Positions 1 through 64,000 of a DNA stretch of 64,000 bases are shown here, piece by piece. The DNA is taken from positions 186,001-250,000 of the forward strand of contig CP120463.1 in NCBI GenBank assembly GCA_034226945.1. Direction: 5' to 3'. How positions within the stretch are numbered: the stretch's first letter is position 1; each line of letters opens with the position of its first letter. Position numbers and translations under genes: made by a program. The notes under the pieces were generated by a model. That model had not been told where the DNA came from and ran no database searches. It saw nothing but the letters and a program-made list of their open reading frames with translations. This DNA is from Picochlorum sp. SENEW3. Its lineage: Eukaryota.

Positions 1-37
1 GTAAGCAGACATCTATCTGATTATACAAAAAAGACAA

Positions 38-117
38 GGCCGGTGAAGATATTCCATCCATAATTGAATCACCTGATCACGGGATGAATCTTTAACATGC
101 ACCACTATCTGATGGCT
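38..117 (+). ncRNA. Box C/D snoRNA, U33/snR55-like guide for 18S Um (yeast 1269 equivalent)
   Basis: Box C variant GTGAAGA (43-49), D' CTGA (73-76), C'-like GATGA (83-87), box D CTGA (109-112), short terminal stem GGCC/GGCT. Guide CATGCACCACTA pairs with conserved 18S UGGUGGUGCAUG; the D+5 rule points to the U equivalent to yeast Um1269. Confidence 0.75.
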
Positions 118-187
118 TTGTGCTAGTATTGCACGTTCGTTCATAACCTGTGGCTGAGTGCAGGCTCTTTTCAACGAATGAATATAT

Positions 188-432
188 TGCAAGGTAAGGG
201 CGCAGTGCGAAGGGCCACTTCGGCGTATCCTTAATTGTTATGATTAGGGTGAGAATGCTGGGTGAAAGTCCCCGGGCGACCAGGCAGAGAGTGCCATCCC
301 GAGAGGGAAAGACCCACTCCTGCCGATCACATGTGATCGGCGGTGTGGCAGTTCGCCATAGTTACAGTTATGTGGCCAGCAATATTATGCCATTGGTATA
401 ATATTGTGAACAGAACGGGGCTTATTCTTGCA
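188..432 (+). ncRNA. RNase MRP RNA
   Basis: P4 halves GAAAGTCCCC (264-273) and ACGGGGCTTA (415-424); P1 TGCAAG/CTTGCA (188-193/427-432); P2 GGCCAC/GTGGCC (213-218/372-377); P3-like hairpin 221-260; GAGAGTGCC followed by a TCCC-GAGA-GGGA hairpin with the GARAR motif; P19-like hairpin 380-406; T6 run at 448-453. Confidence 0.88.
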
Positions 433-552
433 CTGACGTCCCCCCTCTTTTTTATGTACAGGTTCCTGGGACCATGACATATCATGCAACAAATAAATGG
501 TGCGCTCTTTTGTAGTTTGTGTGCACGAGATGCTATTTTGGTAGGGACATTA

Positions 553-631
553 CGGTATGATGATAGAACATTACCACAGACCTGTTCTGAGATATGTAAT
601 GCTGAAATGGTTTCATGCACCACTCTGACCG
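553..631 (+). ncRNA. Dual-guide box C/D snoRNA for 18S Gm (yeast 1428 and 1271 equivalents)
   Basis: Box C ATGATGA (557-563); guide CACAGACCTGTT before D' CTGA (587-590) pairs with 18S AACAGGUCUGUG; C'-like ATGCTGA (599-605); guide CATGCACCAC before box D CTGA (625-628) pairs with 18S GUGGUGCAUG; terminal stem CGG/CCG. Confidence 0.88.
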
Positions 632-821
632 ATTCGAGTCCACAAATATCAACAGGTCTCTCGTAGTTTGACAGAGTTGATGCATTTTGTCATCATACAA
701 CATGCTACTGCAGATTGAATGAAGCAAGCGATAATAACAATAATTACTGTTATTCCCATATACTGTATTGATTATATATTTTTTACATTCACAACAAATA
801 GTTGTCTACTCTAATACATAG

Positions 822-1760
822 TTACTCTTCTTCAGCGACATCTCCAACGATTGGCTCAGCTGGTCTCTCAATCACTTCGCTAACCTCGGCGGAATAATCA
901 CCGTGTACTTCCATGAGCTTGTTGAGATCAAACTTTGGAGCTCTCAGGAGCTTCACCTTGCGGACAAAGACATTCTGAAGAGGATAAATTCCTTGGCAAG
1001 CCTTCTCAATTTCTTTACCAATAGCTTCTGGGATAAACTTTCCTACCAATTCCTTAAGATCACAAGAAGTGGCTTCTCTAGTCATGATTTCAACCATCTT
1101 GGCACGGATCTGACGGATCTGAGAACTGCGGGCATACGCAGTCTTCTTTACCTGACCCTGGCGCTTCTTTGTGAAGCCAATGCAGAACATGCGAAGATAA
1201 TAGTTATCGGTGGTCTTAACATCGACGTGAGCCTCGATCAAAGTCTGCCACTTGCGGACAAGAGAGCGGAGCTTGTCTGTGGTGAGGTCCATTCCATAGA
1301 AGTGAGTCAGGCAGTTGCGGCCCTGCACGTCTTCTACACGAAGCTTGACATTACGGTAGGCATCAGCCTCATTCTTCTGCAAATCTGCAAGGGATACATT
1401 GATGACTCTTCCCTTGAGCCCATCGGAGGCAATCTTAGTACCCTGAGTACGAGTCACCAAGGTCTTTCCGATGTTCTTCACGTTGAAGATTGTTGGTGCC
1501 TTAATATCATACCAATCCTTCTTAGCGAATGGATCCTGACTGCATACGTATTCAATAGAGTACAAGTCAGATGATGGTTCGAAAACGTCAATGGCGGATT
1601 CCGCCGACGCCCAGACTGGCGACAACGAATATCCCCCAAACTCCGATTTGGATCACACCAATCCATCGTTCATTGTTCAATCATTCTAAAAAGAAACGTA
1701 CGCCTTCTTCTTTCCTCCCTTCTTTCCCTTGGACAAACGTTTATTCTTTCCCACAGCCAT
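822..1760 (-). CDS. RPS3A: 40S ribosomal protein S3a (eS1), 2 exons (1702-1760, 822-1539)
   Basis: [19 protein letters not shown] start, spliced at GTACGT..TGCAG to [15 protein letters not shown]; 258 aa. Confidence 0.97.
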
Positions 1761-2454
1761 GGTGAATACGTCTACAATGAAACAAAATATGACCAGTCAG
1801 CCACTATACTACTCCAATATATCTCATAGGAGAGAAACCATGTCCTATTCATTGGGAAAAGAGCACACATTCGCGGGAGAGTGCGGCCGTCGACGTCCTC
1901 CCTCACTCCGTTCCCATCAACAGTACTCTTTGATGGTGCAAATCTGAGAGACGCCAGCCGTCACCGTCACTCTCTATTCCCCATACTGCTCGATATATGA
2001 CACGAAAGCCCGCAAAATTGATCCTCATGAATAGAAATATGTGATATATATCACTAGATCTAGCTTTCTTGCACTCATCACGCTGCCAGACGACAGAAGA
2101 ATTCGCCGCACATGAGAGTTGCTCAGTTCTGACTGATATCGCTGCCATTCGACTGGTTTCTCTCCTACTTTTCCATCAAAATGATTTCTTACCTGGTATC
2201 TATAATTATAGTAAAATGAGAAATTGAATACGGTAGCGCCGAGTAGCAGAGACGACGGCATGTACTCGAGGGCTCATGGGCAAACACCGCTGTGGTACCA
2301 AGTCCTATCATTGAGGTTCTTGGATGGGAAGGACACGTTCTTACTTCTTTGAGGAGCCACGAATCTGAACACAGGGAGTCTCATGCGGTGTGCATTGGTA
2401 TTTCATTTTCCATTCACTCATAGTATTCAGTACACATCCGTGGTGGGTAAAAGT

Positions 2455-2763
2455 ATGGGTTTCTGGCTGGGTAGCCTCATCTTTGCGTGCTTGGAAGTTG
2501 TCGGGTTTCTTGGCGTTGAGGGTATTCTTGGCAAGCAATATAGAAGAGAGAGATTAGATAATAGGTTCAATAATAAAAATACTCTGTACGTGGGGATATG
2601 AGTGTCTTTGAAAGCGTTGGTTCATGGGATGAGTGACCGTTCAATGCTGTGCAGATTGCCTCAGCTCTTGGTGGGTACTGCCGTGTTTTGTTGTTGGATG
2701 ATGTGGGCTATTGTATACATAGGTCAGATGTATCCATTGGTGAATCCTGTCCTCTCAGGGTGA
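2455..2763 (+). CDS. VHA-e: V-type ATPase subunit e, 2 exons (2455-2585, 2655-2763); not captured intact by the ORF track
   Basis: Spliced 79-aa product [10 protein letters not shown]...[26 protein letters not shown], matching the subunit e CCWxxWAIxY..QxxPL motif. Confidence 0.9.
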
Positions 2764-2900
2764 GAGAGTGCCAGCCAAGGAGAGGATACGTTTTGGGTAC
2801 CCAACCCTGTCATCTTTTTGTTTTGTTTCTCAATAAAAATTCTCAATTGATTTTACAGAATATAACTCGAAAATTTTAGCATGGGTTTACAATAGACTCC

Positions 2901-5179
2901 TCAAGCTGTCAGGAGGTTTCCCTCTGGGCTCTTCTGCTTCTCAACGGCATCAATGTTGACTTGTGGAATTTGGGTGTACTTTTGGAGGATGTCTCTGAAC
3001 TCATCACCGCCCATTGTTTCCTTCTCCAGCAGCACTTCCACAATCTTGTCCACGGCTTCTCTGTTTTCCTGCATGTGTTTCAGGGCCACTTCGTAGGCAT
3101 CCTGGGCAATTTCTTTGACTGCTGCATCGATTCTACCCTGCAAAGACTCGGAGATGGAGTTGCGTGCCATCATTCTCATGATCATGTCCTGGCTCTGGGC
3201 TGATGGGTCTTGAAGGGAGAATGGACCAATTTCAGAGAATCCATAGTTGATAACCATGGCTCTAGCCATGTTTGTTACCTGTTGCAAGTCACTAGAGGCG
3301 CCTGTGGTTACCTCAGCATCTCCAAAGACAACCTCCTCTGCGGCTCGACCACCCAAGGCTCCCACAATTCGTGCGAAAATCTGTGCCTTAGAGATCAACG
3401 AAGGGTCCTCTCCTGGAAGGAACCATGTGAGACCACGAGCCTGTCCCCTTGGGATCAAGGTGACCTTCTGCACTGGGTCATGGCCGGGAGTCAATGAGGC
3501 ACACAAGGCATGCCCAACTTCGTGGTATGCCACCAGCATTTTTGATCTTCCATCAGTCATTCGTGTTCCCTCCATGCCAGCAACAATGCGATCAATTGAA
3601 TCATCAATTTCAGCCTGTGAAATAGATTCCTTGTTTCTGCGTCCAGCCAGAATTGCAGCCTCATTCATCAAGTTTGACAAGTCAGCTCCAGAAAAACCTG
3701 GTGTTCTCAGGGCAACCTCTTTCAAGTCCAAGTCATCACCCAATTTCTTATTTCTAGAGTGTACCTGGAGAATCGAGAGACGTCCACCCTGGTCTGGCAC
3801 ATCAACTGTCACTTGACGGTCAAATCTTCCTGGGCGGAGAAGGGCATTATCCAAGATATCAGCTCTGTTCGTGGCTGCAACCACGATAATACCAGTATTA
3901 CCTTCAAATCCATCCATCTCTGTCAAGAGCTGGTTCAATGTTTGCTCTCTTTCGTCGTTTCCTCCACCAACACCTGTACCACGAGATCTACCAACAGCAT
4001 CAATCTCATCGATAAAGACTATGCAAGGGGCATTCTCCTTGGCCTTTTTGAAAAGATCCCTCACACGGGATGCACCAACACCGACAAACATTTCGACGAA
4101 TTCGGATCCTGAAATTGAGAAGAATGGCACTCCTGCCTCTCCTGCAATAGCCTTGGCCAGAAGAGTCTTACCAGTACCTGGTGGGCCAACCAAGAGGCAT
4201 CCCTTTGGGATTTTGGCGCCAACGGCTGTGAAACGCTCTGGCTTCTTCAAGAATTCCACGATTTCCTGGAAATCCTGCTTTGCTTCATCAACTCCAGCGA
4301 CGTCTCCGAAAGTCACTCCAGTGTTTGGTTCCATCTGGAATCTGGCCTTGCTCTTTCCGAATGCCATGGGGTTCCCTGGACCACCTGGTCCCATTGGGCC
4401 TCCACCCCTCCTGGACAATAAGAAAAGACCTCCAACAAGAAGCAATGGGAACGCCAAGTTGCCAATCAGACTCAGGAAAATTGAGCCCCCATCCTCCTGC
4501 TGGGCATGGGCGGCGAAATCCACCTTCTTCTCTCTGAACTTCTGCAAAAGTTCACTGGATGTTCCAGGGAGCTGAACACGCACACGCTGTACTCTGTTTC
4601 CTAATTCTGGGGAAACAGCTTCAACAATGGCAATGGTTCCATTCTCATACAGATCAACCTTCTTCACCCGTCCCATATCCAAGTACTCCAGGAATCTGGA
4701 ATAGGACATTCTGGACGAGGCAACATTCGTCGCATCATCAGCCTTGGCGGCTCCAGCAAAAGTACTCAAAGCACTAGCTCCGGCAAGAAGACTGCAAAAA
4801 GTATCAATCACTTGTTATTAGTAGATCCTGAAAGGAACCCAAGATCACTTTGACGACGTACCTGGCAAGCTGGCGTCTTGAAGTCACCTGATCTTCGCCC
4901 TACACAACATAAACATAGCGTTAGCAATTGCAAATTGGATTCTGTCCATCTCCCATCCACACGTACCTCAATTTCTGCCCTGACGGCAACATTTCTGACC
5001 CTTCCATGGGCCATTCTGCAGAATGCAGGTCCTGCAAGATGTAAAATCAATCATAGTCAACAAAGTGGGTATAAACATGCCGTAGATTACCATGACGAGG
5101 TGAACAATGAGTATCACATCCTGTATCCTCCAACCCCACACAAGCAACGCATCACCTACTACATCACAAGTGATGCCAT
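2901..5179 (-). CDS. FTSH2: Thylakoid FtsH protease, type B (FtsH2/VAR2-like), multi-exon; exact start uncertain
   Basis: [13 protein letters not shown], Walker [14 protein letters not shown] zinc motif; small upstream exons give a transit peptide (VAVRA) and a twin-arginine SRRQL thylakoid signal. Confidence 0.93.
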
Positions 5180-5618
5180 TTTCACCACATCAAATTATCT
5201 ATTGAACATACTTTGAGTCCTAGAAGTGCTCAAAGCCTTCAACCCACATCGTGTGGTTGAATGGCTCAAAGAGTTTGCGAGCATCATCAGTCTGTCGATA
5301 AATGCGATTTCTTTCGTAAAATCTATTCAAGAATAATAGATTATGGTAATAAAATTTACGTTTGTCTTCATCCGATGGAATCCTCGTGCTATATGAAGCC
5401 TTGCATTGCTCGGATTGCCTGTGGTCCTGGACCATTGGTCCATCGCGTGGTCCTAAACAGACGATATGCACATCCACATGGGACATCCCGGCTGGTGGGG
5501 TGACAGGGCCAAACGATGCATAGTTTGGCACTCTGTGGACTTAATTGTAGGAGTTAATGGGTTCTATCAACATTTAAAATCATTATAACGAAATGGAGAG
5601 GGTATCAATATCAATATG

Positions 5619-7291
5619 TCAAACAATCAGGGAGCGAGGGAGATCACAAACATAGGTGCTGAATGTATTCTGTGGGTTCAAGATGACCACATACAGCTGA
5701 TCAATCGCAGAAATTCCTGCTCTAGAACTTCTACTCGAATTTGCCGGTAATAGCAGGGAAACGAGGAGAGGTTCTTGCACACGAGCTGGGAGGAGGACAT
5801 CATCTTCCTGATGCTGGTCAGTGTCTTTAGGCACATCCAAGAGGCGAACGGGCTCTTCATTTTCCTGGGCGCTATCATCTGGGTGAAGTTTTAAGCCGCT
5901 TGATCTACCTTTGAACCCGTGAGTTCCCATGACGTACTTTTCAATGCTCCTTTTGCTCCGAAGTCTATTCTTTGCTGGAACATCATCTGCATGGAATTCA
6001 AAGACCTTTCTGCACATTTGTGGAGCCTCGAGCCCCGCTGATTCAAATATTCTTTCTGTTAACGCTGGGAAAGCGGTGGCAGCAGGAAGAGTGTTCTTTT
6101 CAATATCAGAGTCTGCCTTGTCAAGAGCAAGAGCAGCAGGTGCAATATCTTTAAGATTTGCAAGAGCATGCTTTGGAAGCTCTTGTACTCCCTGATCATT
6201 CAATAGAGCATGAACAGTTTCATTGAAATAGTCTGATAGACTGGCCTCCTCGGCGCTACTCTCATGAACCATCATGAGGCTCCTTCCCTTCTGTGTCAGT
6301 AGTGGCCTCTGTTGGGAGGATGAATGGCCTCCTTCCGGCAAATATCCAACAGATGCCGAAACCACCTGATCTGTCTTTCTAATACTTATTGGGCTCATGA
6401 ATAAAAACAACGAGAAAAGAGTCAAAAATGCTGCACCAGTCCCTCCAATCTTCTTCCTCTTGGAATTCCTAGGTTGCACCGCAGAGTCCACTGCACCTTG
6501 TGTCTGGGACGAGGAAGCACCAGACGCTCCATCTGACCTATTGGCGGTCCCTTTTGCATCTGGAATGGTGATGCATTTAGCCACTGGAGCACCTTTTGCG
6601 TCAGATTGAGATGGCTTCAGAGCAGTGGGGACATCTGGGACAGCCAATTTAGCAGCTTGACAGACATCCTTCAGATGATGCCGGAGCAGACAATTCTCGG
6701 CGGCTAATCTTTGAATAAACAAATTCAGTTGCGAATTCTGTTTCTTCAATTCTTGGCAAGAACGTTGCAAATTCATGAGTTGCTCCTTTTTCCGAAGCCT
6801 GGACAGATGTGCATTTTCTCTATTCCTTTTCATCCTAGCCAACCTCTTCTCTTCCTCCAGCCTCTCTTTATCATCTTTGATCTCGGTTTCTTTCGATATA
6901 TCTTCTTTGTCTGACGAAGATCTACCAGCGGTATTCCTGTTTCCACTCTCCGAAGTGGAAGGCGTTGCTGCATTTCCAGTCTGAGATGCTGTACCAACAT
7001 CCGTAGGCGTTGTCATATCTCTGTCAACCTCATCTCCGTCAAACATAGCCAGCAAATCGTCCAAATCTAATTCACAAGTGAGATCAGAGCTCAATAAATC
7101 AGGAGGCAACTCTTCGAGACCAGGAAAAAAGGCAGGGTCCGCTTCAAGTCCCAAATCCGCCATCTGTAGCAAAAATAATATCACATTAGTTTATTATATA
7201 AACATCCGTTCGTTGATAACGGGATATATGCTGAAGCGGCAAGTGTTTCTAAACTCACCTGCGGTTCTTTGCCCAGTTCAAAGTCTGCCAT
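5619..7291 (-). CDS. Membrane-anchored bZIP transcription factor, bZIP17/28/49-like (exons 7259-7291, 5619-7163)
   Basis: Basic region KRLARMKRNRENAHLSRLRKK with a leucine zipper; KRKK then TM helix AAFLTLFSLFLFM; lumenal GRSLMMV and C-terminal LYVVIL..TYVCDLPR resemble plant bZIP17/28. Confidence 0.8.
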
Positions 7292-7812
7292 GCCCTGTAT
7301 CGTGACACGCTTGAAAATAATAGGCTATCTACTACAGAAAAATTATTTCAAAACCAAACGAGGCACTGAAAACGGCCACTCGGCGTCGTCGATGTCTCCT
7401 AGACTGAGCCGTGTGCTGTTTCTAGAATCTTTGTGACAGGCTGAATCATACAATAACAGTCATATTCTCAGACGTGTTTTGTCATGGAATTTCCTCAATT
7501 TATAACCATTTTCGAGCACAGACGATGGGTCCAAATCCCCACGGGACAGGAGTGTGTTGCAGCGCTCGTGCGTGTTCTGCATGCCCTATCAAGGGTCATG
7601 TTGGATGGTTACATGAATGAAACACGTTCAGGAAAAGAAAGTTTTGGGGCTGAAACCATCAATAGCCCCTTGGGCCAACTGCATTCGGTCCAAGAAAGAT
7701 AATAGAGATGCCACTGTGAGACAGAATAATTGCTATGATATTCTCTAGTTGATTCATCACTTTTAATACCCGCTCTCAGGCGACGGGGCCAAATGTTCAA
7801 GTGACACAAGCC

Positions 7813-8913
7813 ATGAGAAGAAGGGGAGTTGGACAGAGTTCTCGGAGCTATTTCTCCATCATCAGGAGGTTGTTATCATCTCTCACTGAGTCTGAAAGAA
7901 TAGGTTTCTGTTTTGATATCGATGGGGTTCTTACAAAGGGAAGCAGAGCATTGCCAGAAGCTCAAAGAGCTCTAGAGATTCTGCACAACTCAAATGGAAA
8001 GCCCAGGATGCCTGTGGCATACCTAACCAATGGAGGTGGTGTCACGGAGGGTGATCGATCTAAACAGTTGGCATCTATGTTTGGGATTCAGATAGATCCC
8101 GAGCAGATGATTCTGAGCCATTCTCCTTTTCGTAAGCTCAGTTCAAAGTTTCAGTCCAAGCCTGTACTTGTTGTTGGAAGGGGTGACTCGCAACATGTTG
8201 CGAGGCACTATGGGTATTCCCACATCATATCATCAAAGCAATTGATAGAAAGAAATCCATCATGTGTACCTTTTATGAACGCAGAGAGCATGCATGCAGA
8301 CTCTGAGGGAGTGCCACGGTATGGGACTGAACAGAATCCAATAGAAGCGATAATGATATTTACTGACCCTTCGGACTGGTACTTGGAAATTCAAGTCATA
8401 CTAGATCTGCTGCTATACGGTGGGGTTTTTGGTGGAACAACTGAATACCTGAACAGTCGAGGACAGCAGCCGCAGTTGTTCATTTCACATGGGGATTCAG
8501 TTTGGTCCAATGAATTTCCTACCCCTCGATTGGGCCTGGGATCTTTCACGTCATGTTTGGAGACACTATATAAAGATAGAACTGGAATGAATCTAGCGTA
8601 TAGAGTGTTTGGAAAGCCACACAGGGAAGCATATTTGCTTGCTGAAGACGCACTCCAAGCTCAAGCATCAAAATTGTGGAATGCACCCACATGCTCGAAA
8701 ATTTTCGCTATTGGGGACAACCCTTCTGCGGATATTAGAGGAGCTAATAGACAAGGAGATCCTTGGGTTAGCGTTCTTGTTCGAACCGGAGTCTTCAATG
8801 GTGGCTTGAACTGCTCTGTTGACCCAGCACATATCGTAGTGGACAATGTTGAGGACGCTATCCTCACAGCCATGAATCATTGCAGGAGAGATAGATGGCA
8901 TTCTTTACGATAA
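7813..8913 (+). CDS. HAD class IIA hydrolase, HDHD5/CECR5-like
   Basis: FDIDGVL, LTNGGG, FGKP and IGDNPSADIRGAN motifs. Confidence 0.88.
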   Translation: MRRRGVGQSSRSYFSIIRRLLSSLTESERIGFCFDIDGVLTKGSRALPEAQRALEILHNSNGKPRMPVAYLTNGGGVTEGDRSKQLASMFGIQIDPEQMILSHSPFRKLSSKFQSKPVLVVGRGDSQHVARHYGYSHIISSKQLIERNPSCVPFMNAESMHADSEGVPRYGTEQNPIEAIMIFTDPSDWYLEIQVILDLLLYGGVFGGTTEYLNSRGQQPQLFISHGDSVWSNEFPTPRLGLGSFTSCLETLYKDRTGMNLAYRVFGKPHREAYLLAEDALQAQASKLWNAPTCSKIFAIGDNPSADIRGANRQGDPWVSVLVRTGVFNGGLNCSVDPAHIVVDNVEDAILTAMNHCRRDRWHSLR

Positions 8914-8941
8914 ATAAGTAGATAAATAAATACACAACACA

Positions 8942-9555
8942 TTACGCCGTGAACTTCAGACACCGGGTCTCATTGTGAATGACTGAGCATTTCAAGCAAC
9001 AATACCTCGTGCCACAACGCACACACGTATATGGCGCCCCCTGACCACACACTGAGCAAAAATGCCTCACTGATCGGGTCATCTCTGGCTGTGCAACTGC
9101 TGACAAATATGTCGGTTCATACTCGGGAAAATCCTCGAGATTGTCTTGGTCAATCCAATCTTGTAGTGTCTTTGGTCCTCTCCCTTTCCCAACAACAGGG
9201 CCCCTTCGTTTACCCCTTTTCCCCTTCTTCTTCCTCTTCTTCCCTACCATCTCATCATCCTCGTCATTTGAATCCTCAAGCACAAATTCTTCGTCATCTG
9301 GATCGTCAAAATCACCCTCATCTAATACAGCTGCATCGTTCTCAAGGGCATCGAGACGAGCCTTCGTCGCCTACACCAAGTCATCCACATATATAAATAC
9401 ATGTATCGTGCACATTCATGTCAAACGACAGTCTCATCATCTTTCAGCTGCCTAACATTTGAGTGACATTCTCAACCCACCCTTTTTCTATCGTCCTCAT
9501 CCACTACAGCTACTTTACTCGATATCTTTCGAGTTCTTAATGCCCTTCTCTCCAT
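8942..9555 (-). CDS. SWC6: SWR1 complex subunit SWC6/Vps71/ZNHIT1 (exons 9481-9555, 8942-9370)
   Basis: ARLDALEND motif, PTYLSA, and HIT zinc finger FCSVCG..YTCVRCGTRYCCLKC..HNETRCLK. Confidence 0.9.
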
Positions 9556-9870
9556 CTAAATCTCTATCGACAGCAGCACACGGGGTAACAGCAGCAGCAG
9601 TAACAAATGAACTCTCCTTTGAGTCTTCCAGTCTTCTGCACAGATGCGACTATCTAAGCAACATATTTCATCTCATATTGAAACTCAGAATGACTGTGTT
9701 ATGCTCTAGCTTGGATGTTGAAGGAAATGAACAACAAGAACTGGAGACTGGAAATCAAATTGAATTGTGAGATCTGAGTTCATAGATCTCTGAACCAACG
9801 AGGAGTATGGCAGAATTATTTAATGATACAGATATGCATTGAAAGAAAAGTGGAATAAAATTTTGTCAAA

Positions 9871-10804
9871 ATGGATGAAATGCGAGCAATGCTGGATGAC
9901 CTCATGGGAAAGCACAGAGATGTGCCCCTAACAGAGAGGGAGAAGTTTGTGTACGCTGCGCATTTCTTCGCTTGTATCCATTCATACATTAAAACTATAT
10001 CATATGTTTTGTAGGAAGGAGCGGAAGTTTTCGGATCAGGATGTATGCAAATATTACCTGTGTGGGCTTTGTCCTTACGAAGAGTTCAAAAGGACGAAAA
10101 ATGACCTTGGGAGCTGCCCAAAGGAGCACGATTCAAATTGCCGAGAGCAGTGGAATAGGTTGTCTGAGAGAGAGAAGGAGCGCTATGGGTATGAGAGGGA
10201 TTTAAAGCGTTGGTTGGATAGGTTGGAAGCAGAATTGAAAAAGAGAAAGGATGCAAATCTTGCGAGGATTAATGCGACACAGAAGAATGTGTACTTGGCA
10301 GAAGACCAAGCTGCACTTGATAGAATGGCAACACAGATTGAAGAGTTGCTGCTTGGGGCGCAGGTAAAGGGAGAGCGGGGAGATGTCGATGGAGCAGAGA
10401 TATTGGCTGATCAGGCTGATGCGATCAAGGAGAGGAGGGATGCATTGCAGAGAGACGCTGATACTCGGAGTGGGAATAATATAACCAAAGGGCTGGTGCA
10501 GTCTGTGTGTCCTGTTTCGGGACTTATATTGAATGATGAAGAAGGGAGACTTCGGGATCACCATTCAGGCAGGAATTATAATGCATGGAAGAAGGTTCAT
10601 GAGAAGCATGCTGAGCTGGAAGAGAAGTTTGAGAAGCGACGGCGGTCGAGGCAGCCAGAAAGGAGTAGATCTCCTCGCAGAAGAAGGAGTGATAGAGATG
10701 ATTATAGTAGTAGTAGGAGACGAGGGCATGCCAGGGAAGGTATAGAGAAGAAGAAGACAGAGGATGACGATTCGGAGGAGGAAGAAGGACAGGTGATTGG
10801 GTAA
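9871..10804 (+). CDS. LUC7: U1 snRNP-associated LUC7-like protein (intron 9951-10014)
   Basis: MRAMLDDLMG start, VCKYYLCGLCP zinc finger, degenerate second finger VCPVSG..DHHSG, RS-rich tail. Confidence 0.9.
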
Positions 10805-10830
10805 CAGTAGTTGTAGCAGCGTTACAAATG

Positions 10831-11706
10831 TTATGATTCCGCCTCTTTCAGCTGACTTGACGCATATTTATTGGATTCAAATTTGGATGTGGTGAATTCA
10901 GATGTTGTTGGGAATTCTTGAACAAGAGTATGTAATGTCTGAATATAGACACTGCCCTCGTCCATTTTCAAATCAAGAACATGCCCTCCTTTGCTATAAT
11001 CTGCCGTCATGAAATGCAAATGATACCCTGGCACTGACAGGGCATGTCCAAGGAAACCAGGCGACCAGAAGCCGACAAGCCAGCCCTCTTGATCATTGTG
11101 AAACTCCATGATTGCCTGCTCCCGGGTGACTTCCACCAATGGCCTGTTGTGTTCTTGTTTTCGCACAGCTCTAACCTTGACATAGCTGAAAGATCCTTTA
11201 ATCTTAATTGCAGCAAATAAGTTCTTAGATGACAGCCATTGATCCAAAGCACTGTGAAGATCAGACCAACCAACATCATGAATGGTATGGTGGACACTAT
11301 GCTCATCTGAAAATGTGCAAACCATCATAAATGGAGAGGTGCTCTCAGGAGGAATAATGTGACATTCGCCCTTCTCAGTTTGCTGATACGCCACTCCATC
11401 GATCACAACAACTTCACCATTGAGCATACTCAACGTGCCCAATCCAAAGTCTCCATGCTGCAATACCTCACCTACTGTTATTGTACCTGAAAGCAGGCCT
11501 TCCACCAAGTCTAATATTGGAGCAGACACAAACAATGTCTGCTCTGATGAAGGCTTATCACCCTCCTGAGGTATATGCACTGATGATGGGCGCAGAACTC
11601 TCTCAATGCAAGTGATTGCGTACTCCTCAGGTGATATTCCTGCACTGTGCGACGCAAGCACAAGCGGTCGGTGTAGAGTCTCTGGAAGGTCGAGCGTCAA
11701 TTTCAT
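10831..11706 (-). CDS. alsD: Alpha-acetolactate decarboxylase (AlsD/BudA family) with an N-terminal ribbon-helix-helix-like extension; intronless
   Basis: HGDFGLGT..LNGE, PF, GYHLHF..GGHVLD metal-binding motifs; about 50 extra N-terminal residues. Confidence 0.92.
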   Translation of the reverse strand: MKLTLDLPETLHRPLVLASHSAGISPEEYAITCIERVLRPSSVHIPQEGDKPSSEQTLFVSAPILDLVEGLLSGTITVGEVLQHGDFGLGTLSMLNGEVVVIDGVAYQQTEKGECHIIPPESTSPFMMVCTFSDEHSVHHTIHDVGWSDLHSALDQWLSSKNLFAAIKIKGSFSYVKVRAVRKQEHNRPLVEVTREQAIMEFHNDQEGWLVGFWSPGFLGHALSVPGYHLHFMTADYSKGGHVLDLKMDEGSVYIQTLHTLVQEFPTTSEFTTSKFESNKYASSQLKEAES

Positions 11707-12001
11707 CGTTCAAACCCTTACCAGATTATCGTCCAATTATTTCACTTTGGCTTCTCGTATGGTGTTTTTAAAGAAAATACCCATTTGTAAAGATTCTAGG
11801 AGTCTGTAGTCCGAGAATTAGGTATTCTGTAGTGCTTTTATTGCTTCGGTCGTTCCAGCGTCTTGAGCGAGTTCTTTCTTGATTGGATATTTGATTCATT
11901 CTTCTTGGATTCCCAATCCCTCGGAAATGAACCCTGCAAAAAAAATAAAATTATTACACGTACTACTATTGTCTTTATTCAAAGGCTGCTGACGAATATC
12001 C

Positions 12002-13699
12002 ATGGGTTTGACTGGAGCAGAAGTGCTTGTGCAAAATCTCCTGTCTCAAGGAGTGGAGAGAGTATTCACTCTGCCAGGTGCAAAGATTGATCGGGTTCTT
12101 GAAGCGATTCGGGCTCTGGGTGGGAAGATTGAATTGATTTTGTGCCGGAATGAGCAGTCTGCTGCGTTCATGGCGGCAGGTCATGGCAGGAGGACTGGCT
12201 CTGCTGGGGTTGTCCTTGTGACCAGTGGGCCTGGTGTAGCCAACCTGACAACGAGTTTAATCACAGCAACGTGTGAAGGCGATGCAGTTGTCGCAATTGG
12301 TGGAGCAGTGCCTTTGTCTCAGAGACTGAAAAGGACACATCAGAGCATGGACAATGTTGGTATTCTGAGGCCTGTTTGCAAGTATGCAGTTGAGATAGAT
12401 TCCCCTCTGGCAATCGGTGAAGTCATTGGAAACGCTTTCAGAAATGCAGAGGAAGGTCGACCTGGAGCTGCTTTTGTTTCGATTCCAATGGATGTCATGG
12501 TCGATGAATGTCCAGAAGTGCATATCATGACTCCAGTAAAACCCCCGTCCATGGGACCAGGAAACAGAGAGTCTCTTGATGCAGCAGCAGCAGCATTAAA
12601 CAAGGCCAAGCAGCCTCTCATTTTGTCTGGTGGATTGGCATCGACTCTGGATGCAACAATTGCTCTCAGAGCGCTTTTATCAATCCATCCTATACCAGTG
12701 GTGTCAACTTTCCAAGGTACTGGAACAGTCGCAAAAGAGATGGCCTATTTGTATTGTGGAAGGGTGGGCATCTGCAGAAATCAACCTGGGGACAACCTGT
12801 TGGAATCAGCAGATTGCATCTTGGCCATTGGTTACGACGTCATCGAATATGATGCCACATTGTGGAACAATTCAAAAGAAAAAAAGACCATCATACACCT
12901 TGATGCAATTCCATACGATGTGGATAATAACTATTGCCCAGACATTGAAGTTGTTGGCTCCATTGCCGAGTCCTTGAGGGAACTTACATCCAGGCTTACA
13001 CTTTCGGCATCCTTGTCTCCGCACGAGAACGAGCATTTGATCGAGGCCAAAAAGCAACGTGATGAATTTTTGGAAGGAATCGAAGTAAAACATGTTGATG
13101 GTCTTGTGCATCCGCTTGACATTGTATCAGGACTGCAAAAAGTGTCGGACGAGTTTGATGACGTGACATATTTTGTGGACATGGGATCTTTCCATATCTG
13201 GATCGCTCGCTATTTGGTTGTCCATCGCCCGAGACAATTGGTCAATACAAATGGTCAACAGACTCTCGGTGTCGCGTTACCGTGGGCAATGTCTGCCGCC
13301 TTTGATGCCAAAAAGAATGGCACTGACATGACTGAGAAGCTCATTTCAGTCAGTGGTGACGGAGGCTTTCTTTTCTCTGCTGCTGAACTCGATACTGCCG
13401 TGCGATATGATTTAAATTTTGTTCATATCATCTTCGACGACATGTGCTACAACATGGTCAAGGTACAGCAAGAAAAGAAGTACCATGGCAAGTCTTGTGC
13501 TGTGAATCTTGGTGCTGTTGACTTTGTGAAGTTTGCAGAGTCCATGGGAGCGACAGGCTTTAAAGTTACAGATGCGAAAGATGTGTATCCGACCATAATG
13601 AAGGCGATTGGTATCAAAGGACCAGTCGTGATTCAGATCATGGTTGATTATTCAGACAATGGCACTCTTTTTGAAGAAACCCACGACTCCTTCCATTGA
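12002..13699 (+). CDS. alsS: Catabolic (AlsS/BudB-type) acetolactate synthase, ThDP-dependent; intronless, no transit peptide
   Basis: PGAKID, RNEQSAAFMA, THQSMDN, DMGSFHIW, NGQQTLGVALPWA, SVSGDGGFLFS, VDYSDN; these resemble bacterial catabolic ALS rather than plastid AHAS. Confidence 0.9.
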   Translation: MGLTGAEVLVQNLLSQGVERVFTLPGAKIDRVLEAIRALGGKIELILCRNEQSAAFMAAGHGRRTGSAGVVLVTSGPGVANLTTSLITATCEGDAVVAIGGAVPLSQRLKRTHQSMDNVGILRPVCKYAVEIDSPLAIGEVIGNAFRNAEEGRPGAAFVSIPMDVMVDECPEVHIMTPVKPPSMGPGNRESLDAAAAALNKAKQPLILSGGLASTLDATIALRALLSIHPIPVVSTFQGTGTVAKEMAYLYCGRVGICRNQPGDNLLESADCILAIGYDVIEYDATLWNNSKEKKTIIHLDAIPYDVDNNYCPDIEVVGSIAESLRELTSRLTLSASLSPHENEHLIEAKKQRDEFLEGIEVKHVDGLVHPLDIVSGLQKVSDEFDDVTYFVDMGSFHIWIARYLVVHRPRQLVNTNGQQTLGVALPWAMSAAFDAKKNGTDMTEKLISVSGDGGFLFSAAELDTAVRYDLNFVHIIFDDMCYNMVKVQQEKKYHGKSCAVNLGAVDFVKFAESMGATGFKVTDAKDVYPTIMKAIGIKGPVVIQIMVDYSDNGTLFEETHDSFH

Positions 13700-13781
13700 A
13701 GTCATTCGCTGATCTGGCTCATGTGTGGCTGTGTATCCAAACCCTTTCCAGAAAAGTTGAAGAATATTTTTGTAAATCACT

Positions 13782-14968
13782 ATGCGGAGCTTTATACACA
13801 ATGCGTACAAAAATGCCTCAGAATACATACTACCACCTCTCAGCGAGAGTCGGTTTGAACAAAAAGGAGTACGTTTGTTCGTATAATCGATCCTTGAATC
13901 CACTGTGTGGATCATTATGAATATGTAATGACTATTTGGGTCATATGTGTTGCTAGGTGCTTACTCCAGAAGAGTTTGTTGAGGCTGGGGATTTCCTCGT
14001 TAGAAACTGCCCTACGTGGTCTTGGTGCGTCAACTATCGACTTGTACATCTCATATGAATGTTGTTAAAAGTAAATCTATGTTTCTATAGGGAATCGGGA
14101 GACGACTCAAAGCGTTGGTCATTTTTGCCGAGGAACAAACAGTACCTGACTACTAAGAATGGTATGTGAGGCTATGGATACTTCACGACACGTTGCGTTC
14201 ATTATTACCGCCGCTTGTACTGCAGTTCCTTGCTTTAGGAGAGCTTCGGCGATTGAAAGCTACCAGGATGAGCCACAGAACCAATCACACGACTCTGAAG
14301 AGGGTTATGATTATTTGCCAGGCACAAGCAATGCCAAGCATTCTGTATACGATATCGATCAAGGTGATATCGGCGAAGATGAAAAAAATGCGGAAGATAT
14401 TCTAGATATATCGAATTTGGATATCGTGGATGAGGAGGAGATAGATGAAGGTGCTGCACCCTGTGCTGGCGTTGGGCTCACAGAATCACAGAATCAAGTG
14501 GCAGGTGATCACGATGCATCTGTCATTCTGACAAGGAAGTACACTCTCATTATTTCGTATGATAAGTACTACCAAGTCCCTAGAGTCTGGTTAATTGGAT
14601 ACAAAGAGGATGGGAGTCTGTTGTCTCATACAGAAATTATGGAGGATGTGATTGGAGATTATCATGACAGCGGGCGAAAGACTGTAACCATCGAACAGCA
14701 TCCGCATAAAAATGCTGGAGGGTCAGTGGTTTCGATTCATCCATGTCAACATGGAGCTGTCATGAAAAAGTTGTCGTCGCTGATTGCTGGGGAGAAGGGA
14801 TTCAATATTGAACAGTGCGTTGATGGTTCAGGATTCGCAATGAAACTGAGTTATTTTCACCCATTACTTTGATCATGTTGCAGGTATATGGTACTCTTCC
14901 TGAAATTCATCTCATCAGTCGTTCCTACGATTGAATATGATTACACAATGGCATTTGGGTCCCCCTGA
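13782..14968 (+). CDS. ATG3: Autophagy E2-like enzyme ATG3, 5 exons
   Basis: Spliced [35 protein letters not shown], catalytic [24 protein letters not shown]. Confidence 0.95.
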
Positions 14969-14970
14969 GA

Positions 14971-17025
14971 CTATGCAAGCCTGAATGTCTCTGCTGTATC
15001 ATACTCTCCATGTTCTTGAAAATAGGTAACTAAGCGGTCCAGGAATGCATTTTTTGATATTGTCTCAGAATCCCCGATGATGACGCAGTGTCGTTTGGCT
15101 CGAGTGACAGCCACATTCATTCTTCTCGAGTCTGAGAGGAAACCCACCTCGCCCGATGAATTGGATCGCACCATTGAAATCACAATTGCTTCTTTTTCCC
15201 TTCCTTGAAATCCATCGACTGTACTTATCTCAAGCTTTGATCCAATATCTGCGGATCGCATCGAGCGAAGAAGGGTCACTTGTGCTGCATATGGTGTGAT
15301 GACTCCAATGTCAGCCGGTCTCATTCCTGCTGCAATAAGCTTTTCAATGTATGCCATCACAATATCAGCTTCACCCGTATTTTTTAGACTCTCACCGTCT
15401 TCTTCTTTCGTTTCCTCCATATCGCACCCTGCCGTGTCGATAAAGGCGAGAACTGGAAATGACTCATGAACGAGAGGCTCATCAAGTATTCGATGAGCAA
15501 CAGATGCATGTGCTTGTATCCGGTCATCATACAACTCTACTGAGGACCATTTCATAATCTTTTCATTCATTCTATATTGAATTAACAGTGTTTGCGTGAT
15601 ATGATCACCCCATATCTTTCGTAATCTCTCAAATAATGTCACGGATAAGCCCTGCTTGGATGCTTTGTCTGATAGTATGGTGGGTGTCAGCTGCAGGTGA
15701 TCTCCTCCCAAAACGCACCGTTTACCTCTAATCAGAGCGCTCCAGCATGATGGTTCGATGGCCTGAGCTGCCTCATCAATAACAACAACATCAAATATTG
15801 GCAATTCTGAAACATGGCGGGATGCAGCACCACTTAATGTACAACATACAACATGAGCTGATGCAAGACACCGATCTACCGCAGTCTGCTGTCTCCTCTT
15901 CTCCTCCTTGTTCAGATACCTTATTTCTTGTCGAATCTGTTTCCTAGTCTGCCTATCCCTTCCACTCAACTTGAGCAACTTTCTATTCAACTGCTGTATC
16001 TCTTGCCGGCAGTCTCTTGCAAGACCCGATTCATCACTGTGCAGCACCTTGTAGTCCAAGCTTTGCTCCAGAATCTGCGGCAACATCCTCGCTGGATGTC
16101 CTATACGCACCACATTCAAATCAAGTTTGCCAAGACCTTCCACAATATTATCCACCGCAATATTAGACCCTGCACATGCCAACACTCGACAGCCACGCTT
16201 CACTTCCTGTGCAATATATTCCACAAGTGTGGTTGTTTTCCCAGTCCCTGGTGGTCCATGAATCAAAACAACATCCCGCGAGGATAGAGCTTTAGTCACT
16301 GCATCCTTTTGGGACTGATCCAAATGCGTATTGATAGGCGTCCACCCAAACGACGACTGCTGCCCTTCACCTTGCTGGCGAACATCATACTCTGGTTTCT
16401 TCCCTTCAAAGACAATCTCCTTTATTCGGCATGCATGCCCAACCTTTGATATGGTATCCAATGTACTAGAGAGACGACGATACGTCACATAGTTGGCAAG
16501 CTTTTCCACTTTAAGAGGAATACATAGGAAGGAATCATCATCATCAGGCAACACATCCACAGCAACCGTAATGCTCGCATCTCGAATACGATACACGACT
16601 CCTTCAAAAACAAAACCCGCACGACTCCCATCCGATTTATTAGGCTTTATTCGAACAATATCATGCTGAGATAACGTATGCGCTGGAAGCACATTCTCTT
16701 GCGCAGAGCCCTTGGCACTGCGTGCCAGAGTCAGGAGCGTCTTGCCCAAAAGCCCAGACTCGACGTCCTCCACCCTCACATTCAACAACACAACACCCTT
16801 GCGCTGCGCAACTGTCGCATCAGTCTTCGCAAGCATATCTTCAGCCTCTGCCTTCTCAGCTTCATGCTCCAACGTAATCAGTCGATGCATCCTCGCAACA
16901 AAGTCCTCCTCCCTTTCCCTCCTGAGAGTATGGCGACCCTTCTCAAGACCAGCCTCGTCCTTCTTCTTTTTCTTCTTCTCCTCCTCCTCATCGCTGCCAA
17001 CATCTCGTCCATTTGCCTCCCTCAT
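14971..17025 (-). CDS. SF1 helicase, IGHMBP2/SMUBP-2-like
   Basis: [56 protein letters not shown]. Start taken at MREANG rather than the ORF-track start. Confidence 0.9.
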   Translation of the reverse strand: MREANGRDVGSDEEEEKKKKKKDEAGLEKGRHTLRREREEDFVARMHRLITLEHEAEKAEAEDMLAKTDATVAQRKGVVLLNVRVEDVESGLLGKTLLTLARSAKGSAQENVLPAHTLSQHDIVRIKPNKSDGSRAGFVFEGVVYRIRDASITVAVDVLPDDDDSFLCIPLKVEKLANYVTYRRLSSTLDTISKVGHACRIKEIVFEGKKPEYDVRQQGEGQQSSFGWTPINTHLDQSQKDAVTKALSSRDVVLIHGPPGTGKTTTLVEYIAQEVKRGCRVLACAGSNIAVDNIVEGLGKLDLNVVRIGHPARMLPQILEQSLDYKVLHSDESGLARDCRQEIQQLNRKLLKLSGRDRQTRKQIRQEIRYLNKEEKRRQQTAVDRCLASAHVVCCTLSGAASRHVSELPIFDVVVIDEAAQAIEPSCWSALIRGKRCVLGGDHLQLTPTILSDKASKQGLSVTLFERLRKIWGDHITQTLLIQYRMNEKIMKWSSVELYDDRIQAHASVAHRILDEPLVHESFPVLAFIDTAGCDMEETKEEDGESLKNTGEADIVMAYIEKLIAAGMRPADIGVITPYAAQVTLLRSMRSADIGSKLEISTVDGFQGREKEAIVISMVRSNSSGEVGFLSDSRRMNVAVTRAKRHCVIIGDSETISKNAFLDRLVTYFQEHGEYDTAETFRLA

Positions 17026-17284
17026 ACTAATACAATAATAATATTTTTGACAATGTCCCAAAAGTATCCCATGGATGCATTCAATCAACACTCGAACCGT
17101 CGTTGCCCGCATGCGCATGCGGTTGCCCAACCCATATGTATGGGTACATGGCTTCATACATGGCACGAATCGCATACACGAGCGTATGCTATGAGCATAT
17201 TTCTGTGCATCAGATAATGCATCTCTCTCTCTCTCTCATTGGTTTATTTATTACACAACATGTATATATCTACTTTCAGAAAGA

Positions 17285-17860
17285 CTATCGTTCCTCTGTA
17301 CTCACATGGTAATACACAAAACTATTATTACTACCATCAGATGGCTTTGTCTTTACTTCACCCCTCTCACGCATCTGCTTTAGCATAGTCTTCATAAATC
17401 GCTTGCTCTTCATCCCTTGTGGCTCCACCAACTCCCAAATCTCTGCTGCAGTTAGAGGGCTCTCTGCCTGGGTCAGCGTGCCCCGCAGTAATGCCTTTGG
17501 TCTCTGCTGAACATGATCCTCTCCACCATCCATCATCCTATGACTCGAATCATGATACACTCGTCGTCGCATGTCCACATCTACATGACAGCGACTTTTA
17601 CTGCTGCTGCTGCTGCTGCTGGAAGTAGTCACAGAAGAGGAAAAGAGGCGCACTACATACAATAGCAATGGGATGGTATCAATCACTCCAAGAACCACAT
17701 CATAAATATAAAATAACGCACATATATCCACCTCAGATGCCGAGATATTCGAAACAATGGTGCCGAATGAAGGACAGAGGTGTTCCCAATCTTGGGCTCG
17801 TCCACGGCGACCGAGCGATCGTCGCAATTCTGCACCTACCCCTGATACCAAGAAAGACAT
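17285..17860 (-). CDS. Small probably mitochondrial protein, resembling plant mitoribosomal mL80
   Basis: Arg-rich N-terminus and C-terminal PLTAAEIWELV..GMKSKRFMKTMLKQMRER, recalled as similar to the mL80 family. Probably one intron; model uncertain. Confidence 0.5.
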   Translation of the reverse strand: MSFLVSGVGAELRRSLGRRGRAQDWEHLCPSFGTIVSNISASEVDICALFYIYDVVLGVIDTIPLLLYVVRLFSSSVTTSSSSSSSSKSRCHVDVDMRRRVYHDSSHRMMDGGEDHVQQRPKALLRGTLTQAESPLTAAEIWELVEPQGMKSKRFMKTMLKQMRERGEVKTKPSDGSNNSFVYYHVSTEER

Positions 17861-18070
17861 GGGTATCGTAATAATAATTGCACAAATAGTAGGCCTTGTC
17901 AGCAGCAGCAGCACTCGATGGTGCTGTTGACAAAAAGTTCCTTGAATAGATGAATAAAATCGACAGTGCATCCAGCATGCATTCATCCATGTCAATGTAC
18001 CCACTCTCAATAGTATAATTTATCACAACATTGTGCAAAAATAGCATTATAAATCTGATAAGGCTAGACA

Positions 18071-19037
18071 ATGCAGCACGATGAGGTTGTCTGGCAGCTC
18101 ATTATGCATGGGCATTGCAGTTTTCGAGCAAAAACACAGACCCAGAATTTCTGTAGAAATGAATACAATGTGACAGGTATGTGATATTGCCATAATAATA
18201 CACATGAGAATGGTTTTAATGCGAGTACTGTGTGTATCATCAGGGTTGTGTAATAGGAGTTCCTGTCCCTTGGCAAATAGCAGGTATGCCACCATCCGGG
18301 AGGACAAGGGGAGGTGTTATTTGTACATCAAGACGGCAGAGAGAGCCCATGCTCCTAAGAAGATGTGGCAGAAGATTAGATTGAAGCGGCAGTATGCGGC
18401 TGCGCTGGCTCAGATTGATGAGCATTTGGCCTACTGGCCCAAGTTTTTGGTGCATAAGAATAAGCAGCGGTTGACAAAGATTACGCAGTATCTTATTAGG
18501 ATGCGCAAGCTGCAGCTCAAGGTGAAGCCAAAGTTGGTGACGATGCCTGCGAGGAAGGAAAAGATGGAGAAGAGGAAGGAGGCCAAGGCAGAGGCTGCAG
18601 CGCAGTTGGACAAGGCTATTGAGAAGGAGCTGCTTGAAAGGCTGAAGAATGGGACATATGGTGATATTTATAATTTTCCTACATTGCAATATAAAAATGC
18701 GCTGTCGAAGGAGGCGTTGACTGAGGATGAAAAGGAGATTGAACGGGATGTGATGCTGGAAGATGAAGAGTTTTTTGTTGAGGATGAGGATGAGAGCGAT
18801 GATGATGGGGACTCTGTGGAATGGCTGGATGAGGCTGATGTGCCTCTGTCGGAGGACGATATGGAGGATATGGCGACGCCTTCGACGTCGTCATCGTCCG
18901 AGTCAGAGGAAGAGGAAGATGATGAAGAGGACCGTGCGGCCCCACGGACATTGAGCAAAAAGCGACGAACAAGGCGCCCTCATGTCGAAGTTGAATATGA
19001 GCATGAGCATGTTGGTGTACAACGCTCTCAACGATAG
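18071..19037 (+). CDS. MAK16: 60S biogenesis factor MAK16 (intron 18178-18243)
   Basis: [39 protein letters not shown], acidic tail, VEVEYE. Confidence 0.95.
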
Positions 19038-19123
19038 ATGCTATATTAATTAATTAATACTGGTGTAATTTTACACAGACAAGACGAATATAGAGGACTT
19101 GATACAGTAGTACAAGCGCAGAT

Positions 19124-19940
19124 ATGGGAGGAGCAAAACAACGACTGTCTTCGGCTGAAGAGCAATGCTTGAATCTGCTCTTGGATCAAAATAGACCATT
19201 TAATGTACAGGTATGGATATATAATTGCTTAGAGATGCGATACGCCTGTGTGTGTGCGGTGGTTGTTCGAAAGTCGTTGGGGAGTTCATTGTCAATCCTG
19301 TATGGTTTCTGCTGTATTCATTCATTACTGTGTATGTGTATAGAATGTTGCGGATTTACTTGCGACTCGGGGTGTAAAAAAGTCTCAGGCGGACAAGGCT
19401 TTGGCCTCTCTCGCAGGGCAAGGTCAGATTGTGTGCAAGGAATTTGGCAAGACCAAGATTTACTTTGCGACGCAAGAGGACCGTGCTACATTGTCGGATG
19501 AAGAACTCAAGGACAAGGTGTCACGTATCGAGGGGCTGAAGAAGGATGTGGCTGGGATGGCAGAGGCTGTGGGGGCACTGCAGCAGGAGTATAAAAGGCT
19601 GAAATCGAGCAAGACATTGGATGAGATGGAGCAGGAATATTCCGCATTACAGCGTGAGGCAGAGGAATTGGATGGGAAGCTAGCAGTGCTGAGGAATGGG
19701 GAGGTGAAGCAGATTTCCCCTGCTGAGATTAAGGAGGTGGAAAAGTCTATAGATTCATGTCTGTCTGCATGGAAATCTCGCAAGAGGAGTTTCAAGAACG
19801 TCTGGGATACCGTGTCAGAGAATTTGAACGGGAATCAGAAGGACTTGTTCGAAAGTATTGGGATCGAGGAGGACGAGGAGGATGTGGCTGTGCTGGAAAA
19901 GACTGTCAAGGCGTTTTCCAAAAAGAGGACCAGAGCATAG
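19124..19940 (+). CDS. HOP2: Homologous-pairing protein HOP2/TBPIP (intron 19211-19343)
   Basis: QNRPFNVQNV, KEFGKTKIYF winged helix, coiled coil, WKSRKRSFKNVWD, LFESIGIE. Confidence 0.88.
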
Positions 19941-19983
19941 TGTTTCTTTTGTTTTTAAAAGTATGCATGTATCATTATTTGTA

Positions 19984-22900
19984 TCATTCTGGTAAAAATG
20001 GCAATAAATGTGTTGACGGTGATGCGAGAGGCTGCTGCCCACCAACGGCATCAGGATGATTGTGTTGAGGGGTGAGTTGCAGATCTAGCAGTTCAGCTGT
20101 GCCTGGGCAATTCATGGCAACTCGTTTTAGCGCTCCAGAGCAGATTTTATTGCATTCTCCTATTTCATCAATGCATTTGTTCCAGCTGTATATGTCATGC
20201 TGTTCATATGTGCCTGGTGATCCCTGATAGTTGGACAGTGCTTGCAAGACTCTAACAATGCAGCCGCCAAGTTGACCATTCAATTCCAGGGCGAGCATGT
20301 CGATGAGGCAAGTTTCACTTATGATGAGTTCGTCATTACCAATATTCACTCCGGGTGTACTAAACAAAGCCTCTAAGATGTAGAGAGCTGCCCTCTGGTA
20401 TACATCAGGGGCTCTCTGGACAGTCTCGATCAGTCGTTGAATGAAGAGCAATCCATACCTGGGGAAAAGTTCGTGGATAATGATCGGAACTACTTCCCTA
20501 GACCAATTTCTGCAGCTCATATCGAGATCCATTTTTGAGTTTGGATCGGATTCGAGGCATTGCAGGAGGGCTCCCAAGTTTGTCCATCCAACACATTCAC
20601 ATGCCTGTGATAAATCCTGAAGGAAACCTGATATCTCCTCGGAGTCTACGTTTACTTTCACAAACACCCAAGGTAAAGTTGAGGAGACAGTGATCGCGAG
20701 GCCAATGTATACATCACCAATGATGGATTCAATGCCAGCCAAGGGATGACTTGCAAGGGAATATGAATGCACTGTGAACCATTCCTGCCTCTTCAATTTC
20801 TTCAAAGCCCGTGGTCTTAGGACATGCATCTTGGAAGCTCGATGAATTTGTCTACAAATTGAGGCAAATGCATCCAGTGTAAGTCGCTCTGTGTCCCCTT
20901 GAAACAAGCCTTTGACCAGAAGCTGTTGCAGAGCAAACCAGGGTCCAGCAGCATCATCCTCAACATCCTCAATATCTTCCATAAGACCTTTTCCTAGCAG
21001 CCATACATCATCAGGCATCTTAGTATTGGAATGATTTCGCTTGAAAGCATGTTCTGGGGCAAAAACGCTCAGAATTGCCTTCTGCACGAGCAGGTCTGAG
21101 AAATCCAAGCAATCCAAGAGCTCGAGAAGCATGGCCATTGCCAGTTCTCCCACTCTGACCACGCTCGAGTTCAACAAGGCAATACATGCAGCAAATAAAT
21201 GAGGATATAATATCATTTTATCTCGACTCGTGTTCGATAAGAGCACCCTAAGGGTGCATAGGATTTCAATACCAGTGTCAAGTCCCTCAGATGATGCTGT
21301 TTTCAGACATTTCTCCAGGCAAAATAGCAATGAAGTGCACGCGGGGCTTGTCAAAGAAGGAGAAAGTGAGCAATAAATTTGATGAGATCGCGATGCTCCA
21401 TGCCTTGTACGTGAGCAACACGCCCACTTCAGAGCCTCCGAGGCCCATTTTTCTGATAGCCCAGAGTCAAACGGAAAGCAATTTGCAACTGCAGAGTCAT
21501 GCACTTCTCAGTACGTGAGCATGAAAAACGAAAATAGGGACATCAATACATACCTATTTGGACAAAAGCAGCAACGGATCCTGCGGAAGAAATCCACGGG
21601 TATGTAAGTGTTGGTAGCTCCCAATCCCAGATCCTTTCTCCCTCTGGTACACTCTGTAAAAACCCAATAACACCTGCCACCCTTGCATAGTCTGATGAAT
21701 ATACTGGATCATCATGTTTTGAATTGGTTTCTAATATCTTGTATGAAAGATTATACAGCAAAAATTGCAAAATCTGACAAGATTCGTGGCACACTTGCTC
21801 ATTGCATGAGTCCAACTGCAAAACAGCAATATGCAGTAGCTCTGCCAAGTGTGGACGCAGGTATTCATCATTTTCAGACACTATCTCGCTTAAAAGGCAA
21901 AGTGCACCCTCTTGAGAAGATAAAAATCTGCGCTTCTCTATGATTCTAGGAATTGGCTGAAGATGATCATCTGCTTGGACGTCATGCGTTGAAGTCCCTT
22001 GGTTATCTTGCAGCAAGCCTGAACCCAAGGCTGCCTCCAGCGACTCTTCCACATCATACTCTCCGTATTTCGTCCGAGATTTTAGTCGATTCTCATCTTC
22101 ATCCGCGGCCAGGCCCGAAGCTGATATCGTTCCAACTGCTGCTGCTCCAGCCACAACGACAGTATCAGCAACAGCAACGCCGGTTTTGATAATTATATCC
22201 ACAGTAGATCTTTTAATTACCTGAGCAAATGATGACGCGGTAAATGGCTTGGAACGATCTGCTGTAGCTGCCGCAATGGCAGCTGCTGCTCGTGCTGCTA
22301 GTGGCTGCTGCCTAGGCAGAGGTTGTTGAGTCGGAGCTGTTGCGGCTCTATGATGGAATTCCTTTATCTGCAAACATGCATATGAACATAAAAGAAAGTA
22401 CGACCAGATATTAGATGTCAAAACACCGTACCAATCCCAGCTCCACCGTATTATTTATCTCGGCCTGATCTAAAGGCTCATCCTTCCCATGCAGATTGAG
22501 TACTTCTGATTCTGCCAAAGTTATCAGATGCTCCACTGTAAACCTGGGCGCTACCCGTGAAAGATAAAGGGCAATATGTTTTCCACATTCCATGGACGAA
22601 TATTCTAGGTTGCTTTTGGATGATTCTTTGCTCTCACGTAGGAGTTTAGATAAGAGGAAATTGAGCACAGGTGCAATGTTTCCTCTGTGCATAGCTATGG
22701 TTCGCCAAATTTCCTGAATAGTAGTGCTCTGAACCAAGCCAGGAGCATTTGATACATTATAAAGCAAATCCAAGACAGAATAAGACCATCCATCTCCAGA
22801 AAAGTCAGCGTGCTCAAGCCATGGGGGAAGGCAAGAGAGGGTTTGCTGTAATTTCTCTGGATTACTCACAGCATTCTTGTGTCTCCTCAATAATTCCTGG

Positions 22901-25900
22901 GTGACTTGCAAAGAGGCGTTTTCATAATGCATTGCCATTGCAGAAGATACTTTCTGTTGGAATATGGCATGGGAATTCTGTAGACCACCAACCACAACAA
23001 GGTCCTGGATCATTGCATGCTGTCCGCTACTCTCCTTGTCCTCCAACCCTAGTTTTGAAAACGAAGCCTTCAGACCCTGGTCAGGATTGTACCTCCTTTC
23101 GATTGAATGCAGCAATTTCCTGGAGTTTGATCGAATTTGGGGGTCCGAGTCAACCATTTTACTCAGTACGAGAGCTATGAGAGTATGCAGGTCAAATTCG
23201 ATGGATTGGTTCTGCATGATAACATCGGAGAGAACCAAGAAATGAGCATTTGCGACTGCAGCACTAGATGAATAGCACTGATCGACAAACATTGGGCACA
23301 TGTTCAGGTTTGACTTCAGATAAAACTTCAAAGCTTCTTTTGCAATTTCAAAATTTTTTGGTGCCCAGCATGTGCGAAAGTCTTGGGACTGCTTTTCACC
23401 ATCTGGCACGTTACTCTCTAGCATTCTCCGTATCCACGTAAATACTCTACCATTGGGATCTTGGCTATCTGAGTCAAATACAGGGCCTAGCAACATCGCG
23501 CCCATCGCAAGATTTGCAGAATCTTCCAACATTTGTGATGAGGAAAGAATCTCCTTCTCGACCTGCTTAATGACTTCAGGATCACGTGGTTTCACAGCCG
23601 CTTTCGCGGAGGCTATGTGCCTCCGAAGTTCAGATCGAAACAATCCTGGCGTCTGCCCCTCTTCCGTATATAGACTAAATGTGTTGTAAAGTTGCTTGCG
23701 AAGCATTGGCGGGAATGCCTGTGAATGCCTCTCAGAGAGCTGCAAAGCCACCTGGCGGGCAATAGAGCAAAGACAATACCGCAATAGCTGTAAATCTGGC
23801 GATACAATGGACGAGACATCAATGAATCTCACCGTTTCGACGATGAACCCAATTAACGAGTCACGCATTAGGATCTCACCCTGCAAGGTGTTCGGCTCTA
23901 TGTTTGAGCATACAGCACAAAGGATTTGAGCATGAACGAGCCTTGCATCTTTCCTGAAGCTTTTAGCAGATTTCAAGGAGCTTCCTTTTCTCTCACCAAC
24001 AGCAGAGTACTCAGTCTCAAGAGGTTGACATTTTTGAACCACACTCCCTTGGAATGATTTGTCTGCACAACCAATAGCAGAAAGGGCCAAATCTGATCCG
24101 ATTCGGGCTGAATTGATAAGAATCCCGAAAAAACCTTCTATTTTCCTGGGAAGAAGCTCATCAATGGAAACGCATGCATCACGAGGAGTTGGAGCAATTA
24201 TGAAACAGTACAAATCCCCCCAAAGCTTCTTCTTCCCATCTGTGGACACGGTCTGCCTCCCATTCTGATCTGTCACTGTGAAATTATGGAAATTTCCCAA
24301 AGTTTCAACGACAATTGTAGCGGCAGTATCTTTGGCGTAGATCCAGCAGTGCCTCATCAGCTCAGATAAGATCTTCAACCACCTTGATGTTCTGTCTGCT
24401 TCAGTTGTATCAGACATGCACGATTCAAAAGAGCAGTTTTGTGGGACAGGCTTCCAAACTCTCAAAATATCAGAATACGGTCCAATATCCCAATAACAAG
24501 ATCGAGATATTTGATTTCCCTGTTCTTGTATCAGTTCGAACAAATATTTTTGGTCATGCTTCACCTCAGACAAAGGACTGTTTGCCCCCGATGAAAATGC
24601 TTCACGAATAGTTGATGAAGCTGTTCTCTGCCATGGCATGGACAAAGTGCTTCCAGCTCTAGGTGTTATCATTTCTGAGAATGATCTCCGGAATTTGTCA
24701 ATGGATTGGCCATTTGAGGTCAACTGTTGATCATTGGCCTGGCCAAGCCGCACCCAAGGTTGAGAAGCAGAGCGTGTGTGTTCATATGAAATTTCTAATT
24801 CTGTCTTTTCGGGCATCTTCTCAAGCATCTTTGGTGCACTTGAGGCTGAATTATTTGAGTCTAATCCCCGAAATGTATCGGCCCTTTCCTTAATGCTCAA
24901 GTGCAGGTGGCATGCTGCTTGTAAGACCTTAAGGCCCATTGATCTAATGATCTCGCTAGGATGACAAAGTAAGAAGAAACCACATGATTCTACGTGATGT
25001 AAAACATCAAAAGTTTCCTGTTGATATGTAGACCATGGAGCTTGAAGGTCTGAAATCTTTTGACTGTTTGATGTCTCCCAAATTTTCATCATCTGTATTA
25101 GTAGGTTAGATACATCCATAATCAGCTCTTCTGTATCGAATAAAATACTCTTGATAATCCTAGTCAAACCCTCAATAACCGAATTTCGAGATCCGGGCCA
25201 AGCTGTCATGCAACGAGATAGCGCTGATATTGCTGCACTTCGTACACTAGCTTCAGCATGAATAGTGTAAGATGGTACATCCTCCATAAATATCTGACTA
25301 GCTTTAGCGTCTTGTTTCCAGCCCGATGGGATAACAAAAGGTGTTGCATCGAGTAAACTCACAAGAACAGTTAGGGCAGTGATTCTCTCCTTCGATATCC
25401 CATCTTGCTGGGCCCTAACTGAATTAGAAATCTTTGAGTATCCATGTAACTGATGGCATTGCATTCTAATTTTCTCCAATGCATCTGATAGAGGAGAACT
25501 CAAGTGTCCTACTTCGAGAATATCAAGTAACGAATAATCCTGCTGCAAAAGATGCTCCATTCTCTGGACAAGGTACCGAGGAACCGGCTTGCCATATGGG
25601 GTATTGGGGCCTAAATTCATCACCAATGCTTCCAAAGCCGCTGGAGTTGGTGGGAGTTTTTCCATATAATCAATATCCTCATCAAAGAGTTTTCCTGGTG
25701 CTTGTGCCAAGATTGGAACCAGGGATGATATCGCGATGAATGGAGCTTCCCATGAATGGCTCCCTTCAAATGCAAGCATTTCCATGATCATCCCTTTGAA
25801 AGCAAATTCTGGCAATACCGATGAAACTGACACACAGAGGTGTTTCAAGACGATGATGGTTTCACATGAGCTTAAATTTCCTTTGACAGCAGTAGAAACT

Positions 25901-27204
25901 GCTGTCTGAGTGCTTCTAGACACCCATTTGCTGAGTCGTTCAGGGTCACTCCTGCCACTCAAGCGCTTCAGGAAACAAGAAACGCAGCGAGTCAAGCATA
26001 ATACAGCCATAGGAGCATTTTTCTTATCCTTTATTTGTCTACATAGATTATCGATCAGGACGTCGATCGAATTGACGAGGCCATTTTCATCTTCAATGCA
26101 GGTCAACACTGAGGCTACAGGATATCCTGCCAGAGCTTGCTTTGACTGCTTCGTAGTCCATTTAAAGAGTTCTGTACGAAGGAGAGCTACTGTAGAGTGC
26201 CATTGACTTCTCAGAGAAGGGTCAGATTTCGAACCAAATCCTCCAGGATCCTTTGCATCTGACAAAGGACTCAGAACGGAGGCCAACAAGTCACACAGTG
26301 CATGCTGCAGCCTGCTCTTCTTTTCACTTGCAACGTGTCGCAAGGGAAAAACCGCTTCTAAAAAGTTAATAGCTGAAGTCAATGACGAAGCAGACGTATC
26401 TGTCAATTTGACAAACCGGAGTGCATGGCATAAATCATACATCTCTTGTCTTGCAGGAGATGATGCATCTGCTCTCATTCGACTTCTAAGCTCTTCGAGG
26501 AATCTTTTCAGAATTGAGTCTAATGTAGTAAGGGACAGTTCTCCAAGCAGTTTTGAAGCGGCTAAAATGACTTTATCTTTGAGCTGAGAGAGTGATACAT
26601 CTTGCAATCTTGAATCCACATATCTGTCAGCATTCAAAATCCAATCAAATGCCAGTTCTTCCAAGTCATCGCTAGTTTTCTCAGAAACAGAGGCACCGTT
26701 ATTTTTAACTATATTTTTTGACGCCTCCAGAAAGAATTTTTCAATGATAAGCTGCATTGAGGACAGAAAATAGATCAGCATGATACTTGGGATATTTTGC
26801 AGCTAAAGCCGTACCCTTGATCTCATAAGAACCGCATGATTCGGCCTAGATGTATCCATGACTACTTTTAAAGCATATTCTCTCCATTCTAATAATTGTG
26901 AAAGAATAGAATCCGCCGCGTGAACAGAAGCCAACTGCAGACATGTCACCAGGTTTGAAGTCAAAAAATCTTCTTGGTGCTTGTCATACAAAAGCAGAGT
27001 AACCACGTACACTCAACCCCTCAAGAGTCTTTACGAGAGTAGAATCCTTAGTGGCGTCACCTTTTTCCTGAACAAGAGAAACAAGACAATCAGTAATCGT
27101 CGATATAGTTGTTCAGACACAGGCTTATAACTACTCACCACTTTCAACTGAACCTGGCCTTTGAACTGCGCAACAAGCGCACTGCCAACTTTTGATGCAA
27201 ACAT
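19984..27204 (-). CDS. Furry/TAO3/MOR2-like cell morphogenesis protein, multi-exon
   Basis: ORFs 19984-21504, 21543-22421, 22411-26781 and small 5' exons joined by canonical introns; LAFDWILNADR, WASEALKWACC..SRSHQIY and YPHLF motifs of the MOR2/PAG1 family. Confidence 0.82.
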
Positions 27205-28238
27205 TATATTTTAAATATGCTCTATCTGTCGACCGGTCGTGCAGAACAAGATGTACCCAAACGAACTCTCGGAAAGGTGACTATTCCACCGATTCGCAGT
27301 CTCCTGCGTCAAACATGCACGTTCTGATATATTCCAACTGATCATATGAGAAACTATATTTAAATACCACATCTTGCTGGCCTTTTTGCCCAGACAAATG
27401 TTCACGTGACCGTAGAAACACTTCGTTTGTTTATTTAAGGAAAACTTGTACTGTCAGGGCATGGTATGCGCTCCGGTTGTCTTTATTAGAACAAGCAACG
27501 CTCACATTACAGTAACTTGAAGTAATTATTGGCATCTACATAGCAGCCATGTCGGAGGTTCACGGTTTCTCCCTCTGCAAGTCCTGCAACCGTTCAGTTC
27601 AGGTGCAGTCGTGCTTCTATCGGGAACAAAGATCCGTCTCATACACTGATACAAGATATATACTCGATTCTATGCAGAAAAGTGGAGGATACGCAAGTCT
27701 GTGCGAGATTCTTGGGTGGAGACTCAAGGGGCGCCGGCGCCACCGACAGAACCCCACAATTTGAATTAGAGAAGTCGGTAATCGGTGGGTATGCGAATGT
27801 ATCACGCCCATCAGTACCACCCTGTTACATACAAAACAGTCAAATTATACAATCAACTATTGTTAGTAACATTTTACATTCAAAAGTGCATATCGCTGCG
27901 CTAATCAACAAAGGTATGTAAAGTTCGAGTCCAGATCCATTCCAACCGTTTGAATACGTCACGTCGATTTGCCCCATATTTTCACCAATGGCTGTGCTAA
28001 TGTGACATAAAAATGATAAAAGTTGAAGTATGTATGGGGAACACATGTTCATTGTGATGAATGCATGTGTTTTGGTGTCACGAGTCTGGTGTCAACGAGA
28101 CCGTTGAAACCCACCGTGGAAGGACGAGTCATGTTGACAAGATGCATCGAAAACTTGTGTAATACACTGTAAATAATATATATATCACGTTGTATGCCAT
28201 GCAGACTTGTTCGTGAATTCACTCAGTGTACTCTCACA

Positions 28239-29240
28239 ATGATGGAGCAGCGAGTTCCAGGGACTGTACGACTTGCACTGCACTGCAATTGCGACTTTTA
28301 CAAGGAGAAAGGATGCTGGCGCTATAACCAGAAATTCTGCGTGGAGACTGAAATGTCTACAGATACTAGCCTTTCTGACCTCAATCTTCGTTTGATGGAC
28401 ACGATTGCCCCCGTTGCCGGCCACAAGGGTAAGATTACATCAGTATCTTCCAGACTCCCTGGCAAGAGGTTCAATGGGAACCCTGTTCATCTGAAAAAGA
28501 TTGAGACCGAAGACGATTTGCAGTACCTGCTCCAGATCTGCAAAAATTCTTTTGTCGTCAACAAGGATATTTACAGAGTAGATGTGTTTGTGAAATTTGA
28601 ACCTCTCAACATTGAGGAGGAATATGGAAAGGATGTTGCCCAGTTCCTGGCCAAATTGAAAAATGACAAGGCCTACGAAGCGGAAGTTTTGGCAGGGCTC
28701 GAGGAATTGAATCAAGAAGAATGGGAGGAAGATATTTTCCAAATGGATGAAGATATTGCTTTGGAACAGCTCGCTGCAAATGCCAGCGAGGCATGCAATG
28801 CTTCCTCAGAGTTTCCCTATGGTTCGGGATTGTCCGTGGGCGACACTGGTGCTATTTCCCTCGACAAGATTGGAGCATATAGACCCATCTCAGCTACCAA
28901 TACCTGCCAAGATGAAGATATCGTTGTTGCTCAGGAAGATATTCAATGTGCTGGTGATGAGGAAAAAGTCACTGTTGCTGACAGTGTCAGTGACGAGTCA
29001 GATGGTGTGCCTGATATTGCTGTTTGCGAGAAGTCAGGGACTCCTCAACACCACGCTCCTGAAAAAGGAGGCATTGCTGCAGATATTGTGAGCGTGAAGG
29101 CTGCCATTGTCACATGCAACGCTCCTGAGAAGAAGCAACCACTGATGGGGTTGTCCAAAAAGGTGAAGAGATCAAGGCGCGCATTGTCAAAGTTTTTTGG
29201 TCTTTTTACCTGTTTTGCCGCACCATCATGCTTGGCGTGA
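28239..29240 (+). CDS. Unknown protein with a PB1-like N-terminal domain
   Basis: Long ORF; WRY..SLSDL..RLPG..IETEDDLQYLL resembles PB1; acidic middle and basic/Cys C-terminus. Confidence 0.5.
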   Translation: MMEQRVPGTVRLALHCNCDFYKEKGCWRYNQKFCVETEMSTDTSLSDLNLRLMDTIAPVAGHKGKITSVSSRLPGKRFNGNPVHLKKIETEDDLQYLLQICKNSFVVNKDIYRVDVFVKFEPLNIEEEYGKDVAQFLAKLKNDKAYEAEVLAGLEELNQEEWEEDIFQMDEDIALEQLAANASEACNASSEFPYGSGLSVGDTGAISLDKIGAYRPISATNTCQDEDIVVAQEDIQCAGDEEKVTVADSVSDESDGVPDIAVCEKSGTPQHHAPEKGGIAADIVSVKAAIVTCNAPEKKQPLMGLSKKVKRSRRALSKFFGLFTCFAAPSCLA

Positions 29241-29397
29241 ATGTTGGGTCTGGATCAGCCAGCTGGCCTGCAGATTCCCAGCATGTTTTTTTTAAATTCT
29301 TCGTTCACTGACATGATGGTGTGAATATGACTCCAACGCATGTCTCCTCATTGTAACAAAACTCATATTTCATTTGATTTCATTTACGGTACCAAGG

Positions 29398-29988
29398 ATG
29401 AGAAGAGTGCACATTGTGCTGTCTGTTTTGTTGTGTTTTCACAGTTTTTTCACGGTTTTTGGAGCTGTCGAGCACAAACGATGTGGTGCCTGCAAGGTCG
29501 TCGCAGTACGTTGAAAATGCTACATTTAGCTATCAAAATATAAATCGGTGACTACTGGAATGTGTTTGCAGGGCGAACTTCGTGAAAGATTGAACAAAGA
29601 GAAGAACCGTGTCAGAAATGCCATCGACTCCCGTGCAAGGCTCGATAAGGATGGAAAGAGATACGGAAAGGTTATCAAATTTGAAGTCAGTGAACTCAGA
29701 GCAATCGAATTAATCGATGATTTGTGCAATGAGATGAAAAAATATCACTTTTCACAAGGTACCTGGTCTGCTAATAAGAGCTCGTCATCAGATACTGCCG
29801 AGGTCAAATATCAGCGATCATACCTTGTGAATGTTTGTTCTGATATTATTGGAGAGTGGGAAGATGAGATTTCACGGGATATTAGAGAGGGCAAGGCTAC
29901 AGCAGAGTCAGTGGAGGAACTGCTGTGTCACAATTATTCAAAATCGTGCCACGGGCTCGGGGGTGACAACTCGAAAGATGAATTATAA
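29398..29988 (+). CDS. Canopy/Seele-like saposin-fold ER protein (intron 29506-29571)
   Basis: Signal peptide, CGAC, SELRAIELIDDLC, further paired Cys residues, C-terminal KDEL. Confidence 0.85.
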
Positions 29989-30049
29989 CGTCAAAGAATT
30001 AATGAATACGAAATCGTTATGTAAGATATTTATTGGACTGGTTGACTTG

Positions 30050-30787
30050 TCACAAAAATCCTCCCCAGTCCCGTAGCAGTGGCAGTCTTTTGACAACTCG
30101 AATGAGTGCATCATCATCCCTGTTCCTCGACAATCTTGCACTCTTATTTGAAACCCTATGCTGTTTCGTAGAGGACTGCTGCCTGGATGGATGGTATGTC
30201 CTTCGGGTCTTTTGTGTCTTTCGCACAGTGGTAGAATCATCTGCTCTCTGATTGTCTACCACTTCTCTAGCCCTACGCATGGTCGCATATCGACGCCTTG
30301 ACCCATCAGATTCTGCAGTACCCCCTTTATTCCGGACACGTTGCGTCATACGAGCGCTTCTCTGTGTCGCAAAGTAGTCATAAATCTCAACAGCTGCCTG
30401 GAAAACAACCCCACGCAGACCAGGGACAGCAAAAACAATCGCCGGAAGAATAAATATAAATCTGTAATCGTGAATTACCCATGGAATAATGAGAATAACT
30501 GCAACCGAACCAAAAAGAACGACCAACTCTGCTTCCAAAGGCTCCTTCTTCCTACTTCTCTGGTACAAATCTGCTCTCTTCCTCCGTATTCGCTCATCCA
30601 AGGAGAGAGAATCATGTTTCTCCTTTCTGTATTCTATTATCTCACCCTCGTATGTAGGAGCCTGGAATTCTGCTCTATTCGAGGAGCAGGTGGTCTCCGA
30701 TACTCTTCTTCTCCAACTAGGGCCACCACAAAGGGTCTTGCTACGCCACACGGAACAACAATGCTGGAAACATGCAAATGTGTGCAT
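30050..30787 (-). CDS. Hypothetical membrane protein, possibly organelle-targeted
   Basis: Long ORF with two hydrophobic segments, basic C-terminal half ending WGGFL; start uncertain. Confidence 0.55.
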   Translation of the reverse strand: MHTFACFQHCCSVWRSKTLCGGPSWRRRVSETTCSSNRAEFQAPTYEGEIIEYRKEKHDSLSLDERIRRKRADLYQRSRKKEPLEAELVVLFGSVAVILIIPWVIHDYRFIFILPAIVFAVPGLRGVVFQAAVEIYDYFATQRSARMTQRVRNKGGTAESDGSRRRYATMRRAREVVDNQRADDSTTVRKTQKTRRTYHPSRQQSSTKQHRVSNKSARLSRNRDDDALIRVVKRLPLLRDWGGFL

Positions 30788-31013
30788 TATGTAGTCTGGA
30801 CAGAGCTGCTTGGCAATTCGGTATGAATGAAAATGAACAACCACTCCATGGTATCGCATCAATTTCCTCTGATCCGGTCCAACTCATAGGTTGACCGATG
30901 AATACTTGTCATGATGTTCCAAGTGCACGTGTCTCCTTGAGCCATGGTTGTCACATGAATGAGGGCATTGGAATTCATTTTGAAATCTGTTTGTACTACT
31001 GTTGCAAAACGAT

Positions 31014-32965
31014 ATGGGTGCGATCCCAATGGTTGCGAAGAATACCACCTGTACTGGTCGTATGCCAGCAAGGGCTGGTTCGAGAATGGCGATCAAGCCT
31101 CGCTCAGTGCATGGTTCAATTGGACTAACAAGTAAAAAAATGAATAATGCGTCGCACGATCGTGTGATTGAGTCAACAGGGAATGTACCAGCGACGAGAG
31201 GGAAGGGCATGTGCCGAGCTGTGGTGGACTCTGACCAGATGGTGCGTGCATTGCCTTGTATCTATAGGATATAGAATTCTTAATAATGTATGGGATGTTG
31301 CAGGAGTCGAATGAGAGTGGAACCCTGAATTACCTTAGCCGACCAGCCAACGGGAAGCAACGAGTGGTGGTTTTGGGGTCTGGATGGGCTGCTATGAGTT
31401 TTATTAAAGCTTGGGATGCGTCTCTTTCGTCCAAGTATGAGCTTGTATTGGTATCACCCAGGAATTATTTCGTATATACGCCTCTGCTGCCTGCCATGTG
31501 TGCTGGGACAGTGGAGGAGCGCTCCATTGTGGAGCCAGTGCGCTCTGTGTTGAAGAGCAAGGGGAGGTTTTTCGAAGCAAAATGCAATGAAATTATTCCA
31601 GAGGAGAAAGCAATTGTTGCTTGCTTTCCTGAGGATGCTGGATTCCCAGAGGCTTGCTTCAAACTTCCATATGATATTTTGATTCTGAGTGTGGGGTGTG
31701 TGAACAACACCTTTGGGGTACAAGGAGTGGAAGAGTATACAACATTCTTTAAAACAGTGGAAGACGCGGCTAGATTAAGATTGAGGGTGTCAGAATGCTT
31801 TGAAAGGGCTGCTCTGCCTGCCACATCAAAGGAGGAGAGACAAAAACTCTTGTCCTTTGTGATTGTTGGAGGTGGTCCGACAGGGGTAGAAGTTGCCGCT
31901 GAGTTGTACGATTTGATCGAAAACGACCTTTCCAAATTGTACCCAGATATTGTTGATGATGTGAAGATTCGGGTGGTGGAGTTGATGGACCATGTGCTGT
32001 CCACGTATGATAGGGCTATTTCCAACTACACTGCTGATGTCTTCAAGAGAAATGGGATTGAATTGGTGCTCAACTCCAGAGTCCAAAATGTCGGCCCTGA
32101 CAGTGTAACGACAGTGAATAAAGAAGGAGAGAGTGTGGATATTCCTTTTGGAGCCTGTGTATGGGCTACAGGTGTCGCCATGAATCCACTGGTGAAGAGT
32201 CTTCAAGGCACCTTGCCAGAAGGAACTCAGACGCATTTCAGATCAATTGTCACGGATGAGTACCTCAGGGTTCGTGGTGCCCCTGATGGTAGCATGTTCG
32301 CAATCGGTGATGCTGCTACTATTGAACAACAAAAAGCGCTGGACAAGGCTGATGAATTGTTTGAAAAGGCAGATGCTGACAAGAATGGCCAACTGTCCAT
32401 GAAGGAGCTCAGGTCCTTGTTGACAGAAGCCTCCAAGGACTTTCCCCATCTTGCAGAGCATGCCAGATTTTTAACATCAAAGAGTGGAGCATCAAGATTT
32501 GGCGGTATTGTAGCAAAGGCATTCGCCAAATCCAATAAAATCGATGAGGGAATGTACAGTAAATACGTCTCTGAGGATGCCTCCTTGGACCGGGAAGAAT
32601 TCAGGGAACTGTTGCAAACTATTGACTCGGGACTCCGTGCACTCCCAGCTACAGCCCAGGTTGCAAAACAAGAAGGAGAATATTTGGCACAGCTCTTTGC
32701 ATCACAAGACATCTCCACGACCAAACCAGTGGACCTCAAGGGTGCAGCGCCTTTTGAGTATGTGCACAAGGGTAGTTTGGCATACGTCGGATCAGACCGT
32801 GCAGTGATGGATGTTCCCGTCGTTGGTCCCATCATGGGATACTTTGCTGGCCTGGCCTGGAGAGGTTTTGAGACATTCTCTCAAATCTCATTCAGAAATC
32901 AAGTGCTGGTGGCCACTGATTGGGCACGAGCCAAAATCTTTGGGCGGGATACATCACGCGTGTAA
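31014..32965 (+). CDS. Type II NAD(P)H dehydrogenase with EF-hand insert, probably plastidial NDA2-like (intron 31242-31303)
   Basis: VVLGSGWAA, VGGGPTGVE, AIGD, EF-hand DADKNGQLSMKE, LPATAQVA; exon 1 is transit-peptide-like. Confidence 0.88.
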
Positions 32966-33018
32966 TTATTCACATTCAAATTTAATATCATCTTGTAATT
33001 GTTTACTAGAGAAAATAT

Positions 33019-34346
33019 TTACATTCCCTGAAGATCTCGCATGAAATTCTGTGCCAACCTTGACAGTTTCCCACCAGCATCTGATGCCATGGATCGCAAC
33101 TGCTGCATATCCTGCCGCGCTGTCAGCGAAATCTTTGACACAAGATCCGATGCTGATTGGTCCACACTGTTCGATCGAGATTCCTTCCCAAAGTATGCAT
33201 CGGATGAAATAGCTGCAGACCCTTGGAACTGAGCAAGCTTTGTCTGCCTTTCATAGTCATTTTCCCTACTCGTCTCATTGAAATACGTGGCTGAAGAAAT
33301 AGACTTTGCATTCCCAAATCTCTGCTGCGCGTCTCCAGAAGTTTCAGTTTGTTTAGGCTTGGTGCCACGAGATGGCTTTCCAAAGGCTGAGCTTCTTCCT
33401 GCACTTCCACTGGTGCCTGTAGGAGACAGAGTCTCTGGCTGCTTTGGGCTTGTAGCAGTCCCCATTGGGTTGGAGAAGAAATCATCATTCATATCCAGTT
33501 GGACATGTCCATCCTTTCCTCTCTGAACAGTAGACTTCTTCTCCTCCAACGCATCAAGAGCAAATCTGGACGACCTTCTCGATGGCAAACTCTCTTCCTC
33601 AGCAGTATCATCAACAGCCTCAACCTCCTCCGGCTCCTCCTCAGCAGGAGCCTGTTCAAACAATGATTCATCCACCTTCTTTGACATTTTCTTTATAACC
33701 AAACCACCCTTGCCCGCTCGTCTCGCAGGAGCTCGCCCCTTGCCTCCAACTTTGGTGGTTGCAACCGAAGTTGCCTTGCTCTTTGTCATGGTTGCTGGCT
33801 TCTCCTTCGCCTGCTCTGCATCCTCAAATGTCGGAGACGCTGGAGTCGCCACACTGGTATGAACACCCTGGGCCACATCCTTCTCCAACTGCTTCTTATA
33901 CAGCTGTGCAGCCCGTGAAGAATACTTGGCCTCAATCTTGTCAGAACCAACCTCGTCCCATCCGTGTTGTTTGAAGAATGTCCTCGCCCGTTGATTCCCA
34001 CCAACCGCCATAATTTGAAGCTGTTCCTCAGTCCACGAATCCAACGTCGTTGAACGCACAAAACTCAAATGAACACCCAAACTTCGGTGGATGCCCGCAC
34101 ACGACAAGCAAATGAAAACGCCATACGGGACAGAAGCCCACGTAGGATTCTTTGCTGGACAATCAAAGCATACCTACATATGCATGTATCAAAATCAGAC
34201 GCAATGGCACCGACGCGGTTGCCAACCACACCAGACGAGTGACAATCGATACTGTAACCACCGGGAGTCGAAGCACACCCACACACCTTGTTCTCAGGCT
34301 TTGCCCTCAGTTTTCTGAATAAAGTATCTCTTTCTAGCCGTGGCAT
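33019..34346 (-). CDS. ARF GTPase-activating protein, Glo3/AGD8-10 type (intron 34174-34286)
   Basis: [38 protein letters not shown]; two ISS..F (Glo3) motifs. Confidence 0.92.
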
Positions 34347-34682
34347 GCTTGTCAGTATCAAACAAATACACCAACGTGCTGAGTCGTTGTCGCTTCCCTA
34401 CTGATGGTTGGCTCTCCGAGCTCAGGTCCAGAGATGCCTATAATCAACCCCTCGTTGATTATGCTACTACTATTCAGAATATAATTATATTTTCCAACAC
34501 AGGAGGCGGGTGATACGTGGTCTGAAGAGTCTCATGGTTGGTTACAGCTGTCCCTCTCGAATTCCTAATTCCTAATTAGCGAGAATCTGGGCCTAGGCCT
34601 ATTGTACAGGATTGTGTTGATCATAGCACATCCTTTTGGTCGTGAGACATGATTGGAAACTACTGCCTTCTTCAGGAGTAGT

Positions 34683-35783
34683 ATGGTATCGAGTGCTCGG
34701 CTTGTCTTGAGAGTAGCACGAGTGTCTGTTTCTGTTGGCTTTCACGGAGCGAGCGGATTTTCTAGTTCACAGAGGATTGTACATACGATGGCCTCGAGTC
34801 AAAGATATATTGATATCGGGGCGAATTTGCTGGATGGGATGTACAGAGGGAAATATCATGGAAAAGAATATCACGCTGGGGACTTGAACAGGGTGTTGGA
34901 GCGGTCCTGGGGGGCTGGCGTTGATAAGATACTTGTGACAGCTGGGACGTTGGATGAAGCGAAAGAGGCATTAGATTTGTGTCGACAGGATGGTGCGTGA
35001 GTAGGATTCGATTTGTGAAGAGAAAGAACAAGATGTGGATGTTGTTGTTGTTGCTCTTCTTCTTCTGCAGATAGATTGTACATGACCGTTGGTGTTCATC
35101 CGACGCGAGGGAATGAATGGGCATTGTATTCAAATGGTGGTCCAGAGGCGTATATGAAGGAATTGGAGGCTGTTATCGAGCAAGCGCGGGGTGAATGCAA
35201 GGTGGTGGCTATCGGGGAGTGTGGGCTTGATTACGATAGGTTGCAGTTTTGTGACGCAGATGTTCAGAAAGCGTGTTTCAGGGAGCATTTCAAGCTCTCG
35301 AAGAAATATGATTTGCCAATGTTTTTGCATTCTCGGGCGACAGGGGGTGATATGGGCAGGATCCTTGAAGAGTATCATAGCATGATGCCAAAGGGTGGTG
35401 TGGTGCATTCTTTTGACGGCTCGTATGAAGAGATGCAAGAGCTTGTTGGTATGGAAGGTATATATATTGGAATTAATGGATGTTCTCTGAAGACAGAAGA
35501 GAACCTGAGCGTTGTGGCACAGATTCCCATGGACAAGTTGATGTTAGAGACTGATGCTCCTTGGTGTGGATTGAGACCGTCTCATGCGTCGTCAGCGCAT
35601 GTAAAAACGACGATTCAAGCAAAGGATAAAAAGAAGCACGATATCGAAAGTCAAGTGAAGGGGAGGAATGAACCTTGCAATATATGTCAAGTTTGTGAGG
35701 TGGTGGCAAGCGTGAAGGGGCTCAGTGTGGAGGATGTTAGTGCCAAGGCATACGCAAATACGATGAATCTGTTTTTTACATGA
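34683..35783 (+). CDS. TatD family DNase, TATDN1-like (intron 34993-35070)
   Basis: IDIGANL, TVGVHPT, AIGECGLDYDR, FLHSR, VVHSFDG, ETDAPWC, RNEP. Confidence 0.92.
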
Positions 35784-35791
35784 CACAAATT

Positions 35792-37114
35792 TTATTTACC
35801 AGCTCCACCTGTGCGGAGTGCTTGCAAGATTCGGCCTCCACCTGGAACTGGATGTGTTCCAGTATACTGCCCCAATTGGGCCTCGGAGTTTGCCTTTGCA
35901 AGCTTGACAAGAATATCTTGGGCTTTGTTCCAATCCTCAGATCCAATATCAGCTCCAGCCCATGTTTTCAAGGTTGTTGATTGCAAGGCACGGCCATAGG
36001 AGAAGGTAAGGGACCATGGGGCATTAGGGCATGCTTCCTGAAGGGCCTGAAGATTTTGTGTGCTCTCTTCTTCAGACATTCCTCCAGACAAAAAGTGGAT
36101 TCCTGGAACTGCTGCTGGAATTGTTCTAAGCATAGTTCTCACTGTATACTTGGCGACCTCCTCTGGGGATGCAGATGGTGCATCAAGCCCAGGCAAACAC
36201 ATGTTTGGCTTCAAGAGCATACCTTCCTTCAGGATGCCGTATTCATTCAAGAAGCGCATGACATGGCTATATACGTATTCACTCCAATAAGCAGTTTCCT
36301 CAATGCTGTAAGATCCTGGGCCCAGTGTGACTTCAGGCTCAACAATTGGTACCAGCCCATTCGCTTGGGCAATTTGGGCGTATCTGGCCAGTCCATGGGC
36401 ATTCTCCAAAATAGCTTGGTTGCTTGGACCAGACTCATCAGTGATACGGAGCACTGCTCTCCATTTTGCAAATCGTGCACCCTGCTTGTAATATGCTTCA
36501 CAGCGAGCCCCCAGGTTGTCCAAACCTTGGGTTGTAGTCTCTCCATCAGACCCTGGAAGAACCTGAAGACCTGTGTCAACCTTGATGCCTGGAACGATTC
36601 CCTGTTTCTTCAACACATCAACAAACTGGACTCCATCATGAGTAGACTGATACAAAGTTTCTTCGAACATGATGGCTCCAGAGATGTACTGCCCAAGACC
36701 AGGAGCGGTGTACAAGAGTTGCCTCCAGTTTCTCCTCATTGTTTCCGTATTTTCCACCCCCACAGAATCCAGCCTCTTCCCGGTAGTTGCATTCGACTCA
36801 TCACTGGCCAAGATACCCTTCCCGCGGGTGGCAATGTACTTTGCATTGGCTGCCAATTCCTCTTCGAAAGGGTTGCTCGCTCGTGCCTTGACGACACACC
36901 GTGCTGCACGATGCTGCCTGATAGAGCGAGATCTACCCACAGAAGGGGCAGATATGTGCTGAATTTTGGATTGCTGTAAACCTGCATGCCAAAGAGTCTT
37001 GGTAATGCGATGCCAGCTCGTGGGTAGACATGTGCGTGTTGAATCACGTATGACTCATGTTCTGTTTAGATGGAATCGAATGGAAATCATTAACGTACTC
37101 AAAGTTTGTATCAT
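35792..37114 (-). CDS. Class I fructose-bisphosphate aldolase, probably plastid-targeted (16-nt first exon 37099-37114)
   Basis: GKGILASDES, GIKVD, AKWR, VPIVEPE, LLKPNM, FLSGGMSEEE, FSYGRALQ; transit peptide ending VVKARA. Confidence 0.93.
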
Positions 37115-37311
37115 TGTATTTGATCAATGCAATAGAAATAATGATTGAAAATTGTCAATCGCAGGCACCGAAACGACCAAGTCTTATCCAGATGATGCCA
37201 GGGTTACAATTGTAAGAGTCATCACATGCCAAAATTACACATGATAAGGATATGATCATCTGGAGATATATATTGTTACAACATGTTCTATACATTCAAC
37301 GCTATGTAGGG

Positions 37312-38408
37312 TTACTCTGCATCACGAGTGTCCTTCTCAGGAGGGGGAACAATCACCACTGGAATATGCAAGTGCTTTGCACACCAGTCAGAGACACTAC
37401 CAAGTCCAAGAACACCCAACACGCTCCTTTTGAAGTCTCCCATACATCGTGAGCCCAATACAACTGCATCAATATCGTTCGCTTTCACATATTTTTGAAT
37501 AGCAAGTGATACATCACTCGCTCCTCCTTCTGATTCGAGAACCTCACACACAATGCTCTCTTCAGAAATGCCCATCTCAACAGCCTTTCTGGAAGATTCT
37601 TTCACATTATCTTCTGCTATACGATGCAGTTTCTGATCCTCTTGCTCTATTTCTTTCTGTGACAACACATGTGCAGCTGAACAGTCCTCTTCAGCAATCT
37701 GCAAGACAAGACAGATTATCATCATTGCATCCTGTTGCACGTCACGTCACACAAGACACGTACATCATATGGCGCTGGTAATGACACTGATGCAATATGA
37801 AGCGTATTTCCTTTTTGGAAGGCATGTGTACACGCCCATTCAACTGCTGCCCTGCTGCTTGTTGAATCATCCACACACACAAGAATCTTCTCCAAAGCGT
37901 GAACCTTGTCATCAGGCTGGTGCACAATACACACAGGAATATGAAGATGATGAGCAGAATATTGACCTACCGAACCAAATCCAATCAAGCTCATCAGAGC
38001 ACTCTTCGCAGCCCCCATGTGACGACTTCCAAGTATCAAGCAATCTGCCTTGCTCTTTGTACACCAATTCACAATGCTCTCTGCCACTCCAGATGCCCCT
38101 CCAATTGCCTCGAGCGCATGCAATGACGGATGAAAATCATTGAATACGTTCTCCGCTGTCCTCTGTAACAAATTGTCCACGCGTGCTGCTTCCTCCTGTT
38201 TTCTGTGAGCATACGTTTCAGCAACAAGGCCAACAGGGCCACTCGTCGTCAGCGGTGGAATCGGAGCAACATCACCAGGCACAATATACTTTACAGATAA
38301 CAAGTGAACCCTATCCTCTGGTCGAAGCAGAGACCCTTTCGCCCACGAACAGGCAACTTTCGAACTTTCGCTGTCATCCACCGCAATGGCAATGACTCTT
38401 CCACTCAT
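37312..38408 (-). CDS. Tandem-domain universal stress protein (intron 37699-37763)
   Basis: Two USP repeats: IAVDDS..GSRHMG..GSVGQY and VCVDDS..GSRCMG..GSVSDW. Confidence 0.88.
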
Positions 38409-39134
38409 TCTTACAAATAGATACTGAATTCTTTACTTGCGTAGAAATTTATTTATTTATTTTCGATGATGGCACCTGTACTATGCCTCTCCTCTCATTG
38501 ACGAGAGAGACCCTCCTCCGAGGATTCCGGAAATCGGACGACATGCCACGTCATCAATCTCTGGCAGCAACGTTGCTGTGCAGTATCTTGGTCAAAAATC
38601 GACTTGTAGTGCCACTACATACAGATAAATGCAGAAACGTATAGAACAGGAAGGTGGTGCAAAAAAGATAAACGGATAGTTAATTGATGCTTTGTTGCTC
38701 TTGTTGTCTGCTACAACACGTGGCAAATTGTAACGCTTTCCCTCCTTATGATTCCGACATTCTTCTCCTCCTCATTCCGGCCAAAATAGTAGCTGCCGTC
38801 ATTTCATCATTCTTTTTTTCGCACAAGGCCTTCAAGTCTTTTTTGAGACTTTCATGTGTAATAAAACATGTACATGTTCATGTGGATCGTGACAACATTG
38901 AGATCCCAGCGAGTAAACGTTCCGTCCGGTACCCAGTGATACTATTTCATGCAAAGTTTCCATTTTTTAGAGCTTCATGCAAATAAATATTAATAATTAG
39001 TCCTTAAGAATGCAATGGATGGTAGAAGAAGAGAGTATAGAGCGGTGGGTGCTGAGTATCAGCCAGGGGCTGGCAACGAATCCTTTTCCTTTTCAACACC
39101 AATGAAAAGGTGTTGAAAGATGTGCAAGCACATC

Positions 39135-39791
39135 TCAGTCGAAGTCACTATCCTCATCAGAATCTCCAATGGGTATCGAACCACCCTTTCGAATGAGTCC
39201 CTGCTGATGCACAGCAGGCTTTAATGGTTTATGACACGGGCGTTCAAATAGGACGCCTGCCTGGATCAGCCTGGCCTCTAGCACGTTGGTATCAAAGTCT
39301 TCGACCCCCCCTAATTCATCCAAACCAACGATATAATCCGTTGTTTTCTCATTCTTAACAATAGCGAGGGTAGGAAGCATCCAAATCCGAAGTCTTTCTG
39401 CCAGGAATGGAGCCTTCTCTGCTTCAATCTTGAGAAACCTCGTCTCCAAATGCGATGCACACAAGGTCCTCAGGTGCTTCTCCATCACATGACATGGAGG
39501 CGATTCTCTATAGAAGAGACATACTAATCGTTCCTCACTCTTCATTTCTTTAAAGAAATCCCGCTCTTGCACCTCTTGGAACTCTCCATGCCCACGAGCA
39601 ATCCATTCCTCCTTTCTAGATTCATTCCTCTTCATCTCTTCCAAGCGCCTACGGCGTATAGACTCCAAATCATCCTCTCCCAAGTTTTCCAACTTGTGCA
39701 ACTGCGTATCCAGCTCATTCTCCATAGTCTGTGCCGCCTGGAGAAGGCTGTGCTCCAACGCTTGCTGTACAGCGTCTCCTCCTCCCGCCAT
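39135..39791 (-). CDS. Phosducin-like protein 3 / TXNDC9
   Basis: RRRRLEEMK, GHGEF, ETRFLKIEAEKAPFLAERLRIWMLPTL, GLDELGG. Confidence 0.9.
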   Translation of the reverse strand: MAGGGDAVQQALEHSLLQAAQTMENELDTQLHKLENLGEDDLESIRRRRLEEMKRNESRKEEWIARGHGEFQEVQERDFFKEMKSEERLVCLFYRESPPCHVMEKHLRTLCASHLETRFLKIEAEKAPFLAERLRIWMLPTLAIVKNEKTTDYIVGLDELGGVEDFDTNVLEARLIQAGVLFERPCHKPLKPAVHQQGLIRKGGSIPIGDSDEDSDFD

Positions 39792-40161
39792 CCTTTCGAC
39801 GACGCAACTTCAATCGATCAATAGATGAATAACAATAGAATAGGAAGTCGTGTACAGATCAACTGTATCCAAGGCATTCGACGCCAGTCAACTCGGGCAA
39901 CAAGAAGAGTGTAATTTCAAACTCGATCAGTCAATATTCCACATAGGTCATCCTTGTCATAGCGAATCACTTGGTTCTATTTAAATTTTATTTAATATTC
40001 GTTGAAGGACGACAGCGCATTCAGATATGACCGTAGCGATGTAAATAAACTGCATTCATCGGGTCTTCTAGATGGTTACAGCTATTGCCGTGACCATCAC
40101 CCAGAGCACCCAATTTGGATTAGACTCCTCTGACTCTCTACTAGTAGCAGTATATAGAAAC

Positions 40162-42920
40162 ATGAATGTAGCTATATATTGTAGTTCCCATGGGTTGGGT
40201 CATCTCACTCGATGCCTGGAAGTGGGAGAAGGGCTGATAGCTCTGGGACACTCTGGTGCGTCTGTCCTTGTGTCAGAGTGCTGATGAGTCGTATCAGTAC
40301 CTTTTTCTTGATGTTCAATGCAGTGACTATTGTCACAAAGCTGGGGAATTGCCAGATATTGGGCGAGTGTTGTACAGAGACCATGACAATGGCTGTTGGA
40401 GGAAGGGGCCAACAGGATGGGGTTGCACCAAACGTGCTGCGTATTAGGGACGTGGTTGCGGATGCTGGAGCAAGGCAGAGGGACGTTTTTTCTGTTGATG
40501 TTGAGGAGACTATGCATGCGTATCAGCACTTTTATGAGAACGCGGACGACATTTGCGAGAGAGAAAGAGCTTGGTTGATTGACAATCAGACACATGTAGT
40601 GGTGTCTGATGTCGTGCCGTTTGCACTGCGCGCTGCTGAGATGGCTGGCATTCCTTCTTGTTGTTTATCTAATTTTACTTGGGATTATATTTATTCATCT
40701 TTTGGGGAGGGTGTGCGGGAGCGGTATAGCGAGATGCTCATGCATTTGGAGCAGGAGTTGTATTCCAGAGCCAGTGTGTATCTGAGGCTTCCGGGGGCGT
40801 GCCCTTGTCTTCCTCAATTGGAGGAGGTGGCCATTGATATTCCGATGATTGCTAGGAGAAGCAGAAAAGGCTGTAGAGAGGTTCGAGAGCGACTGGGGTT
40901 GGATGATGCACACAGGGTTTGCTTGGTGATGCTTGGGGGTCACAGGCTTTCTGGGGTAGGGAATTTTTCCGCTCATGATATTATATTGCCTGATGGTTGG
41001 ATCTGCATCATGACGCCTTCCATATGGAGAGATATGTCTGAGGATGGTTCTACTCGAGTGCCAGAGCATGTTAGAGTTATACCTGATGCTGATGCATACA
41101 TGCCTGACATCATTGAGTGTTCTGATGTAGTTCTGGGAAAGGTTGGTTTCGGGACTGTGGGAGAGTGTTTGTCGTCGAAAACACCTCTGGTATATGTAAA
41201 AAGGGAGAATTTCGCAGAAGAAGAGCATTTGATTCGGTTGCTGGATAGTCACCAGTCTGGTTTTGAAATCTCAAAGGAATCATTTGTATCTGGAGATTGG
41301 AGGTTTGTGGGCGACGTTGTTGCGACTTTGAATCCTATTCAAATCTCAGCACATGGCGCTCGTGTCGCGGCGGAGTTGATCGCTCAAGTGTCGCGGGTGT
41401 ACCGAATTCGGTACACCTTTCGAAAGGTGTGTGGTACGGTACCGAGTGATGATATCAGACACCTCTGTTTCGGCTTGGTCGCCCAGTTGAACAGACAGGA
41501 ATGTGGCGGTGATGATGCGTCTGGATTATTTAATTACAAGGATAACATTTACATAAATAGAGCCCCCGGGCGTCTCGACGTGTTTGGAGGCATTGCGGAT
41601 TACTCCTGGTCGTGGGCACTGGAGGTGCCTACATCAGAGGCAACTTTTGTGGCCACTCAGTTTCAGACCACAGGTGATGTGCCACGTGATGACAATATCC
41701 TGATACGAATTATATCCCCCTCTCCAGATACAGCAGCACGATCTTCAAGTTTCGTATCCATTCCCTTGTCTGAAATTGTGTCATGGACTGACCAAGGCAT
41801 GCTGTTTCTACCGAGAAGTTACGATTTTGCAAATCTGAGGCGGCGTCTGAAAAGAAATCCCCCCGAATCATGGATTGCATACATAGTTGGAGCATTCGTT
41901 GTTCTAGCAGAGAAGAAAATGGCATTTCTTCCGAAAAATGTTGGAAGCATAGCTATTCTTGTCAAGAGTACTGTACCTGAGGGTGCTGGTGTTTCTAGTT
42001 CTGCAGCGCTCGAAGTAGCCTCACTTGTTTCCATTGCTGCAGCTCTGGGTATCTGCTTTGAAAAGCATGAGGTGCCGCTTTTAGCCCAGCGGATAGAAAA
42101 TGTCATCGTCGGAGTGAGCTGTGGTTTAATGGATATGGTAGCATCGTATCTTGGGATGGCCAATTCCCTTCTGAGTCTCCGCTGTTCTGATCCCGTTCAA
42201 ATTTTTGGTCAAATCAAAATACCTGACAATTTACGCATCTGGGGTGTCTACTCCGGAGTGCGACATTGTACAGGATCGTCACGATACACATCTGTGCGCA
42301 TTGGGGCATTCATGGGAAAGAAGATTATACAGACTGATGGATCAGGGCCACCCATTCAGGCTCTCACTGATCTGACTCCTACAGAATTCGAAGAAAAATA
42401 TATGCATCTGATTCCTGACACTATTTTAGGGACAGACTTCTTATCTCGGTACCATTCCCATGATGACCCAGCAACCAAGATTGACCTAGATGTTGTCTAC
42501 GAGGTAAAGCACGCTACTTGCCATCCAATCTACGAGAATTCTCGTGTCAAGCGATTCACTGAATTTATCAAAGATCCTCAGAAGTCAAGTAATAGGCTGC
42601 AGTGCGAGCTCATGGGAGAGCTCATGTACGAGAGCCACCAGTCGTACTCAAATTGTGGGCTTGGCAGCAGTGAGACTGATCTTCTCGTTAACCTTGCTCG
42701 TAATATTGGCCCATCTCAAGGCATTTTCGGTGCCAAAATCAGTGGAGGTGGCTGTGGTGGAACTGTCTGTATTCTGACGACCAACGATAGCAGAGCAGAG
42801 GCATCCATACAAAGGATCCGACAGGAATACCAACAGGAAACAGGCATTCAAACATACTTGTTTCGAGCCAGTTCTGGCGGAAGCCGCACTTTCGGAACCG
42901 CCATTGTAACCTTGCAATAG
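40162..42920 (+). CDS. L-arabinokinase-like protein: glycosyltransferase-fold N-terminus plus GHMP kinase (intron 40256-40323)
   Basis: SHGLGHLTR, SNFTWDYIY, GKVGFGTV, RAPGRLDVFGGIADYS, VPEGAGVSSSAA, GAKISGGGCGG. Confidence 0.88.
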
Positions 42921-43479
42921 TAAGTTGTCATATTATATGGATAAACTGCTTCTGTAAAGCGGCTTGCCTACTGCAATAGCAGATGGTCCATGGGAACATG
43001 GGCCTTGTCTCGCCTGCCCTCAGCATGGCAAAACTGTCTGCCTGTCGATTAATTAACAGGTCAGGCCCGTTATTTCGTTCCTGATACCTGCAAGTAGCAC
43101 TCTACTGGTTCTGAAATGGTCACATCTACTGCGGATGGTGCTTCTCTTCCCGCTGAGCTGGTTTCTACAACACTGCCAGCATAACACTGTTGGGTTCGGT
43201 CTTCTGCGTCGATTGACGCGCACGGAAATGGTAGACTGCTGCCGCGATTACTTGTGATCCATACACAAAATTATTCACCGACTCATCGGCGCATAGTAGG
43301 CTGTTGTAGACGTATGAGGAAGCGGCGGGCGTAGTAGTCGCTTGACTCCACGTCACGCGCCAAGGCTGCACCGGAACGCTTATTGATTAGATTCGTCGGT
43401 CGAGGGTGGTGAGTGATGGGCACTCCACGGGATAGAGGGCTATTTACTTTGACCCTGGTGAATCCCAACGAGGAAATGG

Positions 43480-43486
43480 TATAAAT
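43480..43486 (+). promoter_or_regulatory. TATA box upstream of rbcS
   Basis: TATAAAT about 100 nt upstream of the rbcS ATG. Confidence 0.5.
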
Positions 43487-43584
43487 TCCTCAAATCCTCT
43501 GTGGAGAAGCATTCCAAATCACTACTACAGTTTTATTGCATTTGATCCAAGTTCATTTGTCAAAGAACAATCAATCAATCTACA

Positions 43585-44390
43585 ATGGCTGCTACAATCT
43601 CTGCATCTATGATCAAGGCTCCAGTTGCTGCTCGCCAGCAGACTGCCCTCACCCAGGCCAAGACTGCCAAGCCAGCCATGGTCTCCAACGTGAACGCCAA
43701 GAAGACCAACGCTTTCCTCGTCTGGCAGCCAACTGACAACAAGGTACGTAAGAATATCATTACTGCTGGGTCTAGAGGGCATTTGATGTGTTGCTGCTGT
43801 AGTAGGAAAATTTTCCTACTACAGGTCAGGGCGAGGCACAATGCGCGTTCGATTTAGCTCTGTAAGGATATAAACATTTGAGAAATGATAATTTACATCG
43901 CTTAGAATAGGACATTGTGCTGCATCGTGGGCTTTGAGACTCGGTGGTAGGAATGGGTACAAGACCTGACCTGTTGGTGTATATGGTGATGCAGTTCTTC
44001 GAGACTTTCTCTTTCCTTCCAGCTCTCTCTGATGACGAGATCTCCAAGCAGGTGGACTACATGGTCGGAAACGGATGGACTCCATGCCTTGAGTTCTCTG
44101 ACCCAGAGACCGCCTACACTGGATCCCAGAACACCGAGAGAATGGGAGCAGTCACCTCTGGATACCAGGACAACCGCTACTGGACAATGTGGAAGCTTCC
44201 AATGTTCGGATGCTCCGATGGATCCCAGGTCCTCGGTGAGATGAAGCAGTGCACCAAGGCTTTCCCAAATGCTTACATTCGTTTGGTCGCCTTCGACGCT
44301 GTCCGTCAGGTGCAGATGTGCGGATTCTTGGTGCACCGCCCACCAAACTGCACTGAGTTCCAGGATCCAAGCAGCCGCTCCATTGCCTAA
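43585..44390 (+). CDS. RBCS: Rubisco small subunit (exons 43585-43743, 43995-44390)
   Basis: Transit peptide, [34 protein letters not shown]. Confidence 0.97.
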
Positions 44391-44781
44391 ATTGGCACTG
44401 GAGTCCTTCTGACAGCAGTATCGTATGCCTTTGGGCTGTGATACTGTATGTTGCAGGAGGAGAATGGGCAGGAATCTGGTGCTGCCCTACAGTCAGCATC
44501 CCTGAGTAATGCTGTCGTTATACAGATTTGTGCGTTTCATGTTCCACAAAATCAGCTGAGATCATTCTGATTGCTTGATATTGATGCATCTGCGGGCCAA
44601 GCACAAGTCATCTTTGTTAGCAATTAACTGGATGTTGATGATGTGTATTGAAATGCGGGCATCTGTGGACGATAGCAGCAGCATTACTCAGGCAATTTTG
44701 TGAATCATGAATTTTATGCTATAATTTGTAGAGCTACTACTGTAAAAAGGGATGTGTTCGCAAATGAATCTTACAGGACAT

Positions 44782-45546
44782 CTACGGTGTAAAGCTATCT
44801 ACAGCTTTGAGCAGCATTGGACCCAGTTGTTTTGTCTGTTCAACAGTGCACGAGCCGGTGACTGTGTAAAATCGTCTCAAACCCTTGGGGTTTTCCCCGA
44901 AACAAACAGATGTCCACACGCGACGAGTGGCGTCCCCTGGCTTGGCCGTCTCATATTCGATGACATACTTCCCTGAACTCTCCTTTGCAGAGATCAACTT
45001 GGCAGTCACCACTGGCATATTCGGGTCACCCTTTGTCATATAACTTCTATCCATGGAAACTACAAGCTTCTCACCAAAATCAATCGCGGATCCAAACGAG
45101 CCAAGCCCTGTGTAATCAGCCCCTGGTGTCTTGACGGTAATAGCAATGCTGGCCCGGTCCGGATTCAAAGCTGGATAAAACCCAACCACTCGTTGCATCC
45201 CTGCCGCATTACTGAATCTATCCATCTTCTTCTGCCCAAGATCTCCGGTTCCTAGGGCCCATCCAGCCGGAACCAGAATCGAGAATCCGTCCAGATCATC
45301 CGAGTATCTGTCCAGCTTGGTCCCATCCTCTTGCTCTTCCACTGCAAAGGCAGTCTGCCTTCCAAACAAATCCAATACCAAGCCCGAAGAGACACAATAT
45401 AATAAACCGTGTCTTCGAGACAGGATCGGACTCGATCGTGGAGCAGTGTTTGAAATCGTTGTGTTGTTTTGTGCTTTTTTCCCAGCAGAGGAGGAAAACA
45501 CTACAACTCCCCCACGCCCCGTCCTAGATGGGCGAAGAACCTTCAT
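44782..45546 (-). CDS. PsbP domain-containing protein, PPD3-like
   Basis: Bipartite transit with SRR and AFA cleavage site, FSILVP..W, DYTGLGSFG, SMDRS, FYTVTG, SF terminus. Confidence 0.8.
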   Translation of the reverse strand: MKVLRPSRTGRGGVVVFSSSAGKKAQNNTTISNTAPRSSPILSRRHGLLYCVSSGLVLDLFGRQTAFAVEEQEDGTKLDRYSDDLDGFSILVPAGWALGTGDLGQKKMDRFSNAAGMQRVVGFYPALNPDRASIAITVKTPGADYTGLGSFGSAIDFGEKLVVSMDRSYMTKGDPNMPVVTAKLISAKESSGKYVIEYETAKPGDATRRVWTSVCFGENPKGLRRFYTVTGSCTVEQTKQLGPMLLKAVDSFTP

Positions 45547-45831
45547 ATTTCACGCGTTTGTCAATACTGGTCAGTTCTATATCGAATAGCGTTCTTTCTG
45601 GATATCGGAGGCATTCGAATGGTGGTTGCATGTGGAAAGAAAACAAATAGTCTGTGCGGTCCAGAATACCTGTTGACCGCTCCAATGTATCGATGTGATC
45701 CCGTCCCTCTGACCCCAACATGCTGACTCGTCACATTGGATGCATTAATCGCGCATCCCAGCCACATTCTGTGATATATCTATACCCCTATTTATAGCAA
45801 TACCTGCGTCTGAGTCCGAAAACCCTGAACC

Positions 45832-47376
45832 ATGGGGCAATATGGGACGACGAGAGTCTGTTTGACTTTCTATTCTGTTTTGTTCGCTCTCGTGGCCATT
45901 GCACAGTTGGGTACATGTGAAAGAATACTGCGAGTGAATTTGAGGAAGGCCCAACGGGTTTCGAATGGCGAAGAAGACGAATCTTTCCTGACGCGTGGGG
46001 CACCCCTCAGCGTAGGTGTGGAGCATATTGGTGACGAAGAGGGCGATCCAGTGGATTTAACTAATTATATGGACGCACAGTACTATGGTGAAATATCTTT
46101 GGGCACTCCAGGACAGACGTTCGGCGTTGTCTTCGATACTGGTAGTTCAAACCTTTGGGTTCCATCCTCCAAGTGTTCATGGTGGAGCATAGCCTGCTAC
46201 ACCCACAACAAGTACTACGCCGAAAAGTCAAGTACGTACCAGGAAGATGGGCGCGAGTTTTCAATTGAATACGGGAGCGGATCTTTGGATGGCTTCTTCT
46301 CTCAGGATACCCTCCATATTGGTGATTTGGATGTGGAGAAGCAAGTGTTTGCAGAGGCAGTGAATGAACCAAGTTTGTCTTTTATTGCTGCATCCTTTGA
46401 TGGTATCATGGGAATGGGATTTCCTGAGATATCTGTTGGCAAAGTGCAACCACCGTTCCAGAACATGCTGGAGCAAGGGCTGATTGAGGAGCCTGTGTTT
46501 AGTTTCTGGTTGAATCGGGATGAAGATGATATGCAGGGAGGGGAAATGATCTTGGGCGGCGTGGATCCAAAGCATTTTGTGGGAGAGCATACGTGGGCAA
46601 AGGTAACGAGAAGGGGATTTTGGCAGTTTGGTATGGATGGGATATCAGTGGCTGGTTCCGAGGAGTTTTGCTCAGGCAGTTGCCAGGCCATTGCTGATAC
46701 TGGGACAAGCTTGCTTGCTGGTCCAACTGATGAGGTTGAAAAGCTGAACAAGATAATAGGAGGAACGTCTGTTGTAGTGGAACAATGCAAAGAAGCAGTC
46801 CGGGAATACTTGCCACAAATTTTGGATATTATTGACAACACGCCTGCACCAGCTGTTTGTTCCGCAATAGGAATGTGTGGTGGAGATGCTAAGAAGAAAA
46901 GTATGCCAGCGAGTTTCAGGAGATCGTTGAGTATGGTAGAGAAGAGATATAAGAAAGTCATGCCGAAGCAAGATGATGATACCATGTGCAAAACATGTCA
47001 ATATGTTGTCGAGTTTGTCCAGTCAGCACTGTCTGGTAACCAGACAGAGGAAGAATTGGAAGAAATTTTGGATATTGCTTGCGATCAGGCCGAGGCAGTC
47101 AGCCCAGGAGGACCAGCTATGATAGATTGTAAACGCCTTGGTGACATGCCGAATGTTGACTTTACAATCTCTGGTAAAGCCTTCACGCTCACTCCTGAGC
47201 AGTATGTTCTGCAACTTGAGGGAATGGGGAAGAAGCAATGTATCAGTGGCTTCATAGGGCTCGATGTTCCAAAGCCCCTAGGTCCACTATGGATCTTGGG
47301 AGACAATTTCATCGGCGCATATCATACAGTATTTGACTATGGGAATGAGCGAGTTGGCTTTGCCGAAGCGTCTTGA
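45832..47376 (+). CDS. Phytepsin-type aspartic protease with saposin-like plant-specific insert
   Basis: FDTGSSNLW and ADTGTS catalytic motifs, Cys-patterned insert, WILGD, signal peptide. Confidence 0.95.
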   Translation: MGQYGTTRVCLTFYSVLFALVAIAQLGTCERILRVNLRKAQRVSNGEEDESFLTRGAPLSVGVEHIGDEEGDPVDLTNYMDAQYYGEISLGTPGQTFGVVFDTGSSNLWVPSSKCSWWSIACYTHNKYYAEKSSTYQEDGREFSIEYGSGSLDGFFSQDTLHIGDLDVEKQVFAEAVNEPSLSFIAASFDGIMGMGFPEISVGKVQPPFQNMLEQGLIEEPVFSFWLNRDEDDMQGGEMILGGVDPKHFVGEHTWAKVTRRGFWQFGMDGISVAGSEEFCSGSCQAIADTGTSLLAGPTDEVEKLNKIIGGTSVVVEQCKEAVREYLPQILDIIDNTPAPAVCSAIGMCGGDAKKKSMPASFRRSLSMVEKRYKKVMPKQDDDTMCKTCQYVVEFVQSALSGNQTEEELEEILDIACDQAEAVSPGGPAMIDCKRLGDMPNVDFTISGKAFTLTPEQYVLQLEGMGKKQCISGFIGLDVPKPLGPLWILGDNFIGAYHTVFDYGNERVGFAEAS

Positions 47377-47387
47377 ATCCTTTACAA

Positions 47388-47936
47388 TCACAATTGATCC
47401 TCTGTAATATACAATACCTCACTAAAACCAACAATACCTACAATAAATGTCTTCAATCCTCTAGACAGGTACGTCTTTTCACCCCGACGTTTCGAAATAG
47501 AAGCTGCCCCAATACCAAGACCCCCATGGATCACGACAGAGATGATGGCAAATTGCCGAAGAAACTCCTCCTGGCTCTTTGATATGATCCCAATTCTGCT
47601 CCAGTCACCACTATATGCTGCATCGATGTACATCAAAATTAATACGCAGATCATCGCTGGAATATACACCGTCACAGACTTTTTTATCAGCGGATTAGTC
47701 AGGTCAAGACCAAAAGGCACTTTGGTGTCTATTACTTGTGCTGCTTGAGATTTGCTTCGAGATTTTGATACCTTGTTCTTCGCCATACAAATAATTGAAA
47801 TTCGTCCAATGCCTCGTACATGTCGATCTGAAGAAACTCGACACCGTGGGAACTGCGTTTGGAGAGTGGTGAGGCCACGTGCCTCTGACAAAGGCGTGGT
47901 TCTGCCAACGAGATTGGATAAAACTGATACCATCAC
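47388..47936 (-). CDS. Unknown, probably plastid membrane protein
   Basis: Transit-like N-terminus, about three TM segments, DAAYSGDWSRIG motif. Confidence 0.7.
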   Translation of the reverse strand: MMVSVLSNLVGRTTPLSEARGLTTLQTQFPRCRVSSDRHVRGIGRISIICMAKNKVSKSRSKSQAAQVIDTKVPFGLDLTNPLIKKSVTVYIPAMICVLILMYIDAAYSGDWSRIGIISKSQEEFLRQFAIISVVIHGGLGIGAASISKRRGEKTYLSRGLKTFIVGIVGFSEVLYITEDQL

Positions 47937-48290
47937 GATGGTGAATTACAAAAGAATAATGATTTGTGCACTTTCTAGCCCAAAATCATTTGACTACCAC
48001 TGCCGATGCATTTTCGTTGAATGGCGGAGCAATCTTTGTGGGAAACATATCGTTTCATTCGTGACATCACGCATGTTGCAGCGAAATCGAAAGTCAGGCG
48101 ACCATCAACGTGGCTGCTGTACCGTACTCTCAGTTGTAGCGAGAAAGGGTCCTCCGAAAGCTCCATGACCCAATATCTGTTAAGGAATTGAAAGAAATGC
48201 AAAGCAAGATACGCATATGGTGTTCATACGTGCTATCGAGGAGAATCCATCTGGTTTTGTGTGCTACGAGCGATCCAACCTACCCTAACC

Positions 48291-49847
48291 ATGGCTGTTG
48301 CCTGGTTGGTGCGGTTTTTGTTTTTGACTCTACCGTTCTTTGCATCACTGTGTCAGGGCAGACTGTCATCTCGGCCCAGGAGATTCGTTAGACATTATCA
48401 CAATGGCCATCACAAGGGTACGGGTGCTTCCGATTTGATTGATAGATGCAGGCTAGAATGGTACAGTGCCACCCTGGACCATTTTAGCTTCTCCCAGCAT
48501 AAAAAGGCAGATGAGAGCACATTTAAACTTCGATATTACATCTGTGATGAGTATTACAAGAAAAGAGGAGGTTCGCTATTTGTATATCTTGGAAATGAGG
48601 CAGATGTCACGTTGTATTTGAACAATACTGGGTTAATGTGGGAGTCAGCTGAAAGACATCATGCCATGCTTGTGTTTTTGGAGCACCGATTTTATGGCAA
48701 ATCAAAGCCTTATCCTGCTCGGAAGTTGGGAAATCACATGAAATATTTGACGACGGAACAAGCAATGGCTGATTATGCAAATATCATTCATCATCTAAAG
48801 GCAAATGTGCTTGAGGATGTTGAGGTGCCTGTGATTGGTTTTGGCGGGAGCTATGGAGGCATGCTGTGCACTTATTTTAGGTTAAAATATCCTTCACTGA
48901 TGGATGGAGCTATTGCTGCAAGTGCACCTATTTGGACGTATTTTGGTGAAGGGTATGATAGAGGCAGCTTTGCCAAAATTGTGACCCATGATGCTTCTAT
49001 TACTAATGCCCACTGTGCGCCAAATGTGCGACGATCATGGGACATTATGATGAATACATTTGGAACAACGAAATCGGGGAGAGATATACTCGGTAAAACA
49101 GTCAAGGTGTGCTCGGCTTTGGAGAATGAAGAGGATGTGAAAGATCTTGTGGACATCTTTGCTGAATCTTGGGATTATTTGGCCATGGGCAATTTCCCAT
49201 ACGAATCAGCGTACATTATTGATGGCGAGGGTATGCTACCAGCGTATCCAGTGAAAGCAGCATGTGAGTATCTGAATGAGGAGTTTGATAGCGACGAAGA
49301 GCTTGTGAGCGCCTTGGCAAAGGCTGTGGGTGTGTACTATAACTTCTCTGGGTCTCTATCATGCTATGATATTCATGCACCACCATCATCAGAGACAGAA
49401 AACTTTTGGAGTTATCAGTTCTGCACAGAGCATTTCATGCCAATGGAAAGGGATGGCATTCATGATATGTTCTATGATCAATTCTTCAACACAACTGCAG
49501 AGATTGAAGCATGCCAGAATATGTGGGGTGTCCATCCAGACACAAACCGAGGACTCGTCGAGTGGCAAGGGAAACATATTTTAGAATTTTTATCAAATGT
49601 CGTCTTCTCCAACGGTCTGTTGGACCCATGGTCCGGTGGAGGGGTCCTGCAGATTCCTGCAGAGCTTCAGAGGAGGAATAATCTTCGAACAGTCATCATC
49701 CCAGAGGGAGCACATCACCTTGATCTCATGTTTTCCAACCCAAAAGATCCTGAATCTGTCATTCATGCTAGGAGAGTGGAGAACGATATGATTGCGTCAT
49801 GGATACGTGAGAAATCGATGATTACATCATCATTCTCGGAACAGTGA
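48291..49847 (+). CDS. Peptidase S28 Pro-X carboxypeptidase (PRCP-like)
   Basis: LDHF, GNEA, EHRFYGKS, GGSYGGML, NGLLDPWSGGG, GAHHLDL. Confidence 0.93.
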   Translation: MAVAWLVRFLFLTLPFFASLCQGRLSSRPRRFVRHYHNGHHKGTGASDLIDRCRLEWYSATLDHFSFSQHKKADESTFKLRYYICDEYYKKRGGSLFVYLGNEADVTLYLNNTGLMWESAERHHAMLVFLEHRFYGKSKPYPARKLGNHMKYLTTEQAMADYANIIHHLKANVLEDVEVPVIGFGGSYGGMLCTYFRLKYPSLMDGAIAASAPIWTYFGEGYDRGSFAKIVTHDASITNAHCAPNVRRSWDIMMNTFGTTKSGRDILGKTVKVCSALENEEDVKDLVDIFAESWDYLAMGNFPYESAYIIDGEGMLPAYPVKAACEYLNEEFDSDEELVSALAKAVGVYYNFSGSLSCYDIHAPPSSETENFWSYQFCTEHFMPMERDGIHDMFYDQFFNTTAEIEACQNMWGVHPDTNRGLVEWQGKHILEFLSNVVFSNGLLDPWSGGGVLQIPAELQRRNNLRTVIIPEGAHHLDLMFSNPKDPESVIHARRVENDMIASWIREKSMITSSFSEQ

Positions 49848-49901
49848 GTGAGAAAAATACCGTTTTCAATGCTTTTACACAAAATATTTCATGATGCTCA
49901 A

Positions 49902-50429
49902 CTACTTCTTTGACGGCTGCTTATCAAGATCACTTGGTAAACTTTGGAAAGGTGAAATAAATGAAGACGAGTCCCCTTTCACCCGCCGTGGGCTAGGCCC
50001 ATCTATTCTGACCTCTGAATTAGGATCGACATCAATCTGCAACCAGTAATTTATCCCCTTCTCCAGTCTCATATGACACCCACCCTGCTCCAAATCTCTT
50101 TCGTATCGTGCAATGACACGGTGTACGCTGTCTACCCATTCACCATAGTCCCCTGCATCGGGATTCATGCAGCAAACCCCCATGACACTTCCTACTGCAG
50201 TACACAGAGCCCAACCCCCAACGTCTTTTGCCCCTGGTCTCTGCACGTACGGATGCTCCTTCGCAAGCAAATCTACATCAGACATTAGATTCTCCCATGT
50301 TTTTGAAGCAACTCTTCCTTTTAACTGATAGGGCACCGTTTCTGGACTATGATTAAACCGAATAACTCGTCCCACCTTGGGATCCGAGCTCTTGGCGAAC
50401 TCTATGACGACCCGAACGGAAGTTTCCAT
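49902..50429 (-). CDS. Unknown protein, weakly Golgin A7/ERF4-like
   Basis: 175-aa ORF with a Cys-containing hydrophobic stretch; the family guess is weak. Confidence 0.5.
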   Translation of the reverse strand: METSVRVVIEFAKSSDPKVGRVIRFNHSPETVPYQLKGRVASKTWENLMSDVDLLAKEHPYVQRPGAKDVGGWALCTAVGSVMGVCCMNPDAGDYGEWVDSVHRVIARYERDLEQGGCHMRLEKGINYWLQIDVDPNSEVRIDGPSPRRVKGDSSSFISPFQSLPSDLDKQPSKK

Positions 50430-50647
50430 CCTCTGGTGATTTTTTTAATGAATTTGACCTCGTCTCGTCGCATACACAGAAGCAACCAGGAAGAATTTCC
50501 GAAGATTTCTGGCAAGAAGCATTGTTGTTCTATATCGCAAATAAGGAAGTCTGTTTCGGCAGATGCTGCGTGCTTGATGGGTATAGTCCTCATCATGCTC
50601 TAATACAATGCTTATAGATAAGATTCATTCGTAAATTCGCCCTGCGG

Positions 50648-53600
50648 ATGGATCTAAATAGGATTCTTCAGACGTTGACGGTTGCCCAGGAGGTTGGGGC
50701 GACAGTAGAGGACCGTCGAGCTGAAGTAGCATTGTTTGACGAGGTATGTGCCTGAATTATAGGAATGGATAGATATTTAATCATTTCATGGGGCCAAATG
50801 TGACTAGAGATGTGTGTGAATGTAGCTAAGGAACCATGGTAATGTACAATCAGTGCTGCAAATTGGAGCAGAGTTGACGACGAATGCATCTTTGTTGGTC
50901 CAAGCTCAGCTTATGGGATATGCAGTTCTGCAATATGTTGCTGGAAATAGATGGAACGAGCTTGGTGCTGCTGAAAGGGAGTCTCTGCTGGCTTTGTGTT
51001 TCAGGTTGTTGGAACAGTTTACGACAAGCTCAACAGCCGCTGCACAGCAGGATGATACTGCTCGCATGGGAGCGATATCGTACGCTTTGAGAAGCAAGTG
51101 TAGTGTTTTGTTTGCACTGGTCATTAAGAGACATGGAGCGGCGTATACAAATAAGTCTCTTCGAAGGCTAATCCAGGATGCTGTTGCCATGGAGCACCAG
51201 AATGGCCCTGGGAGCAGGCAACATGTTGAAGAAAGCTTATCTATCTATCAATCTATTGTTTGTATGATATTTAGATACTTGGGGGACGAGGTGTATCAAT
51301 TTGCTGGGGATATGACCGGGGATCATGCAAGAGACATGCTAGCATCCATGGCATCATGGATACCAGAAATATTGAGATTTACAGAGAGTGTGATAGAAAG
51401 AAACTACAAGATATACATACGAGATAACAAGCATAATAAGAATGCTCATTTCGCAGTGAAAAGTGCCCTGGAAAACTCAATTTTGTTTGCTGAAGTGGCA
51501 CCAGCAAGTTCAATGCATGCAAGCGGTCTGATCAAAGCAGCTGGATATTTCATCATTCAAAACGTGGAAGAATTCAAAAGTTTAGGTTCTTTGGTGCTTC
51601 GAAATGTTGGACTGCGTAAACAGACGAGTGATGAGAAAACTGAAAATTTCACTCTTGCAATGCAAGAAGTCGGCATGTTCCTGACAAACATTGCCTCACA
51701 GTTGCTTTCGAATAATCCTGAAGACAGGTTAGGGTTTGAAGGAGAAGACGAGGAGTTTGGATTCGAGGTCTTGGATGCAATGGTGGCTCTTGGCAAAACC
51801 CATCTGTTACTGGCATTTCCTGATGATGCTAGTCGATTTGCTTTCCTGCAGCAAATGTTATCCTTTGCGAAGCTCTCTTATCTTCCTTTAGCTGAGAAGT
51901 CGCTTGAGTTGTGGGTGAAATTATTACAAGATTCAGCAGTGGCAGCGACCGCAGCATCATCATCTCATGAAAGAAATGTTTTGCCATCAGAAGCTGTTCT
52001 TGTGCTCATGCAGCTGGCAGCAGAGCAGCTTCAACAAAGGCATTCAAGGGTGCCTCAGATAGACGACGAAATTCCCATTTTTTTCGACGACTTTGAAGAG
52101 TACAAAGATTTTATGGTGGGCTACAGGCTCAAATTATCATCCATTGTTAGGTCAGCCGCAGCAACATTACCAGAGCAAGCACTACAGACCACTGTTGAAC
52201 GATTGAATGAAGCCCTGAATCTAGCAAAGGTGCATCATGTAGACAAAGCATCCATTGAAAATTGTAGGGCAGTTTTTGAGGCTGCTGCATTGTTTTCTGA
52301 GAGCACTGTGAAGGCAGTATGGGAAGCTGTCAATGCCAAAGATCTCACGGAAGAGGCACGAGGAGCCAGAAGACAAGCTTTTTGTGCGAGTATAGAACCA
52401 GTGTATTCCGCTGCCATACAGTTGAGAGTCTCAGATCCAAAAGTGTTGACTAGCTTGGCAAGAGCCCTGGGGTCCTTTTCAAGACTCCTAACACTCAGAC
52501 CGGTATTGGCACAGGATGCAATCTCTAATCTATTGGATATTCTAGTCAACTGTATTCCTCTAACCCCAGGAGAGGGTGAGACTCCCCCGCCTCTTCCCTC
52601 AGTAGTTTGGAGAGAAGGTGCTCATGCTCGTTCGGCCATTGCTACAGTCTTTCTGGATTATTGCAAGTTCTGTCAAGATGGATTTCTTCCCCATGTTGAG
52701 AGTATTGCAGGAAAAGTGACACAGCTATACGAAAGTGGCAGACTGAGGCCGGGAGAAAGGAATTCAATTGTAGAAGGTTTAGTGATTGCTTGCACAGCAG
52801 GGACGATAGATCAGCAAGAAACTGTGATAAACTGGTCCTTGGCATCTATCAAATCCTCATGGATGTCAAGCAGTGTGCAGCAGACAATATCGACTGTTCA
52901 GAATTTTGTCGCAACATATCTCCCTGTGTATATGGAAGGCAACGAGGTTAGAGTAGGAGGGGCAAAAGAAAGATACACGTTATATCACCACCTCCATATG
53001 ATTGAGAGACTCTTGAAGCGCTTGACGATAGAATCCTCAAGAGAAATTCTTGCCAAACACATGGAGTGGGTGGTGCCATTCGCATTTCAGTTATTATCCT
53101 GTCTGAATGGCTTACAAACTCAACAAGGCAGATCACTGATGGGGGCTGCATCCGCTGCTATAGACATGAGCCCACAAGAAAAAGCGCATTACTTGAGAAA
53201 AGGACCTATACGAATGCACTCTACCCCGGGTGATTCTGATGCCGGAGATTATTCAACAGTAGGCGGGGCAACAGTAGCCAGTGCAAGGGCTTGGATTCGC
53301 CACCAACTGGAATTTGTCTGTCATGCCTTGGGTCTCCTTCCATCGGTCGTTCCAACTGCTCTTTCTTTTCCTGGTTTATCTGATCCAATGGCCTCATCAA
53401 TTTTCTCAAATCTAGACAGCATTGACCACAAGCACCTTAGAATCATTTTGAGGCATGTCATGGTCCCATTTGTGAAGTCATGTCCAGAGCCATACATCCA
53501 CTCCTGGGTTATCCCTCCTTTATCTGTACTTGCTCCACATATGAAAGAAAGGCTTGCGAAAGCATGGCAAACGTTGAACCTGGAAGTCTCTGAGAGTCTC

Positions 53601-54371
53601 TCTTCTTTCCACACAACCCATCAAGGTGCTGCTGCAACATCGTCACAAGCTGTTACTGACGAAGATGTGATTCACGACAGAATAGTGAGGGAACTATCTC
53701 AAGAATATGCTGATCTTCTTAAGGAAATTGCCGCAAGGCAACTGGAAGAGCAATCAGGCTTTGGTCAGCAGAAGATGACTCTGTTGCAGAAATTCCTCAT
53801 GGCTGACCCAACAGGAGGCATTGCCGCTGCCGGAGCAGCAGTAGAAGGAATGCTACGACCAGATGAAGCAGCATATAAATTTGCAGCCTTCTGCAGAGCC
53901 CTTGTATGCCTCGCTCCTGCTGATGCGGCTCTGTACAACTATGTGGGATCTGAGATTCTCTACAATGGCATATCTTCTCTCTCATTGGAAGTCATGTCCA
54001 TACACCAGGCTGAAATTCTTGGAATGATACGGTTAATCATAGTACAACAAATTGAAGACCCCCAATCCCAGGTACACACAGTATTGACAATGCTCCCTGG
54101 TGTTGGCCCCACACAAATTGCCTCATTCGTCTCTTCCATGAAAAGCACTGGAAGCGAAAAAGAGCAGAGAAATCATGTCAAGCAATTCCTCCTCAATTCA
54201 GCAGGAACAGGATCCTTTGCTGCCCTAGCAAATTGGAAACCTCCAGGAGGAGCAACAGCTGTCCAAGGAATCAAGCAACGCGGGTCTAGGGCTAAAAAGA
54301 CTCCACAACAAGCAGAAGCAGATGATGTATTACAAGGGGAGATAACCAGGCATCTCTTCGACTCAACCTAA
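50648..54371 (+). CDS. Exportin-5/HASTY-like karyopherin (intron 50744-50825)
   Basis: About 1200-aa helical protein; importin-beta-like N-terminus (NRWNEL), FFDDFEEY, ARAWIRH, SEKEQRNHVKQFL resembling the HASTY C-terminus. Confidence 0.78.
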
Positions 54372-54819
54372 CAATTATTTATGCATACGGATCTGTAAAT
54401 CATATGCACACCAGTACATGATGCCCACTGTCATAAGACTCATGTGAGGCACAGCATTCATGATTAGGTTGAGCAGCTGCCCTTGGCCATGGCCATGGCA
54501 ACGAGATCCTCATCCACTCGAGAGAGCTCTCTCCAACGAGATGAAAATCCTCAAGTGTCCTCGCCAGCCCCGAGTGCGACCATTCTTTCATTTTTTTTCT
54601 CATTTTTGTACATTGTTTACCCACAAACTTTGATGTATCCATTCGAACGCTTATTTGCGTCGCAGCAATTGCGCAGTTTGTCAAAGTTGTAAGCGCGCCG
54701 CAAGAAATAGGCATTTGAAGGGAAATTTTACCTTGTTGAACTACTAATATATCATATTATCCCAAGGAGTGGGTGTCCAACGGAAAGACGTCGCCGCAAA
54801 GGGGTTTGACGATTGCAAA

Positions 54820-56472
54820 ATGTGCAATGATTTGGTCCCTTTGGGATCGAGTCTGCCAAAAACTAATATAGAAGAATTAAAGAAAAGTCCTATTACAGGA
54901 ATGGTTGACTCTGGGAGTGAAGTCGGAAAGGCTGATACCCATGGCGCTAGGAACGATTCCAATAGAGTGGGCGTTCAGGAGGTGGAGAATTACACTGATA
55001 GCTTATTTTATAAGCCAGTTGATATTTACGGAAACTCTAGGCAAGTGGATGGCGAGAAAGAGGGTGAGCTCTCTCAAGGTGGTCTCGAGGGTGTGGTGGA
55101 GGGAGGGAATGATGCTTCAGAGGATGTGACATGGGAGCAGGAGAACAACTCTGGTTCGAAGAGAGTGAGTATGGAGGCAGCTCCTTATGATTTCAATGAT
55201 CCCATGTTCTCGACTGATGAGTTCAGAGTATGGGAGATGAAGATTCGAAGCTGTCCAAAGTCTCGTCCACACGACTGGACAATGTGTCCATTTGCGCATC
55301 CAGGAGAGAAGGCGAAAAGGCGTGATCCAAGGGTGTTTAATTACTGTGGAACAGCCTGTGCCGAGTATCGAAAATCTGGGACCTGTGCACGGGGAGATTC
55401 ATGCATGTATGCCCATGGTGTCTTTGAATGTTGGTTACATCCAAGTCGATACAGAACACAATTGTGCACTGACGGCGTGTCCTGTACGAGGCGGGTATGT
55501 TTCTTTGCGCACAGGGAGTGCGAATTACGAAAATCAGTCGGTGGTGTGATGCCCAGCATTCCATCCCCAGCACTTCATGCTGGGGGTTTGGACAGTCAGC
55601 CACGCAATGTATCAGGTGCTGCTCCTGATGCTCATGCAAGAGCTTTGACGTCTGCAATTCAAATGCTGGATCCATTGTCGAAGCAAACGCTTTTGGAGGC
55701 ATTACAGAACGACTTGCAATCACCGAATGTATCATCATCATTTTTTGGAACGAGTACTGCACATCAGAATGTCGATTTGAACAGTCAACAGATGCAAGGA
55801 CCTAATGCCCAGACTTTAATGGAGGCCATCCAACAGATGCATCTTGGGGTGCAGCCATCTCGCAGGAGTGTGGATGCCTCCGCGCCTCATCACCATGCCT
55901 CAGGTCTTCCTTTGTACAGTCATTATGTTGGCAATTCAAGCAGAAACTCTGTGGACATTGGATCTCTTTCTCGCGTGGGAGGGGCCAGCAGGTTTTCCGG
56001 GGAATATTCACACCATCAAATGTATACCCCACAAATGGGAGGTTTGAATGGAATTCAGACACATTCGAGACATCCTCCTGTCAGGAACAGTGTGGATATA
56101 GGCAGCTTGTATGACTCGAGCAATGTGTATGATTCCAGCCGACAGGTATTCCCACATGCGTATTCACAACCTCAACAACAGCATCAGGGAAATATTCTTG
56201 GTGGAAGGCCATCGTTCGCGGATGACCGCAGAATGAGTCTGAGTAAAATTGCAGAGCATGCAACTCAGGAAGAGGAGTCTGAAGGAACTGGCAGTGGTGG
56301 AAGCAGCTCCGTCAGCACTGTGATGCGATCAGCATATGATGGAAGTAGCTTCAGTATGGATGGAAGAAATGGATCCGATAAAAAACCGTTCCAGCGGGAA
56401 TTTTCGCTGGAAAACATTTTAGCCGAGCTTCCGAGAAGTGCCTCCCAAGTGGATCTATTACAGAATCAGTGA
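54820..56472 (+). CDS. RR-type tandem CCCH zinc-finger protein (TZF family)
   Basis: [31 protein letters not shown]8CX5CX3[22 protein letters not shown]; start uncertain. Confidence 0.9.
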
Positions 56473-56763
56473 TTCTTCCCAAACCGCGAGAGCATTGTCG
56501 CAAATCAGTCAGAGCTGGAATGATATTTAGCTATTTGATACATATTTGAAGAAAGAATTCATGGAGTACCAGATGAGCATCGCATTTTTAATTTTTTGCT
56601 GGATGAATGATTTGATTTTTTGCAGACAGATCTTCCAAAGGTCTTGTGTTTTCCTGCAAACTATTTGATTTATTAATTATGAATCGTAACCATTAGTTCT
56701 TTATCGCAAAACCCATAGTATTACTCATTTAGCACTTGGATATTGAACACATGTTCGATACCC

Positions 56764-57970
56764 ATGGGATTTCTTCACGAGTTCTTTCCTTCTGGTCCCC
56801 CGCAGCCAGCTGAATGTCCATCTGATGACACTGTTGTTCATCATATACGTACATTGGTCCAATATGCGGCAAAGAATGGTACGCTGGTGCTCAAGTCGAA
56901 AGGTTTCAGCAAGTCTTTCTTCTACTTTTCCTTCTAATTATTGCGCTGCAGGTCCTTCCTTTATGGATCTGATAAGAAAGAATCAGTCGAATAATCCAGA
57001 ATACTCGTTTGCCTTCCAAGGAGACCCTGCGTATCCATACTTTTTGTATTCGCTGTGGCAAGAGGTGAAAGAAGAAGAAGCAAAGCCTCCTCCCCCTCCT
57101 CCTCCTCCTCGTCGTATGGAGGCGTTATCAGAGAGTTCCAAGGAGAATTGGATGAGGTTGCTGTCGCAGTTGAACGGGTCTGAGCTCTCTATTAAAAAGT
57201 GTCAGGGATGGTTCATGTCGTTTGCACAGTATGCCTCTGAACTCTGCTCCATCCTTGTGCAGGAGGCAATTGCATCACACGATGCAGATCACACTGTGAA
57301 TCTAATCCATCTGATTGACGATATTTTACAGCGACTTGTGGATTCTTCTTGTTCAGAGATGGTGAGGAAAGACGTAGTTGGAGCTTTTGGTGCTGAGATT
57401 CCACGGCTGGTGGAGATGAGCATGGAAGGCTTGGATGAGAGTCAGAGAAAGCAGCTTCTTGGGATTGTACAAAGCTGGGATACCAAACAGATATTTGACT
57501 CTGGTGTATTGAAAACTCTGTTGTCATATTTGGAAAGGGATCCACATTACTTTGACTCGCTTTCGGTTCCTGCAAGTCTTATTCCTCAGATGTGCAGAGA
57601 GAGTCTTGAGGTGTATCCTCCTTACTCTCCCCTGGACCCGGAGGATGTGAAAACGCACAATATTGCATCTTCTTCTACAATGGATGAATATTTAGAAGCC
57701 AGGATAAAAAGTTTTTATGATGTAGTGGGTGAGTACAGACCTGGCTTGTCTGTTGATGATTTGCATGTGGGAATTCCAAAGCTGCCCACATTCCAAAGGA
57801 CACCTCAGCCATCGTACGTGCCAACTGATGATGGTAGTTACCAAGGTGGTCGGGCTGGAAATGCCAAAGGTCTGGGCTACGGCAAGCAGGAGGGGACAGA
57901 TGGGGCATTTGATATGTACAGAAGGAGGAGTAAATACTCATCATACAAGGCAAACAAGGGACACGTCTGA
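56764..57970 (+). CDS. SWAP/SURP plus CID-domain protein, CHERP-like (intron 56879-56951)
   Basis: IRTLVQYAAKNGPSF..NPEYSF (SURP), poly-Pro, SIKKCQGW..LIHLIDDIL (CID), GLGY..FDMYRRR. Confidence 0.78.
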
Positions 57971-58002
57971 TTGTCTATCAGCTGTATTATTTATTAAATA
58001 AG

Positions 58003-59873
58003 TTACTCGGACTGTTTAAGGGCAGCGTCAATTGCTTCTACGAGCGGTTTGACGATTTTGGCAATATAAATTTGCAGTACATGTGAACCAGGCTGGGACT
58101 TCAGGTGGGCGACCAGGGCTTCACGCTGCTGTGACAAATGGTTTCTGAAGCGTCCCACCTTTTCCTTACCGCTTGCAGAAGTCTTCCAATATTCGGACCA
58201 GAAATGACGAAGTAATTCGTTCGTTTTCAGTGCCTCGAGCCTGAAAAATTCCACCATGACAGACCCCATGGATTCTTCTGGTCCAATGATTGCGGCAGAA
58301 ATTCCAGATCCCCCGAATTCTCGAACGACGGATTCATTATCTGCCATTGAGAATTCTTCTAGTACGCGTACAGCAGAATTGACGTAATATGGTGCTTCGA
58401 AAAGCTCATTAGACTGTATGGCCAAGTCCTGTTTCTGGGGACCCTGCTCCTGGAGGTCTGTTCGTTCCAAGTCGTGGGCTACTGCAGCACTCTCATTCAT
58501 TCTTCGAAACACAGATTTATCACTAATATTAAGAGGAAGATTGTCACGAGCCTTCACTCCGCGCAGGTCTTCCAAGTCAGAGGAAGCTCGCACTTTCCAA
58601 ATCTCATCACCAGAAGATGACACAGTAGCATTCAGATGCTTTTTACGGGCAGCTTCAACATGCACTGCCATCGAGACTGATGACTCATTCTCATTCACAG
58701 CATCACCCATAGGGCCGTCAAGTACATGAAGCGAGTGTCTATTGAGATCATTGGCCAGGGTATGAGCAGCTCGACTCCCATCCTCCCTACCCACACCACC
58801 AACTGCTGTTGTAACAGGCGTCTCTTCTGTACGGGAAGAGCCCGCACCAAGCGATCTTGCTCCTCCACCCCAACGGTCTCCATACTCTGCAAATAAATTC
58901 AGGGTTGGGTCGACATTGTTCAGCTTTGACTGAGCAAGCCTTGCCTCTTCCTCAAGAATGTGCTGCCGAAATGGGGCAAAAATATCATCCTTGTCTTCTG
59001 CTTGGTCCTGACTCGAAGAAAATATTTTCCCACTCGTTGCAATATTCTTCCTGCATCGTACAAGGATCGACAAACAATCAATCAATCAATCATGAGACAT
59101 TTGTATACACACACACAAACCCCATACCTGCGAGCTGCCTGCTTGTATTCTAATTTGAAATATTTCTGCCAGAATGCCTCTTCCGTCATAGAATGAGGCA
59201 CATACGTCACAAAAGCTCTATTTACCTCTGGTTTCTCTTGAAATATTCGCTGAATATCATGCGGAGTCAGATGAATATTAACCTTTTCCGTCTTCCCATC
59301 ATGTAGCTTTTCAACCTCATGCATTACAGATGACAGTCCGATTCGTTTTCCAACATGCCTCCCCGACCCACCTTTCTCTTTCAGATGCATTGACCAGAAC
59401 TCTGATTCCGTCAAGATACCCGTGGGCACAAACTGATTATAAAGCAGCTGCAAATCTTTGTTCTTTGCAAACAATGCATCTCTCTCTGCCGCCTTTGGAC
59501 CACCTGCTGTTCGTTCTACCCCTTGACGCTGCTTCAAATACTCTAAGACATCATTCTTATCATTCTCGGTAGAGAATGCAAGCCCCAAAGGAGGTCCATC
59601 GCTCAGTATTCGCAAGAAAGGCTTTCCAGTCACTTGCTGCTGTTCTGAAACACACACCATACCATCACAATATGTATTCATAGGTCACAGAAACACGCAC
59701 ACAGACATACTCTTTATTGAATCTAATAGGATGACACATTCGGAACAGGCATTTGTATCATCAGGCCTCCAGACTAGCCGAGAGTCTGTCACTGTCAACG
59801 TCCCAGGCACATCATCTTGGCCTTTGCGCAACTTTTTTGCACTCTTAGACAGTACAATTGATTCATCAACCAT
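58003..59873 (-). CDS. TFB1: TFIIH subunit p62/TFB1 (PH plus BSD domains), 3 exons
   Basis: PH-like PGTLTVT..LVW, BSD motifs LTESEFW and MTEEAFWQKYF, DLNRHS..VL, NELLRHFW. Confidence 0.85.
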
Positions 59874-60001
59874 GATGAGAAAAAATACACCCTGTTGACC
59901 CCCGCGAAGGCACGCAGTAGCGCGTATCAAGTGTTCTCAGCGTTGAATTGATCCAGCCATGCAATGGACAGGTCTCTAATCACTATTCTCGCCTCATATC
60001 C

Positions 60002-61801
60002 TTACAGATTCTCTTCAACATGACAAATATTTGATTCAATAATTTTAATTTGATTTTCCAAGTATATTCTACAGAAGGCAGCGCTCATCCTCCACTGCAA
60101 AGGTACCTTTGACAGGGCCTCATCAAACCGACGCATGGCACCCTGTAGTGGTTCTAGTATTCCTTGCAATGCTGTCAATGCCATCTCCATGGCATGTTTC
60201 TCATTATCTTGGCCTATTGGTCCTACCAATGGGTCTATATCTCCTCGTTTGATGCATTCCAACTCATCAGGGGTTGAGACGATGATGCGGAGGCATGCCT
60301 TTAGTTTGGAGGAGAGTGGGCCATGGCGAAGATTATGGTCTAGCGTCACTCCAATCCGTTGCAACGCTTGTTCAACCTCCTCGCGGTACGATGGTATCTC
60401 AAGAGTCAATGAAAGAATATCGTGAGGGTTGTCTGCAATGGAAAATCCATAATAGGTGATCAACTTGAGATTGGGAACGGCCCCATAGCTGATGAATGCT
60501 TGCTCTCCCTGGTTGACTGGCCGAAATGCTGGATACTTGAGAACACCTTCTTTCTGATCGACTCGACCATACCGCACAACATGTGGCCATGGTGAGTGGT
60601 TTACAAGGCAAGCAAAGGGCACCATGACAGTCTTGCTCATGGTATGAGGTGGGAATTCAATCTCGAATGCATAGGAATACCACAACTCCACTGCCCACAC
60701 GTATCTATCGTACGTGAACATATCTCGTGTCAGGTATTTCGGGTATGCTGTGACGAGAGCATCAAATAATGGAGCGCACGCATCGTATTGGTCCCGAATA
60801 TGCTTTTGTGCCTTTTGAATTTCATTAAACGCAGCAGATCCCTCCAACAGATTCAGCACACTCTCATGAAATGATATCCCAGTCTTGAAAGCATCGGGAA
60901 GTTCGTTCCAAAATGGTTTCCACGCACTATCATCATCAAATCTATCAATCATTGTAAAGATGATGAGAATATTGTCAATAGATACATCAGGAATCACAGA
61001 CAACATGGCACCCACATCAGTCTTAAGCACCGTTTCATCATACAATAAAACATCAACAGGAATCTTCAACACATCTTCTCCTATATGAATATCATCCATA
61101 GCAACACACCCTTGTATACCACCTTCACATTCTGCTGGAATCACGCGCGACTCAATCCTATTGTCCTTCAAGGCCCACGCAAGAAATGCTTCTCTTGACG
61201 CCTGCCTTGGCGCTGTGCTGCTATCCCCCTCCATCTCACTAGAGGAGGCATGTATACATGATACAATGTCACGGTTTCCGAACGAATTAAGCTCCCCCGT
61301 GTTCAGTTCGTTCCACACAGACTCAGCACACAACCCATTCACATACTCCAGCAGGGCAAGCAATCCATGCTCGCGCTCCGCATCCTCGCCCATACTACTA
61401 TGAATGCAGTGCTGTATAAGACTCAACGCAGCTGCTTCATTCCTATGATTTAATGGACGCCGCAACTCGCTTGCACTCTCTAAGAAGTACACCTCATCTT
61501 TGGTCAAGCAAAAGACTCGAGCAGCTTGCAACACACGCTTCTTCTCTTCATCAGCGTCTTCTTTACGAGCATCAACATCAACATCTACTCCATCCTGACG
61601 GCCAGAAGCATCGTAATCGTAATAATAACTCGACCCTGCATCGGCAGTTGCATGCTCATTCTTCTGATCCGAATTGGAATCATCCTCACGATACGGAATC
61701 CCTAATTCTTTTAATAGATGTGTCTTATCTTCTGTGAATGGGCCAATCCTGACAAGTATTTGAACGTCAGGAGACGAAGCATGTTGTTGTATTGCACTCA
61801 T
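60002..61801 (-). CDS. SET-domain lysine methyltransferase, Rubisco-LSMT/SETD3-like
   Basis: MVPFACLVNH, GEQAFISYG, NLKLITYYGF..NPHD, LSMT substrate-binding region. Confidence 0.88.
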   Translation of the reverse strand: MSAIQQHASSPDVQILVRIGPFTEDKTHLLKELGIPYREDDSNSDQKNEHATADAGSSYYYDYDASGRQDGVDVDVDARKEDADEEKKRVLQAARVFCLTKDEVYFLESASELRRPLNHRNEAAALSLIQHCIHSSMGEDAEREHGLLALLEYVNGLCAESVWNELNTGELNSFGNRDIVSCIHASSSEMEGDSSTAPRQASREAFLAWALKDNRIESRVIPAECEGGIQGCVAMDDIHIGEDVLKIPVDVLLYDETVLKTDVGAMLSVIPDVSIDNILIIFTMIDRFDDDSAWKPFWNELPDAFKTGISFHESVLNLLEGSAAFNEIQKAQKHIRDQYDACAPLFDALVTAYPKYLTRDMFTYDRYVWAVELWYSYAFEIEFPPHTMSKTVMVPFACLVNHSPWPHVVRYGRVDQKEGVLKYPAFRPVNQGEQAFISYGAVPNLKLITYYGFSIADNPHDILSLTLEIPSYREEVEQALQRIGVTLDHNLRHGPLSSKLKACLRIIVSTPDELECIKRGDIDPLVGPIGQDNEKHAMEMALTALQGILEPLQGAMRRFDEALSKVPLQWRMSAAFCRIYLENQIKIIESNICHVEENL

Positions 61802-62053
61802 ATTCGATCTGTGGTACTCGATACTCCATGCATTGTTCCAAATAATACTCTCATAATAAAATAGTACTCTAGTATACTACTATACACATGCGTCAAGACA
61901 TGTCGATATCTTGATTCATCGAGGAAGAATAAGTCCGTAAAAGAAACAATAAAACAAGACCCTCACCTCCCGAATGGTACGTCTAGACCATACACAACGT
62001 GGACTGTGTACGGGCTATTTCGCATTATTTGTGTTTAAATCCACGTATTACGC

Positions 62054-63219
62054 ATGGATCAACATCAGCCGGGCAGTTCTGCTCGGCGACTCGTCAGGGA
62101 TGGTTTTCAAAAACTGACTCTGCAGAGTAGAATTCTGGGACTTGTTTTGCTAACTGGATACGCATTGGTCTTTCTATCTCAAAATGTATTTCATAGTAGT
62201 GCGGTTGTAGATAATCTCGGATTGGTCGCTGGTAGAACGATACCCTTCGGGTACAACGTGGTTACATATGCTTTTGTGGAGGACTCTTTCCTCTCGGTGC
62301 GTTGTTGTTGTTGCTGTTGTTCTCCTTCTCATGATCTCGGTGCTGATGGTGGTCCTTATGCAGTTGTTATGGACGCTGCCGACAGCAGTCTTTATCGTCC
62401 ACGCGCTGGACCCTATTCAAGGGTCCCAGGGAACAGGAAAGATTATTCTCGTGACAGTGGCAGCTTCAGGTATCCTCACATTCATCACCCTATCCATGAC
62501 GTATTATATCCTTATTGTAAGCGGGATGGGCGATGGAGATGACGCGAGCATGCTCTACACCCCTCTCTGTGGATTCCAGGGTGCCATTTCTGGGCTGATT
62601 GTTGCCCTCAAGCAGGCAATACCCGAGAGCGATGTGACATTGGCAACATCCATCAGATTCAAAATGAAATATGCACCATTAATATATATAGTAGGGGTAT
62701 CGCTGGTATCGCTGGTGTCCGGTATGATGCTAAAATATGTGCCGTTTGTTGTCTTTGGATGGTATGCTGCATGGCTCTACCTGAGGCACTTTCACCGAAT
62801 GCCTGACAGCGGGTTGTACGGAGACCCGTCTGATCAATTTAGATTCGCATCTTTTTTCCCAGAAAGGATGCAGCCTGCTGTGAACGTGATTGCATCCGCA
62901 TGCTATGTGATGTTCAAGGTTGGCTTATGGGGCAGACCAAGACAGTCCGCATCAAACAAACCCATGGAAGAAACATCTTGGGGTTCTGAGAGTGCCGTTG
63001 ATGCTGCAAGGAGAAGGTATGTGATTCATTCAGTTTGTGCATGTATATTTACATAGTTGAATGCGAGGCATGCACCATGTATGCATGTATATAATCCTTG
63101 TATGAGTGTGTGTGTGTAGGGAACGAGGGATGAAGGCGCTCGAGGAACGATTGAATTTGAATTCCTCCGAAGATGCAATGGAGACTGGTGCTAATGCAAG
63201 GAATGATGAAGGCACTTGA
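62054..63219 (+). CDS. TMEM115/DUF1751 rhomboid-like membrane protein, 3 exons
   Basis: CGFQG..VALKQAIPE, WLYLRHF, GDPSDQFRFASFFPE, DAARRR|ERGMKALEERL. Confidence 0.85.
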
Positions 63220-63423
63220 TGGAGATTCTGTCACATACTCACACATGTGTGTGTGGACAACAACAACAACAACAAGATTTGAATTTGAATTTTGAAATTG
63301 AATCTGACAATGAGACTGGTGCCAATGCAACGTGATGCATACAAAGACATGCGAATACGCATTCATTGTAATTTATAGATGGATATATAGCGATTGATAG
63401 TGACAATCGATGGCCGAGTGGCG

Positions 63424-64000
63424 ATGAATGGTAGTTTGGAACGTCACGAGACCGAGAGGTACTTGGATCCTTGGGACACCTTTGGATTCGTTCCTGATGA
63501 ATCTCGAATAGAAGTAAAATGGTTTATAGGCGCATCAGCAGAAACAGAGGTGGTACGGTGTTTGAATACTGCAAACAATGTCGAGTAGAAGATTCATCAT
63601 TTTTTCAAAGTTCAAAGAAGAATATATATACCTGCCATGGTGATATCTGTCATATATCCTTATTTTATTAATAGTAATATCAATGTATATTGTATGCAGT
63701 GGTGGAAAGCAACGGTGAAAAGGTGTTCAGCAACAGAGTTGGTAGGACCGGTCGTTGAGCTTGTGTATGATGCGTTGCCAGAGCATGGTTTTGAATCCCA
63801 AGAGGTGTGCAGAGCACGGTTTGTGAGTAAATGTGTTCTTGAGCATGTGGAGGATGGGATACAGGGGGAGATGGTGTGGAGATGCGAAGGAGATGATGAT
63901 GATGGTGATGAGCATGCACCTGCCTTGGATGTGATTCGTCACACGCTCTCTCGGGAGATTGAGAATCATCCAAGTCACGTGCAGCGTGTGCTGGCTGATA
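63424..64000 (+). CDS. Partial gene with a Tudor-like N-terminus, running off the window
   Basis: Exon 63424-63552 (RIEVKW) spliced via GTACGG..TGCAG to an open frame from 63700 (WWKATV..LVYD). Confidence 0.55.

Follow-up and report, generated by a model that had tools for sequence, protein, structure and literature searches.

An RNase MRP RNA in a spliced intron of a probably non-coding host gene for box C/D snoRNAs

The RNase MRP RNA described here belongs to an ordinary gene family, and its mode of expression is an unusual variant: in the 64-kb stretch of DNA that was analysed (the window), it lies within an intron that is excised in RNA exactly at GT194 and AG461. We consider it likely that this MRP RNA lacks its own transcription unit and is made by way of the 268-nt spliceosomal intron of a polyadenylated, non-coding box C/D snoRNA host transcript of RNA polymerase II (Pol II). 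RNase MRP RNA is the textbook stand-alone gene, whose transcription relies on RNA polymerase III (Pol III) in animals and plants. Its sister, RNase P RNA, is to our knowledge the known exception, in insects and crustaceans only. The coordinates of all features of the locus are collected in Table 1.

The identity of the RNA was established using Rfam. The RNase MRP model (RF00030) matches positions 200-438 of the forward strand with 104.6 bits (gathering score 50, E = 3e-28), the alignment is complete (model positions 1-266 of 266), and across the entire 64-kb window this was the sole RNA found at gathering level. An earlier reading of this DNA from its letters alone (the sequence-only reading) had proposed a full MRP fold at 188-432 and an Rfam scan as its check; the scan returned the full-length RNase MRP RNA, with ends 6-12 nt away from those proposed. 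CR-I (GAAAGUCCCC) and CR-V (the GGGGCUUAUUCU region), which together form P4, both match the RF00030 consensus. The loop of P8 is GAGAG at 286-290, flanked by GGCA and UGCC, and fits the GARAR signature of the P8 loop that the accessible text of PMC4287351 gives as a criterion for MRP RNA. When the GT..AG stretches of the window and of related loci (five lineages in all, see below) were folded together, compensatory changes on both sides were found in 19 of the 86 predicted pairs. CR-I, CR-V and the GARAR loop are unchanged among these MRP RNAs, and those of the relatives score 93-106 bits over their full length in Rfam. The consensus fold also pairs C440-441 with G198-199 in the five lineages and extends P1 to G198-C441, which puts the start of P1 4 nt past the first base of intron 194-461. 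On sequence grounds, the window encodes a conserved and structurally constrained RNase MRP RNA.

Table 1. Features of the MRP RNA locus and its surroundings (window coordinates)
Feature	Position	Strand	Basis and remarks
Intron with snoRNA 1	1..163	+	5' GTAAGC at 1-6 (window edge); 3' CAG at 161-163
Box C/D snoRNA 1, SNORD33/Z195 kind	36..118	+	Rfam (SNORD33) 36.4 bits, gathering score 44, E 1.2e-4
30-nt host exon	164..193	+	X15 contigs show it fused at either end; poorly conserved in relatives
268-nt GT..AG intron with the entire MRP RNA	194..461	+	X15 RNA joint and conserved sites
RNase MRP RNA	200..438	+	Rfam; helix P1 extendable to 198-441
CUGAC, candidate branch site in P1 3' strand	433..437	+	Suggested by motif and spacing; A436 is 25 nt before AG
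CCCCCCUCUUUUUU tract	440..453	+	T6 at 448-453; C6 and T4-T7 in 5/5 lineages
38-nt exon	462..499	+	Start from X15 joint; end predicted from aligned GT, 5/5 lineages
Putative intron with snoRNA 2	500..713	+	Weak 5' GTGCGC; 3' TGCAG at 709-713; GT..YAG kept in 5/5 lineages
Box C/D snoRNA 2	550..634	+	Rfam snR56 37 bits, gathering score 54; SNORD33 27.8 bits
Last host exon and 3' end	714..798	+	X15 contig stops at 798
Ribosomal protein S3a/eS1 (RPS3A), main exon	822..1625	-	Pfam Ribosomal_S3Ae, E 9e-80; convergent with host gene; synteny kept in relatives

An exon-intron model with introns at 1-163, 194-461 and 500-713 was written from the alignment before any comparison with RNA. Four public runs (X9, which is DNA, X15, X16 and X19) were aligned to window positions 1-1200 at 90% likeness, X15 being an oligo-dT, poly(A)-selected metatranscriptome. 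Stretches that a run did not cover (most of 1-260 in X16, most of 1-880 in X19, and 201-440 in X15) were not counted as evidence. One X15 contig carries a joint from 191 to 460 that, with the cut moved by +2, skips 268 nt with GT..AG ends and equals the exact removal of 194-461; two further X15 contigs leave the window sequence at 195 and continue with TCCTGGGACC, which is the sequence of 464-473. The DNA run X9, covering all of 1-1200, showed no joint for 194-461. The joint comes from assembled contigs of one run in one study, and its shorter side of 22 letters, at 90% likeness, falls within both ranges in which the aligner warns of false joints (likeness below 95%, or a side below 30 letters); against this stands that the model written earlier had fixed both boundaries to the very base.

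The intron upstream is likewise spliced, at 163|164: one X15 contig has nine foreign letters fused directly before 164, which joins an upstream exon of the kind that the sequence-only reading had advised to look for. Its 5' splice site was placed by alignment, with GTACGT in the closest relative (L006) and GTATGT in the L036 group. Together, the X15 joint, the loose contig ends and the junction at 163|164 place the MRP RNA in an intron of its own within a spliced multi-snoRNA host gene. The proposal that the MRP RNA is intronic and co-transcribed with C/D snoRNAs is thereby upheld, by the X15 splice joints and by a gene order kept in four related lineages. The single shared intron ending at 709-713 that had been pictured has to be given up, as the MRP RNA occupies its own 268-nt intron and snoRNA 1 a separate one.

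Downstream of the MRP RNA, the end of the 38-nt exon is marked by an aligned GT (GTGCGC in the window; GTACGT, GTATGC and GTAGGT in relatives), and the intron with snoRNA 2 would be spliced at TGCAG 709-713, as judged from the conserved sites. The acceptor-like site noted at this position is present, with GT..YAG kept in all five lineages. A 499|714 joint was not found in any of the four runs; in X15, the contig of record 6 spans 460-798 without a break and retains 500-713 with snoRNA 2. The host transcript ends near 798, and the RNA contig of RPS3A starts at 805. The spliced exons contain stop codons in all three frames, for which reason the host looks non-coding. Several traits of a snoRNA host gene were found, namely snoRNAs in separate introns and poorly conserved exons lacking an open reading frame, with the 5' part of the gene visible in relatives alone. 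We conclude that the host of the MRP RNA is probably a non-coding multi-snoRNA gene.

The splice signals that hug the MRP RNA are conserved beyond the window. AG|GTAAGG stands immediately 5' of the RNA in five of five lineages (GTACGG in L009), and the RNA is followed in all five by CCCCCC, a run of four to seven T and YAG, whereas the flanking "exons" diverge. The CCCCCCUCUUUUUU tract may serve the 3' splice site as its pyrimidine tract, act as a Pol III terminator, or do both. The best candidate for the branch site of intron 194-461 is a CUGAC on the 3' side of helix P1, whose A436 is the very residue that is bulged in the Rfam alignment. A CTGAC is also present in the RPS3A intron of the window, which was deduced from continuity of the reading frame (GTACGT...CTGAC...TGCAG; the A precedes AG by 27 nt), and the CTGAC motif and its spacing recur in other intron-hugged MRP loci.

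Both flanking snoRNAs came from a permissive Rfam scan of positions 1-1000. Their scores stay below the Rfam gathering scores of SNORD33 (snoRNA 1) and snR56 (snoRNA 2), and they are therefore named here as C/D snoRNAs of the SNORD33/snR56 kind, not as members of these families. In snoRNA 1, the boxes are C (GUGAAGA, 43-49), D' (CUGA, 73-76), C' (GGAUGA, 82-87) and D (CUGA, 109-112), with a terminal stem of 39-42 with 113-116 and the D guide ACAUGCACCAC. In snoRNA 2, they are C (AUGAUGA, 557-563), D' (587-590), C' (UGCUGA, 600-605) and D (625-628), with a terminal stem of 553-555 with 629-631 and two guides, the D' guide being snR56-like and the D guide SNORD32/33-like. The guides would be complementary to GUGGUGCAUG and AACAGGUCUGUGG, conserved stretches of 18S rRNA. 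Boxes and guide of snoRNA 1 are unchanged in 10 of 10 aligned sequences (the window and nine relative loci); for both snoRNAs, boxes and guides are invariant wherever the relative loci reach (up to nine loci, four further lineages), and the spacers diverge. In the L036 group, U-A has taken the place of a G-C pair in the terminal stem of snoRNA 2, a compensatory change. The two same-strand C/D snoRNAs that the sequence-only reading had seen around the MRP RNA thus agree with boxes, stems and conservation, the gaps to the MRP RNA being 81 nt on the 5' side and about 112 nt on the 3' side. A CTGA at 17-20, which had been taken for the end of a further, truncated snoRNA, is unconserved and lies just past the 5' splice site at 1-6; it was rejected as a D box, being absent from L006 and from the strain variant in X15.

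To place the locus among its relatives, metagenome contigs were scanned with a pattern of the MRP CR-I/P8 region, which yielded 72 loci. In a BLAST comparison of window positions 1-2000 with these loci, ten keep the order snoRNA 1, MRP RNA, snoRNA 2 and RPS3A. These ten represent four lineages (L006; L056; L009; and a group of L036, L037, L019, L039, L049, L042 and L007), so that the synteny suggested as a check holds in four related metagenome lineages. Across the aligned relatives, the MRP core is invariant, as are the snoRNA boxes and guides, and the spacers diverge. The cluster extends upstream in the relatives by at least four more C/D snoRNAs. Among these, snoZ159/U59 scores 52-80 bits (gathering score 39), and snoR66 and snoR31/Z110 fall below their gathering scores in Rfam. 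By eye, we also noted one other conserved element and a C/D-like element whose guide would fit a conserved stretch of 5.8S rRNA. Spacing between R31 and Z159 is 20-58 nt, too close for an exon between them. The upstream boundary of the cluster in relatives is a divergent protein gene, LYR-like in L056 (24.4 bits against 24.8 for Pfam). As a side observation, the snoRNA families matched in the relatives are plant families of Rfam.

We extended the comparison to the wider set of MRP loci. The 72 loci form 35 clusters at 90% identity, of which 29 representatives were scanned with Rfam; the survey set of 32 loci consists of the Rfam-positive representatives, the four relatives and the window, leaving out L071 and L061 (without Rfam match) and L023 and L058 (without upstream sequence). 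Of the 32 MRP loci, 19 carry AGGT with its GT no further than 10 nt upstream of where Rfam sets the 5' boundary, versus 14 of 290 control positions, and YAG|G lies within 60 nt downstream in 20 of 32 versus 86 of 310 controls, the controls being anchors shifted by 100-300 nt. Both signals occur together in 17 loci, and T4 within 25 nt downstream in 11 of the 32. The tally is conservative, as L030, L038 and L052, for which Rfam evidently sets the 5' boundary in the wrong place, were scored "no".

All 17 loci with both sites have a branch-like motif before AG, at a distance of 21-38 nt in each. It is CTGAC in the 3' strand of P1 in nine (11-38 nt before AG; eight of them at 21-38 nt, and L031 with an additional CTTAC at 23 nt), CTTAC or CTCAC of CR-V in seven (21-24 nt), and CTGAC in the tail in one (25 nt). 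In seven clusters (L032, L016, L069, L003, L028, L050 and L066), the putative intron consists of GTG, the RNA and another 8-11 nt; in this L032 type, pairing of GUG with CAC forms the outermost part of P1, and a T run is absent. The guide ATGCACCAC followed by CTGA occurs near the MRP RNA on the same strand in 10 of the 32 loci and on the opposite strand in none. Judging from these sequences, intronic MRP RNA is probably widespread in green algae, in a survey whose clusters are not phylogenetically independent and whose RNA support is limited to the window's own intron.

With splicing of the surrounding intron observed, the main competing explanation is a nested Pol III gene: the MRP RNA would be made inside the host intron and end at the T run, and splicing would just remove the region. 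It draws on the C6-T(4-7) sequence straight after the RNA in all five lineages and on precedent, since the accessible text of PMC4287351 describes animal MRP RNA as a Pol III product, that of PMC8287931 lists MRP among the plant genes with type-3 promoters, and Ot-MRP of Ostreococcus tauri is, in the part of PMC7671301 available, intergenic, uncapped and, given its T stretch, probably made by Pol III. Of the features of a type-3 Pol III gene, however, only the T-run terminator (T6 at 448-453) was found in the window, and USE/PSE and a TATA near -30 were missing. Neither USE, TATA, A box nor B box was found within 150 nt upstream of the MRP RNA in any of the five lineages, the USE having been searched for with the plant core consensus and with the green-algal variants of PMC8287931. 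The lone exception is an unconserved A-box-like match with one mismatch upstream of the RNA, in the window only. Moreover, the 30-nt exon upstream is unconserved beyond its splice site, the seven clusters of the L032 type leave just 8-11 nt between RNA and AG and do without the T run, and the product of an intron is expected to be uncapped as well. The sequence-only reading had likewise seen neither TATA nor USE upstream, and had kept a Pol III unit possible on account of the T6 run, which is indeed present (T4-T7 in relatives). By sequence, the only Pol III-like feature is this T run, which the 3' splice site would also use as its pyrimidine tract. We regard a nested Pol III gene as unlikely.

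Somewhat less probable still is a polycistron of the plant type, in which endonucleases would cut the precursor and trimming would follow, no splicing being needed and that of the leftover transcript being incidental. Such a route would account for the X15 contig that retains 500-713 with snoRNA 2 unspliced, for an X16 contig in which MRP sequence is continuous with an unspliced downstream flank resembling L056, and for the R31-Z159 spacing in relatives that leaves no space for an exon; the intronic and the polycistronic mode coexist in O. tauri, according to the accessible text of PMC7671301. It would not account for splice sites that lie 4-6 nt from P1 and are conserved well outside the window's clade, for the exact GT..AG junction present in RNA, or for a branch-like motif that holds its distance to AG. 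A decaying or retro-inserted, non-functional MRP copy, with the working gene elsewhere in the genome, is highly improbable given the full-length Rfam matches in five lineages, the compensatory changes and the invariant CR-I, CR-V and GARAR loop, even if the MRP search of the window's organism spans the 64-kb window alone and gives no copy number.

We therefore return to expression from the host intron and outline how it might proceed. Because contigs are blind to mature RNA ends, 5' chemistry and abundance, origin from the intron, as opposed to a nested transcript, is what we infer. The MRP search having covered the 64-kb window, a second MRP gene driven by a promoter of its own may lie elsewhere in the genome. 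Intron 194-461 would be spliced out and its lariat debranched, after which 5'-3' and 3'-5' exonucleases would shorten it by about 4-6 nt on the 5' side and by about 20 nt on the 3' side, until halted at the P1 helix bound by Pop/Rpp proteins. If the CUGAC within the 3' strand of P1 is the branch site, debranching would be an obligatory step. This maturation by debranching and exonucleolytic trimming is modelled on intronic snoRNAs and on the intronic RNase P RNA of insects, for which the available text of PMC6797745 describes debranching by Ldbr, trimming by Rat1/Xrn2 and the exosome, and protection by Pop1/Rpp20/Rpp25. A single promoter would thereby supply the RNA of a pre-rRNA endonuclease at a constant ratio to several guides of rRNA methylation. 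A broader version of this reading, which we put forward tentatively and hold to be possible rather than probable, extends it to much of the green algae: MRP RNA would there have ceased altogether to be a Pol III gene, the spliceosome would set its ends, the intron would scarcely exceed the RNA in length, the branch A would lie inside the RNA (the bulged A of P1, or CUUAC of CR-V with an 8-11 nt tail) and make debranching obligatory, and supply would be tied to U32/U33-type 18S guides by an old linkage.

Several known systems share parts of this arrangement. Vertebrate host genes of the GAS5/UHG type have short, poorly conserved exons lacking an open reading frame, carry snoRNAs in several introns and give a polyadenylated spliced product. 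The window host resembles them, and the intronic snoRNA clusters of green algae, in its exons, its intronic snoRNAs and its polyadenylation; we know of no multi-snoRNA host gene with an MRP RNA in an intron. In relatives, the window-type host has some introns with two or three snoRNAs each, as is the case in plants. Mirtrons are structured small RNAs whose ends are set by splicing and not by a dedicated nuclease or polymerase start. They offer an analogy only: the L032-type intron would exceed its RNA by 3 nt on one side and 8-11 nt on the other, and both the RNA class and the downstream pathway differ.

Canonical MRP genes (human RMRP, those of insects and plants, Ot-MRP) share with the window P1-P4, CR-I/CR-V, the GARAR loop, a length of about 240 nt and a trailing T run. 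They are stand-alone Pol III genes with PSE/USE and TATA, whereas the window MRP RNA lacks promoter elements and sits in a spliced GT..AG intron; in the accessible text of PMC4287351, MRP RNA retains Pol III signals in each of the 26 insects of the survey. The intronic RNase P RNA of insects and crustaceans (PMC4287351, same text) is the closest parallel in being a catalytic RNA of the P/MRP type that lacks Pol III signals and lies within the intron of a gene transcribed by Pol II. In insects, its host is the protein-coding ATPsynC, with an intron of 701 nt in the reporter (PMC6797745, available text); in contrast, the window has an MRP RNA, a seemingly non-coding host and an intron only 29 nt longer than the RNA. 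An intron-encoded MRP RNA beside C/D snoRNAs is also known from the red alga Cyanidioschyzon merolae, where the accessible part of a preprint names RNase MRP RNA among 23 stable intron-encoded RNAs, together with 11 C/D snoRNAs (bioRxiv 10.1101/2025.12.01.691491). Lineage and hosts differ, and that part of the preprint gives the MRP RNA one sentence, deferred to a future paper, with the link to a snoRNA host gene unstated. This sentence of 2025 on a red alga is the only precedent found: the searched literature, in which subscription papers are thinly covered, nowhere described an MRP RNA lying within a snoRNA host's intron, nor an intronic MRP RNA in green algae.

If expression from the host intron holds true, a catalytic RNA has for a second time, and independently, moved from Pol III to Pol II expression that depends on splicing, and there is a natural system in which one promoter serves both an enzyme RNA and guides of rRNA modification. 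Such genes will be wrongly annotated by screens that insist on Pol III signals or on an "intergenic" location. The arrangement also bears on why some introns persist in compact genomes.

The window resembles DNA of a compact photosynthetic eukaryote and is taken here to come from a green-lineage alga, on the strength of its plant-type Pfam families, of two presequences and of the plant snoRNA families matched in the relatives. A protein-atlas comparison of RPS3A led only to Eukaryota, with Streptophyta the most frequent group, which was too broad for a placement. Elsewhere in the window, Pfam identified PsbP, FtsH, a class-I aldolase and plant-type families. By eye, the presequences of PsbP and of the aldolase resemble simple transit peptides.

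In the oligo-dT metatranscriptome run X15, the contig of the host transcript, the putative non-coding plus-strand host of the snoRNAs and MRP RNA, stops at position 798 of the window, and the contig of the convergent ribosomal protein gene RPS3A begins at 805, merely 17 nt past the RPS3A stop codon, so that the 3' ends of the two transcripts almost abut. A single X15 contig skips 189 nt within the RPS3A exon, with AA..TT ends, and this skip probably derives from another organism or from an assembly artefact. One contig of X16, another public run, matches the window's MRP RNA near-exactly and runs on into a downstream flank resembling that of L056, a metagenomic relative, which suggests an additional strain or species whose flank is mixed.

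The MRP-snoRNA linkage of the window is also present in a distant lineage, represented by contig L046, where the MRP RNA is followed by CCACACAG and then by an ATGATGA box with the guide CATGCACCAC. Between the snoR66-like and snoR31-like C/D snoRNAs, the three relatives with the snoRNA-MRP-snoRNA-RPS3A order (L006, L056, L036) carry a conserved element, TTCTCCGTGCG...CGTCCC...GCTGACG, and an additional C/D snoRNA whose guide, CGCTGCGTTCTT, presumably matches a conserved segment of 5.8S rRNA. At its contig end, L006 holds a near-perfect 96-nt palindrome with weak matches to miRNA families, probably an assembly artefact.

Features of the window and of metagenomic MRP loci
Locus	Position	Strand	Feature
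Window	798-822		host and RPS3A contig ends (X15)
Window	977-1167		skip within RPS3A exon (X15)
Window	267-452		match of X16 contig
L046	3941-4139	+	MRP RNA, short (199 nt)
L070	1288-1568	-	MRP RNA, reversed splice-signal pattern
L055	101-381	+	MRP RNA, reversed splice-signal pattern
L068	1372-1681	-	MRP RNA
L006	2546-2642		palindrome
L032, L016, L069, L003, L028, L050, L066			MRP loci hugged by splice-site-like signals, L032 type
L031, L001, L027, L043, L017, L062, L072			further MRP loci hugged by splice-site-like signals

Splice-site-like signals hug many further metagenomic MRP RNAs. Judged from sequence, the putative intron of the L032 type would consist of GTG, the RNA, 8-11 nt and AG; a T run is absent at these MRP loci. 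The pattern is reversed in L070 and L055, with a pyrimidine tract and AG at the 5' boundary of the MRP RNA and GTATGT 7 nt beyond its 3' end, as if the RNA were an exon flanked by two introns.

Four contigs (L030, L069, L051 and L045) each contain 2-3 MRP copies in tandem at a spacing of 460-580 nt. In L068, a tRNA-like T-arm sequence (GGTTCGACTCC) lies within 70 nt upstream of the MRP RNA and TTTT lies 3' of it; this locus is possibly a tRNA-MRP dicistron.

Follow-up and report, generated by a model that had tools for sequence, protein, structure and literature searches.

What brought two enzymes of bacterial acetoin operons side by side into the nuclear DNA of a green alga, and what would they do there? 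The locus that raises this question lies in a 64-kb stretch of DNA (the window, considered at its full length) from a nuclear chromosome of Picochlorum, a small marine green alga of the Trebouxiophyceae and a relative of Chlorella. The Pfam families found among the window ORFs were all ordinary eukaryotic or algal ones (for example RPS3Ae, PsbP, exportin-5, and class-I aldolase). One protein of the pair, AlsS, which is a catabolic acetolactate synthase, showed 98% identity to an incomplete Picochlorum renovo model in EukProt and 72% to a P. soloecismus protein labelled 'acetolactate catabolic'. These families and identities bear out the algal nuclear setting proposed in an earlier note on this DNA. 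Our overall reading is that this locus in the nuclear DNA of Picochlorum probably encodes an ancient route of bacterial type by which two enzymes, likely in the cytosol, would convert pyruvate to acetoin.

The second protein of the pair is an acetolactate decarboxylase (ALDC) of the AlsD type. Its CDS (10831–11706, minus strand, 291 aa) and that of AlsS (12002–13699, plus strand, 565 aa) are arranged head to head with 295 nt between the ATGs, and since both ORFs span the bacterial models end to end, both genes are intronless; ORF coordinates and family models thus agree with the layout described in the earlier note. The divergent spacer between the start codons (11707–12001, 295 nt) is presumed to be a shared promoter region. 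Short head-to-head spacers are ordinary in the compact Picochlorum genome. On the 3′ side of ALDC lies the host gene LUC7 (9870–10804, plus strand, start approximate, at least two exons), convergent with ALDC and with the two stop codons only 26 nt apart. PF03194 matched the LUC7 ORF at 10004–10804 (3.8e-43, profile positions 24–244 of 246), and an exon encoding MDEMRAMLDDLMGK was located upstream of this ORF in a different frame. The host gene 3′ of AlsS is ATG3 (13950–14872, plus strand, start approximate; PF03987, 2.4e-30), which has several exons, the upstream ones in two other frames. These matches and exons substantiate the claim that intron-containing genes stand on either side of the pair. 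A TGTAA motif, the putative polyadenylation signal, follows each gene: at 10822–10826 on the minus strand, 4 nt after the ALDC stop, and at 13771–13775 on the plus strand, 71 nt after the AlsS stop. Of the 23 window ORFs with at least 250 aa, 13 had this motif no farther than 150 nt beyond the stop, as compared with 11.6% of 5000 random positions, so that its enrichment after stops backs the signals assigned earlier.

AlsS contains the Pfam domains TPP_enzyme_N, _M, and _C and exceeded the cut-offs of both NF006378 (676.5 bits, cut-off 510) and TIGR02418 (633.8 bits, cut-off 551.1). Residues 4–562 cover profile positions 9–552 of 556, a full-length match that begins so near the start of the profile that it leaves no room for a presequence. 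The biosynthetic model TIGR00118 gave 310.9 bits, below its cut-off of 538.35. Comparison with solved structures showed scores of 473–529 bits for catabolic acetolactate synthases (1ozf 494.6, 4rjj 472.9), with the enzymes of K. pneumoniae and B. subtilis as the best relatives, and of about 174 bits or less for solved AHAS. AHAS-like proteins stood apart in the AlsS tree, with a branch length of 1.8 on either side. Taken together, the failed biosynthetic model, the distance to solved AHAS, and the split in the tree confirm that AlsS is of the true catabolic type and not an FAD-type AHAS.

The assignment of ALDC is equally clear in PF03306 (5.5e-66, 222.5 bits, cut-off 25) and in the TIGR01252 equivalog (198.9 bits, cut-off 180.65). 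Its catalytic domain (10861–11535, minus strand, residues 58–282) covers TIGR01252 profile positions 3–225 of 232 and was modelled by AF2 with pLDDT mostly above 90. The best solved relative is the Brevibacillus ALDC (4BT2), in which Glu65, Arg145, His194, His196, His207, and Glu253 are the zinc ligands and catalytic residues. All six (chain 4bt2_A) have identical counterparts in the algal protein, namely E98, R179, H229, H231, H242, and E290. Five of these positions were invariant in an alignment of 26 ALDC sequences, and E290 was conserved in at least 90% of them. In ESM Atlas, ALDC matched its own record and, beyond that, only clusters of bacterial ALDCs. Both enzymes are ordinary as such, and public protein sets already carry labels for them.

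The catalytic domain of ALDC is preceded by an N-terminal stretch of 57 residues. In-frame stops precede the ATGs of ALDC and AlsS by 1 and 3 codons, so neither protein can have an N-terminal extension without an upstream exon. The ALDC N-terminus aligned with the N-termini of bacterial ALDCs, and profile-profile comparison of the algal and bacterial segments gave a probability of 96.8% (E 2.4e-10, 38 columns). The AF2 model shows an extended start followed by helices at residues 9–22 and 26–38 (pLDDT 84–91). Among the relatives, the bacterial ALDC P0075 matched Pfam RHH_1 at 24.1 bits (cut-off 20.5), and the Micractinium ALDC P0015 matched RHH_5 with an E value of 0.0028, under the cut-off; residues 1–64 of the window ALDC returned zero Pfam matches at E up to 10. 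Judging from these alignments, the 57-residue N-terminus is not a transit peptide and appears to be a ribbon-helix-helix (RHH)-like domain (residues 1–40; 11587–11706, minus strand; followed by a low-confidence linker at residues 42–48) inherited from bacterial ALDCs. In the alga it may serve in dimerisation or have another function. The stops just before the ATGs and the match to bacterial N-termini are in keeping with the earlier statement that both proteins are devoid of transit peptides.

The divergent arrangement was also found outside the window. A Picochlorum-clade contig (L083), which is eukaryotic and also bears Slu7 and CPSase, carries ALDC on the minus and AlsS on the plus strand, separated by a 287-nt spacer; its ALDC has a 74-nt GT-AG intron, gained in that lineage. 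The sister contig L081 contains VDE, for which the best named match was Picochlorum SENEW3 at 73%. In two further relatives, the clusters of ALDC and AlsS come from contigs of matching length. The spacers of the window and L083 had 4 8-mers in common, where shuffles averaged 1.4; with 45 of 500 shuffles reaching as high a count, this is not significant. Across 80 metagenome loci of AlsS relatives, ALDC was located next door in 66; in 60 the two genes were adjacent and co-directional, and in 2 divergent, one of these being an alga. No virus-borne relatives were detected in the viral contigs scanned with both alignments. The Picochlorum clade also contains a second group of ALDC paralogs, apparently unlinked to AlsS.

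Proteins of bacterial type encoded by genes without introns could also reflect bacterial contamination or a chimeric assembly, an explanation that we rejected. Logan contigs from three other public runs cross every junction: LUC7-ALDC (X3 9900–11124, X10 10293–11631), ALDC-AlsS (X3 11617–12519, X10 11570–12070), and AlsS-ATG3 (X10 13586–14043, X12 13646–14181). The assembly is thus sound, and the misassembly that the earlier note wished to see checked is not observed. Against contamination also stand the eukaryotic genes with introns that enclose the pair on a single sequence, the orthologous linked pairs on further algal contigs, one of which contains an intron of spliceosomal type, and the host-like composition. 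For ALDC and AlsS, respectively, we determined a GC content of 0.453 and 0.467 (22 other long ORFs, 0.471 ± 0.018), a GC3 of 0.428 and 0.442 (0.455 ± 0.039), and a codon index of 0.756 and 0.743 (0.754 ± 0.022); both genes are fully ameliorated to the host. We regard contamination or chimerism as extremely improbable. A bacterial alsSD operon captured recently and by Picochlorum alone would fit an intronless pair amid intron-bearing neighbours, and 22 of the 26 bacterial HGT candidates that PMC6141220 gives for P. costavermella are likewise intronless. This scenario was discarded in view of the trees: the algal ALDCs form a 15-row clade with 100/100 support that includes Micractinium (the cluster of one row, P0012, contains a P. 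soloecismus protein), and the algal AlsS proteins form a 14-row clade, also at 100/100, that includes Chlorella sorokiniana. It is further opposed by the host-like composition, the intron gained in a relative, an AlsS identity that within the Picochlorum clade already drops to 63%, and a ceiling of identity to prokaryotic proteins of about 44% for ALDC (best matches 41–44%) and 51% for AlsS (48–52% for bacterial proteins among the rows listed, 49–51% for the named ones). Recent capture is therefore very unlikely in our estimate. As far as the trees can tell, the pair is old and common to Chlorella-like relatives and does not represent a genus-specific acquisition of an operon.

The horizontal gain suggested by the earlier note holds with respect to a bacterial source, which is the parsimonious reading because every named non-algal relative is prokaryotic; it does not hold as a recent or lineage-specific event, since the clades reach C. 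sorokiniana and Micractinium. Broadly distributed eukaryotic homologs, which would have spoken against such a gain, were not seen among the named relatives. About one quarter of the database proteins are named, so that a range restricted to Chlorella relatives may understate the eukaryotic distribution. No sister group of AlsS was recovered, and rooting with AHAS-like proteins gave a four-way split of AlsS lineages; consequently, it is from distribution and not from topology that a nesting of the algal clade within bacteria, and with it the direction of transfer, is read. The expectation that HGT surveys might already list these genes was not confirmed in Table 3 of PMC6141220, which contains neither ALDC nor AlsS, although a glycerol dehydrogenase is among its candidates. 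The pipeline of that study sought Picochlorum-only clades placed beside prokaryotes, a filter that an older pair shared with Chlorella would fail.

As to the number of donors, the proposal of one operon from one donor finds no clear support: the nearest ALDCs are stand-alone genes in genomes without AlsS, no sister of AlsS was recovered, and the AU tests are equivocal. The careful ALDC tree, which is unrooted, places the algal clade together with 18 stand-alone bacterial ALDCs (99/93) and keeps the 16 ALDCs encoded beside algal-like AlsS genes separate from it. The genes could accordingly have been acquired twice and clustered later, ALDC from a stand-alone RHH-ALDC lineage without AlsS and AlsS from an alsSD-operon lineage. 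In line with this, just 6 of the 80 nearest prokaryotic ALDC loci had an ALS-like gene in the vicinity, although many of these loci are cut by contig ends and several of the genomes are incomplete MAGs. All five genomes with sister ALDCs had a best AlsS-like match of 29–30% identity or none, and the neighbourhoods of seven stand-alone bacterial ALDCs revealed no common context (CheR, cyclases, deacetylase, efflux pumps). The AU test for a common donor gave p 0.047 on a careful 64-row tree, a borderline value for a group chosen after the tree was seen, but p 0.222 on the 90-row tree. As AlsS is without a recovered sister, no conflict between the ALDC and AlsS trees can be demonstrated, which counts against separate acquisitions, and the presence of ALDC next door in most loci of AlsS relatives makes a single donor operon the simpler source. 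Taken as a whole, the sequence comparisons are equivocal: a common donor of ALDC and AlsS is neither demonstrated nor clearly rejected. We judge two acquisitions to be doubtful, and we hold it to be rather improbable that genes of two donors were joined head to head only in the algal nucleus and then kept for long with some 290 nt between them. In that scenario, the retained RHH domain might even have a part in regulating the two genes.

As to whether the pair is expressed, the oligo-dT metatranscriptome X17 provides a weak hint of transcription: 6 of 6 contigs fell within the two coding regions and zero on the flanks or spacer, yet this environmental library may hold DNA. The stretches without X17 coverage are no sign of silence. 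Two possible RNA runs, X10 and X12, behave as DNA, with no joints and with flanks and spacer covered, and so have no bearing on expression. No transcript ends were detected in the runs mapped to the locus.

For the function of the pair, the preferred reading of an acetoin route would work as follows. Prokaryotic genes would have entered an ancestor of these algae long ago and been inherited together since. Two pyruvates would be joined into alpha-acetolactate by AlsS, which depends on thiamine diphosphate and is of the catabolic, FAD-independent type; ALDC, a zinc enzyme, would then decarboxylate this product to acetoin. Both proteins would reside in the cytosol, as neither has room for a presequence, and the short spacer would act as promoter region for both genes. 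The route could offer a pH-neutral outlet for excess pyruvate, for instance when cells are stressed by darkness, low oxygen, or other conditions. The bidirectional promoter and the fermentation or volatile-signal role named in the earlier note are proposals of the same standing. Alternatively, the main job might not be acetoin fermentation but control of acetolactate or diacetyl, formation of another carboligation product, or the balance of branched-chain amino acids, which ALDC serves in lactococci. The second ALDC paralog group of the Picochlorum clade, the frequency of stand-alone ALDCs in prokaryotes without AlsS, and a 64-kb window without a butanediol dehydrogenase would be compatible with such roles. 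Both proteins, however, pass equivalog models of the catabolic pathway, their adjacency has been kept in at least two algal lineages, and they are devoid of presequences, whereas algae make branched-chain amino acids in the plastid. A different main job seems improbable to us, and the function that we infer as most likely is the conversion of pyruvate to acetoin in the cytosol.

The known fermentation products of green algae are formate, acetate, ethanol, lactate, hydrogen, and glycerol. In the literature searched, neither an ALDC nor an acetoin route native to algae was described, and the words acetolactate, acetoin, and butanediol had zero occurrences in PMC12458973, PMC11092101, PMC6811619, and PMC12366059. 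If active, the pair would provide Picochlorum and Chlorella-type algae with a pH-neutral overflow route for pyruvate. This would matter for survival in ponds that are dense, dark, or poor in oxygen, for the exchange of volatiles with bacteria, and for the carbon losses of production strains, which can now be gene-edited. The locus would also be a clean case of a bacterial pathway kept together after transfer into a nucleus, with a conserved divergent layout, one intron gain, an ALDC duplication, and a retained domain of bacterial DNA-binding type.

Bacterial acetoin operons are represented by alsS-alsD of Bacillus subtilis, with the regulator AlsR, and budA-budB-budC of Klebsiella, with BudR. 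The algal pair resembles alsSD/budAB in that it comprises the same two enzyme families, passes their equivalog models, and has the genes adjacent. It differs in being nuclear and in consisting of two divergent, monocistronic genes, each with its own TGTAA, in place of a co-directional operon; no LysR regulator (AlsR/BudR) or butanediol dehydrogenase was found among the scanned ORFs of the window. With the HGT candidates described in PMC6141220 it shares intronless, bacterial-type genes in a compact Picochlorum genome. AlsS belongs to the same ThDP-enzyme superfamily as the biosynthetic AHAS (ilvB/ALS) of plants and algae and has the same three-domain layout, but it fails TIGR00118 and has no transit peptide region. 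Unlike the algal ALDC, solved ALDCs have no RHH-like N-terminal domain, and alignments with them begin at query residues 37–62. The nearest counterparts of the algal ALDC are bacterial RHH-ALDC fusions (for example P0075, P0030, and P0034–P0036), which have the same two-domain layout and homologous N-termini and are the closest relatives of the algal clade in the tree. Most of the fusions tested stand alone, and their genomes have no AlsS, whereas the algal counterpart sits beside AlsS. DNA binding is putative for all of these proteins, and the N-terminus of the algal ALDC, unlike that of bacterial P0075, has drifted below Pfam detection.

The two genes of the pair, ALDC (acetolactate decarboxylase; 10831..11706, minus strand, 291 aa) and AlsS (catabolic acetolactate synthase; 12002..13699, plus strand, 565 aa), lie head to head with 295 nt separating their ATGs, and both are uninterrupted ORFs, in agreement with the earlier note's description of an intronless bacterial-type pair. 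ALDC matched PF03306 (E 5.5e-66) and exceeded the cut-off of TIGR01252 (198.9 vs. 180.65 bits). AlsS passed the catabolic models NF006378 (676.5 bits, cut-off 510) and TIGR02418 (633.8 bits, cut-off 551.1), but stayed below that of the biosynthetic model TIGR00118 (310.9 vs. 538.35 bits). Solved structures gave the same picture, with scores of 473–495 bits for Klebsiella and Bacillus catabolic ALS and 507–529 bits for two reconstructed catabolic ALS, vs. about 175 bits at most for AHAS (biosynthetic acetohydroxyacid synthase) and glyoxylate carboligase; a grouping with FAD-dependent AHAS, named earlier as grounds for refutation, was thus not found. In an alignment with 4bt2_A, ALDC has identical residues at all six of H194, H196, H207, E65, R145, and E253, the positions that bind zinc or take part in catalysis in the Brevibacillus enzyme. 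Across an alignment of 26 sequences, five of these positions do not vary, and the sixth, which is E290 in the window ALDC, hardly varies.

The pair is flanked by LUC7 and ATG3, both of which require upstream exons from other frames, as expected from their earlier description as intron-containing. All other Pfam-matching ORFs of the window belong to ordinary eukaryotic or algal families (RPS3Ae, FtsH, Furry/MOR2, NDH2, class-I aldolase, PsbP, exportin-5, and others). Two Usp (universal stress protein) ORFs adjoin each other at 37315-38432 (minus strand), beside the class-I fructose-bisphosphate aldolase at 35795-37054. Misassembly or contamination was set aside, as Logan contigs of other public sequencing runs span all three junctions from LUC7 to ATG3: LUC7-ALDC (run X3, 9900-11124; run X10, 10293-11631), ALDC-AlsS (X3, 11617-12519; X10, 11570-12070), and AlsS-ATG3 (X10, 13586-14043; run X12, 13646-14181). 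A partial EukProt model of Picochlorum renovo shares 98% identity with AlsS, and a P. soloecismus protein labelled ‘acetolactate catabolic’ shares 72%. The composition of both genes is host-like: GC, GC3, and codon index are 0.453, 0.428, and 0.756 for ALDC and 0.467, 0.442, and 0.743 for AlsS, vs. 0.471 ± 0.018, 0.455 ± 0.039, and 0.754 ± 0.022 (mean ± sd) for 22 other long ORFs of the window.

Each gene also has its own TGTAA, as had been claimed; the motif, which serves as a polyadenylation signal in green algae, lies 4 nt past the ALDC stop and 71 nt past that of AlsS. Of 23 long ORFs, 13 have a TGTAA within 150 nt 3′ of their stop, vs. 11.6% of random positions, an enrichment consistent with a putative polyadenylation-signal role. 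LUC7 (plus strand) and ALDC (minus strand) converge, with stop codons 26 nt apart (10802-10833). The LUC7 stop is not followed by a TGTAA until 126 nt further on, within the ALDC coding region, so the 3′ UTRs of the two genes probably overlap.

The 57 residues preceding the ALDC catalytic domain are not a targeting peptide; they have counterparts in many bacterial ALDCs, to whose N-terminal extensions they align. A 9-sequence algal N-terminal profile matched a 13-sequence bacterial one over 38 columns (probability 96.8%, E 2.4e-10). One bacterial ALDC passes Pfam RHH_1 (ribbon-helix-helix; 24.1 bits, cut-off 20.5), other bacterial ALDCs and Micractinium give RHH matches below threshold, and the N-terminal stretch of the window ALDC has no Pfam match. 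The AlphaFold model of ALDC (mean pLDDT 86.1) has an extended start, helices at 9-22 and 26-38 (pLDDT 84-91), and a low-confidence linker at residues 42-48; the modelled fold is the pattern expected for an RHH monomer. The ALDC N-terminus is thus probably an inherited RHH-like domain. The reading frames are closed by stops 1 and 3 codons 5′ of the two ATGs, the AlsS match starts at profile position 9, and orthologues of both proteins share the start positions. Given the stops and the AlsS start, a presequence would be impossible for either protein barring a spliced-on upstream exon so far unseen, in line with the transit peptides reported missing before, so that a cytosolic location may be assumed by default.

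The divergent layout was found again in a second alga. An AlsS metagenome scan gave three contigs (L081–L083; GC 0.61–0.62) with AlsS 63% identical to that of the window. These are eukaryotic by gene content (Slu7, carbamoyl-phosphate synthase, amino-acid transporter, violaxanthin de-epoxidase, glutathione peroxidase), and the de-epoxidase has Picochlorum SENEW3 as its best named match (73%). On L083, ALDC lies upstream of AlsS on the opposite strand with ATGs 287 nt apart, an arrangement like that of the window, which has therefore been kept over ~37% AlsS divergence. Comparison of the window and L083 spacers revealed no significant common motif. In two further relatives, ALDC and AlsS clusters are on equal-sized contigs (5621, 7707, and 8465 in one case, 15563 in the other), which indicates linkage there too. 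The L083 ALDC is broken after ‘...VAYQQ’ by 74 nt starting with GT and ending with AG (8339-8412, minus strand). This interruption is missing from the window ALDC and from P0010, an uninterrupted form from a close relative, and it is an intron gain in a bacterial-type gene of a high-GC Picochlorum-clade alga. On L081, the violaxanthin de-epoxidase (6120-7394) lies about 4 kb from AlsS, and relatives of the two proteins (P0300 and P0370; P0123 and P0130) are on equal-sized contigs (15563, 50348). The window has ATG3 and a helicase in this place, so AlsS-side synteny differs among Picochlorum lineages.

Relatives of both proteins form graded series of identity to the window. For AlsS the steps are 77, 72, 63–67, 53–55, and 50–52% (named: P. 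renovo, P. soloecismus, and Chlorella sorokiniana), and for ALDC 58, 53–55, 49–52, and 41–42% (named: two Micractinium species, with P. soloecismus in the cluster of one row). The C. sorokiniana AlsS (P0140) is a 955-aa public model that ends in a BTB/POZ domain (PF02214); it is probably a gene model that has run on into its downstream neighbour, and not a real fusion. The nearest prokaryotic ALDCs are 41–44% identical (one-genome-per-species data), and bacterial AlsS proteins among the matches listed 48–52% (named bacteria 49–51%). In careful maximum-likelihood trees, for which bacterial rows were thinned and the long-branched AlsS rows L034, L142, and L150 omitted, each protein forms a single algal clade (ALDC, 15 of 64 rows, 100/100, stem 0.78; AlsS, 14 of 45 rows, 100/100, stem 0.47), and earlier quick trees (90 and 63 rows) agree. 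As each clade holds Picochlorum together with Chlorella or Micractinium, the acquisition would be older than their split. This, and a pipeline that sought clades restricted to Picochlorum, explains why neither gene is among the 26 Picochlorum HGT candidates of PMC6141220 (Table 3), where a prior listing had been thought possible.

Whether the pair came as one operon from a single donor, as the earlier note proposed, has to be weighed against separate origins of ALDC and AlsS with later clustering, a more interesting alternative that we consider rather unlikely. Among the best 80 metagenome loci from an AlsS-started search, 66 carry ALDC, and most of the other 14 end near the gene. ALDC is adjacent and co-directional at 60 (31 alsS-alsD, 29 alsD-alsS) and co-directional 0.9–1.2 kb away at four; two loci, that of the alga L083 and L142, are divergent. 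In the ALDC tree the algal clade joins 18 stand-alone bacterial ALDCs (99/93, 64-row tree), those named being Pseudomonadota, one Thermodesulfobacteriota, and one Verrucomicrobia MAG, with two more labelled delta-proteobacterial, while 16 ALDCs neighbouring algal-like AlsS genes fall separately. An ALDC-started search found an ALS-like gene, in one case merely 29% identical, at six of the best 80 genome loci, many of them short. In five genomes of the ALDC sister group the best AlsS-like match was 29–30% identical, a similarity of AHAS and not of AlsS level, or absent (one genome). Forcing algal with AlsS-linked ALDCs, a grouping defined only after seeing the tree, cost 10.0 log-likelihood units in the 90-row quick tree (p-AU 0.222) and 17.0 in the 64-row careful tree (p-AU 0.047). 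The AlsS tree gave no resolved bacterial sister to the algal clade, and rooting on AHAS-like proteins yielded four AlsS lineages with their split order not recovered. Given these AU values and the lack of an AlsS sister, a common donor is neither demonstrated nor clearly rejected. Many prokaryotic ALDCs (L001–L080), often with an RHH-like N-terminus, stand alone, and their neighbourhoods have nothing in common; catabolic AlsS was found in none of five such genomes (G001–G005). A scan of viral contigs found no relatives.

The supported reading is a predicted cytosolic pyruvate-to-acetoin route, in which AlsS would convert two pyruvates to acetolactate and ALDC would convert acetolactate to acetoin. 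A weak hint of transcription, and the sole one, comes from X17, an oligo-dT metatranscriptome: all six contigs (95–99% identity) map within the coding sequences of the pair, and LUC7, ATG3, and the spacer have none, though such libraries can contain DNA and contigs cannot rank genes. Neither a LysR regulator nor the butanediol dehydrogenase sought at the earlier note's suggestion was found within the 64-kb window. Acetoin is reduced by certain bacterial glycerol dehydrogenases, which makes a Picochlorum glycerol dehydrogenase a candidate lead for the acetoin-to-butanediol step absent from the window. One is among the Picochlorum bacterial HGT candidates (PMC6141220, Table 3). The Picochlorum clade also has a second ALDC paralog group (three rows, 97/91, careful tree; P0011, P0012, P0013, and P0417, the P0012 cluster including P. 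soloecismus NSC_05082), sister to the AlsS-linked group and with no sign of AlsS linkage; ALDC may therefore act also apart from AlsS.

A full-text literature search found no paper on native ALDC or an acetoin route in green algae. Judging by titles and abstract openings, papers with ‘acetolactate decarboxylase’ and ‘microalga’ among the matches listed concern bacteria, engineered cyanobacteria, or are reviews. Acetolactate, acetoin, and butanediol are absent from the main texts of the Picochlorum/Trebouxiophyceae genome papers examined; the two genes may be listed in supplements or other surveys, and public protein sets already label both. These are ordinary enzymes in an unusual host, and what makes them worth following up is the conserved divergent layout together with the probable inherited RHH-like domain. 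By bacterial precedent, their acetoin may serve as a neutral overflow or fermentation product.

Follow-up and report, generated by a model that had tools for sequence, protein, structure and literature searches.

The acetolactate decarboxylase (ALDC) gene in the window, by which we mean the whole analysed stretch of 64,000 nt of DNA from Picochlorum sp. SENEW3, encodes an enzyme that is preceded by an N-terminal ribbon-helix-helix (RHH) module. The assignment of this extension to the RHH superfamily is well supported, and we hold it with high confidence. In all likelihood the alga inherited a fusion that is widespread among bacteria and did not originate in eukaryotes. For the algal protein we lean towards the view that the module is retained for dimerisation or stabilisation and has no repressor action.

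The ALDC Gene and Its Divergent Neighbour

The 291-aa ALDC protein is encoded by the ORF 10831–11706 on the minus strand. Its N-terminus, MKLTLDLPETLHRPLVLASHSAGISPEEYAITCIERVL, is identical to the one quoted in a sequence-only reading of this DNA, which had proposed an RHH-like DNA-binding module fused to ALDC and had placed it at 11587–11706. These positions correspond to residues 1–40, and the 38 residues quoted correspond to 11593–11706. An in-frame stop codon is located 2 codons 5′ of the ALDC ATG, and the second in-frame Met, as counted from the translation, is residue 94. Because this Met falls within the ALDC domain, a complete enzyme must contain the N-terminal extension, which speaks against the translational start downstream of the extension that the reading itself had raised as an objection. 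The 295-nt length given there for the intergenic region also agrees with the ORF coordinates. The features of the locus are:

10831..11535, minus strand: ALDC catalytic domain, residues 58–291 plus the stop codon (Pfam, PDB, invariant columns)
11536..11592, minus strand: variable linker, residues 39–57 (pLDDT <50 at residues 43–48; 30.8% mean identity)
11593..11706, minus strand: RHH module, residues 1–38 (AlphaFold, RHH-only structural matches, hhalign, predicted homodimer)
11707..12001, no strand: divergent ALDC/ALS intergenic region of 295 nt (ORF coordinates)
12002..13699, plus strand: catabolic-type acetolactate synthase (ALS, AlsS-like), 565 aa, divergent from ALDC (Pfam and homologues)

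Pfam PF03306 recognises the catalytic domain at residues 61–277 (E = 5.5e-66, profile positions 4–218 of 219), and PDB entry 4bt2 matches the protein both in sequence (E = 8.1e-39) and in fold (E = 3.7e-28, TM 0.93, rmsd 1.4 Å, 237 columns). In an alignment of 120 sequences the positions E98, R179, H229, H231 and H242 form invariant columns; by analogy with the B. brevis structure, E98 and R179 would be catalytic and the three His would bind zinc. The gene product looks like an active enzyme. None of the solved ALDC chains spans the module, and the best sequence alignments to them start at query residues 37–62.

The divergently transcribed ALS is a TPP-dependent enzyme with the Pfam domains PF02776, PF00205 and PF02775 (TPP_enzyme N, M and C domains). 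Homologues named AlsS are about 50% identical to it, algal homologues 72–98%. The closest homologues are labelled Picre1 (98% identical across 45% of the query), Picsp_1 (72%) and Chlorella sorokiniana (50%), and the first two labels are presumably Picochlorum portal codes. For ALDC, the homologues named Micractinium share 41–42% identity. The labels point to a Picochlorum-like trebouxiophyte green alga and speak against a diatom or stramenopile. The ALDC/ALS pair is flanked by eukaryotic genes, namely LUC7, a SMUBP-2-type helicase, zf-HIT and an Atg3/10-like protein. Alignments of ALS to bacterial proteins begin at its first residues (query starts 1–6), and inspection by eye revealed no evident targeting extension in ALDC or ALS and no targeting or nuclear-localisation sequence in ALDC.

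The sequencing evidence consists of Logan contigs, among which X11 is the one true RNA library, X1 and X5 are DNA-like, and X2 is a single contig across everything. The oligo-dT library X11, which has low depth, covers ALDC at 11042–11278 and 11357–11507 and ALS at 12135–12400, with the module uncovered.

Assignment of the N-Terminal Extension to the RHH Superfamily

When the 49 N-terminal residues of the window protein were compared with Pfam on their own, the best match was FitA-like_RHH with a non-significant E of 0.14. The significance of the RHH call comes from homologues, profiles and structure prediction, and not from the window sequence alone. Many bacterial ALDCs carry at their N-terminus a shared module of about 45 residues with the consensus x-L-x-L-x-L-P-x-x-L-W-x-A-L-x-x-R-x-x-x-T-G-E-x-x-x-H-I-V-x-x-A-L. 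In the 120 best homologues Pfam detected RHH_1 13 times (best E 3.2e-5), FitA-like_RHH 4 times, RHH_5 3 times and RHH_4 twice. An HMM built from 46 bacterial modules gave 28.6, 17.6 and 14.6 bits for the Micractinium-type N-termini and 9.0 bits for the window, while the best score was 7.3 bits among the window's 300 shuffled controls and 11.6 bits among all 3900.

A profile of the eight Picochlorum-like modules was aligned by hhalign at 97.5% probability (E = 8.4e-12, 41 columns) to 49 short modules lacking ALDC, a "stand-alone" set in which some pieces from ALDC N-termini (P0307, for instance) may remain; the reversed control gave 4% (E = 0.01). In a comparison with the PDB, a 35-sequence module profile matched, each in one continuous stretch, VapB30 (7.9e-5), the RHH part of MatP (1.2e-3) and CopG (0.021; positions 3–37 on 4–38). 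The top PDB profile matches, TALE and designed repeat proteins, were rejected as artefacts whose scores sum many tiny repeats. Among 1.84 billion representatives the module profile found 1155 proteins at E ≤ 1e-3. Pfam analysis of the best 146 of these (the best 149 minus 3 long repeat proteins) assigned RHH_1 to 54, ALDC to 50, FitA-like to 25, RHH_5 to 14, PSK_trans_fac to 13, HicB to 11 and RHH_3 to 10.

The sequence-only reading had made its proposal depend on the prediction of an RHH fold, and AlphaFold returned the strand-helix-turn-helix arrangement: the beta-alpha-alpha unit (~45 residues) of the RHH superfamily is present with a module pLDDT of 84–96. In the full-length model (pLDDT 91.6) residues 1–8 are extended and helices are formed by residues 9–22 and 26–38, followed by a linker that falls below 50 at residues 43–48. 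The model of the module alone (pLDDT 87) shows the same strand, helix 9–22, turn and helix 26–38. The layout of the module is thus a beta-strand at about residues 2–7, Pro8 as cap, helix A at 9–22, a turn at 22–25 and helix B at 26–38, and the turn, A-G-I-S in the window, is the G-x-S/T/N turn that opens helix B.

A Foldseek search with the 47-residue model gave no match at E ≤ 0.001, and the 35 matches listed were all RHH proteins or RHH-type designs (VapB26, MatP, CopG, PutA, AmrZ, Arc, FitA) with TMq of 0.6–0.8. VIA-align gave a Z of at least 5 for 74 of 132 chains; the 50 matches listed were all RHH proteins (AtaR, PutA, AmrZ, Arc, CopG, NikR) with Z of 4.6–6.8, values that, being below 8, are middling for this tool. 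With Foldseek E-values all above 0.001, the fold call rests on the uniformity of the Foldseek matches and on VIA-align.

Modelling as a dimer, which had been suggested along with the proposal, resulted in an RHH-type interface. The homodimer prediction for residues 1–47 scored 0.37 versus 0.02 for the best of 3 controls, a pass that may be memory of the fold, given how many RHH dimers have been solved. Of 30 proteins solved as one-chain pairs, 21 attain the mark applied to this score, and of 23 solved as single chains none does (17 of 29 and 0 of 30 for eukaryotes). Contact agreement between the runs was at least 82%, and the partner pLDDT was at least 73. The predicted contacts comprise an antiparallel ribbon (4:4, 5:3, 5:5) and the packing of helix B on helix B (33:33, 30:34). 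Homologues, profiles, AlphaFold models, structural matches and the predicted dimer together bear out the proposed N-terminal RHH module fused to ALDC.

Bacterial RHH-ALDC Fusions and the Origin of the Algal Gene

A search for RHH-ALDC fusions in bacteria, likewise suggested earlier, detected the module on 47 of the 116 close ALDC homologues that could be scored, at 23 of 80 prokaryote genome loci and at 10 of 80 metagenome loci. The 119 proteins that were scored, made up of the 120 best homologues and 3 cluster members after removal of 4 fragments, divide into 47 bacterial proteins with the module, 16 of algal type and 56 without it; in its place, the last group bears signal peptides or extensions of another kind. 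The 23 RHH-bearing genome loci stem mostly from delta-proteobacterial MAGs, and also from Gloeomargarita, another cyanobacterium and two alphaproteobacteria. The cyanobacterial RHH-ALDC matches are P0067, L031 and L035. The precomputed Pfam annotation of one protein, P0075, lists PF01402 together with PF03306; because of such an entry, databases already hold the RHH-ALDC architecture implicitly.

In a maximum-likelihood tree built quickly from the catalytic domain alone (118 rows, P0003 excluded), a single clade of 18 (SH-aLRT 99) unites the algal rows. The module is present in 15 of them and absent from P0011–P0013, which may be due to truncated gene models or to real losses. The algal clade adjoins a bacterial clade of 32 members, 18 of them with RHH (support 91), and the RHH label needs 4 changes on the tree compared with a mean of 37.1 after shuffling. 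The suggestion that the module is a relic pointing to a bacterial donor clade fits this position beside a partly RHH-bearing clade; the donor is narrowed and not named, because the root of the tree was not inferred. At least 14 bacterial ALDCs of the sister clade and 3 rows of the algal clade are without the module, so the module is not strictly essential to the ALDC enzyme.

An ALS-like gene lies within 4 kb at 5 of the 80 genome loci, two of which are RHH-bearing (L066 and L069), and within 3.5 kb at 2 of the 80 metagenome loci. Across the loci examined no conserved neighbour of the bacterial RHH-ALDC genes was found. RND pump genes are located 5′ of ALDC in L019 and L049, in L066 ALDC is flanked by ALS and malic enzyme, and the other neighbours are unrelated.

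We propose that the fused RHH-ALDC gene is old and bacterial, and that it would have reached the trebouxiophyte green-alga lineage (Picochlorum-like algae and Micractinium) by horizontal transfer.

Conservation of the Module in Algae

Selection on the module was judged from protein identity by segment and from the listed variants. A lack of conservation in sister species had been named as an argument against the proposal, but the sister protein P0121, which is 85% identical overall, agrees with the window protein at 29 of 38 positions in the module, 16 of 19 in the linker and 202 of 234 in the enzyme. Averaged over the 28 pairs among eight Picochlorum-like proteins, the modules are 57.6% identical, the linkers 30.8% and the enzyme domains 69.7%. 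The hydrophobic heptad-like pattern and Pro8 persist in the Picochlorum-like algae and as far as Micractinium. Helix A carries a 2-residue deletion in most Picochlorum-like sequences, and no frameshift or truncation was found among the 15 module-bearing sequences of the algal clade.

For X2, a 98%-identical strain, 12 variants were listed in the ORF, 8 synonymous and 4 nonsynonymous. Among the variants listed, residues 1–47 hold 2 synonymous and 0 nonsynonymous changes, and the 295-nt intergenic region holds 11 compared with 12 in the 876-nt ORF. In one low-depth allele of X1 (depth 4.5) the conserved Pro8 is replaced by Leu. A metagenome scan for relatives of the ALDC returned bacterial sequences only, with at most 43% identity. 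The algal module would, in our view, be kept under purifying selection.

DNA-Binding Hallmarks and the Intergenic Region

The glycine of the turn is retained in 42 of 44 bacterial modules, in 3 of 8 Picochlorum-like modules and in 1 of 5 other algal modules. In the same order of groups, the mean number of K/R at residues 16–26 is 2.27, 0.62 and 0.60, and the net charge of residues 1–38 is +0.32, −2.88 and −1.8. On the outward face of the strand, the Picochlorum-like clade has conserved K2, T4 and D6, which could perhaps form a retained ligand surface. Acidic strand residues are present in short stand-alone RHH proteins too, and D6 is therefore not evidence of lost binding.

The repeats in 11650–12060, direct as well as inverted, are all short and imperfect. 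No palindrome was seen by eye in the upstream regions of 8 delta-proteobacterial RHH-ALDC loci, and neither these 8 regions nor the algal intergenic region contained a convincing operator. Taken as indicators, charge, glycine and operator repeats lean against DNA binding by the algal module, which we regard as doubtful. The idea of a trigger enzyme retained in a eukaryote is so far unsupported, given that the glycine and the basic residues are largely lost and that the intergenic repeats are short and imperfect. To our knowledge, nearly all characterised RHH domains bind DNA, and a different role would be unusual.

Possible Functions of the Algal Module

We infer that the module most likely serves as an obligate dimerisation or stabilising element, and that it is probably no longer a transcription factor in the alga. 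An RHH domain of ~40 residues would be tethered to ALDC by a flexible linker of ~20 residues. The N-terminal strands of two chains would pair to an antiparallel ribbon and the B helices would pack against each other, and the two enzyme domains would thus be held together.

It is hardly credible, and already largely refuted, that the extension is no RHH module at all and instead arose by chance as an amphipathic stretch, serves as a targeting peptide or results from a mis-called start. On its own, the N-terminus of the window protein does score low (E 0.14 for FitA-like_RHH, 9.0 bits with the bacterial-module HMM), but the latter value lies above the 7.3 bits of the best of its 300 shuffles, and profile, fold and dimer evidence all agree on RHH. 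Conservation of the module extends to the sister species, the acidic sequence is unlike a transit peptide, and the stop 2 codons 5′ of the ATG together with the next Met within the domain argue against a wrong start. We also consider it unlikely that the module is a neutral relic, a functionless stretch that persists as its deletion would remove the start codon and the 5′ end. The decay of bacterial hallmark residues is consistent with such a relic, as are the faster evolution of the module compared with the enzyme (57.6% versus 69.7% identity), the 2-residue deletion in helix A of most Picochlorum-like sequences and the missing module in the clade members P0011–P0013. However, module identity is well above the 30.8% of the adjoining linker, the heptad-like hydrophobic pattern and Pro8 are kept through Micractinium, AlphaFold is confident on the module, and frameshifts or truncations occur in 0 of 15 module-bearing sequences of the algal clade. 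More doubtful than a relic is a re-use of the module for another purpose, such as RNA binding or docking to a partner, be it ALS or some other. The conserved outward surface of K2, T4 and D6 needs explaining, and ALS and ALDC would act sequentially on an unstable intermediate; yet no result indicates a specific partner, and ALS is found near only 2 of the 23 RHH-bearing bacterial genome loci (L066, L069).

Very improbable, in our estimation, is a working trigger enzyme in the alga, with RHH-ALDC entering the nucleus and binding the 295-nt divergent promoter as a dimer or tetramer, so that transcription would be coupled to acetolactate/acetoin levels as it is coupled to proline by PutA. The PutA-like order of N-terminal RHH, linker and enzyme, the Z of 6.5–6.6 for the PutA RHH, the short intergenic region shared by the divergent pair and the conservation of both the module and its outward strand residues would all fit. 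Against this stand a turn Gly that 42 of 44 bacterial modules keep but that has disappeared from 5 of 8 Picochlorum-like and from 4 of 5 other algal modules, a decrease of basic residues near the turn (0.6 versus 2.27) and of net charge (−2.9 versus +0.3), and an intergenic region in which a palindrome or tandem operator-like repeat is absent beyond short imperfect matches. In addition, the density of X2 variants, among those listed, is higher in the intergenic region (11 in 295 nt) than in the ORF (12 in 876 nt), and no nuclear-localisation signal was seen by eye. A wider claim, in which RHH-ALDCs constitute a large family of one-component trigger enzymes that has escaped recognition and the algal RHH reaches the nucleus to repress the divergent, horizontally acquired ALS/ALDC promoter, is slightly less probable still. 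If true, a repressor of prokaryotic RHH type would act as a transcription factor on the chromosome of a eukaryote. For the bacterial RHH-ALDCs, PutA-like autoregulatory DNA binding is plausible by analogy, and we put the chances at about even.

Retention of the module for dimerisation or stabilisation would make the algal copy a natural experiment, in which a prokaryotic DNA-binding fold was kept for long in a eukaryote while its DNA-contact hallmarks were lost. It may thus illustrate how DNA-binding folds can persist for structure and not for regulation. The module also marks a cytosolic-looking and apparently horizontally acquired pair of ALS and ALDC in trebouxiophyte algae. If bacterial RHH-ALDCs bind DNA, they would represent a new class of self-regulating enzymes in acetoin metabolism, and this would matter for 2,3-butanediol engineering and for the annotation of alsD/budA.

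Our literature search, with subscription journals and domain-architecture databases outside its range, found no work pairing ALDC with RHH, CopG or trigger enzymes, and none on ALDC in these algae or on ALDC together with Chlorella and horizontal gene transfer. Co-mentions of ALDC with CopG, Picochlorum, diatom, green alga or trigger enzyme appeared incidental, and PMC9666466 had no bearing on the subject.

Comparison with Known Systems

In its catalytic domain the algal protein resembles the AlsD/BudA enzymes of known structure (PDB 4bt2, 5xne, 6inb, 5yho, 6j92, 1xv2) and retains their Glu, Arg and three His columns, but these solved ALDCs have no RHH domain. The closest counterparts are the bacterial RHH-ALDC fusions (cyanobacterial, delta-, gamma- and alphaproteobacterial; P0067, P0063, P0073, L019, L031, L066), which have the same architecture, module length and module position. 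Bacterial modules keep a T-G-E-S/T turn and 2–4 basic residues before it, whereas algal modules mostly do not.

NikR and the RHH antitoxins (CopG, VapB, FitA, AtaR) share the beta-alpha-alpha unit and the intertwined dimer that is predicted for the algal module, and they provide the best Pfam and PDB profile matches to it. NikR is likewise a two-part protein, with RHH joined to a ligand-binding domain. These proteins are dedicated regulators or antitoxins and not enzymes, and the algal ALDC has neither a toxin partner nor a metal-sensor domain.

RHH-enzyme fusions of known mechanism are few, and PutA is the textbook case, for which experiments have demonstrated that it binds operators and switches with redox state. 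PutA of E. coli and Salmonella (2rbf, 2gpe, 2ay0) combines an N-terminal RHH domain of ~45 residues, a linker and a metabolic enzyme, as does the algal ALDC, and VIA-align superimposes its RHH domain on the window module with Z of 6.2–6.6 over 44–46 residues. PutA differs in that its enzyme is unrelated, and the algal protein in that its host is eukaryotic and its module is without the basic and glycine features of the bacterial counterparts. The comparison with PutA drawn in the sequence-only reading is therefore apt for the architecture, a DNA-binding-type domain fused to a catalytic domain, and for nothing further. This PutA-type architecture is found here on a different enzyme, and in that form it is widespread in bacteria.

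A divergent ALDC-ALS gene pair in Picochlorum sp. SENEW3

An intron-less divergent gene pair occupies window positions 10831-13699, set among eukaryotic genes:

10831-11706, minus strand, acetolactate decarboxylase (ALDC), 291 aa
12002-13699, plus strand, AlsS-type acetolactate synthase (ALS)

No targeting peptide was evident on the window ALDC or on ALS, which suggests that the two enzymes form a cytosolic acetoin pathway that was horizontally acquired. The ALS and ALDC proteins of relatives come from source contigs of equal size (5621, 15563 and 20103 nt), hinting that the adjacency of the two genes is conserved there.

Variation of the N-terminal module

The ribbon-helix-helix (RHH) module of ALDC carries a conserved proline, Pro8, that caps a helix. 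In sequencing run X1, a G>A change at window position 11684 (low contig depth, 4.5) replaces this residue by leucine; the remaining three variants listed for the module in this run were all synonymous. Three proteins of the algal ALDC clade (P0011, P0012 and P0013) are without the module, and two of them have short, AT-rich-looking N-termini. They may represent truncated gene models, other eukaryotes, or genuine losses of the module.

A subgroup of gammaproteobacterial ALDCs (P0029, P0033, P0034, P0036, P0040, P0043, P0045, P0051 and P0071) begins with M-x-L-(P/S), and the RHH strand is down to 2-3 residues. Either the subgroup has a strand-less variant of the RHH module, or the starts of these proteins were mis-called; the N-terminus of P0035 is longer.

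Bacterial loci encoding RHH-ALDC

At two loci from delta-proteobacterial MAGs, genes for AcrB-type and HlyD-type RND efflux proteins are followed by an RHH-ALDC gene on the same strand:

L019, 212-4822 (HlyD stop and ALDC start overlap)
L049, 95-4822

A conserved CCGATAAACTC element lies about 10-20 nt 5′ of the ALDC start in L049 and in two further prokaryotic loci, L053 and L056, with a variant in L062; the element is not palindromic. Considering how near it is to the start codon, the mRNA may be leaderless.

Other N-terminal extensions and domain fusions

Further bacterial ALDCs (P0050, P0056, P0059, P0060, P0100; P0070, P0082, P0093 and others) bear other conserved extensions at the N-terminus, about 35-40 residues long and starting with MLIEEKFVNFLHVL... 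or MAIDDVFIKAFQAHR...GDLFH. These could constitute a second, unexplained N-terminal module on ALDC. Pfam DUF6129 gave weak matches in 7 of 120 homologues (best E 0.0019).

In P0068, a protein of 483 aa, ALDC is combined with a Peptidase_M15 domain (E 2.3e-48) of the D-Ala-D-Ala dipeptidase type. P0174, a 955 aa ALS homologue of Chlorella sorokiniana, has an additional PF02214 domain (potassium-channel tetramerisation, BTB-type), which is either a second fusion to an oligomerisation domain in the ALS/ALDC pathway or the product of a gene-model merger.
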